Assembly (NCBI GenBank): GCA_964635155.1
Contig: CAZWNE010000003.1
Span: 1-40,418 of the forward strand
DNA from: an uncultured Candidatus Saccharibacteria bacterium
GTDB taxonomy: Bacteria; Patescibacteriota; Minisyncoccia; Minisyncoccales; CAZWNE01
Direction of reading: 5' to 3'
DNA length: 40,418 bases
Shown here: piece after piece, positions 1-40,418 of the stretch
How positions within the stretch are numbered: position 1 is the first letter of the stretch
How the letters are laid out: the number at the start of each line of letters is the position of its first letter
Notes under the pieces: model-generated
Told to the model about the DNA's origin: nothing
Databases searched by the model: none
Seen by the model: only the letters and a program-made list of their open reading frames with translations
Position numbers and translations under genes: made by a program

Positions 1-414
1 ATTGTTAATTATTTTCTCTCTCGGAGGAAATAACGGCTTTGGCAGATTGCTCAAATCAAACCATTCCCACTTTGTAATCTCATCTGGCTCCATAACTTTT
101 GCCTCGCCTTCAAAATCAGCGCATAAAAAACCTATTGTGACAAAGTGCTTATCAGGGATTCTATCATTGGAAACGCTTACTATTTCCGGGCCGCCTATTT
201 TAATGCTTGTTTCTTCTAACACTTCTCGGACTGCCGCTTCTTTCAATCCTTCCTGGAATTCAAGCTTGCCGCCGGGCATTGTCCAAGTTCCTTCTCCGTG
301 CAGCTCGCTGTCTGCTTTTTTAGTATCAATATGCCTCTGACCGAGCAAAACTTTATTATCTTTCAAAATCATCACCCCCACTCCGACGCCCGGTTTTAGT
401 TTTTGAGTATCCAT
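1..414 (-). CDS. Nudix hydrolase (C-terminal end runs off the window start)
   Basis: Absent from the ORF track because it is open at the window edge. Reverse translation from ATG 414-412 gives MDTQKLKPGVGVGVMILKDNKVLLGQR... with Nudix box GKLEFQEGLKEAAVREVLEETSI (G-x5-E-x7-RE-x2-EE). There is no stop through position 1. Confidence 0.8.
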   Translation of the reverse strand, partial: MDTQKLKPGVGVGVMILKDNKVLLGQRHIDTKKADSELHGEGTWTMPGGKLEFQEGLKEAAVREVLEETSIKIGGPEIVSVSNDRIPDKHFVTIGFLCADFEGEAKVMEPDEITKWEWFDLSNLPKPLFPPREKIINN

Positions 415-972
415 TTATTTTAAAAGCAGCATTGCTGCCTCGAATTTCGGCTTAATGATATTCTTTGATTTTTCGAAATGTAATTGATTGTATTTATTTT
501 CCAGTTTTTTTCTTACGGATTCCTTTGCTTCGCATTGATTTTTATTCTCATAAACGAAGGCTGCTTTGAATATTCCAGCGATATTATCAAAATTGCTCAT
601 AGCATCAGCTTCTGCCACTATTTGTTCCTCTAAGCTTTCTCGGATATTATTCTGAGAGCCCCTGTGGTTCAATACGCATTTTTTAACCAATTCTATCTTT
701 CCAGCCGGATAATTTAATTCTTCCAACTTTTTCTCGGCGATTTTCGCGCCGGTGATCTGATGATCTTCCCTGCCAGCTATTATTGAACCAATATCGTGCA
801 GCCAAGCGGCAATTAAAATGACTTCTTTGTCCCCGCCCAGTTCATCAGCTAACTCTCCTGCGTATTTCGCAACGGACATAAAATGATAAGGAAATGGCTC
901 GTAGCCGTACTGGCTGCTCGGTTTTTTACATTCATCCTCCACGAAAATTTTTATTTCCTCAACTATATCCAT
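415..972 (-). CDS. HD-domain phosphohydrolase
   Basis: 185-aa ORF with an AAWLHDIGS (HD) motif and a later NHRG. Its stop abuts the Nudix start. Confidence 0.7.
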   Translation of the reverse strand: MDIVEEIKIFVEDECKKPSSQYGYEPFPYHFMSVAKYAGELADELGGDKEVILIAAWLHDIGSIIAGREDHQITGAKIAEKKLEELNYPAGKIELVKKCVLNHRGSQNNIRESLEEQIVAEADAMSNFDNIAGIFKAAFVYENKNQCEAKESVRKKLENKYNQLHFEKSKNIIKPKFEAAMLLLK

Positions 973-984
973 TTATGTCTATTT

Positions 985-1377
985 TTACTCTTTAATTTCG
1001 CAGAATTTACCCAGAATTTCTTTGGTTTTTTGCAGATTTCTGTCTTCAACTAGAAGATAGCTGGTCTCGTAGGTATCTATATAAAATATGCTGATATCCG
1101 CATCAGCCAGAGGTTTAGCTAAAGAAGCGACAATTCCCGTCAAGGAAAAACCCAGAGGGCCTTGTACCTTGAAAACCCTCCAATCAGTTTCCGCCAAAAT
1201 TCCGGCCGGAATTTTTTCCTGAGGCAGGATTATTGAAAGCTCGTTCATCGTCCTCGTGACGGAAGTAAAATTGCTGTCTCCCTGAGCCCAATCGGGAATC
1301 GGGCTGTTCTTGTCTAAATGGCAGATGCCTATTTTATCCGGCAAAATAGATAGCGCGAGTTTTGTATTGTTCTCCAT
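985..1377 (-). CDS. ACT-domain protein (ACT_7-like)
   Basis: 130 aa. The pattern ...NELSIILP...WRVFKVQGPLGFSLTGIVASLAKPLADADISIFYIDTYETSYLLV matches the stand-alone ACT_7 family as I recall it. Confidence 0.6.
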   Translation of the reverse strand: MENNTKLALSILPDKIGICHLDKNSPIPDWAQGDSNFTSVTRTMNELSIILPQEKIPAGILAETDWRVFKVQGPLGFSLTGIVASLAKPLADADISIFYIDTYETSYLLVEDRNLQKTKEILGKFCEIKE

Positions 1378-1400
1378 AAAACGAATTTTTTATTCTAAAA

Positions 1401-1435
1401 AATGAAGTTAAAGATGAAGTCGACACTTCATCGCC
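1401..1435 (-). repeat. double-hairpin repeat family 1, partial copy (hairpin 1 + linker)
   Basis: The minus strand reads GGCGATGAAGTGTCGACTTCATCTTTAACTTCATT. It overlaps the stop codon of the ASCH gene. Confidence 0.6.
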
Positions 1436-1916
1436 TTTTTATTTTAGCAATATTTCCCAAGGTTAGCCACGCCGACATGTTCCCGAATCCGGCTTTATTT
1501 ATATTAAACGGCTTTATTTTCTGGGGCTTTTCTAAAAATATCAACAAACAGTATTTTTTATTTTTAAACAACTTATAAAATTCGGGGATTTCATTTTTCC
1601 CGATCCCGTCGTCTTTGCCGTATTTATTTAAAATTTGCTTAACTTTTTGAGGAGTCAGATCGGGAGGTCGATGAAGTAATACTTTATCGACACCTTCGTC
1701 CGCTCTGGGCGGACTCGGTAAATAAATAACTTTTTTTACTTTGGCTTTTACTGAAACCGGCTCCCCTGAATTTTTGAAATAAATTGTATCCCCTTTTTTT
1801 ATTTTCCCCCACGGACAGCGTTTGGATTTATACCATCTTGATTCTATTTTCTTTTCTCGGGAAAGAATCTTCCCCATCATCCCCCACGACTTTTTCATTA
1901 TAGCTACGTGATCCAT
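1428..1916 (-). CDS. ASCH (PUA-like) domain protein carrying an in-frame repeat-element insertion
   Basis: 162 aa. The N-terminal KKGDTIYFKNSGEPVSVKAKVKKV and C-terminal YCLLIFLEKPQKIKPFNINKAGFG are ASCH-like. The central LPSPPRADEGVDKVLLHR is encoded by repeat copy 1666-1718. Confidence 0.55.
   Translation of the reverse strand: MDHVAIMKKSWGMMGKILSREKKIESRWYKSKRCPWGKIKKGDTIYFKNSGEPVSVKAKVKKVIYLPSPPRADEGVDKVLLHRPPDLTPQKVKQILNKYGKDDGIGKNEIPEFYKLFKNKKYCLLIFLEKPQKIKPFNINKAGFGNMSAWLTLGNIAKIKRR
1666..1718 (+). repeat. double-hairpin repeat family 1, full copy inside the ASCH CDS (antisense to the gene)
   Basis: GGTCGATGAAGTAATACTTTATCGACACCTTCGTCCGCTCTGGGCGGACTCGG aligns along its whole length with copies 15434 and 38876. 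Both stems are retained. Confidence 0.7.
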
Positions 1917-1924
1917 ATTTTTAC

Positions 1925-2110
1925 TGGCGGTGTGTATTTGAAAAAATCCGAACTGATTTTGCGACCGATTGGCTCGGCGGGCGGAAGGGCAAAGACCAAA
2001 CCCCCTTTCCGCCCGCCTCGCCTTGAAGCGGAAGCGAAAAGGACAATTTCAAGTTTTTCGCGGGCAGTAGCCCGCTAACAAAATCACAGATTTTGTTCTT
2101 TGGCGACAAA
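1925..2110 (-). other. GC-rich multi-hairpin noncoding island (candidate small RNA or palindromic-repeat cluster)
   Basis: Three strong hairpins: 1976-2017 (GGCGGGCGGAAGGG ... CCCTTTCCGCCCGCC), 2060-2075 (GCGGGC-AGTA-GCCCGC) and 2077-2097 (AACAAAATC-ACA-GATTTTGTT). The only ORF is a 62-aa TTG-start frame with implausible composition. Confidence 0.3.
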
Positions 2111-2115
2111 TTTTG

Positions 2116-3486
2116 TCATTTTCCCATTGAAATTACTTTTATTTGACACAATTCACGCAGTCCAGCAATTCCATGTTCTCTTCCCATTCCCGAATTTTTA
2201 AAACCTCCGAAAGGATTACATGGCAACCAACGGCTTCCATGATTAATTTCAACGGTTCCAGCTTCAATTTTTGATGCAACTCTTTTCGCACGCTCAATGT
2301 CTTTTGAGTAAACTCTACTGCCAAGTCCGTAGGGAGTATCGTTTGCAAGTTTAATTGCTTCTTCTTCTGTTTTAAAAGATACTACCGGGAGAACAGGTCC
2401 AAAAACTTCTTCATTCCATACACGCATATCTTTTGTGATGTTAGTCAGAATTGTTGGTTCATAGAATGCTCCACTCAAATTTTTTGGTCTATTTCCTCCA
2501 ATAATTACTTTAGCACCTTTTTCCACCGCATCCTTAACTTGTCCCTCTAACAAATCTACTTGTCTTTTAGCAACCAAACTTCCTATTTGTGTTTTTTCAC
2601 TAGATGGATCTCCAATAATCTTTTTCTCGATTTCTTGTTTTAATCCTTGCACAACTTTCTCAAAGATTGATTCGTGAACAATGAGCCTTTTCACTGAATC
2701 ACACACTTGCCCGCAGTTACGAAATCTTTCTGTATAAATTTCTGGAATTACATCAAGGACATCAATATCTTCAAATAAAACTGCGGGGCTAGAACCTCCC
2801 ATCTCAAGAATTACCTTTATAAATTTTTCCGCAGCAATTTTATAGAGTAGTTTTCCAACTTTTGTGCTTCCTGTAAACCAAATTAAATTTATATCGCTTT
2901 CGGCAAGCTTTTGTCCTACGCTTCCGTCTCCGTATACTTCAGAAAAAACGCCTTTGGGAAGATTTTTTGAGTCCATGATTTCTTCAATTAGTTTTCCCAC
3001 AAGGGGACATTCCTCTGAAATCTTAAACACAACCGTATTCCCAGCAACTAGATTGGGAATCGTACCCCATATAAACATACCTACTGGAAAGTTCCAGGGG
3101 GTTATTACCGCCGCTACTCCATACGGCTCATAAGTAATCTTGTGTATTGATTTTTCATCTTCATGTGTGATTTCATCCGCAAAGGCTTTTTCGCCATTAT
3201 TCAGAAACCACTCAAATTCTTCGAGAAATCCATCGAGCTTGGCTTCGCTTATCGGTTTTCCCATTTCTCTCATCTCCAAAAACGATAATTCACCCTTTCT
3301 TTTTTTAAATTCTTCTAAAATCTGTTTCAAAAATTCAATTCTTTTTTTGAGACCGAGCTCCTTCCACGAAATCTTGGCCTTATTGGCTAATTCTACTTTT
3401 TCTCTTATCTCCTCATCCGTAGAAACATTTACTTCTCCAATAACTTCGTAATTTTTTGCCGGATTTGTAGAAATCAGTTTTTTCAT
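2116..3486 (-). CDS. NAD(P)-dependent aldehyde dehydrogenase
   Basis: 456 aa with the motifs FTGSTKVG, LEMGGSSP, catalytic NCGQVCDSVKR and PFGGFKNSGMGRE. Confidence 0.9.
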   Translation of the reverse strand: MKKLISTNPAKNYEVIGEVNVSTDEEIREKVELANKAKISWKELGLKKRIEFLKQILEEFKKRKGELSFLEMREMGKPISEAKLDGFLEEFEWFLNNGEKAFADEITHEDEKSIHKITYEPYGVAAVITPWNFPVGMFIWGTIPNLVAGNTVVFKISEECPLVGKLIEEIMDSKNLPKGVFSEVYGDGSVGQKLAESDINLIWFTGSTKVGKLLYKIAAEKFIKVILEMGGSSPAVLFEDIDVLDVIPEIYTERFRNCGQVCDSVKRLIVHESIFEKVVQGLKQEIEKKIIGDPSSEKTQIGSLVAKRQVDLLEGQVKDAVEKGAKVIIGGNRPKNLSGAFYEPTILTNITKDMRVWNEEVFGPVLPVVSFKTEEEAIKLANDTPYGLGSRVYSKDIERAKRVASKIEAGTVEINHGSRWLPCNPFGGFKNSGMGREHGIAGLRELCQIKVISMGK

Positions 3487-3579
3487 AATATTATTGATAT
3501 TATTTTATTAAATCTTCAATTGAAACGCCCAATGCTTTGACAATTTTTTTGCCATAACTTAAACTACTTAGCTACTGAA

Positions 3580-4227
3580 TTATAGTATTGCAAATTGATC
3601 CCCTAAGCAAACTTGGTGCTGCATATTCCAAAATAAATACCGAAGAGCAGAACTATCAATTGAAGAAGATTCGCTTGTAAGTAATTTTCGCATATTCCTA
3701 AGAAAAAATTCCTTAGAGCTTTGATGAGCTTCTCCCGCCGTATGCCCCTTCAATAAAGAAATAGCAACTTGATTTGAAGGTTTTAGAAACAGCTCAGCCG
3801 TCTTATCCTCAATGGGCCGACCTCGTTTTTCATTGCTATACATAAAAATGAAATCCTCTACATATCCTATGTATGCCAAAACGCCGCTCCCTATACTTTT
3901 AGAGCCCAGTATTTTTGCGGAACGGCAGGACAAAGCATAAACTATCCGAGACTTCAGAATATCATCGTTTACCCCTGCTTCAATTAAAACCCTTCCATCT
4001 TGTCCACAGATTAACCTATCGTTTCCGTGTCCATTAATTATAACAAGTGAAGGATTTTTCTTATGAATTATACTTTCAAATTCTTTCTTCGTTGCGCGCT
4101 TTTGAAAAAGATCTATAACTAAATCGCCCTTAGATCTTGCGAAAACAATCACTTTTTTTGACCAAGCAGAAATATACCGCGTCGTATAATCATATTCCGG
4201 CCGAGTAACTAAAACATTTTTACTCAT
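3580..4227 (-). CDS. hypothetical protein, caspase-fold (clan CD cysteine peptidase)-like
   Basis: Hydrophobic strand plus His-Gly (SLVIINGHG), then hydrophobic strand plus Cys (RIVYALSCRSA), in the order and spacing typical of caspase/CHAT/gingipain folds. The start is taken at ATG 4227 (MSKNVLV), which forms an ATGAGTAA overlap with the upstream stop. The ORF track extends it to 4251. Confidence 0.45.
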   Translation of the reverse strand: MSKNVLVTRPEYDYTTRYISAWSKKVIVFARSKGDLVIDLFQKRATKKEFESIIHKKNPSLVIINGHGNDRLICGQDGRVLIEAGVNDDILKSRIVYALSCRSAKILGSKSIGSGVLAYIGYVEDFIFMYSNEKRGRPIEDKTAELFLKPSNQVAISLLKGHTAGEAHQSSKEFFLRNMRKLLTSESSSIDSSALRYLFWNMQHQVCLGDQFAIL

Positions 4228-4429
4228 AGAACGAGCCCTCTTTGACGGCACGCAAAAAATTCATTTCGACTTCTATAACTTTTTTCCCGATCTCGTCATT
4301 ATCTTCCACGTGCTGTATCAACTGATCTTTCGTAAAATCGCCATCTGAACCAACTGAAATGCTTTTGTCCTCTGGTAAAGTTTTTAAACGGGCGATAACT
4401 AAATTCTTAATCTCCTGCTCGTTTTCCAT
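4220..4429 (-). CDS. small hypothetical protein (69 aa)
   Basis: ORF MENEQEIKNLVIARLKTLPEDKSISVGSDGDFTKDQLIQHVEDNDEIGKKVIEVEMNFLRAVKEGSFYE. It is translationally coupled to the downstream gene. No family recognised. Confidence 0.5.
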   Translation of the reverse strand: MENEQEIKNLVIARLKTLPEDKSISVGSDGDFTKDQLIQHVEDNDEIGKKVIEVEMNFLRAVKEGSFYE

Positions 4430-4442
4430 AAAATACAACGAT

Positions 4443-4625
4443 TTAAATAATTTTCAGTTCAATTAATTTTTTGAATATTTCTTCGCCAAGCTTTGTGCGG
4501 CCGTTAATCTCTAAATATGCAACCTGCCAAGTAATTGGACCCCTATCTGGCAAAACTAAAATAATCTCGCCTCTCAGATTAAGCGGGAGATTCGCATATA
4601 CCTTGAAAAATCTTTCTTCCTCCAT
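4443..4625 (-). CDS. small hypothetical protein (60 aa)
   Basis: MEEERFFKVYANLPLNLRGEIILVLPDRGPITWQVAYLEINGRTKLGEEIFKKLIELKII. The longer N-terminal extension in the ORF track (to 4826) is low-complexity and overlaps a better ORF in another frame. Confidence 0.45.
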   Translation of the reverse strand: MEEERFFKVYANLPLNLRGEIILVLPDRGPITWQVAYLEINGRTKLGEEIFKKLIELKII

Positions 4626-4632
4626 AATTTTA

Positions 4633-4845
4633 TTATACACTACATTTCTTAATATCTCTATATTTACCATTTCTATAACTGAAATTAGATTTTGCCGTAT
4701 CTTTTGCAATCCACCCTTGCTCTTTCTTTGTTTTATATTCATCCTTATCAACGTAACAATGGCCGGAGATTTTAATTCCATTCTTCGTTTTATCAAAATA
4801 GATTTCCGCCAATCTTTTATTAACAATTGCGAAACACCATGACAT
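4633..4845 (-). CDS. small hypothetical protein (70 aa, Cys/Trp-containing)
   Basis: Internal ATG of track ORF 4633..4914 gives MSWCFAIVNKRLAEIYFDKTKNGIKISGHCYVDKDEYKTKKEQGWIAKDTAKSNFSYRNGKYRDIKKCSV. Its composition is globular, unlike the competing frame. The track N-terminus overlaps tRNA-Ser and is rejected. Confidence 0.4.
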   Translation of the reverse strand: MSWCFAIVNKRLAEIYFDKTKNGIKISGHCYVDKDEYKTKKEQGWIAKDTAKSNFSYRNGKYRDIKKCSV

Positions 4846-4861
4846 ATTTAAAGTAGATCGG

Positions 4862-4946
4862 CGGAAGGGGCGAGATTTGAACTCGCGATACCTTGCGGTA
4901 TACCTGCTCTCCAAGCAGGCGCACTAGGCCACTATGCGACCCTTCC
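4862..4946 (-). tRNA. tRNA-Ser (anticodon GGA)
   Basis: Folded by hand: acceptor GGAAGGG/CCCUUCC, 3-bp D stem, anticodon stem CCUGC/GCAGG with loop UUGGAGA, long variable arm UAUACCGCAAGGUAUC, T arm GCGAG-UUCAAAU-CUCGC. CCA is not encoded. Confidence 0.9.
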
Positions 4947-4952
4947 AAAAAA

Positions 4953-5846
4953 TTAAATCTCCATCCCTCTTAATGCCTTTATTCTCTCTTCGAGGGGCGG
5001 GTGGGTTGAAAATAATGTCATAAAGCTTTGGCCCCTTAAAGGATTGGAAATAAATAAATGGCTGGTGGAAGCTGAAGCCATCTTCATCGGATTTTTGTCA
5101 GCCCCGATTTTTTCCAAAGCGCTGGCTAATCCTTCGGGGTAGCGGGTCAGCAAGGCGCCTGAAGCATCGGCTAAAAATTCCCGCTTCCTGGAAATCGCCA
5201 TCTGAATCAGCATTGCCACTATGGGAGATAAAATCGCTAAAACCAATCCGGCTAAAGCCAATATGGAACCTGCCTGCCCGCCTTCGCGGTTGTTATTTCT
5301 TCTGAAACCGCCGAAAAATAAAGACCTGGTGAAAATATTTGAAATAATGCTGATGAATCCGACTAAAACCACAACCATAGTCATTAACAGCATATCCTTA
5401 TTTCCGATGTGCGACAACTCGTGAGATATCACCCCTTCAAGTTCGGTTTTATCCAGTTTTTCCAATAATCCCCTGGTCACGGCGATAACGGCGTGATTTT
5501 TGTCGCGGCCCGTAGCAAAAGCATTGGGCTGGGCTTCTTCTAAAATATAAATCGGGGGCGATGGCAATCCCGCGGTAATGCAAAGGTTCTCAACCAGCCG
5601 GTAAAGTTCTGGATTATCTTGTTTTTTAATGGGTTTGGCGCGGGTCAAAGCCAGCACCACTTTATCCGAATACCAAAAACTGGCAATATTCATTACCAAG
5701 CTGAAAATAACGGCGTAAATTAAAATTGCCGGATTCTGGAAGACGTTGCTGAAAATCCAGCCAAAACCGATAATAATTATCAGAAAAACTGAAATTAATA
5801 TCCAAGTCTTCCTGATATTGGATTCGGCATTAGAATAAATGGTCAT
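4953..5846 (-). CDS. htpX: M48 zinc metalloprotease HtpX
   Basis: 297 aa with N-terminal TM segments, an HELSHIGNKD (HExxH) motif and a C-terminal LFSTHPPLEERI. Confidence 0.9.
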   Translation of the reverse strand: MTIYSNAESNIRKTWILISVFLIIIIGFGWIFSNVFQNPAILIYAVIFSLVMNIASFWYSDKVVLALTRAKPIKKQDNPELYRLVENLCITAGLPSPPIYILEEAQPNAFATGRDKNHAVIAVTRGLLEKLDKTELEGVISHELSHIGNKDMLLMTMVVVLVGFISIISNIFTRSLFFGGFRRNNNREGGQAGSILALAGLVLAILSPIVAMLIQMAISRKREFLADASGALLTRYPEGLASALEKIGADKNPMKMASASTSHLFISNPLRGQSFMTLFSTHPPLEERIKALRGMEI

Positions 5847-6400
5847 CAGAATTTTACGCTAACCGGATTTTTCGCCGCAGCTTCTTCTAACTGGAAGAAT
5901 TCCTCCAGTTTGAATTTAAAGGCATTAGCAATAATGTTTGCCGGAAAGCTTTCAACTTTATTGTTTAACTCTATGACATTGCCGTTGTAAAATCTTCTCG
6001 CGGCCTGGATTTTATCTTCCGTGTCGGTCAGCTCTCTTTGCAGTTCCAAAAAATTGGTTGACGCTTTAAGGTCAGGATAATTTTCCGCTACGGCAAAAAG
6101 GGATTTTAAGGTAGCAGACAGCATATTTTCCGCCTCCCCTTTTTCTTTTAGTGTTTGAGCTCCCATGGCCCGAGTTCTGGCCTCGGTCACTTTTTCAAAC
6201 ACTCCGCTCTCATAAGCCGCGTATCCTTTGACTGTCTCTACTAAATTGGGAATTAAGTCGTATCTTCTCTTTAACTGGACGTCTATATCCGACCAGGCCT
6301 CTTTGACCCGGTTGCGAAGAGTAATGAAGCGGTTATAGGTTAAAATCAGCCAAAGAACTATAATACCGACGATTATTAAAATAATTTTTGTTATAGTCAT
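5846..6400 (-). CDS. lemA: LemA family membrane protein
   Basis: One N-terminal TM segment, then [40 protein letters not shown], typical of LemA. The TGATG overlap with htpX fits the common lemA-htpX pair. The start is chosen at MTITKII; the track starts at 6469 (TTG). Confidence 0.8.
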
Positions 6401-6499
6401 AAAATTTAACGATAGATTAATAATAATTCGACCCATAATCAGTATAACCAAAAACTCCTCCGGTTTCAATCCGTAAGGAGTTCTTGAATGTTTTAGAAA

Positions 6500-8442
<1,943 letters not shown>

Positions 8443-8451
8443 TGCCATTTT

Positions 8452-8480
8452 ATATTAGAAAACTTAAAATATAATGTCAA
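8452..8480 (-). promoter_or_regulatory. sigma70-like promoter of groES-groEL
   Basis: The minus strand reads TTGACA (8480-8475), a 17-nt spacer, then TAATAT (8457-8452). Confidence 0.45.
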
Positions 8481-8487
8481 CTAGGCA

Positions 8488-8526
8488 GGCGATGAAGTTA
8501 CTGCTTCATCTGCTTTCACCTTCGCT
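8488..8526 (+). repeat. double-hairpin repeat family 1, partial copy
   Basis: GGCGATGAAGTTACTGCTTCATCTGCTTTCACCTTCGC. It lies between the terminator of 8564..9100 and the groES -35 box. Confidence 0.6.
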
Positions 8527-8550
8527 TTTTCTCCAAAAAAGCTCGGTAAG

Positions 8551-8573
8551 AAAAAGGCGCAAATTAATGCGCC
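8551..8573 (-). terminator. intrinsic terminator of gene 8564..9100
   Basis: The minus strand reads GGCGCA-TTAATT-TGCGCC followed by TTTTTCTT. It overlaps the stop codon. Confidence 0.55.
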
Positions 8574-9100
8574 TTCCGGAATCGGGAGAAGATTCTCCCG
8601 ATTAAATTTGACCTTTGGGGCTGTTTTAGCCTTAAGATATACTTAACGGCTTGGCTCACCTGAAAGGGAGAAAGTTTGGCAGTATAAGCCGACATAATTA
8701 AGTCTAACATCTTCTTTTTGGCGATGTCTTCGCCTTCATCATGAAAAATGATGAAAGGAACAATTCCGGCTTCCTGGCATCTTTTGATTATTGAGAATCT
8801 GTAATAGTTTTTGACCTGGACGTTTATTTCGCTCCTGTCCAGCAAAGTCAAAACCAGGTCTATTCCTGTCATATCCGCCGGGCTTAATCTTTTAATCTGG
8901 ACAACCCTACGGATTAAGCCTTTCCCGGCCCAGAATTTTGCCGCCTTCAAAGCTTTTTCTTCAGCGTCAAATCCTCTTTGGTCTTTATTGTCAGAAGGAA
9001 TACCCGTTAAGCCGGCGGTAATCCTTGCTACTCTTTCGAGACCCTTAACGCGCCTTTCTATCGCATCGCGAGCTTTTCTAATTTTTGTTCTAACGCCCAT
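8564..9100 (-). CDS. hypothetical protein, possible restriction-endonuclease-like (PD-(D/E)xK, Mrr_cat-like) fold
   Basis: 178 aa. GFDAEEKALKAAKFWAGKGL...DMTGIDLVLTLLDRSEINVQVKNY resembles the G-x-FE ... D-x-GID ... Q-x-K layout of Mrr-type nuclease cores. Assigned by eye only. Confidence 0.3.
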   Translation of the reverse strand: MGVRTKIRKARDAIERRVKGLERVARITAGLTGIPSDNKDQRGFDAEEKALKAAKFWAGKGLIRRVVQIKRLSPADMTGIDLVLTLLDRSEINVQVKNYYRFSIIKRCQEAGIVPFIIFHDEGEDIAKKKMLDLIMSAYTAKLSPFQVSQAVKYILRLKQPQRSNLIGRIFSRFRKAH

Positions 9101-9136
9101 TCAATTCACCCCCTTTAAAATTGTAATAATCTGCCG

Positions 9137-9178
9137 TTATCTTAATATGCTTTTCAAATATTGTCCAGCCGGGCCATA
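9137..9178 (-). pseudogene. possible relic of a uvrA 3' end
   Basis: The minus strand translates YGPAGQYLKSILR*. The live uvrA ends [11 protein letters not shown] at 10166-10207. The two share the 13-mer CTGGACAATATTT plus flanking similarity. Confidence 0.3.
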
Positions 9179-9179
9179 C

Positions 9180-9208
9180 TTTACAAAAAATAAGATATAT
9201 GCTATAAT
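9180..9208 (+). promoter_or_regulatory. sigma70-like promoter of the serine protease gene
   Basis: TTTACA, a 17-nt spacer, then TATAAT. It is followed by RBS GGGAGGAG and a TTG start. Confidence 0.5.
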
Positions 9209-9241
9209 TTGCGATAAATAGAAAAAGGGAGGAGTAGAACT

Positions 9242-10117
9242 TTGAAAAAATATCTGGCAATAACACTCATGCTGATCATCGTGTTGTCGGTCTTATCAAC
9301 CTTCAGCAGCCTGGCCTTAAACAGCCTCGACAAAGAGAATGTACTCTTAAAACGAGAGCTGACGGCCGTAAAGACCGATGCCGAAAAAACCATTAAAAAT
9401 CTCGGAGACGATCTCGGCAAAGCCCAAAGAACCATTGCCGCTATGGATAGCGACATCAGCAACAAGGCGGAGAAAAAAGAGCTGGAAGAAACACAAACGT
9501 ATTTTTCCAGATTTGAAAAAGATGCGGCGGAGACCAGGCAAGATGTGGCCAATCTGGAAAATAAGATTTTTGAGCCGGCGGCAATTTATGCTGGAGCTCG
9601 AAAGTCAGTGGTAAGCATTAACGGAAGCACTGGTTTTCTCTTCAGAAACAAAACCCAGATCGTGACGGTATACCACGCGCTTAATTCAGACCCGGGTACT
9701 ATGGTCATGGTAGTGCCTAATGATGGAACTCATCTTTTTGTTATGGGTGAGATAAAGAAAGTAAGGCCGGAGTGGGACTTGGCCATCATTGAGCTAGTTG
9801 TTCCCCTGAATGCTGATCCATTAGCACCAGCAAGTATTTCTGCTGTTGGCGAAAGAGTGCTAGTCATCGGCAATACCAATGGTTTGAATAACTCCGTCAG
9901 CACCGGAGTTATAAGCGGGGTTAACCGAGAACTCCACGAACTCCCCTCAGTTAGAATGCTTCAATTTGACGCAGCAATATCTTTTGGAAACTCCGGCGGA
10001 CCGATCATTGATAATGACGGTAAAGTCATTGGGCTGGTCAATAGAGCGCTAGACAATTTTAGTTTCGGCTTTGCTACGCCCATTGATTACGTACAACGAC
10101 TTCTTGACGAAAAATGA
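9242..10117 (+). CDS. membrane-anchored trypsin-like (S1C/DegP-type, no PDZ) serine protease
   Basis: TTG start 8 nt after GGGAGGAG. N-terminal TM helix, ~90-aa charged coiled-coil-like segment, then catalytic His (VTVYHAL), Asp (WDLAIIEL) and Ser (FGNSGGPIID). Confidence 0.8.
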   Translation: MKKYLAITLMLIIVLSVLSTFSSLALNSLDKENVLLKRELTAVKTDAEKTIKNLGDDLGKAQRTIAAMDSDISNKAEKKELEETQTYFSRFEKDAAETRQDVANLENKIFEPAAIYAGARKSVVSINGSTGFLFRNKTQIVTVYHALNSDPGTMVMVVPNDGTHLFVMGEIKKVRPEWDLAIIELVVPLNADPLAPASISAVGERVLVIGNTNGLNNSVSTGVISGVNRELHELPSVRMLQFDAAISFGNSGGPIIDNDGKVIGLVNRALDNFSFGFATPIDYVQRLLDEK

Positions 10118-10137
10118 GCAAATAGCTCAGGCAAACG

Positions 10138-10167
10138 GCCCCGGGTAAAATATCCGGGGCTCTTTTT
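10138..10167. terminator. terminator between the convergent protease and uvrA genes
   Basis: GCCCCGG-GTAAAATAT-CCGGGGC followed by TCTTTTTA. Confidence 0.6.
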
Positions 10168-11779
10168 ATTTAAGATTTTTTAAATATTGTCCAGTGTAGC
10201 TTTTTTTAATTTTAGTGATTTCCTTGGGATTGCCCTGGGCGACGATATAACCGCCTTTTTCTCCGCCTTCCGGACCCAAATCCAAAATCCAGTCGGAATT
10301 TTTAATTAAATCAAGGTTGTGTTCAATTGTGATAACCGTATTCCCTTTGTCTACTAATCCCCGCAAAACAAAAACTAATTTTTTAATATCGTCGGGATGC
10401 AAGCCGGTGGTCGGCTCGTCTAAAATATACAATGTCTTGCCCGTGGCTTTTTTAGAAAGCTCGTCGGCTAATTTTACCCTTTGGGCCTCGCCCCCGGACA
10501 AAGAAGGAGCCGATTGGCCCAATTGGATATAACCCAAGCCTACTTCGTTCAAGGTTTTCAATTTCTGGAAAATTGCCGGAATCGGCTGGAAAAATTTCAA
10601 AGCGTCTTCAACCGTCATTTCCAGAACATCGGCGATATTTTTCCCTTTATATTCAATGGATAAGGTCTCTTTATTAAATCTTTTCCCCTGGCATTCTTCG
10701 CACTCAACATAAACATCGGGTAAAAAATACATTTCGATTTTTTTCACGCCCTGTCCTTCGCAGGCCTCGCATCTGCCTCCCTTAACATTAAAAGAAAATC
10801 TGCCCGGCCGATAACCCCTGACTCTCGCTTCTTTAGTTTTGGTGAAAAGGTCTCTTATATATGTAAAACAGCTTGTGTAGGTTGCGGGATTTGACCTTGG
10901 AGTCCTACCTATGGGCGATTGGTCAACTAAGACCGCCTTGTTCAAATTTTCAATCCCCAAAATCGCTTTGTGAAGACCCGGCTCTTCTTTGGCCCGATAA
11001 AACCTTTTCAGCAAAGCCCGGGCCAAAATATCGTTCATTAAAGATGATTTGCCCGACCCCGACACCCCGGTGATGCAAACAAATTTCCCAAGCGGAATTT
11101 TAACGTCTATATTTTTCAGATTATGCTCTTTAGCGCCTTTGATCGTTAGAAACTTGGTTTCTTTTTGTTGAAACCGAGTTTCTATTAAAACGGTTTTTCT
11201 CCCCGATAAATAGTCTCCCGTCAAAGTATGGCTTTTTAATAGCTGACTTGGCGTTCCTTCAAAAATAATTTTTCCGCCGTGCTTCCCGGCCCCGGGCCCC
11301 ACATCTATTATCCAATCAGAACTCCTGATTGTCTGAGGATCGTGTTCAACTACAATAACGCTATTTCCCAAATTTCTTAATTTTTTTAAGGTTTCAATAA
11401 GCCGGCCCTGATCTCGGGGATGAAGCCCGACCGATGGTTCATCTAAAATATATAAAACTCCGGTTAATTTGGAGCCGATTTGAGTGGCTAATCTTATTCT
11501 TTGCTCTTCCCCGCCGGATAGAGTATCGGCGCGTCTGTCTAAGGTTAAATAATCCAGGCCAACATCAATTAAAAACTGTAAACGATTGATAATTTCTTTA
11601 ATAATCGGGTTGGCAATTTTTATTTCATCGGCTTTCAGTTTTAAGCCGGCAAAAAACTCCTTCAATTTATCAATCGGCATTTCTACGATTTTATCGATTG
11701 ATTTTCCAGCTATTGTCACGGCTAATACTTCCGGCTTTAATCTTTTTCCATGGCAAATTTCGCATTTTTTCACGAGCAT
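10166..11779 (-). CDS. uvrA: excinuclease ABC subunit A, C-terminal fragment (downstream of the in-frame TAG)
   Basis: 537 aa starting [21 protein letters not shown], with [12 protein letters not shown], a second Walker [11 protein letters not shown], zinc module CEACEGQG...CEECQGKRF and [12 protein letters not shown]. Confidence 0.9.
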
Positions 11780-11785
11780 GTATTG

Positions 11786-12787
11786 CTAAATTTCCTGCCT
11801 GACAAAATCAGAATCGGTTTCGTGATATATTCTTTCAAGCCAAGGAATAACGCCTTCAATATCTGCCTGACCATACTTATATATTAAATTGGGATTGGCT
11901 AAAACCAATTTCGGGTCAACTTCCAATTTTTCGCCCAGGCCCTGGCATCCGGGACACGCTCCAAAAGGGGAATTGAAAGAAAAAAGGCGAGGTTCCAATT
12001 CTTGCATAGAAATACCGCAGGCCTCGCAGGCAAAATTCTCGCTGAAAATTGAATCATTTACCATGACTATCCCCTTGCCTAGCTTTAAAGCTGTTTCCAA
12101 AGAATCAACCATCCTAGATTTATCCAAATCCCTATCCAGAATTAATCTGTCAACCACCACTTCAATATTGTGTTTTTTATTTTTATCCAGTTCTTTTGTT
12201 AGGGCCTCTTCTAAAAGATAAATTATGCCGTCTATCCTGGCTCTGACAAAACCGGCCCTTTTTATTTCTTCCAGAATTCCTTGATGCTCCCCTTTTTTCT
12301 GACGGATAACGGGCCCCAAAATGGTAATTTCTTTATTTTTAGCTCCGCCCGAGGATGGATTTAAAATCTGCTCCACAATCTGGTCAATCGTTTGCCGGGA
12401 AATCGGTTTGCCGCATTTCGGGCAATGAGGCTTGCCGATTCTGGCAAATAAAAGACGAAGATAATCATAAATCTCCGTCATTGTGCCCACGGTGGAGCGC
12501 GGATTATGGCTGGCTTTTCTTTGGTCAATGGAAATTGCCGGGGAAATCCCTTCGATAGAATCGGCATCGGGCTTGTCCATTATTCCCAGAAACTGCCTGG
12601 CATAAGGCGAAAGCGATTCCACGTATCTTCTCTGGCCTTCGGCATATAAGGTATCGAAAGCCAAAGAGGACTTGCCCGAACCCGAAAGTCCGGTGATGAC
12701 CACCAGTTTATTTTTAGGGATATCAACGTCTACGTTTTTCAGGTTATGGACCCTGGCCCCCCGAATTTTAATAAAATTTTCCGGCAT
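11786..12787 (-). CDS. uvrA: excinuclease ABC subunit A, N-terminal fragment (ends at the in-frame TAG)
   Basis: 333 aa with [10 protein letters not shown], Walker [20 protein letters not shown]...CEACG and [17 protein letters not shown]. It is in the same frame as 10166..11779, separated only by TAG-CAA-TAC. Confidence 0.9.
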
Positions 12788-12847
12788 AGCAGTGTCGTAT
12801 TATACTTCAAATTTTGAAAAATTTCAAGAATAAGATACGATATACCA

Positions 12848-13897
12848 ATGCCAAATCTGCCTTGGAAAAAAATATCTTTTACTGTCTTTGGTTTTATTTT
12901 GGGAACTTTCTTATTTTTAGGAAATTCCGCTTTCAGTTTTTTGATAAAACCGACGGTCATCGATATTGCTCCTTTGCCCGCCCAGGTTTCAAAAAACCTT
13001 GCCGAAAATCTGCCCGAAAGCCAACCAAAAGAAATTTCCCTGATTCTAACTGGCGATATCATGCTTAATCGACGGGTCGATTTGATGATGAAAGCTAAAA
13101 ACGACTACACTTTTCCTTTTCAAAAAATTGCTGAAAAATTAAATGAGGCGGATATTGTTTTTGGCAACCTGGAAAATCCAATTTCTGACAAGGGCAAAAA
13201 AACGGGCAGCATTTATTCTTTCCGCGCCGATCCCAAATCCGTAGAAGGTTTGATTTTTGCCGGTTTTGACGTTTTATCTCTGGCTAATAATCACTCTTTT
13301 GATTACGGAAAAATCGCCCTAGAAGATACCTTTTCACGATTAAAAGCGGCCGGCATTAATTATGTTGGCGCCGGTTTCAACGGAAAAGAGGCCTTCTCTC
13401 CGATTATCAAAGAAGTTGACGGAACAAAAATCGGCTTTTTGGCTTACAGCGATTTAGGTTCTGTTTATTGGACGGCTACGGAAAATTCGTCAGGATTAGC
13501 TTTAATCAGCTTAGAGTATTTTGAGAACATTAAGCAAGATATCAGAAAGGCAAAATCGCAGGTTGATATTTTAATTGTTTCTCTGCACTCGGGCGAAGAA
13601 TATATCAAAGAACCAGGGCCGCAGCAAATTAATTTTGCCAAAGCCGCCATTGACGAAGGCGCTGATATTATCGTGGGGCATCACCCGCACATTGTTCAAA
13701 AAAATGAAATTTTTAAAAATAAATATATATTTTACAGTTTGGGAAATTTTGTTTTTGACCAGAATTTTTCTCCAGAAACAATGGAGGGCCAAATTATTAA
13801 AGTTGCCATAGAAAATAAAAAGATAAAAGAAGTAATTCCCATAAACATTAAAATCAACCAGTATCTTCAACCGGAAGTAGCCAATGCGCAAAATTAA
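12848..13897 (+). CDS. CapA-family (poly-gamma-glutamate/capsule biosynthesis, metallophosphatase-fold) protein
   Basis: 349 aa with an N-terminal TM, LTGDIMLNRRV, FGNLENPIS, LSLANNHSFDYG, YVGAG and VGHHPHIVQ. Confidence 0.8.
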   Translation: MPNLPWKKISFTVFGFILGTFLFLGNSAFSFLIKPTVIDIAPLPAQVSKNLAENLPESQPKEISLILTGDIMLNRRVDLMMKAKNDYTFPFQKIAEKLNEADIVFGNLENPISDKGKKTGSIYSFRADPKSVEGLIFAGFDVLSLANNHSFDYGKIALEDTFSRLKAAGINYVGAGFNGKEAFSPIIKEVDGTKIGFLAYSDLGSVYWTATENSSGLALISLEYFENIKQDIRKAKSQVDILIVSLHSGEEYIKEPGPQQINFAKAAIDEGADIIVGHHPHIVQKNEIFKNKYIFYSLGNFVFDQNFSPETMEGQIIKVAIENKKIKEVIPINIKINQYLQPEVANAQN

Positions 13898-14765
13898 AAC
13901 CCTTGTCATCATCTTGTTATTGACGGCCGCCGGTTTTTATCTGTATCAGCAAAAAAAACAAGACCCCATTTCTCTTTCGGCAAGCGAGCTGGCGCAAGGC
14001 GACACTCTTTTAATTAAAATGAATGGCTCGGCATCCGAGGAGAAAATCACCGGAGAATTCGGTTCCCGAAAAATAGATTTTTTCCAACAGACAGCTATTT
14101 TAGGCATTGATGTCAATGAGAGGCCAGGCGAGCATATTTTAATTATAAATTTGCCAAGCGGCAAAAAAATAGAAAAAATAATCAATATCAGCAAAACGGA
14201 TTTCCCAACAACCGAACTTTTGGTCACCAAGGAACTCCGGAAAAAGGGTTACACTCCCCAAAAAATCGTCGGCAATATTCAAGGGGAAGAAGGTTTAACT
14301 TTAAAAAAAATTATTAGCACTTATACTCCAAAAATTTATTTTGACAAGGCCTTTATCAACCCCCTAAAAGAAATTAAAATCGTCGGGGCTTTCGGCATTA
14401 TCAAAAAAACCGGCAGTTCGACCATTCAGCACCTAGGAGTTGATTTGGACGCCGAAATCGGGACCGAGGTTTTGGCCAGCAACGACGGCAAAGTAAGTTT
14501 TTCCCGGGAACTGCCGGATTACGGCAGAACCCTGATTATAGACCACGGCTTGGGGATTTATTCTCTTTATCTGCACTTGGAAGAATTCAAAACTTTTGAA
14601 GGAAAACTGGTCAAACAGGGCCAAGTTATCGGGCTTTCGGGCAACAGCGGGTACTCCATTGCCCCTCATTTGCATTTTTCAATCAAAATCAACAATGCCA
14701 ACGTCGACCCGCTGAAATTTCTTGAAACCACGCAGTCATGGAGAAATTCAAATATCTTGGAATAG
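13884..14765 (+). CDS. M23 (LytM-type) peptidoglycan endopeptidase
   Basis: 293 aa with a signal/TM, HLGVDLDA (HxxxD), GRTLIIDHGLGIYSLYLHL and SGNSGYSIAPHLHFSI. Confidence 0.88.
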   Translation: MRKIKTLVIILLLTAAGFYLYQQKKQDPISLSASELAQGDTLLIKMNGSASEEKITGEFGSRKIDFFQQTAILGIDVNERPGEHILIINLPSGKKIEKIINISKTDFPTTELLVTKELRKKGYTPQKIVGNIQGEEGLTLKKIISTYTPKIYFDKAFINPLKEIKIVGAFGIIKKTGSSTIQHLGVDLDAEIGTEVLASNDGKVSFSRELPDYGRTLIIDHGLGIYSLYLHLEEFKTFEGKLVKQGQVIGLSGNSGYSIAPHLHFSIKINNANVDPLKFLETTQSWRNSNILE

Positions 14766-15940
14766 AACAAATTAACAAACTCCCCGAAACTCCCGGGGTT
14801 TATGTTTTCCCTGCCCTGAGCCGCGCCGAAGGGTTTCTTTACATTGGCAAGGCGGTTAATCTCCGCGATCGGACCAAACAACATCGTGGGTTGCTTAACC
14901 AGGTTAAGCAACTAGGATATATCCGAACTGATTCCGAGATTGAAGCCCTGATTCTGGAGTCCCAGCTAATTAAAAAATACCAGCCCAAATATAATACTAT
15001 ATGGAAAGACGATAAAAACTACTTTTATGTGGCGATAACTAAGGAAGATTACCCCAAAGTTTTAATAGTTCACCAAAAAAAAGAAGGGGCTGAATACATA
15101 GGGCCGTTTGTGGAAGGAAGCGCTCTAAAGCAAACGTTAAAAATACTTAGGAAAATATTCCCCTACTATACGCAAGGCAAGCACCCCAAGGGCCCTTGCC
15201 CTTGGTGCCGCTTAAATCTTTGCCCCGGACCAAATCCGGATAAAAAAGAATATCAAAAAAGCATTAAAAATCTAATTTCGGTCCTGGAGAGTAAAAAGAA
15301 GTCCGTCCTGAATAATTTGAAACAAGAGATGAAAAAGGCCTCAAGAGAAGAAGATTTTGAAAAAGCGGCTAAATTAAGGGACCAGGTCATAAATTTGGAA
15401 AAAATAATTTCCAACGCCAAAATCTTTCCGCAGGGCGATGAAGCGTTGCTTCATCTTCATCTTCGTCCCGCTTTACGGGACTCGATAATGGAAGCTTATG
15501 ACGTTTCTAATATCCAGGGAAAATATGCCACCGGTTCCATGGTAACTTTTATTAACGGCCGGCCGGAGAAAAATTTCTACCGCAAATTCAGAATTAAAAT
15601 GGCCGATAAGCCGAATGACACAGCTATGCTTAAAGAAATCCTCTCTCGCAGATTAAAACATTTAGAATGGCCTTTGCCCGATGCTATCTTAATTGATGGC
15701 GGAAAAGCGCAACTCAACGCCGCCCTGCTGATAGCTAAAAACTATCAACTAAAAACTAAAATAATGGCTTTGGCGAAAAAGAAAAACGAATTGTTTATTG
15801 AGGGGAAAAAATCGCCGATTTTATTAAAAACCATGCCGAGGGAAATGTTTAATTTAATTTTAAATTTAAGAGACGAAGCGCACAGATTTGCCATCTCTTA
15901 CCACAAAAAACTAAGAGCTAAAGCATTGCTTCCAGAATAG
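14738..15940 (+). CDS. uvrC: excinuclease ABC subunit C, short form (no C-terminal HhH2), carrying two repeat elements in frame
   Basis: 400 aa with GIY-YIG (PGVYVF...LYIGKAVNLRDR...EALILESQLIKKYQPKYN), a Cys cluster, a UVR domain (EEDFEKAAKLRDQVINLEKI) and an RNase H-like endonuclease domain (EAYDVSNIQG...YRKFRIK...ILIDGGKAQL). It ends right after that domain. Confidence 0.88.
   Translation: MEKFKYLGIEQINKLPETPGVYVFPALSRAEGFLYIGKAVNLRDRTKQHRGLLNQVKQLGYIRTDSEIEALILESQLIKKYQPKYNTIWKDDKNYFYVAITKEDYPKVLIVHQKKEGAEYIGPFVEGSALKQTLKILRKIFPYYTQGKHPKGPCPWCRLNLCPGPNPDKKEYQKSIKNLISVLESKKKSVLNNLKQEMKKASREEDFEKAAKLRDQVINLEKIISNAKIFPQGDEALLHLHLRPALRDSIMEAYDVSNIQGKYATGSMVTFINGRPEKNFYRKFRIKMADKPNDTAMLKEILSRRLKHLEWPLPDAILIDGGKAQLNAALLIAKNYQLKTKIMALAKKKNELFIEGKKSPILLKTMPREMFNLILNLRDEAHRFAISYHKKLRAKALLPE
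14890..14912. repeat. palindrome family 2 (10-3-10), perfect copy inside uvrC
   Basis: GTTGCTTAAC-CAG-GTTAAGCAAC, with exactly complementary arms. Confidence 0.8.
15434..15484 (+). repeat. double-hairpin repeat family 1, full copy inside the uvrC CDS (sense)
   Basis: GGCGATGAAGCGTTGCTTCATCTTCATCTTCGTCCCGCTTTACGGGACTCG is 51 nt (17 codons). Confidence 0.75.
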
Positions 15941-15964
15941 GTTTATGTTATAATAAAAAATATT

Positions 15965-16183
15965 ATGCAGGCCTACTTACCGCTAGCTCAAATTGCCATC
16001 TCGGTTTTATTGATTATTTTAATTCTCTTGCAGCAAAGAGGCCAGGCTTTGGGCTCGGCTTTTGGCGGAGGCGAAGGCGGATTCTACGCCACCCGCCGAG
16101 GAATCCAAAAAAAGATTTTTTGGGCGACAATTGTCTGCGGATTTTTGTTTATTATTTTTGCCCTTTTAAACATCGCTCTCTAA
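15965..16183 (+). CDS. secG: preprotein translocase subunit SecG
   Basis: 72 aa with two TM helices flanking LLQQRGQALGSAFGGGEGGFYATRRG. Confidence 0.8.
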   Translation: MQAYLPLAQIAISVLLIILILLQQRGQALGSAFGGGEGGFYATRRGIQKKIFWATIVCGFLFIIFALLNIAL

Positions 16184-16184
16184 T

Positions 16185-18122
16185 ATGATACTCCAAAAAT
16201 GGCCAAAACATGGCCAATGGAAGCAGTTTTTTAGGGTCTTAAATAAGAAGGAAAAATACTTCCTTTTTTCCGCCATTATTTTATTTTCCTTGTCTGCTAT
16301 ATTTTTACTGGTTAATTTCTATTTTGAAAATACTAAAATAGTTCCCAAGCAAGGCGGCAACTATACCGAAGGGGTAATCGGCCAACCAAGATTAATCAAT
16401 CCAATTTTTGCTCCGGCCAACGATACTGATCGCGATTTGTCTGAGCTTATTTTTTCCGGACTTTTAAAATATGATTACCAAGGGAAATTAGTCCCGGATT
16501 TAGCGAAAGATTACCAAGTTTCAGAAGAGGGAAAAGTTTTTGAGTTTAATCTTAGAGAAAATTCGTTTTGGCAGGACGGGAAACCCTTAACGGCCGATGA
16601 TGTAGTTTTTACAATTAAAACAATCCAAAATCCGGATTATAAATCTCCCTTGAGGCCGAGCTGGCTGGGGGTAGAAGTAGAGAAAATTTCCGATATTAAA
16701 GTCCGTTTCACTCTTAAAAATTCTTCGGCGATTTTTTTAGAAAATACCACTTTAAAAATTTTGCCCAAGCATATCTGGCAGGATATCGACCCGAATAATT
16801 TTCCTCTGTCAGTCTTTAATTTAAAACCCGTGGGATCGGGCCCTTATAAAATAAAAAAAATAGACCAAGCCAAAGGGGGAAAAATTATTTCTTTGACCTT
16901 AATCCGCAATCCCTATTCTCTGCGAGAATCGAATCTTAATAAAATTACTTTTAAATTTTTTGATTCGGAGGAAGATTTGCTGAAAGCCGCTCGGAACAAA
17001 AAAATTGAAGGGTTTTCTCTGGCTGATTCTGCCAAAGTTTCCGATGCCAATTTCTATTCTTTTTCTTTGCCCAGATACTTTGCCGTCTTTTTTAATCCTA
17101 AAAACCAAAAAATATTTGAAGACCAAAAAATAATTCAGGCCTTAAATTACGCTACCAATAAGAAAGAAATTATAGAGCAGATTTTGGATGGCAAGGGAAA
17201 AATCGTTGACTCCCCCGTCTTGCCGGATATTTACGGATTTAATCTTCCCCAGAAAATCTACCAATTTGATATTAATGCTGCCAAAGATCTTTTGGAAAAG
17301 GCAGGATTTGAAGAAGGAGCGGAAGGGATTCGAGAAAAAATTGTTAAAAAAGAAATTCCCTTTCAGTTCAAAGGTAATTTGAAGCAAGGTTCCCAGGGAG
17401 CGGAAGTTCAGGAGATGCAAAAATGCTTAGCCAGAGACGAGACAATTTACCCCAACGGAGAGATTTCGGGATATTTCGGCCAGAAAACCAAAGAAGCGGT
17501 TACAAAATTCCAGGAGAAATATTTAGAAGAAAGCAGCGGCGAAGTGCTTAGCTTAACCAGAAAAAAACTGAATGAAATTTGTTTTCCGGCTACCGAACAA
17601 AAAATCCAACTTTCTTTCACTTTAATATTGCCCGCCAACCAAGGACAGCTGATTAAAGCGGCAGAATTGTTAAAAAATCAATGGAAAGCCATCGGAGCGA
17701 AAATTGAAATCAAAACGATTGATATCGGCGCGCTGGAAAGAGAAATTATTAAAAGCCGGAGTTACGAAGCCCTTTTATTCGGAGAAATTCTAGGGGCGAC
17801 TCCCGACCCCTTTCCTTTCTGGCATTCATCTCAAAAGAAAGACCCCGGATTAAACCTGGCCATGTACGAAGACGACAAGGCGGATAAACTTTTAGAGGAA
17901 GCCAGGCAAATCAGCGATAAAAAAACCAGGGGGGGAAAATTGGAAAGTTTTCAGGAATTATTCTTAACAAAAATTCCCGTTGTTCTTCTATACAACCCCG
18001 ACTATCTTTATCTTGCTTCAAAAAAAATAAAGGGCGTAAATGCCGGCATTATTGCTGACCCGTCAAAAAGATTTTCCGAAATTACTAATTGGTATATAAA
18101 AACTAAAAGAGCATGGAAGTAA
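16185..18122 (+). CDS. family-5 (peptide/nickel type) solute-binding protein with inserted peptidoglycan-binding domain
   Basis: 645 aa with an N-terminal TM anchor. SBP_bac_5-like blocks include EGVIGQPRLINPIF, LFSGLLKYD, LVPDLAKDYQVSEEGKVFEFNLRENSFWQDGKPLTADDVVFT and GSGPYK. The internal GSQGAEVQEMQKCLA...GYFGQKTKEAVTKFQEKY is PG_binding_1-like. There are no adjacent ABC permease or ATPase genes. Confidence 0.7.
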   Translation: MILQKWPKHGQWKQFFRVLNKKEKYFLFSAIILFSLSAIFLLVNFYFENTKIVPKQGGNYTEGVIGQPRLINPIFAPANDTDRDLSELIFSGLLKYDYQGKLVPDLAKDYQVSEEGKVFEFNLRENSFWQDGKPLTADDVVFTIKTIQNPDYKSPLRPSWLGVEVEKISDIKVRFTLKNSSAIFLENTTLKILPKHIWQDIDPNNFPLSVFNLKPVGSGPYKIKKIDQAKGGKIISLTLIRNPYSLRESNLNKITFKFFDSEEDLLKAARNKKIEGFSLADSAKVSDANFYSFSLPRYFAVFFNPKNQKIFEDQKIIQALNYATNKKEIIEQILDGKGKIVDSPVLPDIYGFNLPQKIYQFDINAAKDLLEKAGFEEGAEGIREKIVKKEIPFQFKGNLKQGSQGAEVQEMQKCLARDETIYPNGEISGYFGQKTKEAVTKFQEKYLEESSGEVLSLTRKKLNEICFPATEQKIQLSFTLILPANQGQLIKAAELLKNQWKAIGAKIEIKTIDIGALEREIIKSRSYEALLFGEILGATPDPFPFWHSSQKKDPGLNLAMYEDDKADKLLEEARQISDKKTRGGKLESFQELFLTKIPVVLLYNPDYLYLASKKIKGVNAGIIADPSKRFSEITNWYIKTKRAWK

Positions 18123-19111
18123 AGCCTAAAAATTTCCGACAAATAATATTAGATTTCCCGAAACAATTTAGCGTTGGTTTGGAAATAGCAAAAAATATCA
18201 AAATACGGGGTAATTTTATTAAATATGAAATCGTTATCTGCGGCGTAGGCGGAAGCGCTCTACCCGGCGAGCTGTTAAAATTAATAAATGATAATTATCT
18301 GCACCAAAAAATAAAAATAAGCATCAATAGAAACTACAATCTGCCCCACTTTGTTTCAAATAATAATTTAATAGTTTTTATTTCTTATTCCGGCAACACA
18401 GAAGAAACATTATCTTCTTTTAAAAGCGCCCTAAGAAAAAAATTACCCATAGCGGTTATTACTTCCGGCGGAGAACTTTTAAAAATTTGCAAGAAAAAAA
18501 GAATCCCTTTGGCTATCGTGCCCGCAAACATTCCGCCAAGAATGGCTACGGGATATCAGCTTGCAGCCTTAATAAAAATTCTTGAAAACGCCAAAATCAT
18601 TAAAAATATAGAAAAGGAAATTTTAGACATAGAAAAAAATTTAAAGCCACTAAACTTTGAAAAACAAGGCAGAGATTTAGCGGATAAATTATTTGGGAAA
18701 ATTCCCCTGATTTATACTACCCAAAGCTATAAAACCTTGGCCTATATTTGGAAAATAAAATTTAACGAAAACTCAAAAATACCCGCTTTTTACAATTATT
18801 TTCCAGAATTGAATCATAATGAGATGTCTGGATTCCAAAATCTTCAGGGAAAATTTCGCATTATTAGCATGGAAAACGACGAATCGGCTGAAAATTCAAA
18901 AAGAATAAAATTAACCGCCACCTCATTAAAGCAAAAAGGGGTGGAGACGGATATTGTGGCAATTAAGGGAAAAAATATCTTTGATAAAATTTTTTCTAAT
19001 ATTATCTTAAGTGACTGGACTTCTTACTATTTGGCTAAAAAATATAAAATCGACCCTTTTTCGACAAAAATGATCGAAGAATTTAAGAAAAAATTAAAAA
19101 AAATTAAATGA
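18113..19111 (+). CDS. bifunctional phosphoglucose/phosphomannose isomerase (SIS domain)
   Basis: 332 aa with GVGGSALPGELL, ISYSGNTEETL and NHNEM, typical of the archaeal/CPR-type PGI/PMI family. Confidence 0.65.
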   Translation: MEVKPKNFRQIILDFPKQFSVGLEIAKNIKIRGNFIKYEIVICGVGGSALPGELLKLINDNYLHQKIKISINRNYNLPHFVSNNNLIVFISYSGNTEETLSSFKSALRKKLPIAVITSGGELLKICKKKRIPLAIVPANIPPRMATGYQLAALIKILENAKIIKNIEKEILDIEKNLKPLNFEKQGRDLADKLFGKIPLIYTTQSYKTLAYIWKIKFNENSKIPAFYNYFPELNHNEMSGFQNLQGKFRIISMENDESAENSKRIKLTATSLKQKGVETDIVAIKGKNIFDKIFSNIILSDWTSYYLAKKYKIDPFSTKMIEEFKKKLKKIK

Positions 19112-19989
19112 TTCTAACTGTAAAAAAGGCCGTTATTCCGATCGCAGGGCTGGGCACGAGATTCTTGCCCTTAAGCAAGGTTTTGCCTAAAGAACTTTTT
19201 CCCTTGGTAGATAAGCCCGTGCTAGAATATATTATTGAAGAAGCTCAAAATTCCGGCATTAAAAATGTTATTTTTGTCAGCCGGCCGGAAAAAAAGATAG
19301 TGATTGAATATTTTAAAAGATACCTTCAAAAATCTCCGGCATTGGAAAATATTTTAAAAGCAAGAAAAAAAGATTCTCTTCTGGCTGAACTAAAAAATCT
19401 GGAAAAAATCTCAAAAGAAATTTCTTTCTTCCAAACTATTCAAAATCAGCCCTTGGGCGATGGCCATGCTGTTTTACAAGCGAAATCTTTTGTTAAAAAC
19501 GAACCCTTTGCTGTATTATTCGGCGACGACGTCGTGGAATCGAAAACGCCCTGTTTAAAACAATTACTGGAAGTTTTCAAAAAATACCAAAGGCCGGTTT
19601 TGGCCCTTTATCGCCTGCCTAAAGAAAAACTGCCATTTTACGGAATAGCTGGAGTAAAAAAAATCGGGCCGCGTCTTTACGAAATTAAAAAAATAGTGGA
19701 AAAGCCCAAGATTCCCCAAGCCCCGTCCAATTTAACCATTGTTGGAAAATATATTTTAACTCCTGATATTTTTGATTATCTGGAAAGTCAAAATGGTGAT
19801 GCTAAAAAAGAGATAATTATAGCTAACGCCTTGATGCAAATGATAAAAGACGGCAAAAAGGTTTTAGGCCTAGAATTTGAAGGAAAATGGCTGGAATGCG
19901 GCAACAAATTGGCGTTTTTAGAATCTAATTTGTATCTTTGCTTAAAACATCCTGAATTCGGGCCGCATCTTAGAAAAATAATAAAATAG
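19108..19989 (+). CDS. galU: UTP--glucose-1-phosphate uridylyltransferase
   Basis: KAVIPIAGLGTRFLPLSKVLPKELFPLVDKPVLEYIIEE, LGDGHAV and VEKP. ATGA overlap with the upstream gene. Confidence 0.88.
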   Translation: MILTVKKAVIPIAGLGTRFLPLSKVLPKELFPLVDKPVLEYIIEEAQNSGIKNVIFVSRPEKKIVIEYFKRYLQKSPALENILKARKKDSLLAELKNLEKISKEISFFQTIQNQPLGDGHAVLQAKSFVKNEPFAVLFGDDVVESKTPCLKQLLEVFKKYQRPVLALYRLPKEKLPFYGIAGVKKIGPRLYEIKKIVEKPKIPQAPSNLTIVGKYILTPDIFDYLESQNGDAKKEIIIANALMQMIKDGKKVLGLEFEGKWLECGNKLAFLESNLYLCLKHPEFGPHLRKIIK

Positions 19990-20074
19990 GCGGGCGTGGC
20001 GGAATTGGAATACGCGTGGCGTTCAGAACGCCATGTCGCAAGACTTGTGGGTTCGAGTCCCACCGTCCGCACCA
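19990..20074 (+). tRNA. tRNA-Leu (anticodon CAG), CCA encoded
   Basis: Acceptor GCGGGCG/CGUCCGC, anticodon stem UGGCG/CGCCA with loop UUCAGAA, long variable arm, T arm GUGGG-UUCGAGU-CCCAC, then ACCA. Confidence 0.9.
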
Positions 20075-20115
20075 GTATTGTTCTTTAAATTAATAAGTGC
20101 TAATATATAAAAACA

Positions 20116-20304
20116 ATGCCACTTATAACAGTTGAAAAAACAAAAAAATATCTCGTATTAAGAATCCCTCTCGGGGCTGTTGAACAAAACGGCCAGAGAA
20201 TCATTGACAAAGCGATTAAGGAAGGACTCAGCGACATTGCGGCCGGAAGGACATTCGGGCCCTTTCGGAGCGTTCGCGAATTCAAGCAAACGCTAAGAAA
20301 ATGA
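20116..20304 (+). CDS. putative type II antitoxin
   Basis: 62-aa ORF whose stop overlaps (ATGA) the start of a RelE/ParE-like toxin gene. The call rests mainly on position. Confidence 0.45.
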   Translation: MPLITVEKTKKYLVLRIPLGAVEQNGQRIIDKAIKEGLSDIAAGRTFGPFRSVREFKQTLRK

Positions 20305-20546
20305 GGTTGTTATTCAGCGGCAAAGCCCTGCGCGATTATCAAAGTGCTCCAGCAAGAATACAGCAAGCTGTTGATAAGCAGTTGAGTTTTTTATTAAAAA
20401 ATCTCAAATACCCCTCGCTTCATGCTAAAAAATACGATGAGAATAAGGATATTTGGCAAGCTCGCCTTGCTAAAGATTGGCGATTTTACTTTCAAATTCG
20501 TAAAGATATTTACTATATCATTACCATTATAAAACACCCTAAATAA
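20301..20546 (+). CDS. RelE/ParE-superfamily toxin
   Basis: 81 aa. ...LKNLKYPSLHAKKYDENKDIWQARLAKDWRFYFQIRKDIYYIITIIKHPK matches the usual RelE/ParE C-terminal pattern (W-x-x-R-x-x-x-x-R-x-x-Y ... I-x-x-H). Confidence 0.6.
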   Translation: MRLLFSGKALRDYQSAPARIQQAVDKQLSFLLKNLKYPSLHAKKYDENKDIWQARLAKDWRFYFQIRKDIYYIITIIKHPK

Positions 20547-20600
20547 ATCTCTATTTTTATCAAAAGAGAAAATTTTTAATCATTTTTGTATTTTTAGTGT

Positions 20601-21293
20601 ATGAAAACTGTCGGGATAATCGGTGGGTTAGGGCCCGAAACAACAGCAGAATTTTACTTGGAATTAAGCTTTGGTTGTTATCGAAAAAATAAAGAGAGGA
20701 GACCGGGGATTTTGATTTGGAATGTTCCACAAAGTTATAAAATTGAACAAGAAGCACAGGTAGAAGCAAAAAGAGAAGAAAGATATATCCCATATCTTAC
20801 CAAAGCAGCAAAAATGCTGGAAAAAACTGGCGCTGATTTTTTAGTTATGCCGTGTAATACGCTTCATATTTTTATTGAAGATATCAGGAAATCGGTAAAA
20901 ATACCCGTCTTGAGTATAGTAGAAGAAACTATTAAATTTCTAAAAAATAAAAATTCATCGAGGGTTGGCATATTGGCAATGCCAAGTGCTATAAAAAACA
21001 AACTATATGGAAATGCCCTAAAAAAAGAGGGCATTGGGCAAGTTTTGCCTACTGATTTTGACCAGGCTAAAATCGGCAAAATAGTAAATAATATTGTATT
21101 AAACAGACAAAGCAATAAAGACAGAAAAGAACTTCTCAAAATAATAGACGGTTTTAGCAAAAATGGCGTAAAAGATGTTATCTTAGCATGCACAGATTTG
21201 CAGCTTTTGATACCATACCATCCAAAACTTAGGATATATGACACAATGAAGATTTTCGTTGACGCTACTATCCGAGAGATACTAAAAGATTAA
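20601..21293 (+). CDS. aspartate/glutamate racemase family protein (Asp racemase-like)
   Basis: MKTVGIIGGLGPETTAEFY, with catalytic Cys motifs MPCNTLH and ILACTDL. Confidence 0.8.
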   Translation: MKTVGIIGGLGPETTAEFYLELSFGCYRKNKERRPGILIWNVPQSYKIEQEAQVEAKREERYIPYLTKAAKMLEKTGADFLVMPCNTLHIFIEDIRKSVKIPVLSIVEETIKFLKNKNSSRVGILAMPSAIKNKLYGNALKKEGIGQVLPTDFDQAKIGKIVNNIVLNRQSNKDRKELLKIIDGFSKNGVKDVILACTDLQLLIPYHPKLRIYDTMKIFVDATIREILKD

Positions 21294-21308
21294 ACAATTT
21301 GCCAAGTT

Positions 21309-21329
21309 GTTAGACGTCGGACGTCTAAC
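21309..21329. terminator. perfect 10-1-10 palindrome downstream of the racemase gene (possible terminator)
   Basis: GTTAGACGTC-G-GACGTCTAAC. There is no clear U-tract. Confidence 0.3.
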
Positions 21330-21350
21330 ACGGCACTAATTAAAAAATTT

Positions 21351-23051
21351 ATGATAAAACAACAACATCAGCAGCTAAGACAGCCGCATTTGCGAATTAT
21401 CCCCTTGGGGGGATTGGGAGAGGTCGGCCGGAATATGATGCTCTTGGAATGGCAAGAGCAAATTTTGATTGTTGATATGGGATTCAGGATGCCGGAAGAA
21501 AATATGCCCGGCGTTGATTTTTTAATTCCCAATATCGAATATCTAAAAAATAAAAAAGACAAAATTGTCGGAATTATCTTTTCCCATGGCCATTATGACC
21601 ACATCGGCGCCGTCCCTTATCTGATTGATAAAATCTGGTCGCCCCGTTTAAGGATATTCGCCGCTCCTTTAGCCAGAGCCATTATTCTGAAAAGGCAGGA
21701 AGAATTTCCCAACTTGCCAAAATTAAACATTGAAGAAGCTAAAGACGGATTCAAAGTTCAACTGGGCCCCTTCCAAGCGGAATTTTTTAAACAAAACCAC
21801 AACATCCCCGACGACTTGGGCCTTTTTATCGCAACTCCCGAAGGAAATATTATTTATACTTCCGACTTCAAATTCGACCCCACCCCGGTCAATGATTCGC
21901 CCACCGATTTTCAAAAACTCAAAAATATAGGCGAAAGAAAAATCATGCTTTTGATGCAAGATTCAACCGGAGCCGAAGAAGAAGGCCATTCTCTTTCCGA
22001 AAAAACAATTGAAAAAAACTTGGAAGAAATTTTCCAACGCTCCCAGGGCAGAATTATTGCCGCCACATTTTCTTCGCTTATTAACCGGGTCCAACAGCTA
22101 ATTTCTTTGTCTGAAAAATACGACCGAAGAGTGGCCCTGGAGGGCTATTCTATGAAGAGTAATGCGGAAATCGGCCGAGTTTTGGGCTATATTAAGGCCA
22201 AAAAGGGAACGCTTGTTTCCACGAAAGAAATTATCGGATTACCTGATTCAAAAGTTACGGTCATATGCACGGGCGCTCAAGGTGAAGCGGAGGCGGTTTT
22301 GATGAGAATTGCCACGGGAGCCCACAGATTTTTAAAATTAAAAAAAGGCGACTCGGTCATACTTTCTTCTTCGGTTATACCGGGCAATGAAAGAACGGTC
22401 CAATTTTTAAAAGACGGAATTCTGCGCCAAGGCACCAAAGTATTTCATTATAAAATGATGGATATACATGCGGGCGGACATGCCCAAAGAGAAGAATTAA
22501 GAGAAATGATACGAATAATGCATCCTCAGTTTTTCCTGCCGGTTCACGGCCAGTATTCGATGCTGATTGCCAACGCCGATTTGGCCAGGGAAGTCGGGGT
22601 GCCAGAAAAAAATATTGTCGTGGCGGAAAACGGCAATATTGTGGACGTGAGCAAGAGAGGAATTTCCATTGAAAGAACTCAGGTGCCGGCAAACTATATT
22701 ATGGTTGACGGATTGGGCGTGGGAGATATCGGCGAGATTGTCTTAAGAGACCGCCAGATGCTGGCTGAAGACGGCATGTTCGTGATTGTGGCCATAGTGG
22801 ACAGAACTACTGGCAAAGTAAAGGGTTCTCCTGATATAATATCAAGAGGATTCGTCTATTTAAGAGAATCGAAAGACCTGCTTTTTGAGACAAGAAAAAA
22901 AGCGATTGAAATTATCAATAAAGCCATCGGCTCGGGGAAAGCCGTCAACTGGATCTACATTAAAGACGAATTAAGGAATAAAATCGGCGACTTTCTATTC
23001 ACTAAAACCCAAAGAAGGCCGATGGTCCTACCAGTGGTAATTGAAGTTTAG
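21351..23051 (+). CDS. rnj: ribonuclease J
   Basis: 566 aa with metallo-beta-lactamase HGHYDHIGAVPYL, beta-CASP and a C-terminal domain. LRIIPLGGLGEVGRNM is typical of the RNase J N-terminus. Confidence 0.88.
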   Translation: MIKQQHQQLRQPHLRIIPLGGLGEVGRNMMLLEWQEQILIVDMGFRMPEENMPGVDFLIPNIEYLKNKKDKIVGIIFSHGHYDHIGAVPYLIDKIWSPRLRIFAAPLARAIILKRQEEFPNLPKLNIEEAKDGFKVQLGPFQAEFFKQNHNIPDDLGLFIATPEGNIIYTSDFKFDPTPVNDSPTDFQKLKNIGERKIMLLMQDSTGAEEEGHSLSEKTIEKNLEEIFQRSQGRIIAATFSSLINRVQQLISLSEKYDRRVALEGYSMKSNAEIGRVLGYIKAKKGTLVSTKEIIGLPDSKVTVICTGAQGEAEAVLMRIATGAHRFLKLKKGDSVILSSSVIPGNERTVQFLKDGILRQGTKVFHYKMMDIHAGGHAQREELREMIRIMHPQFFLPVHGQYSMLIANADLAREVGVPEKNIVVAENGNIVDVSKRGISIERTQVPANYIMVDGLGVGDIGEIVLRDRQMLAEDGMFVIVAIVDRTTGKVKGSPDIISRGFVYLRESKDLLFETRKKAIEIINKAIGSGKAVNWIYIKDELRNKIGDFLFTKTQRRPMVLPVVIEV

Positions 23052-23055
23052 CAAT

Positions 23056-24033
23056 ATGAGAATATTTAGTGGCATCCGTCCTACGGGCGAATTGCATATC
23101 GGAAATTATCTGGGCGCCATTAAGCAATGGCTGGAACTTCAGGAAAAAAATGAGGCGATTTTTTGCATTGTCGACTGGCACGCTATTACCACTCCATTTG
23201 ACCCGAAAAAAATGCAGAAAAATATTTTGGACGTGGCCATTGCCTACCTCGCCGCCGGATTGGACCCGGAAAAATGCATTTTTTTCATCCAATCACAAGT
23301 CAAAGAGCATGCCGAACTGGCCTGGCTCTTGGGAACAATCACGCCCTTGGGAGAATTGGAAAGGATGACCCAGTTCAAAGAAAAAGCCAAAAAACATAAA
23401 GAATATGTTAATGCCGGCCTTTTAACCTATCCTGTTTTAATGGCTTCAGATATTCTGCTCTACCAAACCGAAGCCGTACCTGTCGGCAAAGACCAAGAAC
23501 AGCACGTAGAATTAGCCAGAACTATTGCCAGAAAATTCAACCAAAAATTCGGCGATGTTTTTGAAGAACCGAGAGCTCTGCTTCCTAAATTCGGGGCGAA
23601 AATAATGTCCTTGCAAAATCCCAAGAAAAAAATGTCTAAAACTGACGATGCCAAGGGTTATCTCGGCCTTTTTGAAGAACCGGAGGCAATTACCAAAAAA
23701 ATAATGTCCTCGGTCACTGACACCGGCAGAATAATTCAGTATGACCCCGATAAAAAGCCGGGCATTGCCAATCTTTTGACCATCTTTTCTTTGTTTTCCG
23801 GAAAATCAATCAAAGATATTGAAAAGCAATTCAAAAACAAGGGTTACGCCGATTTTAAAACAAAATTGGCCGAACTTTTGGTTTTGAAATTAGAACCCTT
23901 CCGCCGGAAAAGAAAAGAACTTCTGACCAGAGAAGTTTACGTTAAAGAGATTTTAGACCAAGGCCAAAGAAAAGCCGAAATTTTAGCCCAATCCACAATA
24001 ATAAAGGTCCGCCAAAAAATGGGACTGGTTTAA
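23056..24033 (+). CDS. trpS: tryptophan--tRNA ligase
   Basis: MRIFSGIRPTGELHIGNYLG (HIGH-type) and KKKMSKTD (KMSKS). The start is taken at ATG 23056 rather than the track TTG 23041. Confidence 0.92.
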   Translation: MRIFSGIRPTGELHIGNYLGAIKQWLELQEKNEAIFCIVDWHAITTPFDPKKMQKNILDVAIAYLAAGLDPEKCIFFIQSQVKEHAELAWLLGTITPLGELERMTQFKEKAKKHKEYVNAGLLTYPVLMASDILLYQTEAVPVGKDQEQHVELARTIARKFNQKFGDVFEEPRALLPKFGAKIMSLQNPKKKMSKTDDAKGYLGLFEEPEAITKKIMSSVTDTGRIIQYDPDKKPGIANLLTIFSLFSGKSIKDIEKQFKNKGYADFKTKLAELLVLKLEPFRRKRKELLTREVYVKEILDQGQRKAEILAQSTIIKVRQKMGLV

Positions 24034-24041
24034 TCTCGTAA

Positions 24042-24659
24042 ATGATAAGGCTATCAGAGATCACTATTGATAAGATAAAAAACCGAGGGATGGAAAAAAT
24101 TTTACCGGAACTTTATGAATTAGAAAAAAGCATTGAAAATAATGGTTCCCATAATAATCAACCGGTTTTTGAACATATTATATCTGTTGTAAGCGCATTA
24201 GAGAAATTACTGCCTGGGCTTAACCAAAAAAATAAAAATTACCTGGCGGAAACAATAGATTCTTATTCCCGAAAACAGCTTCTGTTCCTAGCGGCCCTTC
24301 TTCACGACATCGGTAAAAAAGAAACAATAAAAAGAGACGGGGATACCGTTAGTTTCCCTGGTCACGAAAAAACCGGGGCAGAAAAACTCAAAACAATCTT
24401 ACCTAATTTTGATTTATCGGAAAAAGAAAGGGAGCTGGTCATTAAGATTATCAAAAATCATGGCTTTTTTCATAATCTTCTAGATAAAAGAACAAATATC
24501 AACCCAAGCCAAAAAACCTCAGAATTCCAAAAAATGAACTATGATATTTTTTATGAAGTAGTTTTGCTAACCCGAGCTGATCTGCTGGGCGGTCATTTAA
24601 TGAATAATAATCCAGAAGAATTCAACTTTAGAATAAATTTCTTAAATAAAATTATATAG
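24042..24659 (+). CDS. HD-domain protein
   Basis: 205 aa with FEHIISV... and AALLHDIGKKET. Confidence 0.6.
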   Translation: MIRLSEITIDKIKNRGMEKILPELYELEKSIENNGSHNNQPVFEHIISVVSALEKLLPGLNQKNKNYLAETIDSYSRKQLLFLAALLHDIGKKETIKRDGDTVSFPGHEKTGAEKLKTILPNFDLSEKERELVIKIIKNHGFFHNLLDKRTNINPSQKTSEFQKMNYDIFYEVVLLTRADLLGGHLMNNNPEEFNFRINFLNKII

Positions 24660-24663
24660 GGAA

Positions 24664-24688
24664 ATGGCGCCAAGTACGCCATTTTTTT
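24664..24688. terminator. terminator between the convergent HD and PMM/PGM genes
   Basis: ATGGCG-CCAAGTA-CGCCAT followed by TTTTTT. Confidence 0.6.
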
Positions 24689-24695
24689 AATGGTC

Positions 24696-26117
24696 CTAAT
24701 CTAAGGAATCGGCATTGACGTTTATTTTAGAATTCCAGTCAACTTCTTTATAATTATGAAGAAGTTTTTTTATATAATCTTTCAAAAAATTATAACGGTC
24801 TTGGGTTTTAGCTTCAAATTTGATTGTTAAATAAGGGCCGTTTTGGGAATAACGGATGATAAACATTCCATCTGATAAATTAAGGCGAACGCCGTCCCCC
24901 ACCCGTTCGTCGTCAATTATTTGGGCCTCCGGGAAACTATTTTTTAGAACATTCCCGATTTCAGCCATTAATCCGACTTTTTTCTCATCAGGGCAAAATA
25001 ATTTGATTTCCGGGCTGGAGATATACTCGGGAAAAGATTTAATAACAGCAGACAATGGCTGCTTTGATTTTGCCAAGTGGCTTAATAGCCTTAATGTCGA
25101 ATAAAGGCCATCGTCATGATTATAAAAATCTGCGGAAAAAAAGAAATGTCCCGATAGTTCTCCGATAAAGGCCGCTTTTATTTCTTCGTTCTTTTTCTTT
25201 AAAAATGAATACCCCGTTCTCCACATAAACGGCTTGCCTCCGTATTGAACAATTGTCTCTTCAACCGCTTTTGAACATAAAGCATTATACATTATAGTTG
25301 CGCCCGGATGGTCATTTAAAACATCTTTGACAAAAACAGGTAAAAGAGCGTCATTCCAGATAATATTTCCCTTATCATCAACCACGCCGATGCGATCGCC
25401 GTCTGAATCATAAGAAAATCCCAAATTCGCTCCCGACGACGATACCGCCTCTTTTAATCTTTCTGCCACTTCTTTTGAGGTGGGATCTGGGGTGCCGATG
25501 GGAAAGCTGCCGTCAATCTCGCAATTTTTACAGATAACTTCGCAGCCAGCTTTTTTCAAAAGCTCGGGAACAAAAATTCCGGGAGTGGAATTGCTAGGAT
25601 CAACAACTACTTTAAAATTGAAGGGAAGAGAGAATCTCTCAAACAAATTATTAAAATAAGCTTCTTTTATGTCTTTTCTTTCTAAAATTCCCTGGCCTTG
25701 GGAAAATTTTCCGCTTTCGGCTATTTGGCGCAATTCCTGGATTTCTTCACTAACCATGGTGCTCGAAAGCCCCGTGCCAAGCTTAAATCCATTGTATTCG
25801 GCGGGATTATGCGAAGCAGAAACGGAAACATATCCTTCTGCCTCAAAATAATGTTGAGCCCAGGATATTGTTCCAGCCAGGGCTAAACCAATATCAATAA
25901 CATTAACCCCGGCGCTTAAAATGCCTTTTATTATCGCCTCGCTGTAAGATTCGCTCGTCAAACGGCAATCGCGGCCGATGACTGCTTTTTTTATACCGCT
26001 TCTTAATAAAAAAGCACCGTAAGACCGGCCCAAGTGCTCAACTATTTCCGGATTTAAGTCCTTATCAACTAAGCCGCGAATATCATAACCGCGGAATATA
26101 TATGGATTGACTTTCAT
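24696..26117 (-). CDS. phosphomannomutase/phosphoglucomutase
   Basis: 473 aa with the active-site loop SASHNPAEYNGFK and the metal loop GFSYDSDGDR. Confidence 0.9.
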   Translation of the reverse strand: MKVNPYIFRGYDIRGLVDKDLNPEIVEHLGRSYGAFLLRSGIKKAVIGRDCRLTSESYSEAIIKGILSAGVNVIDIGLALAGTISWAQHYFEAEGYVSVSASHNPAEYNGFKLGTGLSSTMVSEEIQELRQIAESGKFSQGQGILERKDIKEAYFNNLFERFSLPFNFKVVVDPSNSTPGIFVPELLKKAGCEVICKNCEIDGSFPIGTPDPTSKEVAERLKEAVSSSGANLGFSYDSDGDRIGVVDDKGNIIWNDALLPVFVKDVLNDHPGATIMYNALCSKAVEETIVQYGGKPFMWRTGYSFLKKKNEEIKAAFIGELSGHFFFSADFYNHDDGLYSTLRLLSHLAKSKQPLSAVIKSFPEYISSPEIKLFCPDEKKVGLMAEIGNVLKNSFPEAQIIDDERVGDGVRLNLSDGMFIIRYSQNGPYLTIKFEAKTQDRYNFLKDYIKKLLHNYKEVDWNSKINVNADSLD

Positions 26118-26141
26118 ATATAATTATTATATCATACAAAC

Positions 26142-27007
<866 letters not shown>

Positions 27008-27191
27008 ATAAAAATTGGTTTTAAAAACTTAATAGGACAAATAAGGTTTATTGCTAGCATTTTTTATTTAGAAGGACATGGTTTACAAAAACAAAGAGAA
27101 AGAAAAGTAAAACAGAAAAGAGTATTATCAAAATAACATAGAAAAGATACTAAAAAATAAAAAAGAATACTACCAAAGAAATAAGGAAAAA

Positions 27192-27794
27192 ATGCGAGAG
27201 CGAATGCGGTCGTATGGTAAGAAGTGGTATCTAAAAAACAGGGAGAGGATGCGATTGCTTCATAAAGAATACTATCACAAAAATAAAGCGGGCGTATCGC
27301 AATACCATAAAAAATGGTATAAAAATAATAAGGAAAAACTGTTAAAATATAGCGAGATCTATTATCAAAAAAATACAGAAAAAATACGACAACGCCATAG
27401 ATTGTATAATCAAAAAAATAAGAGAAAAATATTAAAGTATAAGGGGGAGTGGCAAAGACATATGGCGAAGACAGATCCTAAATATCGTCTTGATCAAAAT
27501 ATGGGGACAGCTCTCTGGAATTCCTTAAAAAATAAAAAAGCAGGAAAAAATTGGGAAATTTTTGTTAATTACACATTAGAAAATTTAGTAAAACATTTAG
27601 AAAAACAATTTAATAATAAAATGAACTGGAGTAATTACGGAAGCTATTGGGCAGTTGATCATATAAAACCGCGGAGTTTATTTAATTATTCTTCTCCGAA
27701 TGATCTTGGATTCAAACAATGTTGGGATTTAAAAAATCTACAACCATTAGAGAAAATAAAAAATATAATAAAAGGTAATCGTTATATTAATTAA
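27192..27794 (+). CDS. free-standing HNH homing-type endonuclease with N-terminal tandem-repeat region
   Basis: The C-terminal WAVDHIKPRSLF...NLQPLEKIKNIIKGN is an HNH motif. The N-terminus holds about 6 degenerate 15-16-aa repeats (YYxKNxEKxxxxxx). The same frame continues upstream to ATG 27078 but is broken by TAA at 27108-27110. Confidence 0.75.
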   Translation: MRERMRSYGKKWYLKNRERMRLLHKEYYHKNKAGVSQYHKKWYKNNKEKLLKYSEIYYQKNTEKIRQRHRLYNQKNKRKILKYKGEWQRHMAKTDPKYRLDQNMGTALWNSLKNKKAGKNWEIFVNYTLENLVKHLEKQFNNKMNWSNYGSYWAVDHIKPRSLFNYSSPNDLGFKQCWDLKNLQPLEKIKNIIKGNRYIN

Positions 27795-27799
27795 AAACT

Positions 27800-27997
27800 A
27801 TGCCTTGTTTTTTTTGCCAACGGAATATTAACGTAATTGATTTTAAGGACACCGACCTATTAAGAAGGTTTCTTTCGGGTTTAGCTAAAATACGTTCAAG
27901 AAAAAAAACGGGAAATTGCGCCACCCACCAGAGAAAGCTGGCCAACGCAGTAAAAAGAGCCAGGCATATGGGCCTACTTCCCCACACCGTAAAATAA
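27800..27997 (+). CDS. rpsR: 30S ribosomal protein S18
   Basis: CFFCQRNINVIDFKDTDLLRRFLS...KIRSRKKTGNCATHQRKLANAVKRARHMGLLP. Confidence 0.92.
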   Translation: MPCFFCQRNINVIDFKDTDLLRRFLSGLAKIRSRKKTGNCATHQRKLANAVKRARHMGLLPHTVK

Positions 27998-27999
27998 AA

Positions 28000-28023
28000 A
28001 TACCCCGCCGGGGTATTTTTTTT
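28000..28023. terminator. bidirectional terminator between rpsR and recA
   Basis: ATACCCC-GCC-GGGGTAT flanked by an A-run upstream and a T-run downstream. Confidence 0.65.
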
Positions 28024-29041
28024 ATGGACTCAGTTTGTAAGCCAGTATCGCTTTTTTTATTTTTTCCAAAATCGCCGGATTTTCTTTTAAAAATACTTTA
28101 GCGCCCTCCAGGCCTTGGCCGATTTTCGTATCTTCATACTGAAGCCAGCTGCCTGCTTTTTTAATCAACTCCAATCTTAAGCCGGTATTGACGATATCGG
28201 CTATTCTGGAAATTCCTTCATTGTAATAAATATCAAACTCCGTGGTTTTAAAAGGGGCGGCCACTTTATTTTTGACAATTTTGGCTTTCACTCGATTTCC
28301 AATAATTTCCTCGCCATGCTTTATCTGGGCGGTTCTCCTTAATTCAATTCTCACGGAAGCATAAAATTTTAAAGCCAAGCCCCCGGGAGTTGTTTCCGGA
28401 TTGCCGAACATAATTCCCACCTTCATCCTGATTTGATTTAAAAATATAACGACTGTTTTAGTTCTAGAAATAATGCCGGAAAGCTTTCTCAAGGCCTGCG
28501 ACATTAAGCGGGCTTGAAGCCCTATCTGGAACTCCCCGACTTCGCCGGAAATTTCAGCTTGGGGAACCAAAGCCGCCACAGAGTCCACCACAATAACATC
28601 AATTTCGCCCGATTTTACCAGCGTCTCTACAATCTGCAGGGCCTGCTCGCCAGAATCCGGCTGGGAAATCAATAAATCGTCAATATTGACTCCGATTCTT
28701 CTCGCATAATCTGGATCCAAAGCATGCTCGGCATCGACAAAAGCGCCGACCCCTCCCTTTTTCTGGGCTTCGGCCAAAATATGAAGAGCCAAAGTGGTTT
28801 TGCCGGCAGATTCATTCCCAAAAATTTCCACGACCCTGCCCCTGGGCACTCCCCCGACTCCTAAAGCCAAGTCTATTGAAATAGCGCCAGTCGGAATCAC
28901 ATCAACATCAACAGCCCTGACATCTTTTAGTTTCATGATCGCGCCCTCGCCAAAACGCTGTTTGATTTCTTCAACCGCATCTTTTAAATCCTTTGGTTCC
29001 TCTTTAATTGAAGTTTCTTCTTTTTTCATATTTTTTGCCAT
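28022..29041 (-). CDS. recA: recombinase RecA
   Basis: 339 aa with Walker [11 protein letters not shown] and [10 protein letters not shown]. It is colinear with RecA, so no intein. Confidence 0.97.
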
Positions 29042-31224
29042 TCTTTATCTTCGTCAGATTCGTTATTATTTATCGGCGAAACCGGCAAGCCGCTCGGCTC
29101 GCTGGCAAAACGGACTTCCCGAGGCTTAGCCCCGTCTGAAGGGCCCACTATGCCCTTATCTTCCAGCATATCTAATAATCTGGCCGCTCTGGCATAACCG
29201 ATCCTCAACCTCCTCTGCAAAAGAGAGGCTGACGCCTTTCTGGCTTCCATAACTTGTCTTTTAGCTTCTTCATAAAGAGGGTCTTGGCCGTAAAATCCGT
29301 CGAACTCCGATTCTTGCGTCTCCAAGGCTCGGCTTAAATCTTCGGACATCTGATTTTCTAAAACTCCTTCTTCTATTTTTTCCACTGCCAATTTGGCGTT
29401 CGCCTCATTAATCCATTCTACCGTTTTTTTCACTTCTTTTTCCGAAACATAAGCGCCCTGAATTCTTTTTGGTTTTATAACTTCAGCCGACAAAAATAAA
29501 AGATCTCCTGCTCCCAACAATTTTTCTGCGCCGGCAGCGTCCAAAACCGTTCTTGAATCAACTTGAGAAGCAACCTGAAATGTTATTCTGGAAGTGATAT
29601 TGGCCTTAATCAAACCGGTAATCACTTCCACCGACGGCCGCTGGGTAGCCAAGACCAAATGAATGCCTACGGCTCTGGCCATTTGGGCCAACCTGACTAT
29701 TCCTGCTTCCATTTCTTTGCCCCTAGCAGCCATTAAATCGGCCAACTCGTCGACAACCAAAACAATATAGGGCAGAGGCGGAATCTCTTTTTTAAAAGCA
29801 ACTTCATTGTAACCCTTAATATCCCTTGTCCTTTCGGCTGATAAAGCATTAAATCTTCTTTCCATTTCTCCGATCAGCCATTTTAAGGCGTTAATGGTTT
29901 TTTGGGGGTCTAAAATTACCGGACATAATAAATGGGGCAAATCGTTGTAAACCGGGAACTCCACCCTTTTCGGGTCAACCATAATCAGCCGGAGCGTTTC
30001 GGGCGAGTTGCGATAAAGAAGAGACATAATTAGAGAATTCAAAAATATGGTTTTGCCGGTGCCCGTTGATCCGGCTACCAATAAATGAGGCATTTTTGCC
30101 AAATCGGCATATGTCGGATTGCCCGACACATCATTCCCCAAACATAAAGCCAAGTTTGCCGCCGAATTTTGGAATTGAGAATTAGAAATTAAATTTTTAA
30201 GCCTGACCTGAACTCGAACTTTATTGGGAACTTCAACGCCAACTAATGCTTTTCCGGGAATAGGGGCCTCGATTCTGATGGGGTGATTAGCCAAAGCTAA
30301 AGCTAAATCATTGGAAAGAGTGGTAATCTTGGCAAGTTTGATGCCGTCAGCCGGTTTTAAGGTGTATTGAGTAACGGTCGGACCGATGTTTATTTCTGAC
30401 ATTTCCACGGGAATATTAAAATTTTCCAGGGTCTTTTTAATTATGGCCGAATTCATTCTAATGTCGCCGGCTGAAGGCACACCCCTGTCTCCCTCTAACA
30501 AGTCAAGGGGCGGAATTTGATATTTATATTTTGGCAAAATCGTTCCTGCCGCCTTTTTTGACAAAACAGCTGGAGCCGTCTCAGAAGGGGCTTTTATTGC
30601 CGAGGGTTCAGACCCCGGCTCAATCTCGTGTATTTTAAATTTTGGTAAAAATAATTTTTTGATGAATGACGTCTTGGCGGATTCTGAAAATTGAACCGCT
30701 TTTTGAGTTTCTTTCTCTTTGCTTTTTTTCGGCCAGGGCTGGCCCAAAAGATGCCAGAAAATCAAAGTTCCGACGAGTATAACCCCGGCAAAAATAATTT
30801 CGGAAACCCAAAAACCAAAAAATTTTAAAAATGGCTTAGAAGCCAGGCCTAAATATCCCCCGAATTTTAAATCGGGGTTTAAAATTTCAAAGAGAGCGGA
30901 AATTCCCAAAATTAAAAGAAAAGCGCCGATGAACGCCCCTCTTAACAATTTATTATACGGAGAAAGAATAAAAATTAATCCCCCTAAAGCCAATATCAGG
31001 GGCAGAAGAAAAATCGTCCGGCCTAACGCTATATTCAGGCCCTGAAAAATTATGCTTCCGGCTAATCCCGCCCGGTTAAAAAAACTGAAAATAACGATTA
31101 TTGCCAAAAGGAAAACAATCATACCGAAAATCTGCTGTTTTACTTTTTGCGCCAAGCCAAATAAATTGCTTTCCTTTTTTTCTCCGCCGTTCTTTTTCTT
31201 GTTTTTAGCTTTCCTTGACATCAA
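29026..31224 (-). CDS. ftsK: DNA translocase FtsK
   Basis: 732 aa with N-terminal TM helices, Walker [19 protein letters not shown] and a gamma-domain winged helix ([28 protein letters not shown]). The 3' end overlaps recA by 16 nt. Confidence 0.93.
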
Positions 31225-31264
31225 TTTTATTATACTATTTTCTCCCTTTTTTAACAGCTTCTGA

Positions 31265-31287
31265 GTTGCTTAACCTGGTTGAGCAAC
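31265..31287. repeat. palindrome family 2 copy, between the GNAT gene and the ftsK start
   Basis: GTTGCTTAAC-CTG-GTTGAGCAAC, with one arm mismatch (G-T on the plus strand). Confidence 0.75.
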
Positions 31288-31295
31288 CTTTGATT

Positions 31296-31838
31296 TTACA
31301 AATATCGAAGCATAACTATTTCATCATATAACTTACCTTGGAATTCTCTTTGATTAGGGATGGAAGCCACTTTTTTAAAGTTATATTTTTTGTAAAGATT
31401 AATAGCTGGTTTATTGATGGGAAAAACATCCAATTTCAAAATCTTCGGTTTTGGTTTCAATTTTTTCTTCGCTAATTCTATCACTTCGCCCATCAAATAA
31501 GTTCCCAGGCCAATTCCGCGATAACCTTTTTTTATAACGATCCCAAAATTACCGACATGCTCTCCCCTGCCTTCATTCAAGAAAATCTGAGTAGTACCAA
31601 CTACCATATCGTTAGCTTCCGCTATTAAATAAATCGATCTGTGGCTTTTCATTCCTTTCAATTGTTCTTCCAAAAATTTCTTTTCCTGCGTCAATGAAAG
31701 CTTTTTATTAAGGTTAATTAAAGCCCCTTCTTTAATCACAGAATTAATATAAGTTTGGAATTTTCTAATATTCCCGATGTCTTTCTTAGAAAATTCCCTT
31801 ATTGTTATTTTTTCTCCATCAAAAATTTTAGTTTTCAT
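31296..31838 (-). CDS. GNAT-family N-acetyltransferase
   Basis: 180 aa with the acetyl-CoA binding block KKGYRGIGLGTYLMGEVIELAKK and NKPAINLYKKYNFKK. Confidence 0.8.
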   Translation of the reverse strand: MKTKIFDGEKITIREFSKKDIGNIRKFQTYINSVIKEGALINLNKKLSLTQEKKFLEEQLKGMKSHRSIYLIAEANDMVVGTTQIFLNEGRGEHVGNFGIVIKKGYRGIGLGTYLMGEVIELAKKKLKPKPKILKLDVFPINKPAINLYKKYNFKKVASIPNQREFQGKLYDEIVMLRYL

Positions 31839-31852
31839 ATATTAATTCTACC

Positions 31853-31875
31853 AAAAAATCGCCCTTTAAGCGATT
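31853..31875 (-). terminator. intrinsic terminator after rpoC
   Basis: The minus strand reads AATCGC-TTAAAGG-GCGATT followed by TTTTGG. Confidence 0.5.
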
Positions 31876-31888
31876 CTTGGCCTATTGA

Positions 31889-31911
31889 GTTGCTTAGCCT
31901 AGTTAAGCAAC
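31889..31911. repeat. palindrome family 2 copy, between the rpoC stop and the GNAT gene
   Basis: GTTGCTTAGC-CTA-GTTAAGCAAC, with one arm mismatch (G-T on the plus strand). Confidence 0.75.
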
Positions 31912-31918
31912 TGCCCAG

Positions 31919-34900
31919 TTATGGTTTTTTGAAACCGGAGCCGGCGGGAATGAATTTTCCGATAATGACATTTTCCTTTAACCCCCGCAGTTTATCCTCC
32001 TTGCCCTCCAAAGCGGCTTTAATCAAAATCCTGGATGTCTCTTGGAAAGAAGCCGATGACAAAAATGAACTAGTAGTTAAAGAAACCCTGGAAATACCCA
32101 ATAAAATCTGAATGGCTTTGGCTGGCGTTTTCCCCTCTTTTTTTAATCTGATATTTTCTTCCAAAAAGTCCCCCTTTTCAACTACTTCTCCTGGAGTATA
32201 AGAACTCGAGCCCGCGTCTTTCACCCTGACTCTGGCAAACATTTGGCGGACAATAACTTCAATATGCTTATCGTGAATAGGCGCTCCTTGAGAAACGTAA
32301 ATCTTTTGAATTTCTTTAACTATTTGGCGCTGAACGACTTCTTTGCCAGTAAGCGAGAAGAGTTCCCTCAAATCAATATTTCCCTCCCAAAGGGGCTGTC
32401 CCTTTTGAACCTTATCTTTTTCTTTCACTAAAATACCCGCATTACCAGGCGCCTTGTATTCGTTAATTTCCTTTGGCGATTTTATCTTAATAATCCTGTC
32501 TGGCGTAATTTCAACAACTTCGCCATCTTCCTTGGCAATTTCAACTTTTCCACCAGGACTCCGCATTTCAAAAATTTCCTGGACCCGGGGCAAACCGAAA
32601 GTGATGTCCCCGCCGCCAGCTACCCCGCCCGTATGGAAAGTTTTCATTGTCAATTGGGTGCCCGGTTCTCCGATAGCTTGGGCGGCCACAATCCCGACGG
32701 CCTCGCCGATATTGATTAATTTATTATTTCCTAAATCCCAGCCGTAGCATGTTTGGCAAACGCCCCGCATGGATTTGCAGCTCAAAGGCGAGCGCACCCT
32801 GACCGTCTTAACGTCTGAATCCATAATCTTTTTCCCTTTTTCCCAATCAATAATTTCTCCCTGTTTGACTATTCCCTTGATATTCTCCGACGCCGTCCGG
32901 CTGACAATTTTCAAAAGAAAATTCTGGCCAAGTTCTTGAGCATCGCTTTTTAAAATTTCCGTTCCTGTTTTATCTTTGCAATCATGCTCAAGCACGATCA
33001 CTTCATGAGCAACATCAACTAACCTGCGGGTCAAATATCCGGCCGTGGAGGTTCTTAAAGCCGTATCGGCTGTTCCCTTTCTGGCCCCGTGGGTAGAAAT
33101 AAAATACTCCAAAACGGCAAACCCTTCTTTGTAGCAATTCTTTACAGGTAATTCGATAATCTGACCCATGGGATTTATAACCAAACCTTTCATGCCGGTC
33201 ATCTGAACCACCTGCGACCAGGAACCCCTGGCCCCAGCATCAATAATTTGGAAAACCGGGCAATCTTCGCTCAAGGTCTTGGGCACTAATTTTTCAATAT
33301 CCGATTTCACTTTTGTCCAAATTTCAATTATTTTCTGCCGTTTCTCTTCGGGAGATAAAAGCCCTTTTTGAAAATGCGATTCCATGGCCTCCACTTTTTT
33401 CTGGGCTTCCTGCAAAATCATTTCTTTCTCGGGAGGAACAATTAAATCATCGATTCCCCAGCTGATTCCAGACAAAGTAGAATATTCAAACCCCAAATTT
33501 TTAATTTTGTCCAAAACGTCCTCAATTTCTTGGGCATCGTATCGTCCGATAACTTCGGCCACGATTCTTTCTAAGTCCTTAACTTTGATTAATTGGTTCT
33601 GGAAGGGAAAATCATCTGGCAATGTTTCATTAAATAATAATCTTCCTAAAGATGTTTCCACTAATTCATTTTTCAATCTAACCTTGATTCTCGCCTTGAT
33701 ATCAATATCTCCGAATTCATAAGCTATGATCGCTTCATTGATATTGTTAAAAACCTTCCCTTGGCCCCTGGCCATCTCTTTAATTTTTGTCAGCCAATAA
33801 CAGCCAAGGCCGATATCCTGGTACAAAGTAACGCTGGGGGTTCCGGCGGCGGGCTTCAATAAATTCAAAGACGCCAGCATTTTTTCTTTGGCCTCTTTTT
33901 GGGCCAAGGTGGATAATGGCAAGTGAACCGCCATCTGATCGCCGTCGAAGTCGGCATTAAACGCCTTGCAAACCATGGGATGGATTCTGATTGTTTTTCC
34001 TTCAATTAAAATCGGCTCAAACGCCTGAATGCCCAAACGATGCAGGGTGGGCGCCCGGTTGATAATCACTAATTTGTCTTTGACCACTTCCTCTAAAATC
34101 GCCCAAACTTCGTCGGTTTCGTCTTCAATCAAATGCGAAGCGCTTCTAACGTTATAAGCCAATTCTCTTTCCAGAATTTTTTTAATGACAAACGGCTTGA
34201 AAATCTCCAGAGCCATTTGCTTTGGCACGCCCACCTGATTCAATTTCAATTCCGGCCCCACCACGATTACCGACCTTCCTGAATAGTCCACGCGTTTTCC
34301 TAAAAGATTCTGGCGAAATCGTCCCTGTTTTCCTTTTAGAATATCGGCTAAAGATTTTAACAAGCGCTTGCCGCCCGTCGTAGCTTGAGTCGTCGTGCCC
34401 TTCCTCATCGTGTTGTCAATCATGGCGTCGACGGCTTCTTGCAGCATTCTTTTTTCGTTTCTGACAATAACGTCAGGCGCTCCGATTTCCAAAAGATATT
34501 TCAATCGGTTATTCCTGTTGATGACTCGCCGGTAAAGATCGTTTAAATCCGAAGAGGCGTACCTGCCGCCGTCTAACTGAACGATAGGCCGCAAATCAGG
34601 AGGCAAGACGGGCAAAACGGTAAAAAACATCCATTCGGGCCTGATGTTGTTTTTAAGCATGGCCCTTAACATTTTTAATCTCAATAAAATTTTTCTTAAG
34701 GTCAAAGGGTTTTCCGCTCCCTCTAACGCCTTTTCCGCCAAAGCTATCTCTTTTTTCAAATCAACTTTTTCAAAAATTTTTCTTAAGGCCTCCGACCCGG
34801 TTCCGGCCTCAAAAACTTCGCCGTATTTCAAGGCTAAATTTTGATAACTGACCTCCGAAAGAACCTTTAACGGCTTTAAAGACATCAGCTCTTCTTTGGC

Positions 34901-35452
34901 TTTATTTTTGGCCTCGCCAAGCTCTAATAAAGATTTATTCAGATTCTTTTTATTTTTTTCCCTGGCTTTTAGCCCCCTAATTTTTGTCTTATACTCTTTT
35001 TCAATTTCCTCAAGCAATTTCTTTTTTGCGTCTTCATTGACTTTAGTAACAACATAAGAAGCGAAATAAATCACTTTTTCCAACTGCTGCATCGGCAAAT
35101 CCAAGACCATGCCTATTCTGGAAGGAACTCCCCGTAAAAACCAAATATGGGAAACCGGCGTGGCCAACTTTATGTGCCCCATTCTTTCCCTTCTGACATT
35201 GGCCTTAGTTACCTCCACTCCGCAACGGTCGCAAATAATGCCTTTATATCTGATTCTTTTATATTTTCCGCAATAACATTCGTAGTCCTTTTCCGGCCCG
35301 AAAATTTTCTCGCAAAAAAGACCATCTTTTTCCGAACGCTGGGTTCGATAATTGATGGTTTCGGGCTTTAATACTTCGCCATGCGACCATGACAAAATAT
35401 CCTCGGGCGAGGCGATTTTTATTCTGATAGATTCTAAATCTTCTACGCGCAT
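31919..35452 (-). CDS. rpoC: DNA-directed RNA polymerase subunit beta'
   Basis: 1177 aa with a zinc-binding CYCGKYK...CDRCGVEV and the catalytic NADFDGDQMAVH. Confidence 0.97.
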   Translation of the reverse strand: MRVEDLESIRIKIASPEDILSWSHGEVLKPETINYRTQRSEKDGLFCEKIFGPEKDYECYCGKYKRIRYKGIICDRCGVEVTKANVRRERMGHIKLATPVSHIWFLRGVPSRIGMVLDLPMQQLEKVIYFASYVVTKVNEDAKKKLLEEIEKEYKTKIRGLKAREKNKKNLNKSLLELGEAKNKAKEELMSLKPLKVLSEVSYQNLALKYGEVFEAGTGSEALRKIFEKVDLKKEIALAEKALEGAENPLTLRKILLRLKMLRAMLKNNIRPEWMFFTVLPVLPPDLRPIVQLDGGRYASSDLNDLYRRVINRNNRLKYLLEIGAPDVIVRNEKRMLQEAVDAMIDNTMRKGTTTQATTGGKRLLKSLADILKGKQGRFRQNLLGKRVDYSGRSVIVVGPELKLNQVGVPKQMALEIFKPFVIKKILERELAYNVRSASHLIEDETDEVWAILEEVVKDKLVIINRAPTLHRLGIQAFEPILIEGKTIRIHPMVCKAFNADFDGDQMAVHLPLSTLAQKEAKEKMLASLNLLKPAAGTPSVTLYQDIGLGCYWLTKIKEMARGQGKVFNNINEAIIAYEFGDIDIKARIKVRLKNELVETSLGRLLFNETLPDDFPFQNQLIKVKDLERIVAEVIGRYDAQEIEDVLDKIKNLGFEYSTLSGISWGIDDLIVPPEKEMILQEAQKKVEAMESHFQKGLLSPEEKRQKIIEIWTKVKSDIEKLVPKTLSEDCPVFQIIDAGARGSWSQVVQMTGMKGLVINPMGQIIELPVKNCYKEGFAVLEYFISTHGARKGTADTALRTSTAGYLTRRLVDVAHEVIVLEHDCKDKTGTEILKSDAQELGQNFLLKIVSRTASENIKGIVKQGEIIDWEKGKKIMDSDVKTVRVRSPLSCKSMRGVCQTCYGWDLGNNKLINIGEAVGIVAAQAIGEPGTQLTMKTFHTGGVAGGGDITFGLPRVQEIFEMRSPGGKVEIAKEDGEVVEITPDRIIKIKSPKEINEYKAPGNAGILVKEKDKVQKGQPLWEGNIDLRELFSLTGKEVVQRQIVKEIQKIYVSQGAPIHDKHIEVIVRQMFARVRVKDAGSSSYTPGEVVEKGDFLEENIRLKKEGKTPAKAIQILLGISRVSLTTSSFLSSASFQETSRILIKAALEGKEDKLRGLKENVIIGKFIPAGSGFKKP

Positions 35453-35466
35453 ATTAAGTCCGCTAA

Positions 35467-38400
35467 TTATTCTTTTTCTTTATTCTTCTCTTTAACTTCA
35501 ACTGATAATCCCATGGCTTTTAACTCATTTACCAAAAGATTAAAAGATGCCGGTAAATTTGGCTCCTTTATTTCTTCTCCCTTAAGGATTGATTCGTAAG
35601 TGGCGGCTCTCCCCTGGACATCATCGGATTTAATGGTCAGCATTTCTTGCAAAATATGGGCGGAGCCATAACCCTCCAAAGCCCAAACCTCCATTTCACC
35701 GAATCTCTGGCCGCCAAATTGGGCCTTTCCTCCCAAAGGCTGCTGGGTAATTAAAGAATAGGGCCCGATTGATCTCATATGGATTTTATCTTCCACCATA
35801 TGGATAAGCTTCATCATATACATATCGCCTATGGTAATTCTTTCGGGAAAGGCAAGCCCTGTTCTACCGTCAAATAATTTTGTCTTGCCATCTTGAGCCA
35901 GTCCAGCCGCTTTAAATTCTTCTTTTATGTCTTTTCCCGTGGCTCCCGACAGCGAAGGAGAAACAGCATTATACCCAAGAGTTTTTGCGGCCAAGCCCAA
36001 ATGAGTTTCCAAAATCTGACCCAAGTTCATTCTGGAAGCAACGCCCATGGGATTTAAAATAATATCCACGGGAGTGCCGTCTTCTAAAAACGGCATTTCT
36101 TCTTCGGCTAGAACTTTAGAAATAACCCCTTTATTCCCATGGCGGCCAACCAACTTGTCTCCGGCTTCAATTTTTCTTAACTCTGCCACTTCCACTTCAA
36201 TTTTTTTAATTACTCCCGGATCCAATCTATGGCCCTGATCGCGGGAAAATATCTTGACCCCGATAACTCTGCCTCTTTTCCCGTGCTCCATCAATAAAGA
36301 AGTATCTTTAACGTCTCTGGCTTTTTCGCCGAAAATCGCTCTCAGCAATCTTTCTTCCGCCGTTAAATCCTGCTCGCCTTTTGGCGAAATCTTGCCAACC
36401 AAGATATCGTTAGGCCCCACTTCAGCCCCGATCCGGATGATTCCCTCTTCGTCCAAATCCTTTAATTTTTCTTCTGAAACGTTGGGTATGTCGGATGTCG
36501 TAATTTCCGGGCCTAATTTTGTTTCCCTGATATCGCAGCTAAAACTTTCTATATGAATTGAGGTATAAATATCGTCTTTGACTAATTTATCGGAAATCAA
36601 AATAGCATCTTCAAAATTTCCTCCTCTCCAGGGCACAAAAGCAACCAAAACATTCCTGCCTAAAGCCAAAAATCCTTGGGAAGTGGCGCCTCCCTCGGCT
36701 AAAATATCTCCCTTTTTCACCTTATCGCCGATTTTCACTACCGGCTTTTGATGGAAACAGGTGTATTGATTGGTCTTGCTAAAAGTTTGTAAATTGTAGA
36801 CTTTTGATTTTTGATCTTTAATTTTTGATTTTATTATAATATGATTGCCGTCAACCGCGCTCACCTTACCCTCAACATCTGATATTATTTCCTGGCCAGA
36901 GTCGCGGGCGACATTTTCTTCAGACCCTGTCATAACTAAGGGAGGTTCGGGTTTGATTAAAGGCACGGCCTGACGCTGCATATTTGAACCCATCAACGCC
37001 CGGTTGGCATCGTCATTCTGCAAGAAGGGAATTAAAGAGGTGGCTATAGATATGGCTTGTTGGGGCGAAACATCAATAAAATCAATCTTACTTTTGTCAA
37101 TTATTCCGGGCTCTCCGTTAAGCCGCGCTTCTACTTTTTGGGAAAGAATATTGCCTTTGTCGTCAAGCAAGACTCCGGCTGTGGCAATATTATACTTTTC
37201 TTCTTCGTAAGCGTTTAAATAATGAATGGCCGGCGTTACCACCCTGCTTTTCTCTACTTTGAAATAAGGCGTTTCTAAAAATCCGTAGGGATTAATCCTG
37301 GCAAAAGCCGCCATATGGCCAACTAATCCAACATTCGGGCCTTCGGGCGTTTCAATCGGACAAATTCTTCCATAGTGGGACGGCTGAACATCCCTGACTT
37401 CGAACCCCGCCCTTTCTCGGGTCAAGCCGCCCGGCCCCGTAGCTGACAATCTTCTTTTGTGTTCAAGCTCGGAAAGCGGATTTTCATTGTCCATAAACTG
37501 GGACATCTGGGAAGAAGTAAAAAATTCCTTGACAATGGCCATGATCGGCCGGGGATTGACTAATTGAATCGGCGCCATGGTCGAAGGATCTAAAGTTGAC
37601 ATCCGGTCTTTAATTATTCTCTCTAATCGCATAAATCCGACTCGCAGCCGGTTAACGAGCAATTCATTCAGCGCCCTGACCCTTCTGTTGCCCAAATGGT
37701 CAATCTGGTCTGGTCGAGCTAAGGGGTCATTATTAAGTTTGATAATTTCCCGCAAAACATTAACCACGTCTTCGGGCTTCAAAACTCGGTCTTCTACTTT
37801 AATTTCAGAATTTTGATTTTTTAATTTTAAATTCGGAAATCTTTGATTCATCCTCCACCTGCCCACTTTAGACAAGTCGTATCTTTCAAAATTAAAAAAC
37901 ATATTCCAAATCAATTCTTTGGCCGTATCCGGCGTGCTCAAATCCCCGGGCCTCAAATGGCCGTAGACCGCCACGAGCGCCTCGGCTTGGTTATGGGTAG
38001 GATCTCTTTTGAGAGTTTCTTCAATATAATCTATCTCGCCCTTATTAACGTCCTGGAATGCTTCTTTTATTTGTGAATCCTTATCTACGCCAAAAGCCCG
38101 CAAAATAGTGGTCGCCGACACCTTTCTTTTGCGGTCAATTTTCACTGAGAGCTGGCCCGATAATTCGGTTTCAAATTCAAGCCAAGCCCCTCGGTTGGGA
38201 ATTATTTTTCCTCCAAAATAATTTTTGCCTCCCTGCCTGTCGGCGGTAAAAAATGCGCCCGGCGACCTGATAAGCTGGGCGATAGCCACCCTTTCCACTC
38301 CATTAGCTACAAAAGTACCCCTTTGGGTCATCAAGGGAAAATCACACAAAAAAACTTCTTGTTCTTTTGCTTCCTTGGTTCTTAAATTGACTAATTTTGC

Positions 38401-38667
38401 CTTTATCCTTAAGGGCGCCTCGTAAGAATCGTTATTTTTCTTTGCGTCAAAATCAGTTTTGTATTTTGACTCGCCGAGTTTAAAATCGGAAAACCAAATT
38501 TCAAATTCTTTGCCGGTATAATTTTTAATCGGAGAAACTTCGGCCAATAATTCTTTAAAATCATTATTCCAAAACTGAGCCCAGCTTTCTTTTTGCAGGG
38601 ACAATAAATATGGCGGTTTAAGAAAAATTTTGGCCTTATTAAAATTTTTTATTTTGATGTCAGCCAT
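35467..38667 (-). CDS. rpoB: DNA-directed RNA polymerase subunit beta
   Basis: ~1066 aa with conserved blocks [25 protein letters not shown] and [27 protein letters not shown]. The start is taken at ATG 38667 (MADIKIK); the track uses TTG 38676. Confidence 0.97.
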   Translation of the reverse strand: [1066 protein letters not shown]

Positions 38668-38780
38668 ACAAAACAAACGAAAAGACCCTAATGCTTATCT
38701 TGTTTTAGGGTAAAAATATTGAATTTTAACTTAAAAATGAGGGGGTCAATTATTTATCAAGTTTTTAATTCATTAAAAAT

Positions 38781-38812
38781 GCAGATGAAGATGAAGCTTT
38801 AGCTTCGTCGCC
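38781..38812 (-). repeat. double-hairpin repeat family 1, partial copy in the rpoB leader
   Basis: The minus strand reads GGCGACGAAGCTAAAGCTTCATCTTCATCTGC. Confidence 0.65.
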
Positions 38813-38841
38813 TAACAAAAGAAACCGATTACGTAAATTTA

Positions 38842-38870
38842 ATACTACTCCCTTTATTTTTTGGTGTCAA
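38842..38870 (-). promoter_or_regulatory. sigma70-like promoter upstream of rpoB
   Basis: The minus strand reads TTGACA (38870-38865), a 17-nt spacer, then TAGTAT (38847-38842). Confidence 0.4.
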
Positions 38871-38875
38871 GTACG

Positions 38876-38928
38876 CGAGTCCCGCAAAGCGGGACAAAGC
38901 GTGAAGATAAAGCTTTAGCTTCATCGCC
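38876..38928 (-). repeat. double-hairpin repeat family 1, full intergenic copy
   Basis: The minus strand reads GGCGATGAAGCTAAAGCTTTATCTTCACGCTTTGTCCCGCTTTGCGGGACTCG. It starts 2 nt after the TAG stop of the TPR gene and ends 5 nt before a TTGACA box. Confidence 0.75.
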
Positions 38929-38930
38929 AG

Positions 38931-40418
38931 CTACTTCTTGTTCAAATCGTTCAAGCGCAATTTTACTTCCTGATTATCCGGGTTTAATTCCAGCACTTTT
39001 TCAAAATAAGTTCTAGCTTTGGCATTATTCCCTTTTCTCTGCCAGGCCAAGCCCAAAGAATAAAGGGCGTTAGAATGATTGGGAAAGATTTGAAGCACGG
39101 TTTCGAACACGGCAATGCTGTCTTGCAATTGATTATTGTTATAGTAAAGCCGGCCGAGCCAGAATCTCAATTCCGCATTGAAGGGATTCGCTAAAACCAG
39201 ACTCTCCGTTGTTTTTATTGCTTCACTTATGTTCCCTTCTTGCTCTTGGACCAAGGCCTCCTGGAAAATGGCATCGATAAAATCTGGTTTTAATTCTTTG
39301 GCTTTGATTAATTGCTCTTTAGCTTTATTCAAATCATCCGGAATGTAAATTTTTGCCAGCTCGGTTCTTAATACGGGATTGGTGGGTTCTAATTCAATGG
39401 CTTTTTCAAATGATTTTATCGCCCAGTCAGCAGCTCCCTGAGTCATAATTCTTATATCTCTGTAAACCATAGCCATTGTTTCCCACGCCGCGACTTGGCC
39501 GGGCCCCCTTAAAACAGCTATTTTGGCAGTGTTAATGGCCTTGGCCACTTTCGTCTGAATAAGAGTGCCATCTGACTCCAAAACGGCATCTCGCAAATAA
39601 GTCCTGGCAAGAACTGTCCAATACTGGGCCTGATAAGGATTTAATTTCGCTGTTTTTTCAAGAAGAGCAATTCTAACTTTAGCATCAGCCGTTCTTTGAG
39701 CCTGAAGAAAGGTTTTGTCCGCCAGATAAAACCTGGCGCCAAAAAATATTAGCCCCAGGGCCCCAAGGCCGACCATAATTAAAATTGTTGTAAAAACTAA
39801 ATTCAGTTCTGGAAAATTTTTAAAAGAAAAAACTTTCTCTTTGATGGGTTTTTGCCAAGAAACCACCGACAGGGCCAGCACCAGCCAGAAAACAAAAGCT
39901 AGAATCGTATTCTGATAATAAACAAATTGGCTGACTACTAAAGCGGTAAAAGCCATGAATAAAGGCAGCTGGTAATTTTTTGCCTCCGAATTTTTATTCG
40001 TAAAAAAATAACTTACCAGCAAAAACATTGAAATTAGCGCCAGCCAAAAAAGAATGCCCAAAAATCCCATTGTGCCAAGAATTTCCGAAAAATAAGAACC
40101 CGACCGGTCAAATCTTATCTGCCAGAGCTGATTCTGATTGAAACTAACCGGCTTTTCTTTGGCAAAATCATAATGGAAAGTGCCGAGACCGGAACCAAAA
40201 AAAGCTGACTTGACATTATCGGTTGCCGATTTAAATCCGACCTGCCAGGAAATACTCTGCCCCAGCACCCGCTCTCGAGGTAATTGGAAATCAATTAAGT
40301 TGACGAAAAGAAATAAACTTGATACTAAAATCAAAAATATCGGCAGCAAGAGCTTGTTTACGTTTTCTTTAAAAATTCTCTTCCATAAAGCAAAACCCAG
40401 GAATAAAATTAGGCTCGC
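38931..40418 (-). CDS. polytopic membrane protein with C-terminal TPR repeats (O-antigen-ligase-like/TPR type); N-terminus off window
   Basis: The reading frame stays open from 40349 to the window end, so the track TTG start is not the true start. It has several hydrophobic helices, then TPR units (FEKAIELEPTNPV..., ALYSLGLAWQRKGNNAKARTYFEKVLELNPDN). Confidence 0.6.
   Translation of the reverse strand, partial: ASLILFLGFALWKRIFKENVNKLLLPIFLILVSSLFLFVNLIDFQLPRERVLGQSISWQVGFKSATDNVKSAFFGSGLGTFHYDFAKEKPVSFNQNQLWQIRFDRSGSYFSEILGTMGFLGILFWLALISMFLLVSYFFTNKNSEAKNYQLPLFMAFTALVVSQFVYYQNTILAFVFWLVLALSVVSWQKPIKEKVFSFKNFPELNLVFTTILIMVGLGALGLIFFGARFYLADKTFLQAQRTADAKVRIALLEKTAKLNPYQAQYWTVLARTYLRDAVLESDGTLIQTKVAKAINTAKIAVLRGPGQVAAWETMAMVYRDIRIMTQGAADWAIKSFEKAIELEPTNPVLRTELAKIYIPDDLNKAKEQLIKAKELKPDFIDAIFQEALVQEQEGNISEAIKTTESLVLANPFNAELRFWLGRLYYNNNQLQDSIAVFETVLQIFPNHSNALYSLGLAWQRKGNNAKARTYFEKVLELNPDNQEVKLRLNDLNKK

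Follow-up and report, generated by a model that had tools for sequence, protein, structure and literature searches.

We conclude, with a probability of roughly 0.75, that positions 1666-1719 of the DNA analysed here (40,418 nucleotides from an uncultured Candidatus Saccharibacteria bacterium, referred to below as the window) are one copy of a Patescibacteria-wide interspersed palindromic repeat, and that this repeat is non-autonomous mobile DNA akin to REPs and to the Rickettsia palindromic elements (RPEs). The repeat unit is about 54 nt long, which equals 18 codons, and this copy lies antisense inside a gene of the ASCH family, where its boundaries coincide with those of an insertion.

The repeat stands out clearly from the background. 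The pattern of its first hairpin, GATGAAG-N3-6-CTTYATC, is found 8 times in the window (both strands) as compared with 0.01 +/- 0.10 times in shuffled sequence, and a covariance model of the 54-nt family, run with filters off, detects exactly six full-length copies, so that the similarity of the ASCH copy to the others noticed in the earlier note is well beyond chance. The unit consists, in this order, of hairpin P1, a TTC linker, helix P2a, an internal loop and hairpin P2b. P1 is a conserved hairpin of 8 bp with arms GATGAAGC/GCTTCATC, P2a is a helix of 3-4 bp adjoining a conserved internal loop (TTC/TC), and P2b is a hypervariable hairpin of 6-8 bp; stems in the family are 6-8 bp long and loops 3-4 nt. 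The six copies, with the genes that host two of them, are as follows.

1380-1435, minus strand: copy F, covariance model score 43.5 bits, filling the intergenic space between the ASCH and ACT genes
1428-1916, minus strand: ASCH-family host gene of copy C, open reading frame of 162 amino acids
1666-1719, plus strand: copy C, 70.0 bits, E = 4e-16 (covariance-model match 1667-1719), antisense within the ASCH gene
1670-1677 with 1681-1688: pairing of P1 in copy C
1692-1694 with 1717-1719: pairing of P2a in copy C
1698-1703 with 1709-1714: pairing of P2b in copy C
8488-8547, plus strand: copy D, 44 bits, antisense to both neighbouring genes
14738-15940, plus strand: UvrC gene, host of copy A, with Pfam domains GIY-YIG, UVR and UvrC_RNaseH_dom
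15434-15487, plus strand: copy A, 72.5 bits (covariance-model match 15434-15486), inside UvrC, sense and read in frame 0 (GDEALLHLHLRPALRDS)
38756-38812, minus strand: copy E, 29 bits, sense, upstream of rpoB, its P2b rich in A/T
38873-38928, minus strand: copy B, 53 bits, in sense orientation

The protein that hosts copy C is a member of the ASCH family, with the ASCH/PUA-like beta-barrel fold. The window protein itself falls below Pfam detection; against Pfam ASCH (PF04266, cutoff 21.2 bits) its homologue P0061 reaches 28 bits, and a Foldseek search with the structure model returns the Zymomonas ASCH protein (ZmASCH) structures 5y6b and 5gus as the top matches (E = 1.5e-6, TM 0.6-0.7). More than 100 ASCH homologues are typically 143 amino acids long and have no insert. 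The insert, (Y)LPSPPRADEG[VG]D[KE][VA]LLHRPP, is found, always at one site, only in P0001 (the window protein), P0002 and P0003, the two relatives being 76% identical to the window protein; together with its junction codons it makes up residues ~66-86 of the host gene. Alignment of the DNA with the three loci (L003-L005) that encode P0004, the closest insert-free homologue, gives one clean 54-nt gap at window positions 1666-1719 (GGTCGATG...CTCGGT), a span that matches one repeat unit exactly. The earlier note had described a full plus-strand copy wedged into an otherwise continuous core of this minus-strand ASCH gene, and the alignments agree with it in both respects, except that its span of 1666-1718 is one base short. 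This filled/empty alignment contains no target-site duplication; a CCGA/TCGG direct repeat, considered as a candidate duplication, needs an extra 1-nt indel and is absent at other insertions, and was rejected.

As judged from these alignments, the unit entered the ASCH gene once, in an ancestor of the three sampled lineages, antisense to the gene and in a frame free of stop codons. In the AlphaFold model the insert is a coil with pLDDT ~52, compared with a mean of 85.8 for the model, and the inserted residues, including the peptide LPSPPRADEGVDKVLLHR, would form, once translated, a disordered loop at the protein surface, flanked by a beta-strand and a helix, which would be why they are tolerated. 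Copy C has a fold z-score of -5.1. Among the three orthologous inserts third codon positions are 83-89% identical, as compared with 54-68% in the rest of the gene, and one stem pair passes through a series C-G, T·G, T-A across the orthologues; these conserved synonymous sites and the paired series suggest that individual copies may still be under constraint.

Copies F, A and D in the window also occupy sites that are variably filled. The earlier note took copy F for a partial copy (1401-1435) overlapping the ASCH stop codon; the overlap is real, with the GATGA of the copy providing that stop (TGA at 1428-1430), but the copy is full-length, with an A/T-rich second hairpin, and the ATG of the ACT gene (1377) lies 2 nt past its end. 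Its site is empty in L003-L005; the copies in the ASCH-ACT spacer have opposite orientations in the window and in locus L001, and L003 has none. Copy A is positioned in UvrC, in the linker that joins the UVR domain to the RNase H-like domain. In P0122, the closest UvrC, this part is 19 amino acids shorter, and the corresponding locus L123 has no copy there. The UvrC indel is less clean than the ASCH indel because the linker is hypervariable among UvrC homologues. Copy B starts 2 nt past the stop codon of a TPR gene (38931-40349, minus strand). Copy D lies between groES (Pfam Cpn10; start at 8448, minus strand) and the gene upstream of it and is missing at the syntenic locus L123, and the copies that L123 does hold correspond to empty sites in the window. 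Copy E belongs to the same P2b subfamily as a copy at L003:2074, at a different locus, and the site of the latter is empty in the window (5702-5997).

For the family as a whole we collected 44 copies from genome loci and 315 further matches from 120 metagenome loci. In ~1.1 Mb of fetched loci there are 273 distinct copies, a census that is biased because these loci were chosen as carriers of a copy. In the first family alignment 96.9% of the paired cells can pair, compared with 77.7% in shuffles and 38-48% in slid controls, and there are 147 double-change cells compared with 38.6 in shuffles. Over the family the stems contain 4612 Watson-Crick pairs (96%), 56 G·T and 71 A·C, that is, no excess of G·U over A·C. 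Turnover of P2b is seen at orthologous sites, and tandem arrays of the unit also occur, with periods of, for example, 54, 48 and 60 nt. The first genome scan used the hairpin-1 pattern and yielded mostly chance matches in GC-rich genomes, only low G+C records being informative; the genome matches that carry the 54-nt unit are all Patescibacteria records. A phage origin was rejected on the absence of any match of the canonical pattern in viral contigs, and membership in a known RNA family was rejected on an Rfam 15 scan of the window at E <= 1, which returned two tRNAs only and no match to the repeat. In a paper library searched by full text, no description of the 54-nt family was found.

Mobility is indicated by the distribution of the copies. 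They are found at differing sites among related genomes, and ~20 pairs of filled and empty alleles show precise unit-length indels, with no duplicated flank in their alignments. The ends (5' GGCGATGAAG, 3' CTCGGT) are not reverse complements, so the element has no terminal inverted repeats. Downstream of the copies the sequence is skewed, with A at +6 in 81%, T at +4 in 61% and G at +5 in 56% of copies, and about half of the empty alleles carry a degenerate motif on one side, N-W-W-T-G-A (TCAWWN when read from the opposite strand). As to the target-site preferences that the earlier note proposed to look for, there is this one-sided flank motif and no target-site duplication, yet the ASCH site itself lacks the TGA motif. 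We also considered whether the 3' flank directly repeats the P1 arm in a copy-specific manner; the permutation test was not significant (5.56 against 5.49 +/- 0.04), and the idea was rejected.

Outside long ORFs, where ~64% of the copies lie, the element is oriented approximately 4:1 in the sense direction relative to the genes (56 as opposed to 13 copies at stop codons, 84 as opposed to 22 at start codons). In 17 copies element positions 6-8 provide the TGA of the upstream gene, and in 41 of 154 non-ORF copies the ATG of the downstream gene falls exactly at +3; copies outside ORFs often span exactly the interval from stop to start. The sense bias and this placement could reflect a role at the RNA level.

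The remaining 97 of 273 copies (36%) lie within long ORFs, 61 in sense and 36 in antisense orientation. Frame 0, which encodes a Ser/Pro-rich peptide GDEAKASSSPSP..., is used by 53 of the 61 sense copies and is open in 95% of the in-ORF copies. Length modulo three was taken from the filled/empty indels and not from the covariance-model boundaries, which gave no clean picture because subfamilies differ in their ends. Of 16 in-ORF cases, 14 have a net indel that is a multiple of three, as compared with one of six at gene edges or between genes, which suggests that insertions causing a frameshift or bringing in a stop codon are purged. P1 encodes similar peptides in both directions, D-[EK]-[AV]-L-L-H (GDEALLH in UvrC, VDKVLLH in ASCH), because it is a palindrome. 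The proposal that the two orientations yield two different peptides consequently applies to the hairpin-2 halves alone, which do differ between UvrC and ASCH. The broader proposal that the nucleotide or structural element propagates, and not the peptide, is supported by the exactness of the unit, the majority of copies outside long ORFs, the filled and empty alleles and the third-position identity.

The repeat resembles several known systems and is identical to none of them. RPEs are ~150 bp (~100-150 bp) long, are restricted to Rickettsia and relatives, and have nearly half of their copies within genes (review PMC10969869); they end in a CGTC tag (PMC3733652). Like them, the 54-nt repeat is a short palindromic interspersed repeat of a reduced genome that lies in frame in unrelated housekeeping genes, adds a peptide compatible with the protein fold and has a conserved benign reading frame. 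It is set apart from RPEs by its size and by its host, apparently by its sequence, by the use of both orientations, and by its two unlike hairpins, one of them hypervariable. REPs are small stem-loops of high copy number with stems of 6-9 bp and loops of 3-5 nt, situated mostly just downstream of genes and occasionally within them, notably within repair genes, and they have neither terminal inverted repeats nor target-site duplications (PMC3733652). The present elements share with REPs the short imperfect palindromes, the high copy number, the mostly extragenic location with sense copies at stop codons and, in copy A inside UvrC, the presence in a repair gene. Unlike REPs and REPINs, the unit joins two different hairpins in a fixed arrangement and is neither a single REP nor an inverted pair, it has no GTAG/CGTC tag, the RAYT-like gene of Patescibacteria is bordered by another hairpin family, and the fraction in ORFs is far above what is usual for REPs.

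Similar considerations apply to palindrome-associated transposable elements (PATEs), which are derived from IS200/IS605, lack both terminal inverted repeats and target-site duplications, and have subterminal hairpins, a one-sided conserved flank and a strand bias. The 54-nt unit shares these properties, its strand bias being one of orientation relative to genes, and differs in being much shorter, in its dissimilar hairpins (the left and right ends of IS200/IS605 are alike) and in its degenerate flank motif. Classical MITEs (Correia, ERIC, Coxiella QMITE, Nezha) are described (PMC10969869; see also PMC5896051) as sometimes fused in frame and as giving stop or start signals. The repeat is likewise non-autonomous, abundant, sometimes in frame in genes and a supplier of stops and starts; unlike MITEs, whose definition calls for both terminal inverted repeats and target-site duplications, it was found to have neither. 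The cyanobacterial small dispersed repeats (SDRs), reportedly described by Elhai et al. in 2008, are said to be single hairpins of 21-27 nt that insert precisely and without target-site duplication, also in conserved genes, and we know of no enzyme that mobilises them. The likeness extends to the very small hairpin structure and to precise insertion of this kind, conserved genes included; the sequence and the host phylum are different, and the 54-nt unit is a composite with a hypervariable module.

Three other explanations have to be weighed against a mobile DNA repeat. The element could be mainly a functional structured RNA of operon mRNAs that stabilises 3' ends, serves as a site of processing, or couples stop to start as a module with its own stop codon and start context, and its intragenic copies would then be by-products. 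The sense bias outside ORFs and the supplied stop and start contexts fit such a role, as do the conservation of three helices and the internal loop, with many double changes, across distant lineages, and an ASCH insert that is more conserved than the synonymous sites of its host gene. We nevertheless consider it unlikely, given that G·U pairs are no more frequent than A·C in the stems, that the 36 antisense in-ORF copies (copy C among them) are antisense to the mRNA, that the family shows presence/absence polymorphism and tandem amplification, as mobile DNA typically does, that no U-tract follows the family copies, and that Rfam has no match. It should be noted that the two explanations are compatible, as they are for REPs, and one need not exclude the other. 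It is highly improbable that the 18 residues are a lineage-specific insertion selected at the protein level for ASCH function, with a coincidental or convergent nucleotide likeness. The insert is indeed kept in three lineages, but it matches the family model with E = 4e-16, its indel ends delimit exactly one repeat unit, the same unit is found in intergenic DNA and in unrelated genes, and the loop is predicted to be disordered.

The repeat might also be a REP in the strict sense, moved in a strand-specific manner by the conserved Y1 (RAYT-like) transposase of Patescibacteria or by an IS200/IS605-type TnpA, with insertion 3' of TCAWWN on the complementary strand, a possibility that we regard as quite doubtful. 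The missing terminal repeats and duplications, the subterminal hairpins, the one-sided conserved flank and the strand bias all agree with it. Pfam scans of 34 ORFs of the window found housekeeping genes or no family match, and no transposase gene. A phmmer search with IS200 and RAYT sequences, which served as approximate probes, found a Y1_Tnp protein of 253 amino acids (L208:4468-5229, Pfam 33.7 bits), and this HUH/Y1 gene is the sole kind found in the fetched Patescibacteria loci. The protein has 2369 homologues; those among the matches listed are mostly 62-75% identical and mostly from a single contig each, and three of them are named transposase, Patescibacteria group bacterium. The Y1 gene and 54-nt copies occur together in L208 and L245, but the nearest copy is 0.5-3 kb away and none is adjacent, and L246 and L247 have the gene with no copy in 20 kb. 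At all four of these loci the gene is bordered by inverted hairpins of its own and of a different kind, such as GTAGAGA-TCGGG-TCTCTAC, and a RAYT association was rejected on this account. Moreover, the element's two hairpins differ from one another, a GTAG tag is found at the 5' edge (-3 to +1) in only 28 of 267 copies (10%), and a CGTC tag is ruled out by the C required at -1, which is present in 3% of copies.

The preponderance of multiple-of-three indels, the differing sites among related genomes and the almost entirely Watson-Crick stems with no excess of G·U thus argue for a mobile repeat that acts at the level of DNA and not for an RNA gene. Such a repeat would spread at the DNA level, its single-stranded hairpin form probably serving as the substrate of a putative trans-acting enzyme. 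Insertion would prefer sites just 5' of N-W-W-T-G-A, and this preference would often put the element 2 nt ahead of an ATGA start. The near-perfect stems and the wholesale replacement of P2b may be due to ectopic gene conversion between the many copies, or to intrastrand template switching among them, and not to selection on an RNA fold. A more specific reading, which we offer tentatively and think improbable in all its parts together, is that of a novel mobile module of Patescibacteria in which a fixed recognition hairpin (P1, the linker and the internal loop) is combined with a P2b cassette that is rewritten at resident copies. The module would insert by TGA/ATGA without terminal inverted repeats or target-site duplications, contributing either 18 benign codons or whole stop-to-start spacers, and its mover would as yet be tied to no repeat family. 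If this is true, the module would shape protein indels and the intergenic architecture of CPR genomes systematically and on a large scale.

The genomes of Patescibacteria rank among the smallest and most streamlined known, and to our knowledge they are usually portrayed as containing little mobile DNA. They nonetheless carry a structured 54-nt repeat roughly every few kilobases in the fetched, copy-containing loci. About a third of the copies would be read through as protein, as in UvrC and ASCH, and others form the exact spacer from stop to start. The repeat thereby offers a concrete and testable source for many small lineage-specific insertions in CPR proteins, and annotation should proceed with caution, as such insertions or gene-end extensions are not to be assumed functional. 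The repeat may also provide a new strain-typing marker for metagenomes, and it constitutes a compact system for studying how repeats that lack both terminal inverted repeats and target-site duplications are able to move, and how their palindromes stay perfect.

The window has a G+C content of 40% and carries housekeeping genes (groES/groEL, uvrA, uvrC, recA, ftsK, rpoB/rpoC, RNase J and others), and a protein homology search finds the closest relatives of its proteins in Patescibacteria (CPR) metagenome bins. The repeat copy under study, copy C, lies at 1666-1719 on the plus strand (GGTCGATGAAGTAATACTTTATCGACACCTTCGTCCGCTCTGGGCGGACTCGGT) and, as DNA, adopts a two-hairpin fold at -14.8 kcal/mol, with a z-score of -5.1 relative to shuffles. 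The pattern of hairpin 1, GATGAAG-N3-6-CTTYATC, occurs eight times in the window, both strands taken together, compared with 0.01 in dinucleotide shuffles. A covariance model of the 54-nt repeat, built from eight copies and run on the window without filters, detects exactly six full-length copies.

Full-length copies of the 54-nt unit in the window, with covariance model scores
15434-15486, plus strand, copy A, 72.5 bits
1667-1719, plus strand, copy C, 70.0 bits
38873-38928, minus strand, copy B, 53 bits
8488-8547, plus strand, copy D, 44 bits
1380-1435, minus strand, copy F, 43.5 bits
38756-38812, minus strand, copy E, 29 bits

The excess of the pattern over shuffles and the model matches together indicate that the repeat is genuine. 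The earlier note had placed a copy within the ASCH gene, and this copy is the second best of the six; the stretch 1401-1435, which the note took for a partial copy, instead belongs to a complete unit (copy F) whose second hairpin is A/T-rich.

The host ORF of copy C (1428..1916, minus strand) encodes 162 amino acids, compared with 143 for most of the 120 homologues listed out of 1587 found. Among the listed proteins, the segment YLPSPPRADEG[VG]D[KE][VA]LLHRPP is present only in the window protein and in P0002 and P0003, both 76% identical to it, and is replaced by SFS in the others, in agreement with the predicted insertion of ~18 residues. When the gene is aligned at the DNA level with the three loci encoding P0004, the closest insert-free homologue, there is a single 54-nt gap, which coincides exactly with one repeat unit (GGTCGATG...CTCGGT); the net gain is 18 codons, the junction codons are changed, and no duplicated flank is found in this alignment. 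The host gene belongs to the ASCH family: the homologue P0061 scores above the Pfam ASCH threshold (P0004 slightly under), and the AlphaFold model of the window protein (mean pLDDT 85.8) has its best PDB matches in Zymomonas ASCH structures (E = 1.5e-6). The inserted residues are modeled as coil (pLDDT about 52) between strand 54-66 and helix 89-99, and the insert is therefore predicted to form a surface loop. Five other homologues (P0022, P0043, P0046, P0075, P0094) exceed the 143-aa norm by N-terminal (~20-30 residues) or C-terminal (~15-20) extensions, which could reflect either the fusion of other sequences to the gene ends or wrongly called start codons.

The GATGA of copy F supplies the TGA of the ASCH stop codon, so that the two overlap, and the copy ends 2 nt ahead of the ATG of the next gene. 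The same spacer is element-free in the loci L003-L005 and contains a copy in the opposite orientation in L001, so that three states are found at one site. A strong GC-rich hairpin at 1975-2017 (GGCGGGCGGAAGGG...CCCTTTCCGCCCGCC), possibly a terminator or a further element, lies upstream of the gene, in the stretch from the ASCH start (1916) to the stop codon (2116) of the aldehyde dehydrogenase gene.

When one genome per species was scanned with the hairpin-1 pattern, most matches were chance ones in GC-rich genomes, and the true copies came from records named Nealsonbacteria, Saccharibacteria, Parcubacteria and Patescibacteria. A metagenome scan for hairpin 1 plus the linker added at least 120 loci, all of low G+C, and the pattern scan had no match in viral contigs. 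Over the genome loci and the metagenome loci the covariance model gave 366 matches, or 273 distinct copies after removal of overlaps and duplicates, with the consensus G-[GT]-C GATGAAGC-TAAA-GCTTCATC TTC ACC TTC [P2b] TC GGT. In the first 44 copies, 96.9% of the cells in the three helices are paired (somewhat inflated, as the alignment was fitted to the covariance model), compared with 77.7% in shuffles and 38-48% when the partners are slid, and 147 cells are changed on both sides, compared with 38.6 in shuffles. The conserved hairpin P1 has the variants GATGAGG/CCTCATC, GAAGAGG/CCTCTTC and others, and the short helix P2a covaries as ACC/GGT, ATC/GAT and ACGC/GCGT. The second hairpin, P2b, is hypervariable, with 106 different 5' arms in 214 copies; its stems usually measure 6-8 bp and its loops 3-4 nt.

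With ORFs defined by a simple long-ORF rule and "inside" meaning a margin of 20 or more codons to either side, 97 of the 273 copies lie inside a long ORF (61 sense, 36 antisense), 124 at a gene edge and 52 in intergenic DNA. Frame 0 (GGC GAT GAA ...) is used by 53 of the 61 sense copies. This frame, whose product is Ser/Pro-rich (GDEAKASSSPSP...), stays open in 95% of the in-ORF copies; frame 2 is shut by the TGA within P1. Copies outside ORFs are biased towards the sense orientation at both stop codons (56 vs 13) and start codons (84 vs 22), and 17 copies supply the stop codon of the upstream gene. An ATG that begins an ORF of 80 or more codons is found at exactly +3 in 41 of 154 non-ORF copies, with every other offset at 6 or fewer. 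The unit also occurs in tandem arrays at L041:505-668 (54 nt), L157:2387-2601 (54), L213:6824-7058 (60) and L228:3405-3546 (48), of which those of L041 and L157 are located within a long ORF, in frame 0, and encode the repeated frame-0 peptide.

Searching the joined flanks of each copy against all loci revealed many empty alleles, and the filled/empty alignments contain precise gaps of 54, 45, 48 or 57 nt and no target-site duplication. Of 16 in-ORF cases, 14 have a net indel divisible by three, and the context of the other two is doubtful; the corresponding count for edge and intergenic cases is one of six. The syntenic locus L123 (GCA_030649195.1) is without window copies A and D, and two sites occupied in it are empty in the window. 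A copy of the same P2b subfamily as window copy E is found at L003:2074, at a LemA/M48 junction that is empty in the window. The UvrC homologue P0142 contains a copy of a shorter subfamily in frame 0 (L124:3991-4036, GEESKFSSSPFAIARE), missing from the near-identical proteins P0163, P0177 and P0184; its position in the UvrC linker differs from that of window copy A, and the two insertions are independent.

At position -1 of the upstream flank, A (62% of copies) and G (27%) predominate, with little conservation further out. The downstream flank reads A-W-W-T-G-A at +1 to +6 (A in 81% at +6) in every context class. Since this motif is already present in about half of the empty alleles inspected, it reflects, at least partly, a target preference, which also accounts for the many copies placed 2 nt ahead of an ATGA start. 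The ASCH insertion site does not have the motif. Nor does the motif repeat the P1 arm of the individual copy.

No transposase is encoded in the window. A phmmer probe of all ORFs in 1.13 Mb of loci, with approximate IS200 and RAYT queries, detected one 253-aa Y1_Tnp protein (L208:4468-5229, Pfam 33.7 bits). It has 2369 homologues; those listed mostly share 62-75% identity with it and mostly occur on one contig each, and three carry the name transposase, Patescibacteria group bacterium. In four loci the gene is flanked by inverted hairpins of its own (for example, GTAGAGA-TCGGG-TCTCTAC), which belong to a second REP-like family dispersed in several loci, with stems of 6-9 bp and the loop TCGGG, CCCGA or ACGGG.

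Hairpins of the family that brackets the RAYT-like Y1_Tnp gene
L208:4428-4444, 4712-4730 and 5229-5247
L247:9964-9980 and 10740-10762
L246:10860-10878

Because the 54-nt unit was not found bracketing the gene in the four loci, two of which have no copy within 20 kb, a link between the unit and a RAYT is only hypothetical. One similar hairpin, TGTTAGACG-TCGGA-CGTCTAACA, lies in the window at 21308-21330, upstream of RNase J. A further, unrelated hairpin family, GTTGCTTAACC-NGG-TTAAGCAAC, has three copies (14887-14912, 31262-31287, 31886-31911). The window also contains a tandem coding repeat at 27078-27430 (45-nt period, about 7 copies, 61-70% identity), in or adjoining ORF 27192..27794, which has no Pfam match. 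The uvrA gene (10166-12787, minus strand) is split into ORFs 11786..12787 and 10166..11779, compared with a single 927-aa protein in the syntenic L123; this could be due to a frameshift, a stop codon or a sequencing error.

In a selected RNA fold, G·U pairs are normally far more common than A·C mismatches. The 307 aligned copies contain 4612 Watson-Crick pairs, 56 G·T, 71 A·C and 65 others, and so do not show this excess. Orthologous insertions share P1, linker, tail and flanks, and P2b is sometimes wholly different yet perfectly paired, as in L169:6893 and L138:2407 (column identity averaging 87% over the whole aligned stretch) or L151 and L189. This replacement is most simply read as the result of ectopic gene conversion, or of intrastrand template switching, among many near-identical copies, which would also generate apparent "covariation" without selection. 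The element may nevertheless act at the RNA level as well, as has been suggested for REPs. We keep this possibility on account of the orientation bias, the exact stop-to-start placement, the third codon positions of the ASCH insert in three orthologues (83-89% identical compared with 54-68% elsewhere in the gene, at 18 sites only) and a C-G, T·G, T-A series at one stem pair across these orthologues, although G·T pairs are no more common than A·C.

The observation of the earlier note is confirmed, and its reading, that the nucleotide or structural element propagates and is wedged into the ASCH core, is supported with small corrections. Rfam has no model for the unit, and a full-text literature search turned up no account of repeats of this kind in CPR bacteria. 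By analogy, its closest functional analogue is the Rickettsia palindromic element family, which frequently inserts in frame into unrelated genes and encodes a conserved benign peptide (PMC10969869); RPEs are, however, defined by a size, host and sequence that differ from those of the unit. REPs of the GTAG and CGTC superfamilies resemble it in their small stems, position downstream of genes, occasional copies in repair genes and absence of terminal inverted repeats and target-site duplication (PMC3733652), but tagged REPs require the GTAG/CGTC tag and a repeat-flanked RAYT gene, which the unit lacks, as it does the terminal inverted repeats and target-site duplication required of MITEs. The unit might also belong with the IS200/IS605-type PATEs, for which the relevant observations are the one-sided, degenerate flank motif, the orientation bias measured relative to genes, and the different hairpins around the one Y1 gene detected. 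We conclude that the 54-nt unit is a new, phylum-wide form of palindromic interspersed repeat, distinguished by its size of 18 codons, its composite architecture with a hypervariable hairpin, its frequent presence in frame within genes in either orientation, and its precise stop-to-start placement.

Follow-up and report, generated by a model that had tools for sequence, protein, structure and literature searches.

A short two-hairpin repeat lies in frame within the uvrC linker of a CPR bacterium

Introduction

The uvrC gene of an uncultured Candidatus Saccharibacteria bacterium raises the question of how 17 of its codons come to resemble, at the nucleotide level, a sequence located between other genes of the same contig. 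The window under study, a stretch of 40,418 nucleotides, had been described in an initial annotation as carrying a repeat within uvrC in the manner of the Rickettsia palindromic elements (RPEs). RPEs are dispersed palindromic repeats of a reduced genome, ~100-150 bp long, which occur in intergenic regions and, unusually often, in frame in unrelated housekeeping genes whose open reading frames (ORFs) remain open while gaining a peptide; they comprise ten Rickettsia-specific sequence families, each encoding a conserved peptide (PMC10969869). According to the reading favored here, to which we assign a probability of about 0.85, the 51 (probably 54) nt of uvrC are a short interspersed two-stem-loop repeat that landed in a variable linker and is translated as a tolerated passenger. 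The features on which this reading is based are collected in Table 1.

Table 1. Location of uvrC, of its repeat element and of the other copies identified in the window.
Feature	Position	Strand	Description
uvrC	14738..15940	+	400 aa; ORF list, Pfam, homologs, alignment
Element in uvrC	15434..15484	+	Two-hairpin repeat, uvrC sense strand; covariance model, folding, family alignment A3
Hairpin 1	15437..15455	+	GATGAAGC / loop GTT / GCTTCATC, 8 bp; folding
Hairpin 2	15465..15481	+	GTCCCG / loop CTTTA / CGGGAC, 6 bp; folding
Intergenic full copy	38876..38928	-	62.3 bits; 83% identical to the uvrC copy
Second intragenic copy	1666..1719	+	54 nt, antisense to the ASCH-domain gene 1428..1916(-); 63.6 bits
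Intergenic copy, AT-rich hairpin 2	1372..1439	-	50.8 bits
Intergenic copy, AT-rich hairpin 2 (GCTTTTT/AAAAAGC)	8484..8555	+	38.3 bits
Intergenic copy, AT-rich hairpin 2, rpoB 5' region	38748..38816	-	35.8 bits

The UvrC Protein and the Element in Its Linker

The protein is a short CPR form of UvrC devoid of the C-terminal HhH domain, with 7565 homologs at E ≤ 1e-20, in which Pfam delineates a GIY-YIG domain (residues 23-86), a UVR motif (188-222) and an RNase H-like nuclease domain (UvrC_RNaseH_dom, 250-386). The sequence of the 51-nt element is exactly as first described, and its 17 in-frame codons are translated as GDEALLHLHLRPALRDS (residues 233-249), a segment which fills the gap between the UVR motif and the nuclease domain and ends one base short of the start of the nuclease domain match, in agreement with the linker position originally proposed. 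The ORF is intact, as had been claimed, and all of the catalytic columns that are invariant in a 31-sequence UvrC alignment are kept in the element-bearing protein. An identical insert-bearing uvrC also occurs in the NCBI MAG GCA_016181995.1 and in the Logan assembly of SRR12113384. An AlphaFold2 model, which bears on the suggestion that the insert forms a surface loop, places it in a linker of low confidence (pLDDT <50 at residues 225-245) between domains modeled at 83-95. Most likely, transcription and translation of uvrC would run through the 51 nt, and the insert is predicted to form a roughly 17-residue disordered loop that UvrC tolerates; with the catalytic residues intact and the insert confined to the linker, its consequence for the protein appears benign.

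The uvrA gene of the same window contains an in-frame TAG at 11786-11788 (GAG->TAG). It is therefore possible that nucleotide excision repair is in decay in this organism, and that the tolerance of the insert is unproven by selection.

Folded alone, the uvrC element forms two hairpins both as RNA (-21.6 kcal/mol, z = -4.6) and as DNA (-13.3 kcal/mol, z = -5.2), and none of 200 shuffled controls matches this fold. Hairpin 2 is bordered by a conserved CTTCG on its 5' side and a conserved CTCG on its 3' side. Since the 3' consensus of the family continues as CTCG-GTA/ATA (CTCG-RTA), the uvrC element probably ends at 15487 rather than 15484, which would bring its length from 51 to 54 nt. The element is flanked by CCGCAG on the 5' side and by ~ATAATGGAAG on the 3' side. 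A hammerhead-like appearance of the antisense strand (GAGUCCC...GGGACGAA) was rejected by eye, the CUGAUGA flank not being conserved and GAAA being changed to CAAAG in a sister copy.

A Dispersed Family of Two-Hairpin Repeats

The uvrC copy is recognized by the covariance model of the family with a score of 73.4 bits (E = 5e-25), and the same model detects six copies in the window. Global alignment of the uvrC copy with the reverse complement of the full copy at 38876-38928 gives 44 identities over 53 positions, slightly above the ~80% previously announced. The latter copy begins 2 nt past the stop codon of a TPR gene (38931..40349(-)) and lies upstream of a TTGACA-N-TATTAA promoter-like site preceding rpoB. 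In the copy located at the end of the ASCH gene, the TGA stop of that gene occurs inside GGCGATGA, and the 3' TCG is followed 4 nt on by the ATG of the next gene. The copy inside the ASCH gene, read as PSPPRADEGVDKVLLHRP in the host frame, makes a clean insert of 18 codons compared with the usual 143-aa relatives, both in the protein alignment and in the DNA alignment of filled and empty sites, and is common to two relatives at ~76% identity.

Beyond the window, the family is abundant. The covariance model yields 141 matches in 174 kb comprising the window and CPR loci, and at least 190 in 505 kb of metagenome contigs, i.e., at least about 330 in ~680 kb of related CPR DNA. In a scan of species-representative genomes, multi-copy two-hairpin matches are found only in low-GC CPR MAGs, and high-GC genomes give single matches save for a few homologous loci in related genomes; viral contigs give no match. 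The repeat appears to have multiplied in Parcubacteria-type CPR genomes (Nealsonbacteria and relatives).

The consensus, (TA)GGCGA(T/A)GAGG-loop-CCTC(A/T)TC-TTCACCTTCG-TCCCGC-loop-GCGGGA-CTCGGTA, describes a unit of 45-60 nt made of two separable hairpin modules, with stems of 8-9 bp or 6-7 bp, which also occur in tandem arrays and in mixed orientations. Among 23 aligned full copies, 98% of the stem cells are paired and 33 cells show double changes, a result reached by none of 500 shuffles. In hairpin 1, A-U alternates with G-C in 10 of the 23 copies at one pair, A-U, C-G and U-A are found at another, and at the third pair T-A and A-T occur in a ratio of 36:21 (61 copies). Hairpin 2 exhibits C-G to G-C and G-C to C-G/A-U exchanges, and in other copies it is swapped for AT-rich stems, e.g., GCTTTTT/AAAAAGC. 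Copies located 4-5 nt ahead of a start codon account for 20/61 and 31/150. Conserved single-stranded motifs flanking variable stems, taken with this frequent pre-start position, could point to a function beyond selfish spread.

In this respect, the element might be considered as a functional RNA module acting in the transcript, with the uvrC copy altering the expression of uvrC, for instance by signaling processing or stability, by obstructing RNase J or 3' exonucleases, or by making translation pause. The CTTCG and CTCGGTA motifs remain constant next to covarying stems, many sense intergenic copies stand exactly 4-5 nt ahead of the start codon, and the genome of the window, which has almost no Shine-Dalgarno sequence and many leaderless-looking starts, encodes RNase J; in Escherichia coli, REP elements are known to stabilize upstream mRNA. 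However, the stems contain, besides 843 Watson-Crick pairs, 14 G-U against 18 A-C pairs; no excess of G-U is seen, a result that is uninformative or negative for an RNA role. The orientations with respect to flanking genes are near equal (27 sense to 20 antisense in intergenic regions, 10:7 inside ORFs), with no strand or orientation bias found. At the gathering threshold, Rfam recognizes only two tRNAs in the whole window and nothing at the element, and at E ≤ 10 the uvrC element and the best copy retrieve only chance snoRNA and CRISPR-DR fragments. Because of the missing G-U excess, the balanced orientations and the lack of an Rfam family, a DNA-level rather than a strand-specific RNA element is supported. 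In addition, the host genes are functionally unrelated and copies are polymorphic between near-identical alleles, and a role as RNA module is accordingly regarded as improbable. A uORF or translational coupling of the MIRU type was also rejected, the internal ATG being in phase with a downstream ATGA in ~3 of 8 copies, which corresponds to the chance level.

In-Frame Copies in Other Genes

Sister copies lie in frame in no fewer than 15 housekeeping genes confirmed by Pfam, which bears out the resemblance to RPE behavior pointed out in the initial annotation. These host genes encode ValRS, GatA, MnmA, TsaD, DegT, RsmA, a Mur ligase, CTP synthase, NusA, MurB, a pseudouridine synthase, the ribosomal proteins L3 and L18, a P-type ATPase and HrcA. 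The element is read inside genes in several frames and in both orientations (GDE..SSSPFA.AR, R..KGEDE..SSP and others), and the MnmA copy occupies an inter-domain linker. About 7 of 61 copies lie deep inside long open frames, 17 of 83 inside called ORFs, and 45 of 150 in frames that stay open for 60 aa or more to each side, the intragenic share thus amounting to roughly a tenth to a quarter. None of the copies in the Pfam-confirmed genes brings a stop into the host frame, and all intragenic copies resolved against an empty site are multiples of three (45, 48, 54 and 99 nt).

Both of these last regularities count against the idea that the insert is absent from the mature product, owing to a tiny intron, a ribosomal bypass or a protein excision; stop-free host frames would be an unnecessary constraint if the segment were removed or skipped. 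Precedents for bypass exist in gene 60 of phage T4 and in the mitochondrial "byp" elements of Magnusiomyces, which the present element resembles by its size (~50 nt) and its hairpin content. However, uvrC possesses neither a pair of take-off and landing codons nor a stop after a take-off site, 17 residues are far too short for an intein, and Rfam gives no signal for a group I or group II intron. Loss of the segment from the product is thus considered very improbable.

Comparison with UvrC Orthologs

The nearest UvrC ortholog (P0002/L001, 71% identity, same gene order) reads ...VLWPQKRIEAYD and is devoid of the element peptide. An indel is found in the linker with respect to this ortholog, but the net difference in the DNA alignment amounts to 45 nt, or 15 codons, and falls short of the 51 nt (17 residues) expected from the initial annotation. 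At the junction, the element-bearing protein reads IMEAYD instead of RIEAYD, a nearly invariant Arg being replaced. The exact boundaries of the insert are uncertain, because the nearest ortholog is only 71% identical, with no near-identical empty-site relative found for this particular copy, and because the linker is hypervariable, its length differing widely among 120 UvrC orthologs.

Sister elements offer a sharper view. Three uvrC alleles which are 92-97% identical at the nucleotide level differ by filled and empty sites, L067 being empty, L066 containing a 48-nt insert, and L068 containing a 45-nt antisense insert together with a 99-nt composite insert. The description of the sequence as mobile or duplicated agrees with this polymorphism of sister copies, mobility being deduced from polymorphism and not from a mechanism. 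Family-like peptides in the same linker of other UvrC lineages (P0016, GEKDKSSSLPFAAAR; P0022, GEESKFSSSPFAIAR) appear to be independent insertions of the element family.

These comparisons favor a dispersed repeat over an ancestral segment, as had been claimed, and the uvrC copy probably arose through insertion in this lineage. In canonical UvrC proteins the RIE motif is directly preceded by a leucine-rich segment (L..L...L.L) to which the peptide ALLHLHL bears a loose resemblance, but the view that the 17 codons are ancestral or convergent, with intergenic look-alikes derived from uvrC or due to chance, is effectively refuted by the absence of the peptide at this position from all of the 119 other orthologs, by the 45-nt gap of the nearest one, and by the presence of the same nucleotide element at hundreds of unrelated sites, in both orientations and in other frames, with zero matches expected by chance.

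Ends of the Element and Search for a Mobilizing Enzyme

No terminal inverted repeats are visible in the A3 consensus examined by eye, the 5' end GGCGATGAGG sharing only CGA with the reverse complement of the 3' end, TACCGAGTCC. Comparison of filled with empty sites reveals no target duplication for the ASCH copy, at most 1 nt for L068, and an ambiguous 3-nt GAG for L066. A duplication of ATGA was rejected because the empty sites of uvrC (L067) and ASCH (L072) carry no ATGA.

No transposase occurs among the 31 Pfam-scanned ORFs of the window, and a scan of the whole window for HUH motifs was also negative. Extended to ~1 Mb of CPR loci, the HUH-motif scan identified one Y1_Tnp gene, a member of a large family, and no autonomous IS with the ends of the element. 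Nealsonbacteria and Minisyncoccales are rich in RAYT-like Y1_Tnp genes (~240 aa), and none of the four examined (L074, L193, L194 and L195) is flanked by the element; they are associated with different palindromes of their own, e.g., ATACACCGGTTcAACCGGTGTAT.

Comparison with Known Repeat Systems

Compared with RPEs, the element is likewise palindromic, with a stable predicted structure and covariation, and likewise inserted in linkers or loops, as in UvrC and MnmA. It differs by its length of 51-54 nt in the window, by its two separable hairpin modules, its arrays, and its use of several frames and both orientations, and by its CPR host; no sequence homology to RPEs is expected, since that host is not a Rickettsia.

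The anatomy resembles that of REP/BIME sequences, which are imperfect palindromes of 20-40 nt that carry a conserved short motif beside a variable stem, lack terminal inverted repeats and target duplications, and are found in tandem and mixed-orientation clusters. A TA or (G)TAG often stands directly 5' of hairpin 1; this motif recurs often without being invariant, GGCGA being directly preceded by TA in 19/61 and 52/150 copies and by GGTA in 3/61 and 13/150. However, REPs are by definition extragenic, the present unit is a fixed pairing of two distinct hairpins, and the four RAYT-like genes examined are bordered by repeats other than the element.

Like the MITEs (Correia, ERIC, Nezha, QMITE), the element is small, structured, multi-copy and apparently non-autonomous. 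Three features define MITEs, namely terminal inverted repeats, target-site duplications and a related full-length IS; no such feature was found here, the search for an IS covering ~1 Mb of CPR loci. Bacterial MITEs occasionally make in-frame fusions with host ORFs (PMC10969869). PATEs derived from IS200/IS605 insert, without duplication, 3' of a fixed tetra- or pentanucleotide. The 5' flanks at the resolved sites are TTGAG (L066), ATGAG (L068), GGGAG (ASCH, with an ambiguous boundary) and GCAG (uvrC), and across the family they vary.

MIRUs are units of 40-100 bp located at the gene junctions of operons, where they overlap the flanking stop and start codons. Similarly, the 5' CGATGA of the element supplies the stop of the ASCH gene, and an ATG lies 4-5 nt past the 3' end in about a quarter of the copies. 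However, in no more than about one third of the hand-read copies does the internal ATG share its frame with the downstream ATGA, as expected by chance, and to our knowledge MIRUs have not been reported as in-frame inserts in essential proteins.

Discussion

The best reading thus combines a REP-like anatomy with an RPE-like behavior, a selfish repeat being translated as a tolerated linker insert. According to the proposed scenario, the repeat has multiplied in Parcubacteria-type CPR genomes, and one copy would have landed in the variable uvrC linker that separates the UVR motif from the nuclease domain. Since four of the six reading frames of the element are free of stop codons and this copy would have kept the frame, the ORF would have stayed open, and the element would be transcribed and translated within UvrC as a tolerated disordered loop of ~17 residues, probably as a neutral or mildly deleterious passenger and not as a functional module. 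Its spread might have followed a single-strand route based on the recognition of hairpins (HUH/Y1, REP/RAYT or IS200/IS605-like). Several features suggest that such a route fits better than cut-and-paste transposition of the MITE type, namely the hairpins, the termini without inverted repeats, the sites without target duplications, the arrays in tandem and in mixed orientation, and the wealth of RAYT-like Y1 genes in the clade, but the route is advanced as a rather doubtful proposal.

A broader view, tentative and held at somewhat less than even odds, is that ~50-nt two-hairpin elements without terminal inverted repeats or target-site duplications form a superfamily widespread in Parcubacteria, which enters core genes in frame at or above the scale of RPEs (aminoacyl-tRNA synthetases, L3, L18, NusA, CTP synthase and three separate UvrC sites), and moves through a single-strand mechanism directed by the hairpins. 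Some copies may have been co-opted, either to serve as linkers within proteins or to form hairpins 4-5 nt ahead of the starts in genomes lacking Shine-Dalgarno sequences. A search of the literature on palindromic, MITE, REP and RAYT elements in CPR, Parcubacteria and Patescibacteria returned nothing relevant, and no prior description of such a repeat in CPR bacteria was found.

CPR genomes are tiny, streamlined and usually called poor in mobile DNA, with which a prolific selfish repeat that writes additional peptides into essential proteins would contrast. If true, part of the odd insertions in CPR proteins would be explained, conserved enzymes would offer a natural map of insertion-tolerant loops, and the copies would provide polymorphic markers for strain tracking. 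Annotators and structure predictors would be warned that segments like GDEAKASSSPFAIAR are repeat-derived and not lineage-specific domains. The mobilizing enzyme, if identified, would represent a compact system for insertion directed by hairpins, and one drawn from a region of the tree that is unexplored.

The uvrC Copy and Its Probable Insertion Site

The 51-nt element lies in frame in the sense strand of uvrC, as first read from the sequence, and is translated as GDEALLHLHLRPALRDS (residues 233-249) within an open frame of 400 aa. The Pfam domains of this protein consist of a GIY-YIG domain (residues 23-86), a UVR domain (188-222) and UvrC_RNaseH_dom (250-386), the latter match beginning at profile position 12, immediately past the element, which confirms its location in the linker between the UVR and endonuclease domains. 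Upon folding, the 51-mer forms hairpin 1, GATGAAGC/GCTTCATC, and hairpin 2, GTCCCG/CGGGAC, and its energy lies well under that of shuffled sequences (z = -4.6 for RNA, -5.2 for DNA). The initial annotation had put its identity to the intergenic copy at 38876-38928 at about 80%; alignment to the reverse complement of that copy gives 83% (44/53 columns). An identical insert-bearing uvrC also occurs in the NCBI MAG GCA_016181995.1 and in a Logan assembly.

Coordinates of the repeat copies and of their host genes in the window
Feature	Position	Strand	Location or remark	R1 score (bits)
uvrC	14738..15940	+	host ORF of the element	
Element	15434-15484	+	GGCGATGAAGCGTTGCTTCATCTTCATCTTCGTCCCGCTTTACGGGACTCG	
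Copy	15430-15494	+	in uvrC	73.4
ASCH gene	1428..1916	-	host ORF of a second copy	
Copy	1663-1727	+	within ASCH gene	63.6
Copy	38866-38932	-	intergenic	62.3
Copy	1372-1439	-	intergenic	50.8
Copy	8484-8555	+	intergenic	38.3
Copy	38748-38816	-	intergenic	35.8
Second palindrome family	14890-14912		uvrC GIY-YIG region	
Second palindrome family	31265-31287			
Second palindrome family	31889-31911			

The nearest UvrC ortholog, P0002 (71% identity, 381 aa), is encoded at a syntenic locus (uvrA, PGA_cap, M23 peptidase, uvrC, secG, SBP). Its junction reads ...ARVLWPQKRIEAYD, the window counterpart being ...AKIFPQ[GDEALLHLHLRPALRDS]IMEAYD, and at this site, where an indel of 17 residues was sought, the DNA alignment of the two genes leaves a gap of 45 nt. 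Among the 120 orthologs aligned, whose linker ranges from ~5 to ~45 residues, all others lack the element peptide at this linker, so that the sequence is a repeat copy and not ancestral coding sequence, as had been proposed. Other family-derived peptides occupy the same linker in the orthologs P0016 (GEKDKSSSLPFAAAR), P0022 (GEESKFSSSPFAIAR), P0052 and P0103. A true comparison of filled and empty sites is offered by three uvrC alleles of 92-97% nucleotide identity: L067 is empty, L066 possesses a 48-nt sense insert placed after ...TTTTTGAG, and L068 a 45-nt antisense insert located 21 nt upstream. Given the inserts of other lineages and these alleles, the UvrC linker is a recurrent landing site of the family.

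L068 contains a second insert, a composite of 99 nt (~1620-1735) in which a complete unit in sense orientation is preceded by hairpin 2 and followed by hairpin 1, both antisense. It separates FKIK from LQGKPND in the RNase H-like nuclease domain, keeps the frame and is missing from the other two alleles; P0064 and P0103 serve as comparison cases.

Other Copies in the Window and in Protein Genes

A hairpin-aware scan followed by R1, a covariance model built from 23 copies, places the family at six sites of the window (40 kb). The three lowest-scoring ones were considered as half copies, a reading ruled out by their AT-rich hairpin 2 (e.g., GCTTTTT/AAAAAGC), framed by the conserved CTTCG and CTCGGTA. 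A promoter-like TTGACA-(20 nt)-TATTAA occurs at 38840-38875 (-), just past an intergenic copy and upstream of rpoB, and a comparable TTGACA…TAATAT site, on the other strand, adjoins the copy at 8488.

The ASCH gene provides a second clean insertion. Nearly all relatives of its product consist of 143 aa. An 18-residue insert, PSPPRADEG(V/G)D(K/E)(V/A)LLHRP, is common to the window protein and two relatives (76% identity). The empty site of locus L072, GTTATTTCTTT|TTCCGA, is filled by exactly 54 nt corresponding to the element in antisense orientation, and alignment of filled and empty DNA reveals no target duplication. This insert is inherited through speciation; among the orthologous copies, one stem pair differs by a compensatory double change, for which L071 displays the single-change intermediate.

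In-frame insertion is a general habit of the family. Pfam-confirmed hosts, with copies in either orientation, comprise ValRS, GatA, TsaD, a DegT aminotransferase and MnmA, in which the copy sits between two domains as in UvrC; further ones are RsmA, Mur ligase, CTP synthase, NusA, MurB, pseudouridine synthase, L3, L18, a P-type ATPase and HrcA. For 45 of 150 metagenome copies, the frame stays open over at least 60 residues to either side, a count that takes in some duplicate loci and perhaps some spurious frames. By inspection, four of the six frames of the consensus are stop-free, and recurrent peptides are GDEAKASSSPFAIAR (sense) and R..KGEDE..SSP (antisense). At the P0002 locus (L001), a copy at 8322-8375 supplies the ~18 last codons of the PGA_cap gene, the stop of which lies in an ATGA doubling as the M23 peptidase start; the window ortholog (12848..13897), devoid of a copy, is shorter by 14 residues.

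Distribution and Structure of the Family

A degenerate pattern, applied to one genome per species, gave multi-copy two-hairpin matches only in low-GC CPR MAGs, i.e., 'bacterium E14_metabat.bin.93' (11 pattern matches), two Nealsonbacteria, Parcubacteria CG1_02_39_15, Paceibacter normanii and one Saccharibacteria MAG. The ~40 matches in high-GC genomes were rejected as devoid of hairpins; most are single and a few represent one homologous locus recurring in related genomes. A stricter pattern retrieved at least 120 metagenome contigs, for the most part from groundwater and sediment, and no match in the viral contigs scanned. R1 matches number 141 in 174 kb (window and CPR loci) and at least 190 in 505 kb of metagenome contigs.

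In the 23-copy alignment, whose selecting pattern kept some columns constant but none of the covarying ones, 98% of stem cells are paired and 33 are double-change cells; none of 500 shuffles was as good, and slid controls were only 36-50% paired. Larger copy sets add stem switches, e.g., T-A versus A-T in 36:21. The conserved 3' flank reads GT(A/T)nnT(G/A)A, and an ATG follows 4-5 nt past the element in 20/61 and 31/150 copies, counts which the 3' columns of R1 may inflate.

Relation to Known Elements and to RAYT-Like Genes

The element has no match in Rfam. Where stem positions depart from Watson-Crick pairing, neither strand is favoured (14 G-U versus 18 A-C, beside 843 canonical pairs), and orientation to neighbouring genes is 27 sense and 20 antisense. 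Copies occur in tandem, spaced by GTA or GTG, and also as separate modules clustered in mixed orientations. The anatomy is that of REP/BIME, from which the element differs by also occurring inside genes, REPs being extragenic, and in that none of the RAYT-like genes inspected is cognate to it. It differs from MITEs in that its ends are not inverted repeats and resolved insertions show no target duplication, or at most an ambiguous one of 1-3 nt. The parallel drawn with Rickettsia palindromic elements applies to behaviour, i.e., in-frame insertion in many protein genes, but not to size: these elements of ~150 bp fall into ten families and account for 44 insertions in the genes of R. conorii, nearly half inside ORFs (PMC10969869), and the present one is far shorter.

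A search of the window for a transposase gave none. An HUH-motif scan of ~1 Mb of CPR DNA yielded one Y1_Tnp gene (L074, 7243-8007(-), Pfam 30.6 bits), whose family counts more than 1500 proteins of ~240 aa and is frequent among Nealsonbacteria and Minisyncoccales. All four members inspected carry their own perfect palindrome on both flanks; these palindromes vary by lineage and none corresponds to the uvrC-type element. Such genes look like classical RAYT-REP pairs. They establish the presence of hairpin-recognising Y1 enzymes in the clade, with no link of one to the element. The L074 palindrome, GACGGGGTCTGACCCCRGTAA, occurs at 7217-7237, 7766-7786 and 8014-8034, one copy being in frame within the Y1_Tnp coding sequence itself (…NYRGQTPS…).

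Other Repeats and Features

The second family of palindromes, GTTGCTTAACC-W-GGTTAAGCAAC, with an 11-bp perfect stem and a 1-nt centre, has three window copies versus none expected by chance. Its format is that of the palindromes around RAYT-like genes of relatives. Two of the copies flank a GNAT acetyltransferase gene (31296..31838(-)). The one in uvrC encodes LLNQVKQL, and since both length and sequence of this segment are conserved in orthologs, it is not insertion-like. Some seven tandem 45-nt (15-codon) repeats of 61-70% identity, …YYQKNKEKI…-like, occur at 27078-27430, within or near a 200-aa ORF (27192..27794(+)) without Pfam match.

Shine-Dalgarno-like sequences are nearly absent from the 30 nt upstream of 29 window gene starts, and several starts lie 7-10 nt past a TATAAT-like box (e.g., 24696..26117, 11786..12787, 29026..31224), an arrangement suggestive, for this organism, of leaderless translation or of initiation independent of Shine-Dalgarno motifs. 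In a Nealsonbacteria contig, a NifU-like gene (L194, 1269-2744) has weak Pfam matches to intein splicing and LAGLIDADG domains, suggesting interruption by an intein.

Consequences for UvrC

The frame left open by the insert retains every column invariant in 31 orthologs. Among these columns are the Tyr/Arg/Glu/Asn residues of GIY-YIG and three residues of the RNase H-like nuclease, namely Asp in EAYD, Asp in IDGG and His in EAHRFA. The near-invariant Arg of RIEAYD is changed (IMEAYD), and is also missing in orthologs with other inserts at this junction (P0016, VIE; P0052, IIE). In an AlphaFold2 model built from a 31-sequence alignment (mean pLDDT 75), residues 225-245 score below 50 between a confident UVR helix and the nuclease domain at 83-95. 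Given this low confidence between folded domains, the insert most likely forms a surface linker, either disordered or weakly helical.

Both the observation and the interpretation of the initial annotation are thus supported. The description that fits the element best is that of a new interspersed repeat of Parcubacteria-type CPR, very short and made of two hairpins, which inserts in frame into protein genes; that of the uvrC copy is a tolerated linker insert. No earlier description was found in the searchable literature, which suggests novelty without proving it.

The uvrA gene is split by one in-frame TAG (11786-11788 (-); ORFs 11786..12787(-) and 10166..11779(-)), which is GAG (Glu) in the syntenic relative L001. 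Possible explanations are a nonsense mutation (or pseudogene), variation between strains and an error of sequencing. This codon bears on the intactness of excision repair and hence on the selection acting on uvrC: with uvrA so affected, selection on the pathway may have relaxed already.

Follow-up and report, generated by a model that had tools for sequence, protein, structure and literature searches.

A dispersed two-hairpin repeat of Ca. Nealsonbacteria-like Patescibacteria is probably a mobile, selfish insertion element

The genomes of CPR/Patescibacteria are tiny and gene-dense, and are usually described as poor in mobile elements. REPs are hairpin repeats with a conserved 5'-foot motif, which lack terminal inverted repeats and target duplications and occur in hundreds of copies that are sometimes clustered; they are extragenic, carry a GTAG-type head on a single imperfect palindrome, form inverted doublets and are mobilised by RAYT (HUH Y1) transposases. 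Minimal derivatives of IS200/IS605 (palindrome-associated transposable elements) have conserved hairpin sequences and target the position 3' of a fixed tetra- or pentanucleotide, whilst MITEs (Correia, ERIC, RUP, Chunjie) possess terminal inverted repeats, have a fixed target-site duplication and are usually 100-400 bp long. MITEs can donate stop codons, adjoin promoters or insert in an operon without breaking it (PMC10969869). The Rickettsia palindromic elements (RPEs), which measure ~100-150 bp and are found in Rickettsia only, lie in frame in unrelated housekeeping genes, where they are read through as an extra peptide, and also occur in intergenic regions (PMC10969869). TIGR arrays, known from CPR bacteria and phages, consist of 5-15 tandem units with variable spacers beside a Nop-domain tas gene (PMC12045711). 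No published description of a genomic parasite of the kind reported here was found for CPR/Patescibacteria in the literature consulted, a set of sources that is not exhaustive; in this, literature and Rfam agree with the initial annotation of the locus, which had named no described family of this kind in CPR genomes.

The window, by which is meant the whole 40,418-nt stretch of DNA analysed, contains six copies of a two-hairpin element, each 54-61 nt in length (Table 1). These had been located by eye, and a covariance model seeded with 26 family members, including all six window copies, and run with filters off returns exactly the same six (53.6-68.7 bits, E 1e-17 to 1e-23), below which lie opposite-strand echoes at <22 bits and noise at <9 bits. 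A shuffle test independent of this model agrees: the hairpin-1 pattern GGCGAYGAAGY-N4-RCTTYATC has 8 matches (four sites on both strands) against 0.02 expected from shuffled sequence, and the two copies with 3-nt loops (1668, 15434) are recovered by a regular expression allowing variable loops. The alignment by eye of copy C with the reverse complement of copy A, put at 43 of 52 identical positions, is close to the 44 of 53 now counted. Three copies (1401-1435, 8488-8526 and 38781-38812) had been regarded as partial; all three are complete, with the approximate limits given in Table 1, and their second hairpins were missed by eye because they are AT-rich. The family had likewise been called GC-rich, which holds for three copies (0.53-0.55) and fails for the others (0.30, 0.33 and 0.45, against 0.40 for the window). 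A known RNA family was ruled out, as Rfam gave no match to the element at either threshold used: at gathering thresholds the whole window yielded two tRNAs and nothing on the element copies, and at a permissive E-value the region 38700-38960 yielded chance-level matches only.

Table 1. Element copies and the rpoB promoter-like site in the window
Feature	Position	Strand	Length	Covariance-model match	Evidence
Copy A	38872..38928	-	57 nt	38871-38931(-)	covariance model 53.6 bits; DNA fold z = -3.95
Copy B	38755..38812	-	58 nt	38753-38815(-)	covariance model 60 bits
Copy C	15434..15487	+	54 nt = 18 codons	15431-15489(+)	covariance model 65.3 bits
Copy D	1667..1720	+	54 nt = 18 codons	1664-1722(+)	covariance model 56.2 bits
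Copy E	8488..8548	+	61 nt	8485-8550(+)	covariance model 68.7 bits
Copy F	1379..1435	-	57 nt	1377-1438(-)	covariance model 65.8 bits
rpoB promoter-like site, TTGACA-17-TAGTAT, between copies A and B	38842..38870	-			promoter scan, 10/12 consensus positions

Across the family the unit is non-coding, measures ~45-65 nt and has the anatomy (A)GGCGAWGA-[stem-loop 1]-TCWTC-TTC-A-N-C-TTC-[stem-loop 2]-T-Y-G-N'-T-A, that is, two unlike hairpins in fixed order with the head (A)GGCGA. Sequence is conserved at the foot of hairpin 1 (GGCGAWGA...TCWTC), in the linker and in an internal loop where TTC faces TY, the loop being set within a short outer helix (A-N-C with G-N'-T) that encloses hairpin 2, whilst the upper stems of both hairpins vary freely in sequence and keep their pairing. 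Structure-preserving covariation is strong in the stems. In the alignment of family members, stem-loop 2 covaries at all 7 pairs with both sides changing, as does the outer N/N' pair (CG 17, AU 5, UA 2); standard pairs occupy 94% of cells against 82% in shuffles, none of 500 shuffles matches the observed value, and pairing drops to 29-45% once the partners are shifted against each other by 1-3 columns. A wider sample shows covariation in the inner part of hairpin 1 as well (AGC/GCT, GGAC/GTCC, AAT/ATT). There are no terminal inverted repeats: when the 5' GGCGAWGA is compared with TACCGAG, the 3' end in reverse complement, only CGA is shared, at the outer hairpin feet.

In copy A, hairpin 1 is formed by GATGAAGC/GCTTTATC (38925-38918 with 38913-38906) and hairpin 2 by GTCCCGC/GCGGGAC (38895-38889 with 38885-38879), the 3' end is TCGCGTA and an outer ACGC/GCGT helix is also predicted in the fold. 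Copy B pairs GACGAAGC with GCTTCATC in hairpin 1 (38809-38802 with 38797-38790) and has the AT-rich hairpin 2 TTTTTAAT-GA-ATTAAAAA, then CTTGATA as 3' end. The second hairpin of copy E is GCTTTTT-CTCC-AAAAAAGC followed by TCGGTA, with an ACC/GGT outer helix in its fold, and that of copy F is ATTTTTT-AGAA-TAAAAAAT followed by TCGTTT. Folded as single-stranded DNA, five of the six window copies give much better folds than shuffled sequence (z -3.0 to -5.1). Loops of identical hairpin-2 stems are moreover found both ways round (TTT/AAA, ATAAAT/ATTTAT, ATTCT/AGAAT), the signature of inversion across a palindrome, which indicates that the hairpins form in DNA. Copies are also modular mosaics, in which one hairpin 2 is joined to differing hairpin-1 sequences. 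Such mosaics would not be expected if a master copy were simply copied and pasted.

The family extends well beyond the window. A pattern scan of other genomes, set as a test beforehand, found at least hundreds of further copies in Ca. Nealsonbacteria-like Patescibacteria, several per genome among the matches listed, and the covariance model has 226 matches in 701 kb of Nealsonbacteria/Patescibacteria loci, with up to ~10 per 8 kb and ~13 copies in one 21-kb locus (L103). Tandem (head-to-tail) arrays and nested copies occur. Density reaches ~1 copy/kb in some lineages and is close to zero in many relatives; 80 relatives picked by a protein, and not by presence of the element, hold only 8 copies in 510 kb. 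Matches in Pedobacter, Actinomycetota, Chloroflexota and other non-Patescibacteria were rejected as family members, as they comprise hairpin 1 only, once per genome and in coding sequence, and score no more than 33 bits. Carriage by phages or viruses was also rejected, two pattern scans of viral contigs being at chance level and the covariance model confirming none of the 16 loci of the second.

Filled and empty versions of the same sites are found between near-identical strains. Strains that are 96-97% identical differ by ~14 clean insertions of 37-99 nt, at least 10 of which separate L102 from L103, a pair 96% identical over 12 kb (48, 57, 57, 37, 54 and 48 nt in one; 48, 54, 45 and 45 nt in the other). 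Three uvrC alleles, ~97% identical, carry four different insertions (48, 45, 99 and 48 nt), and a 64-nt intergenic copy sets L109 apart from L108. Insertion into existing copies is seen in L104, where a 45-nt copy is nested in hairpin 1 of another, and in L102, where one of 54 nt is nested in the hairpin-2 loop of another. Turnover amounts to ~1 difference per kb between 96%-identical strains. Junctions are ambiguous by 0, 0, 1, 3, 3, 4 or 4 nt across events, several having no ambiguity, and so narrow a range (0-4 nt) implies that there is no fixed target-site duplication. The 5' flanks of recent insertions include GAGA, GAAA, AAAG, AAAT, TGGG and CCAT, among others, and the flank of the element is loosely purine-rich, then A/T. 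A fixed 3' target, ATGA, was considered, as the flank profile showed WTGA, and was abandoned: of 12 recent insertions only 3-5 have it, and the WTGA signal 3' of the element comes largely from the start codon of the gene that follows.

Depending on the sample, 27 of 107 to 40 of 125 copies lie within long ORFs, in both orientations, and about two-thirds are intergenic. All insertions inside genes have a length divisible by three and contain no stop codon, on which ground splicing of the element out of mRNA was rejected, and intergenic copies show no three-base periodicity, which rules out an element length that is inherently a multiple of three. Among sense copies inside ORFs, 18 of 20 are in one reading frame; antisense copies encode an unrelated peptide. 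One site in UvrA is filled in four genomes that are 68-77% identical, so some in-frame copies are old and fixed and not every copy is merely transient. Many intergenic copies exactly fill the space from a stop codon to the start codon that follows, and spacers between same-strand genes hold 44 sense and 9 antisense copies (p = 1e-6, not corrected for shared ancestry). This bias could mean selection on an RNA-level effect. An origin in the avoidance of the SD-like GAAGGTGA that antisense copies create is weakened by the scarcity of SD-like motifs, which stand upstream of only 6 of 34 window genes.

Within the window, copy C lies in frame and in sense inside uvrC (14738-15940), where it encodes GDEALLHLHLRPALRDSI and adds 18 residues to the linker of UvrC that joins the UVR motif to the RNase H-like endonuclease domain (Pfam domains). 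The closest homologue, P0002 (71% identical), lacks the insert and reads WPQKRIEAYD where the window protein has FPQ[GDEALLHLHLRPALRDS]IMEAYD. An empty site for a window copy was sought in a near-identical strain and not found: the only closer contigs, L105 and L106, belong to the same strain as the window and share the uvrC copy, the only copy site they cover; beyond them, the closest relatives of the window are 71-76% identical at protein level. Copy D is in frame and antisense inside an ASCH-domain gene (1428-1916, minus strand), encoding LPSPPRADEGVDKVLLHR. Only the window protein and two homologues 76% identical to it have this 18-residue insert, which is missing from >110 other ASCH homologues, including ones 71-73% identical; a length of 143 aa is the commonest. 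Copy F stands in sense orientation at the 3' end of the same gene: the TGA in its GGCGATGA is the stop codon (1428-1430), the C-terminus is KIKRR* where P0125 has KIKVR*, and the ATG of the next gene (1377) comes directly after the copy. The host ORFs of the window copies stay intact.

Further copies, stem covariation and filled and empty sites uphold the initial proposal of a selfish, REP/RPE-like palindromic element, and the family withstood each of the three refuting tests set with that proposal; it is probable that the family is a mobile, selfish and non-autonomous hairpin insertion element of Ca. Nealsonbacteria-like Patescibacteria; that it is selfish rather than useful, we infer. Copies would insert in either orientation at new sites, or would have done so until recently, without target-site duplication, and selection would filter the survivors, leaving inside genes only stop-free multiples of three. 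Translation would run through intragenic copies and add short, hydrophilic peptides to linkers and loops, for the most part in the frame G-D/E-E-A-K-A-S-S-S-P.... Those between genes would fill very short spacers, some donating a TGA as the stop of the upstream gene and many ending right at the start codon of the next, a position that would be tolerated, as Shine-Dalgarno leaders are seldom used in these organisms.

Presumably an enzyme acting in trans would recognise the folded hairpin DNA and move the element. The features of the element point to an HUH/Y1-type single-strand transposase, like IS200/IS605 TnpA or RAYT, a tentative identification that is somewhat unlikely to be right. No transposase or integrase was found among the window ORFs; the ORFs beside dense element arrays are housekeeping genes and include no transposase, those between inverted copies (a DEAD-box helicase, PheRS and a LysM-CHAP protein) include no transposase or RAYT, and in ~1.4 Mb of loci no gene has an orphan 5' half-element on one side and a 3' one on the other, the loci covered by the transposase searches forming a small part of any one genome. 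That no transposase was found in these loci would suit a spread that needs none, in which, as DNA is replicated or repaired, template switching provoked by hairpins or gene conversion among existing copies gives mosaic insertions at short microhomology. Such a process could account for identical hairpin-2 modules on differing hairpin-1 modules, for tandem arrays and nested copies and for a half-element right after a tRNA (L103:15586-15622); the 0-4 nt junction microhomologies resemble the ends of the element (GAG, AGGG, GGTA), and the flip/flop loops show that the hairpins extrude and recombine. It is nevertheless an unlikely explanation, given that the boundaries are precise and reproducible over ~14 events at unrelated sites, that the stem-foot bases and internal loop are conserved across distant genomes in the manner of a protein recognition site, and that the lineage-specific bursts are typical of enzyme-driven transposition.

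The surroundings of the rpoB and groES promoters bear on another possibility, that the element serves above all as a cis-acting signal at the level of RNA or transcription, be it to terminate transcripts, insulate genes, stabilise mRNA by a hairpin or mark an intercistronic processing site, and that mobility only spreads a useful signal. As first annotated, two copies bracket the rpoB promoter, and copies follow a stop codon or lie close to TTGACA boxes: copy A starts 2 nt past the TAG stop of a TPR gene and ends 1 nt ahead of the rpoB -35 box, copy B lies in sense orientation in the rpoB 5' leader, 27 nt downstream of the -10 box, and copy E, between a 178-aa unknown ORF (8564-9100) and groES, has 7 nt between its 5' end and the groES -35 box (promoter at 8480 to 8452 on the minus strand; promoter scan). 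In the relative L181, too, the rpoB -35 box is abutted by an element copy. This arrangement, the location of copy A where the relative L109 has an ordinary terminator-like hairpin, the strong sense bias in same-strand spacers, the many copies exactly between stop and start codons and the three helices kept paired by covariation would all be expected of a signal. The rpoB promoter is kept as TTGACA-17-TAATAT in both L109 and L181, and in L109 the TPR-rpoB spacer and the rpoB leader are both without the element, the leader having the conserved sequence TTTACGTAA...TTTTTACCCTAAAA and no copy B. Judged by their absence from homologues and from L109, copies C and D in UvrC and ASCH and copies A and B beside rpoB appear to be insertions.

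The terminator or insulator role that had been suggested fares poorly. No intrinsic-terminator pattern (GC-rich stem and T-run) is found at copies A and B or at the groES-side copy E, the sole and weak match to the pattern being hairpin 1 of copy F, and no T-run follows the GC-rich hairpins of the element, whose action as an intrinsic terminator is not supported. About a third of copies lie in ORFs, in both orientations, orthologous sites in 96%-identical strains do without the element, as does the corresponding spacer of L109, copy E is antisense to both of its minus-strand neighbours, the sense strand shows no excess of G-U wobbles (9 G.T vs 24 A.C) and there is no Rfam match, all of which makes a primarily cis-acting role quite improbable. 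The mobile, selfish element remains the best explanation, and the notion that many proteins have in common a conserved peptide motif or module (G-D-E-A-K-A-S-S-S-P...), with the DNA hairpins incidental, is effectively refuted by the intergenic and antisense copies: the reading frame common to most sense ORF copies and the occurrence of the same peptide at one UvrA site in four genomes might suggest it, but about two-thirds of copies are intergenic, antisense ORF copies encode an unrelated peptide, conservation tracks base pairing and not codons, and the insert is missing in almost all homologues of the host proteins.

The element would be a major overlooked source of strain-level variation in CPR genomes, and a likely cause of odd protein lengths, gene-calling errors and broken assemblies in CPR MAGs. 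It would also provide a natural experiment on the tolerance of essential proteins to random peptide insertion. The fixed stem feet and internal loop, together with the free upper stems, would mark a specific nucleic-acid-protein recognition system, for which the copy-number contrast between sister lineages offers a handle for phylogenetic profiling. It is conceivable, as a bolder reading that may well not hold, that the family represents an unrecognised class of mobile element: a hairpin pair of 45-65 nt that would be read by shape, moved duplication-free by a CPR hairpin- or single-strand-specific enzyme or by an enzyme-free template switch, would turn over at ~1 difference/kb at 96% identity and would routinely rewrite essential proteins (UvrA, UvrC, EF-P, RNase J, PGM) of genomes regarded as streamlined and short of mobile DNA.

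Compared with the systems described above, the element works like a REP, a MITE or an RPE and is a member of none of them, as their defining features fail. In common with TIGR arrays, it has variable but consistently palindromic stem-loops with short conserved flanks and occurs in the same bacterial group; unlike them, its copies are dispersed singly, also in ORFs, and its non-hairpin parts are conserved. A TIGR array was rejected on the grounds of the dispersed single copies and of no Nop-domain gene among the window ORFs scanned. With MITEs it shares small size, lack of coding capacity, multiple copies and insertion polymorphism (~14 filled/empty pairs), but it has neither terminal inverted repeats nor a fixed target-site duplication. 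Like IS200/IS605 derivatives, it has a hairpin near each end, asymmetric ends, insertion without duplication and hairpins that form in DNA, whereas its flank is not a fixed tetra- or pentanucleotide and its upper stems vary freely. The likeness to REPs and REPINs consists in the conserved 5' palindrome foot, the lack of inverted repeats and of duplication, and the many, sometimes clustered copies; the differences are that a third of copies are intragenic, that two unlike hairpins stand in fixed order, the (A)GGCGA head and the head-to-tail arrays. No RAYT gene was seen among ORFs between inverted copies and beside dense arrays. By analogy, its behaviour is best read as resembling that of the RPEs, likewise short palindromic repeats of a reduced genome that insert in frame within genes, compatibly with translation, and also between genes. 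From these it differs in its length of 45-65 nt, its unrelated sequence, its Patescibacteria hosts, its two separate covarying hairpins and its much denser strain-level polymorphism (~1 difference/kb between 96%-identical strains).

The repeats in the window are judged here to form a new family: miniature insertion elements, built of hairpins, whose architecture is unusual. A hairpin, GGCGATGAAGY-N3-4-RCTTYATC, is common to six sites in the window. Its 4-nt-loop form was found at four sites, on both strands each, against 0.02 expected from dinucleotide shuffles of the window, whilst two further copies with a 3-nt loop were recovered with a variable-loop regular expression. The GC-rich form of hairpin 2 gave two matches against 0.00 expected, and the resemblance noticed by eye between copy 15434 and the reverse complement of copy 38928 holds at 44 of 53 positions. 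A covariance model derived from a 26-sequence family alignment recovered exactly six copies in the window (53.6-68.7 bits), the remaining hits being opposite-strand echoes or noise. In DNA folding, five of the six score z = -3 to -5, and no Rfam family matched the element in a search of the window.

A pattern scan for hairpin 1 plus TT, using one genome per species, returned several matches per genome, with Ca. Nealsonbacteria and other Patescibacteria MAGs dominating among the matches listed. Their flanks retain a layout of hairpin 1, linker TTCACCTTCG, hairpin 2 and a conserved CTCGGTA, with hairpin 2 differing widely in sequence between copies (GCCTG/CAGGC, CCCGC/GCGGG, TTTTTTA/TAAAAAA and others). 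Seen against this layout, the three window copies that the initial annotation took to be partial are complete, their hairpin 2 being simply AT-rich. Two or three helices are kept by compensatory change. Pairing occupies 94% of cells in the 26-sequence alignment, compared with 82% in shuffles (none of 500 reaches 94%) and 29-52% after shifting the partners by 1-3 columns. In hairpin 2, every one of the seven pairs varies on both sides. Hairpin 2 also sits inside a short outer helix, the third of the element, in which A-N-C pairs with G-N'-T; an internal loop (TTC facing TY) separates the two, and the middle pair of the outer helix covaries in the same alignment (CG 17, AU 5, UA 2). In a larger sample, hairpin 1 covaries too in its inner part, the stem feet GAWGA/TCWTC alone being fixed, and the structure-preserving changes first suspected among the copies are confirmed for hairpin 2, the outer helix and inner hairpin 1.

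The window copies were placed by means of Pfam domains and translation (see table). The UvrC linker is hypervariable among 120 homologues, the closest of which (71% identical) reads WPQKRIEAYD against FPQ-GDEALLHLHLRPALRDS-IMEAYD in the window. Only the window's ASCH protein and two homologues 76% identical to it carry the 18-residue insert; over 110 other homologues, some of them 71-73% identical, lack it. Between copies 38928 and 38812 lies a promoter-like site for rpoB, TTGACA-17-TAGTAT. In a relative, L109 (TPR protein 74% identical), this promoter is shared and the rpoB leader is conserved, but the site of copy 38928 is taken by an ordinary hairpin and that of copy 38812 is empty. Separately, the rpoB leader contains a hairpin of its own, similar in appearance to an attenuator or leader structure and also present in L109, L112 (a relative with a TPR protein 53% identical) and L181.

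Element copies and other features in the window and in loci from related genomes (L-numbers)
Feature	Position	Strand	Context
Copy	15434	+	In frame in uvrC, UVR motif on one side, endonuclease domain on the other
Copy	1666	+	Antisense yet in frame in ASCH-domain gene
Copy	1435	-	3' end of the same ASCH-domain gene; element TGA is the stop codon
Copy	8488	+	Opposite strand to, and upstream of, groES promoter
Copy	38928	-	Begins 2 nt past TPR gene stop, finishes 1 nt ahead of rpoB -35 box
Copy	38812	-	Transcribed rpoB leader, other side of promoter from copy 38928
rpoB leader hairpin	38669-38711	-	ACCCTAAAA...TTAGGGT, then T-rich run; conserved; just upstream of likely start ATG 38667 (ORF call begins at TTG 38676)
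GGCGCA-AATTAA-TGCGCC hairpin	8551-8580		Overlaps stop codon of ORF 8564-9100, beside copy 8488; no sequence kinship with the family
Second palindrome	14890-14912, 31265-31287, 31889-31911		Two intergenic (after ftsK, after rpoC), one in N-terminal coding part of uvrC
Split uvrA	11786-12787, 10166-11779	-	TAG stop at 11786-11788
45-nt tandem repeat	27078-27430		~7 units, 61-70% identical; extends into ORF 27192-27794 (no Pfam match; region only 30% GC)
TATAAT-like boxes (examples)	8446-8457, 12788-12810, 26118-26141		A few bases ahead of ATG
Half-element	L103:15586-15622		Directly after tRNA gene 3' end
Three copies, one inverted	L112:5560-5700		Between rpoB leader hairpin and rpoB start codon
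In-frame triplet	L009:502-671		uvrA; 54-nt units, head-to-tail
Tandem arrays	L095:7640-7800, L046:1-80		Head-to-tail, 47-48-nt period, short 'type B' tail

Filled and empty orthologous sites are indeed seen in uvrC alleles, in contigs 96% identical and in further strain pairs, where each difference may be an insertion or a precise deletion. Four element insertions, measuring 48, 45, 99 and 48 nt, distinguish three uvrC alleles (~97% identical DNA); every insertion has its own position, and both orientations are represented. The two longest uvrC contigs, 96% identical over 12 kb, show at least 10 clean insertion differences of 37-57 nt, one of which lies within the loop of hairpin 2 in another copy, and further strain pairs add a copy nested within hairpin 1 of another and a 64-nt intergenic insertion. 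Among the insertions of the 96%-identical pair, a strain-specific 37-nt one in L103 comprises the 3' half only (linker, hairpin 2 and CTCGG), as if the stem of the adjoining tRNA stood in for hairpin 1. Intragenic insertions in these comparisons are each a multiple of three bases and no such periodicity was found in the lengths of intergenic copies, as expected from selection after insertion. Some insertions are old: at one UvrA site an in-frame element is shared by four genomes, with 68-77% identity between their UvrA proteins, and one of the four has it triplicated. Judged from these alignments, the window copies are best read as insertions, with recent ones in the family.

Amongst ~107-125 strong copies, counted with simple ORF calls and ignoring kinship between copies, a quarter to a third lie inside long ORFs, mostly in sense, the frame being GGC GAT GAA... 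in 18 of 20 sense cases. Spacers between same-strand genes hold 44 sense versus 9 antisense copies (p = 1e-6, shared ancestry ignored). Many copies take up the whole spacer, about eight end the upstream gene with their own TGA, and the next ATG is often 0-3 nt past the element. The intergenic sense bias is probably due to selection, since recent insertions, mainly intragenic, have no clear orientation bias (~7 sense versus 5 antisense). A Shine-Dalgarno-like motif precedes only 6 of 34 window genes and many have a TATAAT-like box immediately ahead of the ATG, the -10 box of groES ending 3 nt before it, a pattern suggesting that leaderless or Shine-Dalgarno-independent initiation may be widespread in this organism. 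With Shine-Dalgarno sequences hardly used, tight packing of elements before start codons is tolerable.

Strain comparisons indicate that insertion is precise, without duplication or inverted repeats; the two ends of the element are not inverted repeats, and junction ambiguity is 0-4 nt, therefore there is no fixed target-site duplication. Tandem copies abut with CTCGGTA directly followed by GGCGA, and nesting also occurs. Hairpin-1 and hairpin-2 modules appear in mosaic combinations, and the same hairpin-2 stems carry their loop both ways round, a sign that the palindromes are extruded and recombined at the DNA level. On the reading favoured here, a trans-acting enzyme would recognise the folded DNA. 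No candidate mobilising gene was found in the window, beside arrays or between inverted copies, and enzyme-free template switching between hairpins is a live alternative for the spread of copies. An RNA-level effect of sense copies is conceivable; where stems are mismatched, the mismatches tend, if anything, to read as wobbles in the antisense strand (24 versus 9). A terminator or insulator role, proposed in the initial annotation, was not supported by terminator-pattern scans at the rpoB, groES and 1435 sites.

Element abundance is lineage-specific. The window has six copies in 40 kb, L103 has ~13 in 21 kb and some 8-kb loci have 6-10, the pattern scan having favoured element-rich regions in its locus sets; in 80 loci (510 kb) from relatives selected by their TPR protein without regard to the element, only 8 copies were counted. 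Pattern scans of viral contigs gave no confirmed copy. All related sequences are metagenome assemblies, and the organism labels of some 'Saccharibacteria' MAGs look doubtful because their UvrA is 68-74% identical to that of a Nealsonbacteria genome.

Other oddities accompany the family in the window. A second palindrome, GTTGCTTARCC-N-RGTTRAGCAAC, is present at three sites, on both strands each, against 0.00 expected, and may represent a terminator-type hairpin family; the L109 hairpin after the TPR gene, GGTTGGCTAAGCCAACC, looks similar. The split uvrA is unbroken in a sibling contig (L105, 99.8% identical), which has C at 11788 where the window has A. The window and L105 differ at nine positions, seven of them in 11642-11829, and at six of those seven the window has A and L105 has C. 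Strain variation, gene decay to a pseudogene and sequence error are each possible causes of the split.

The literature searched, with incomplete coverage, contains no account of repeats like these from CPR bacteria, and an earlier description is possible. MITEs, REPs, RPEs, IS200/IS605 derivatives, intrinsic terminators and TIGR arrays (as defined in PMC12045711) each fail at least one defining feature tested. The REP/RPE-like character originally proposed thus stands as a likeness and falls as membership of either family. Recognition of folded DNA by an enzyme would have its closest known model in the HUH/Y1 transposases (IS200/IS605 TnpA, RAYT), although these require a fixed flanking tetranucleotide that is absent at the element. 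In structure the element is REP-like, whilst in behaviour it resembles the Rickettsia palindromic elements, which colonise housekeeping genes in frame (PMC10969869).
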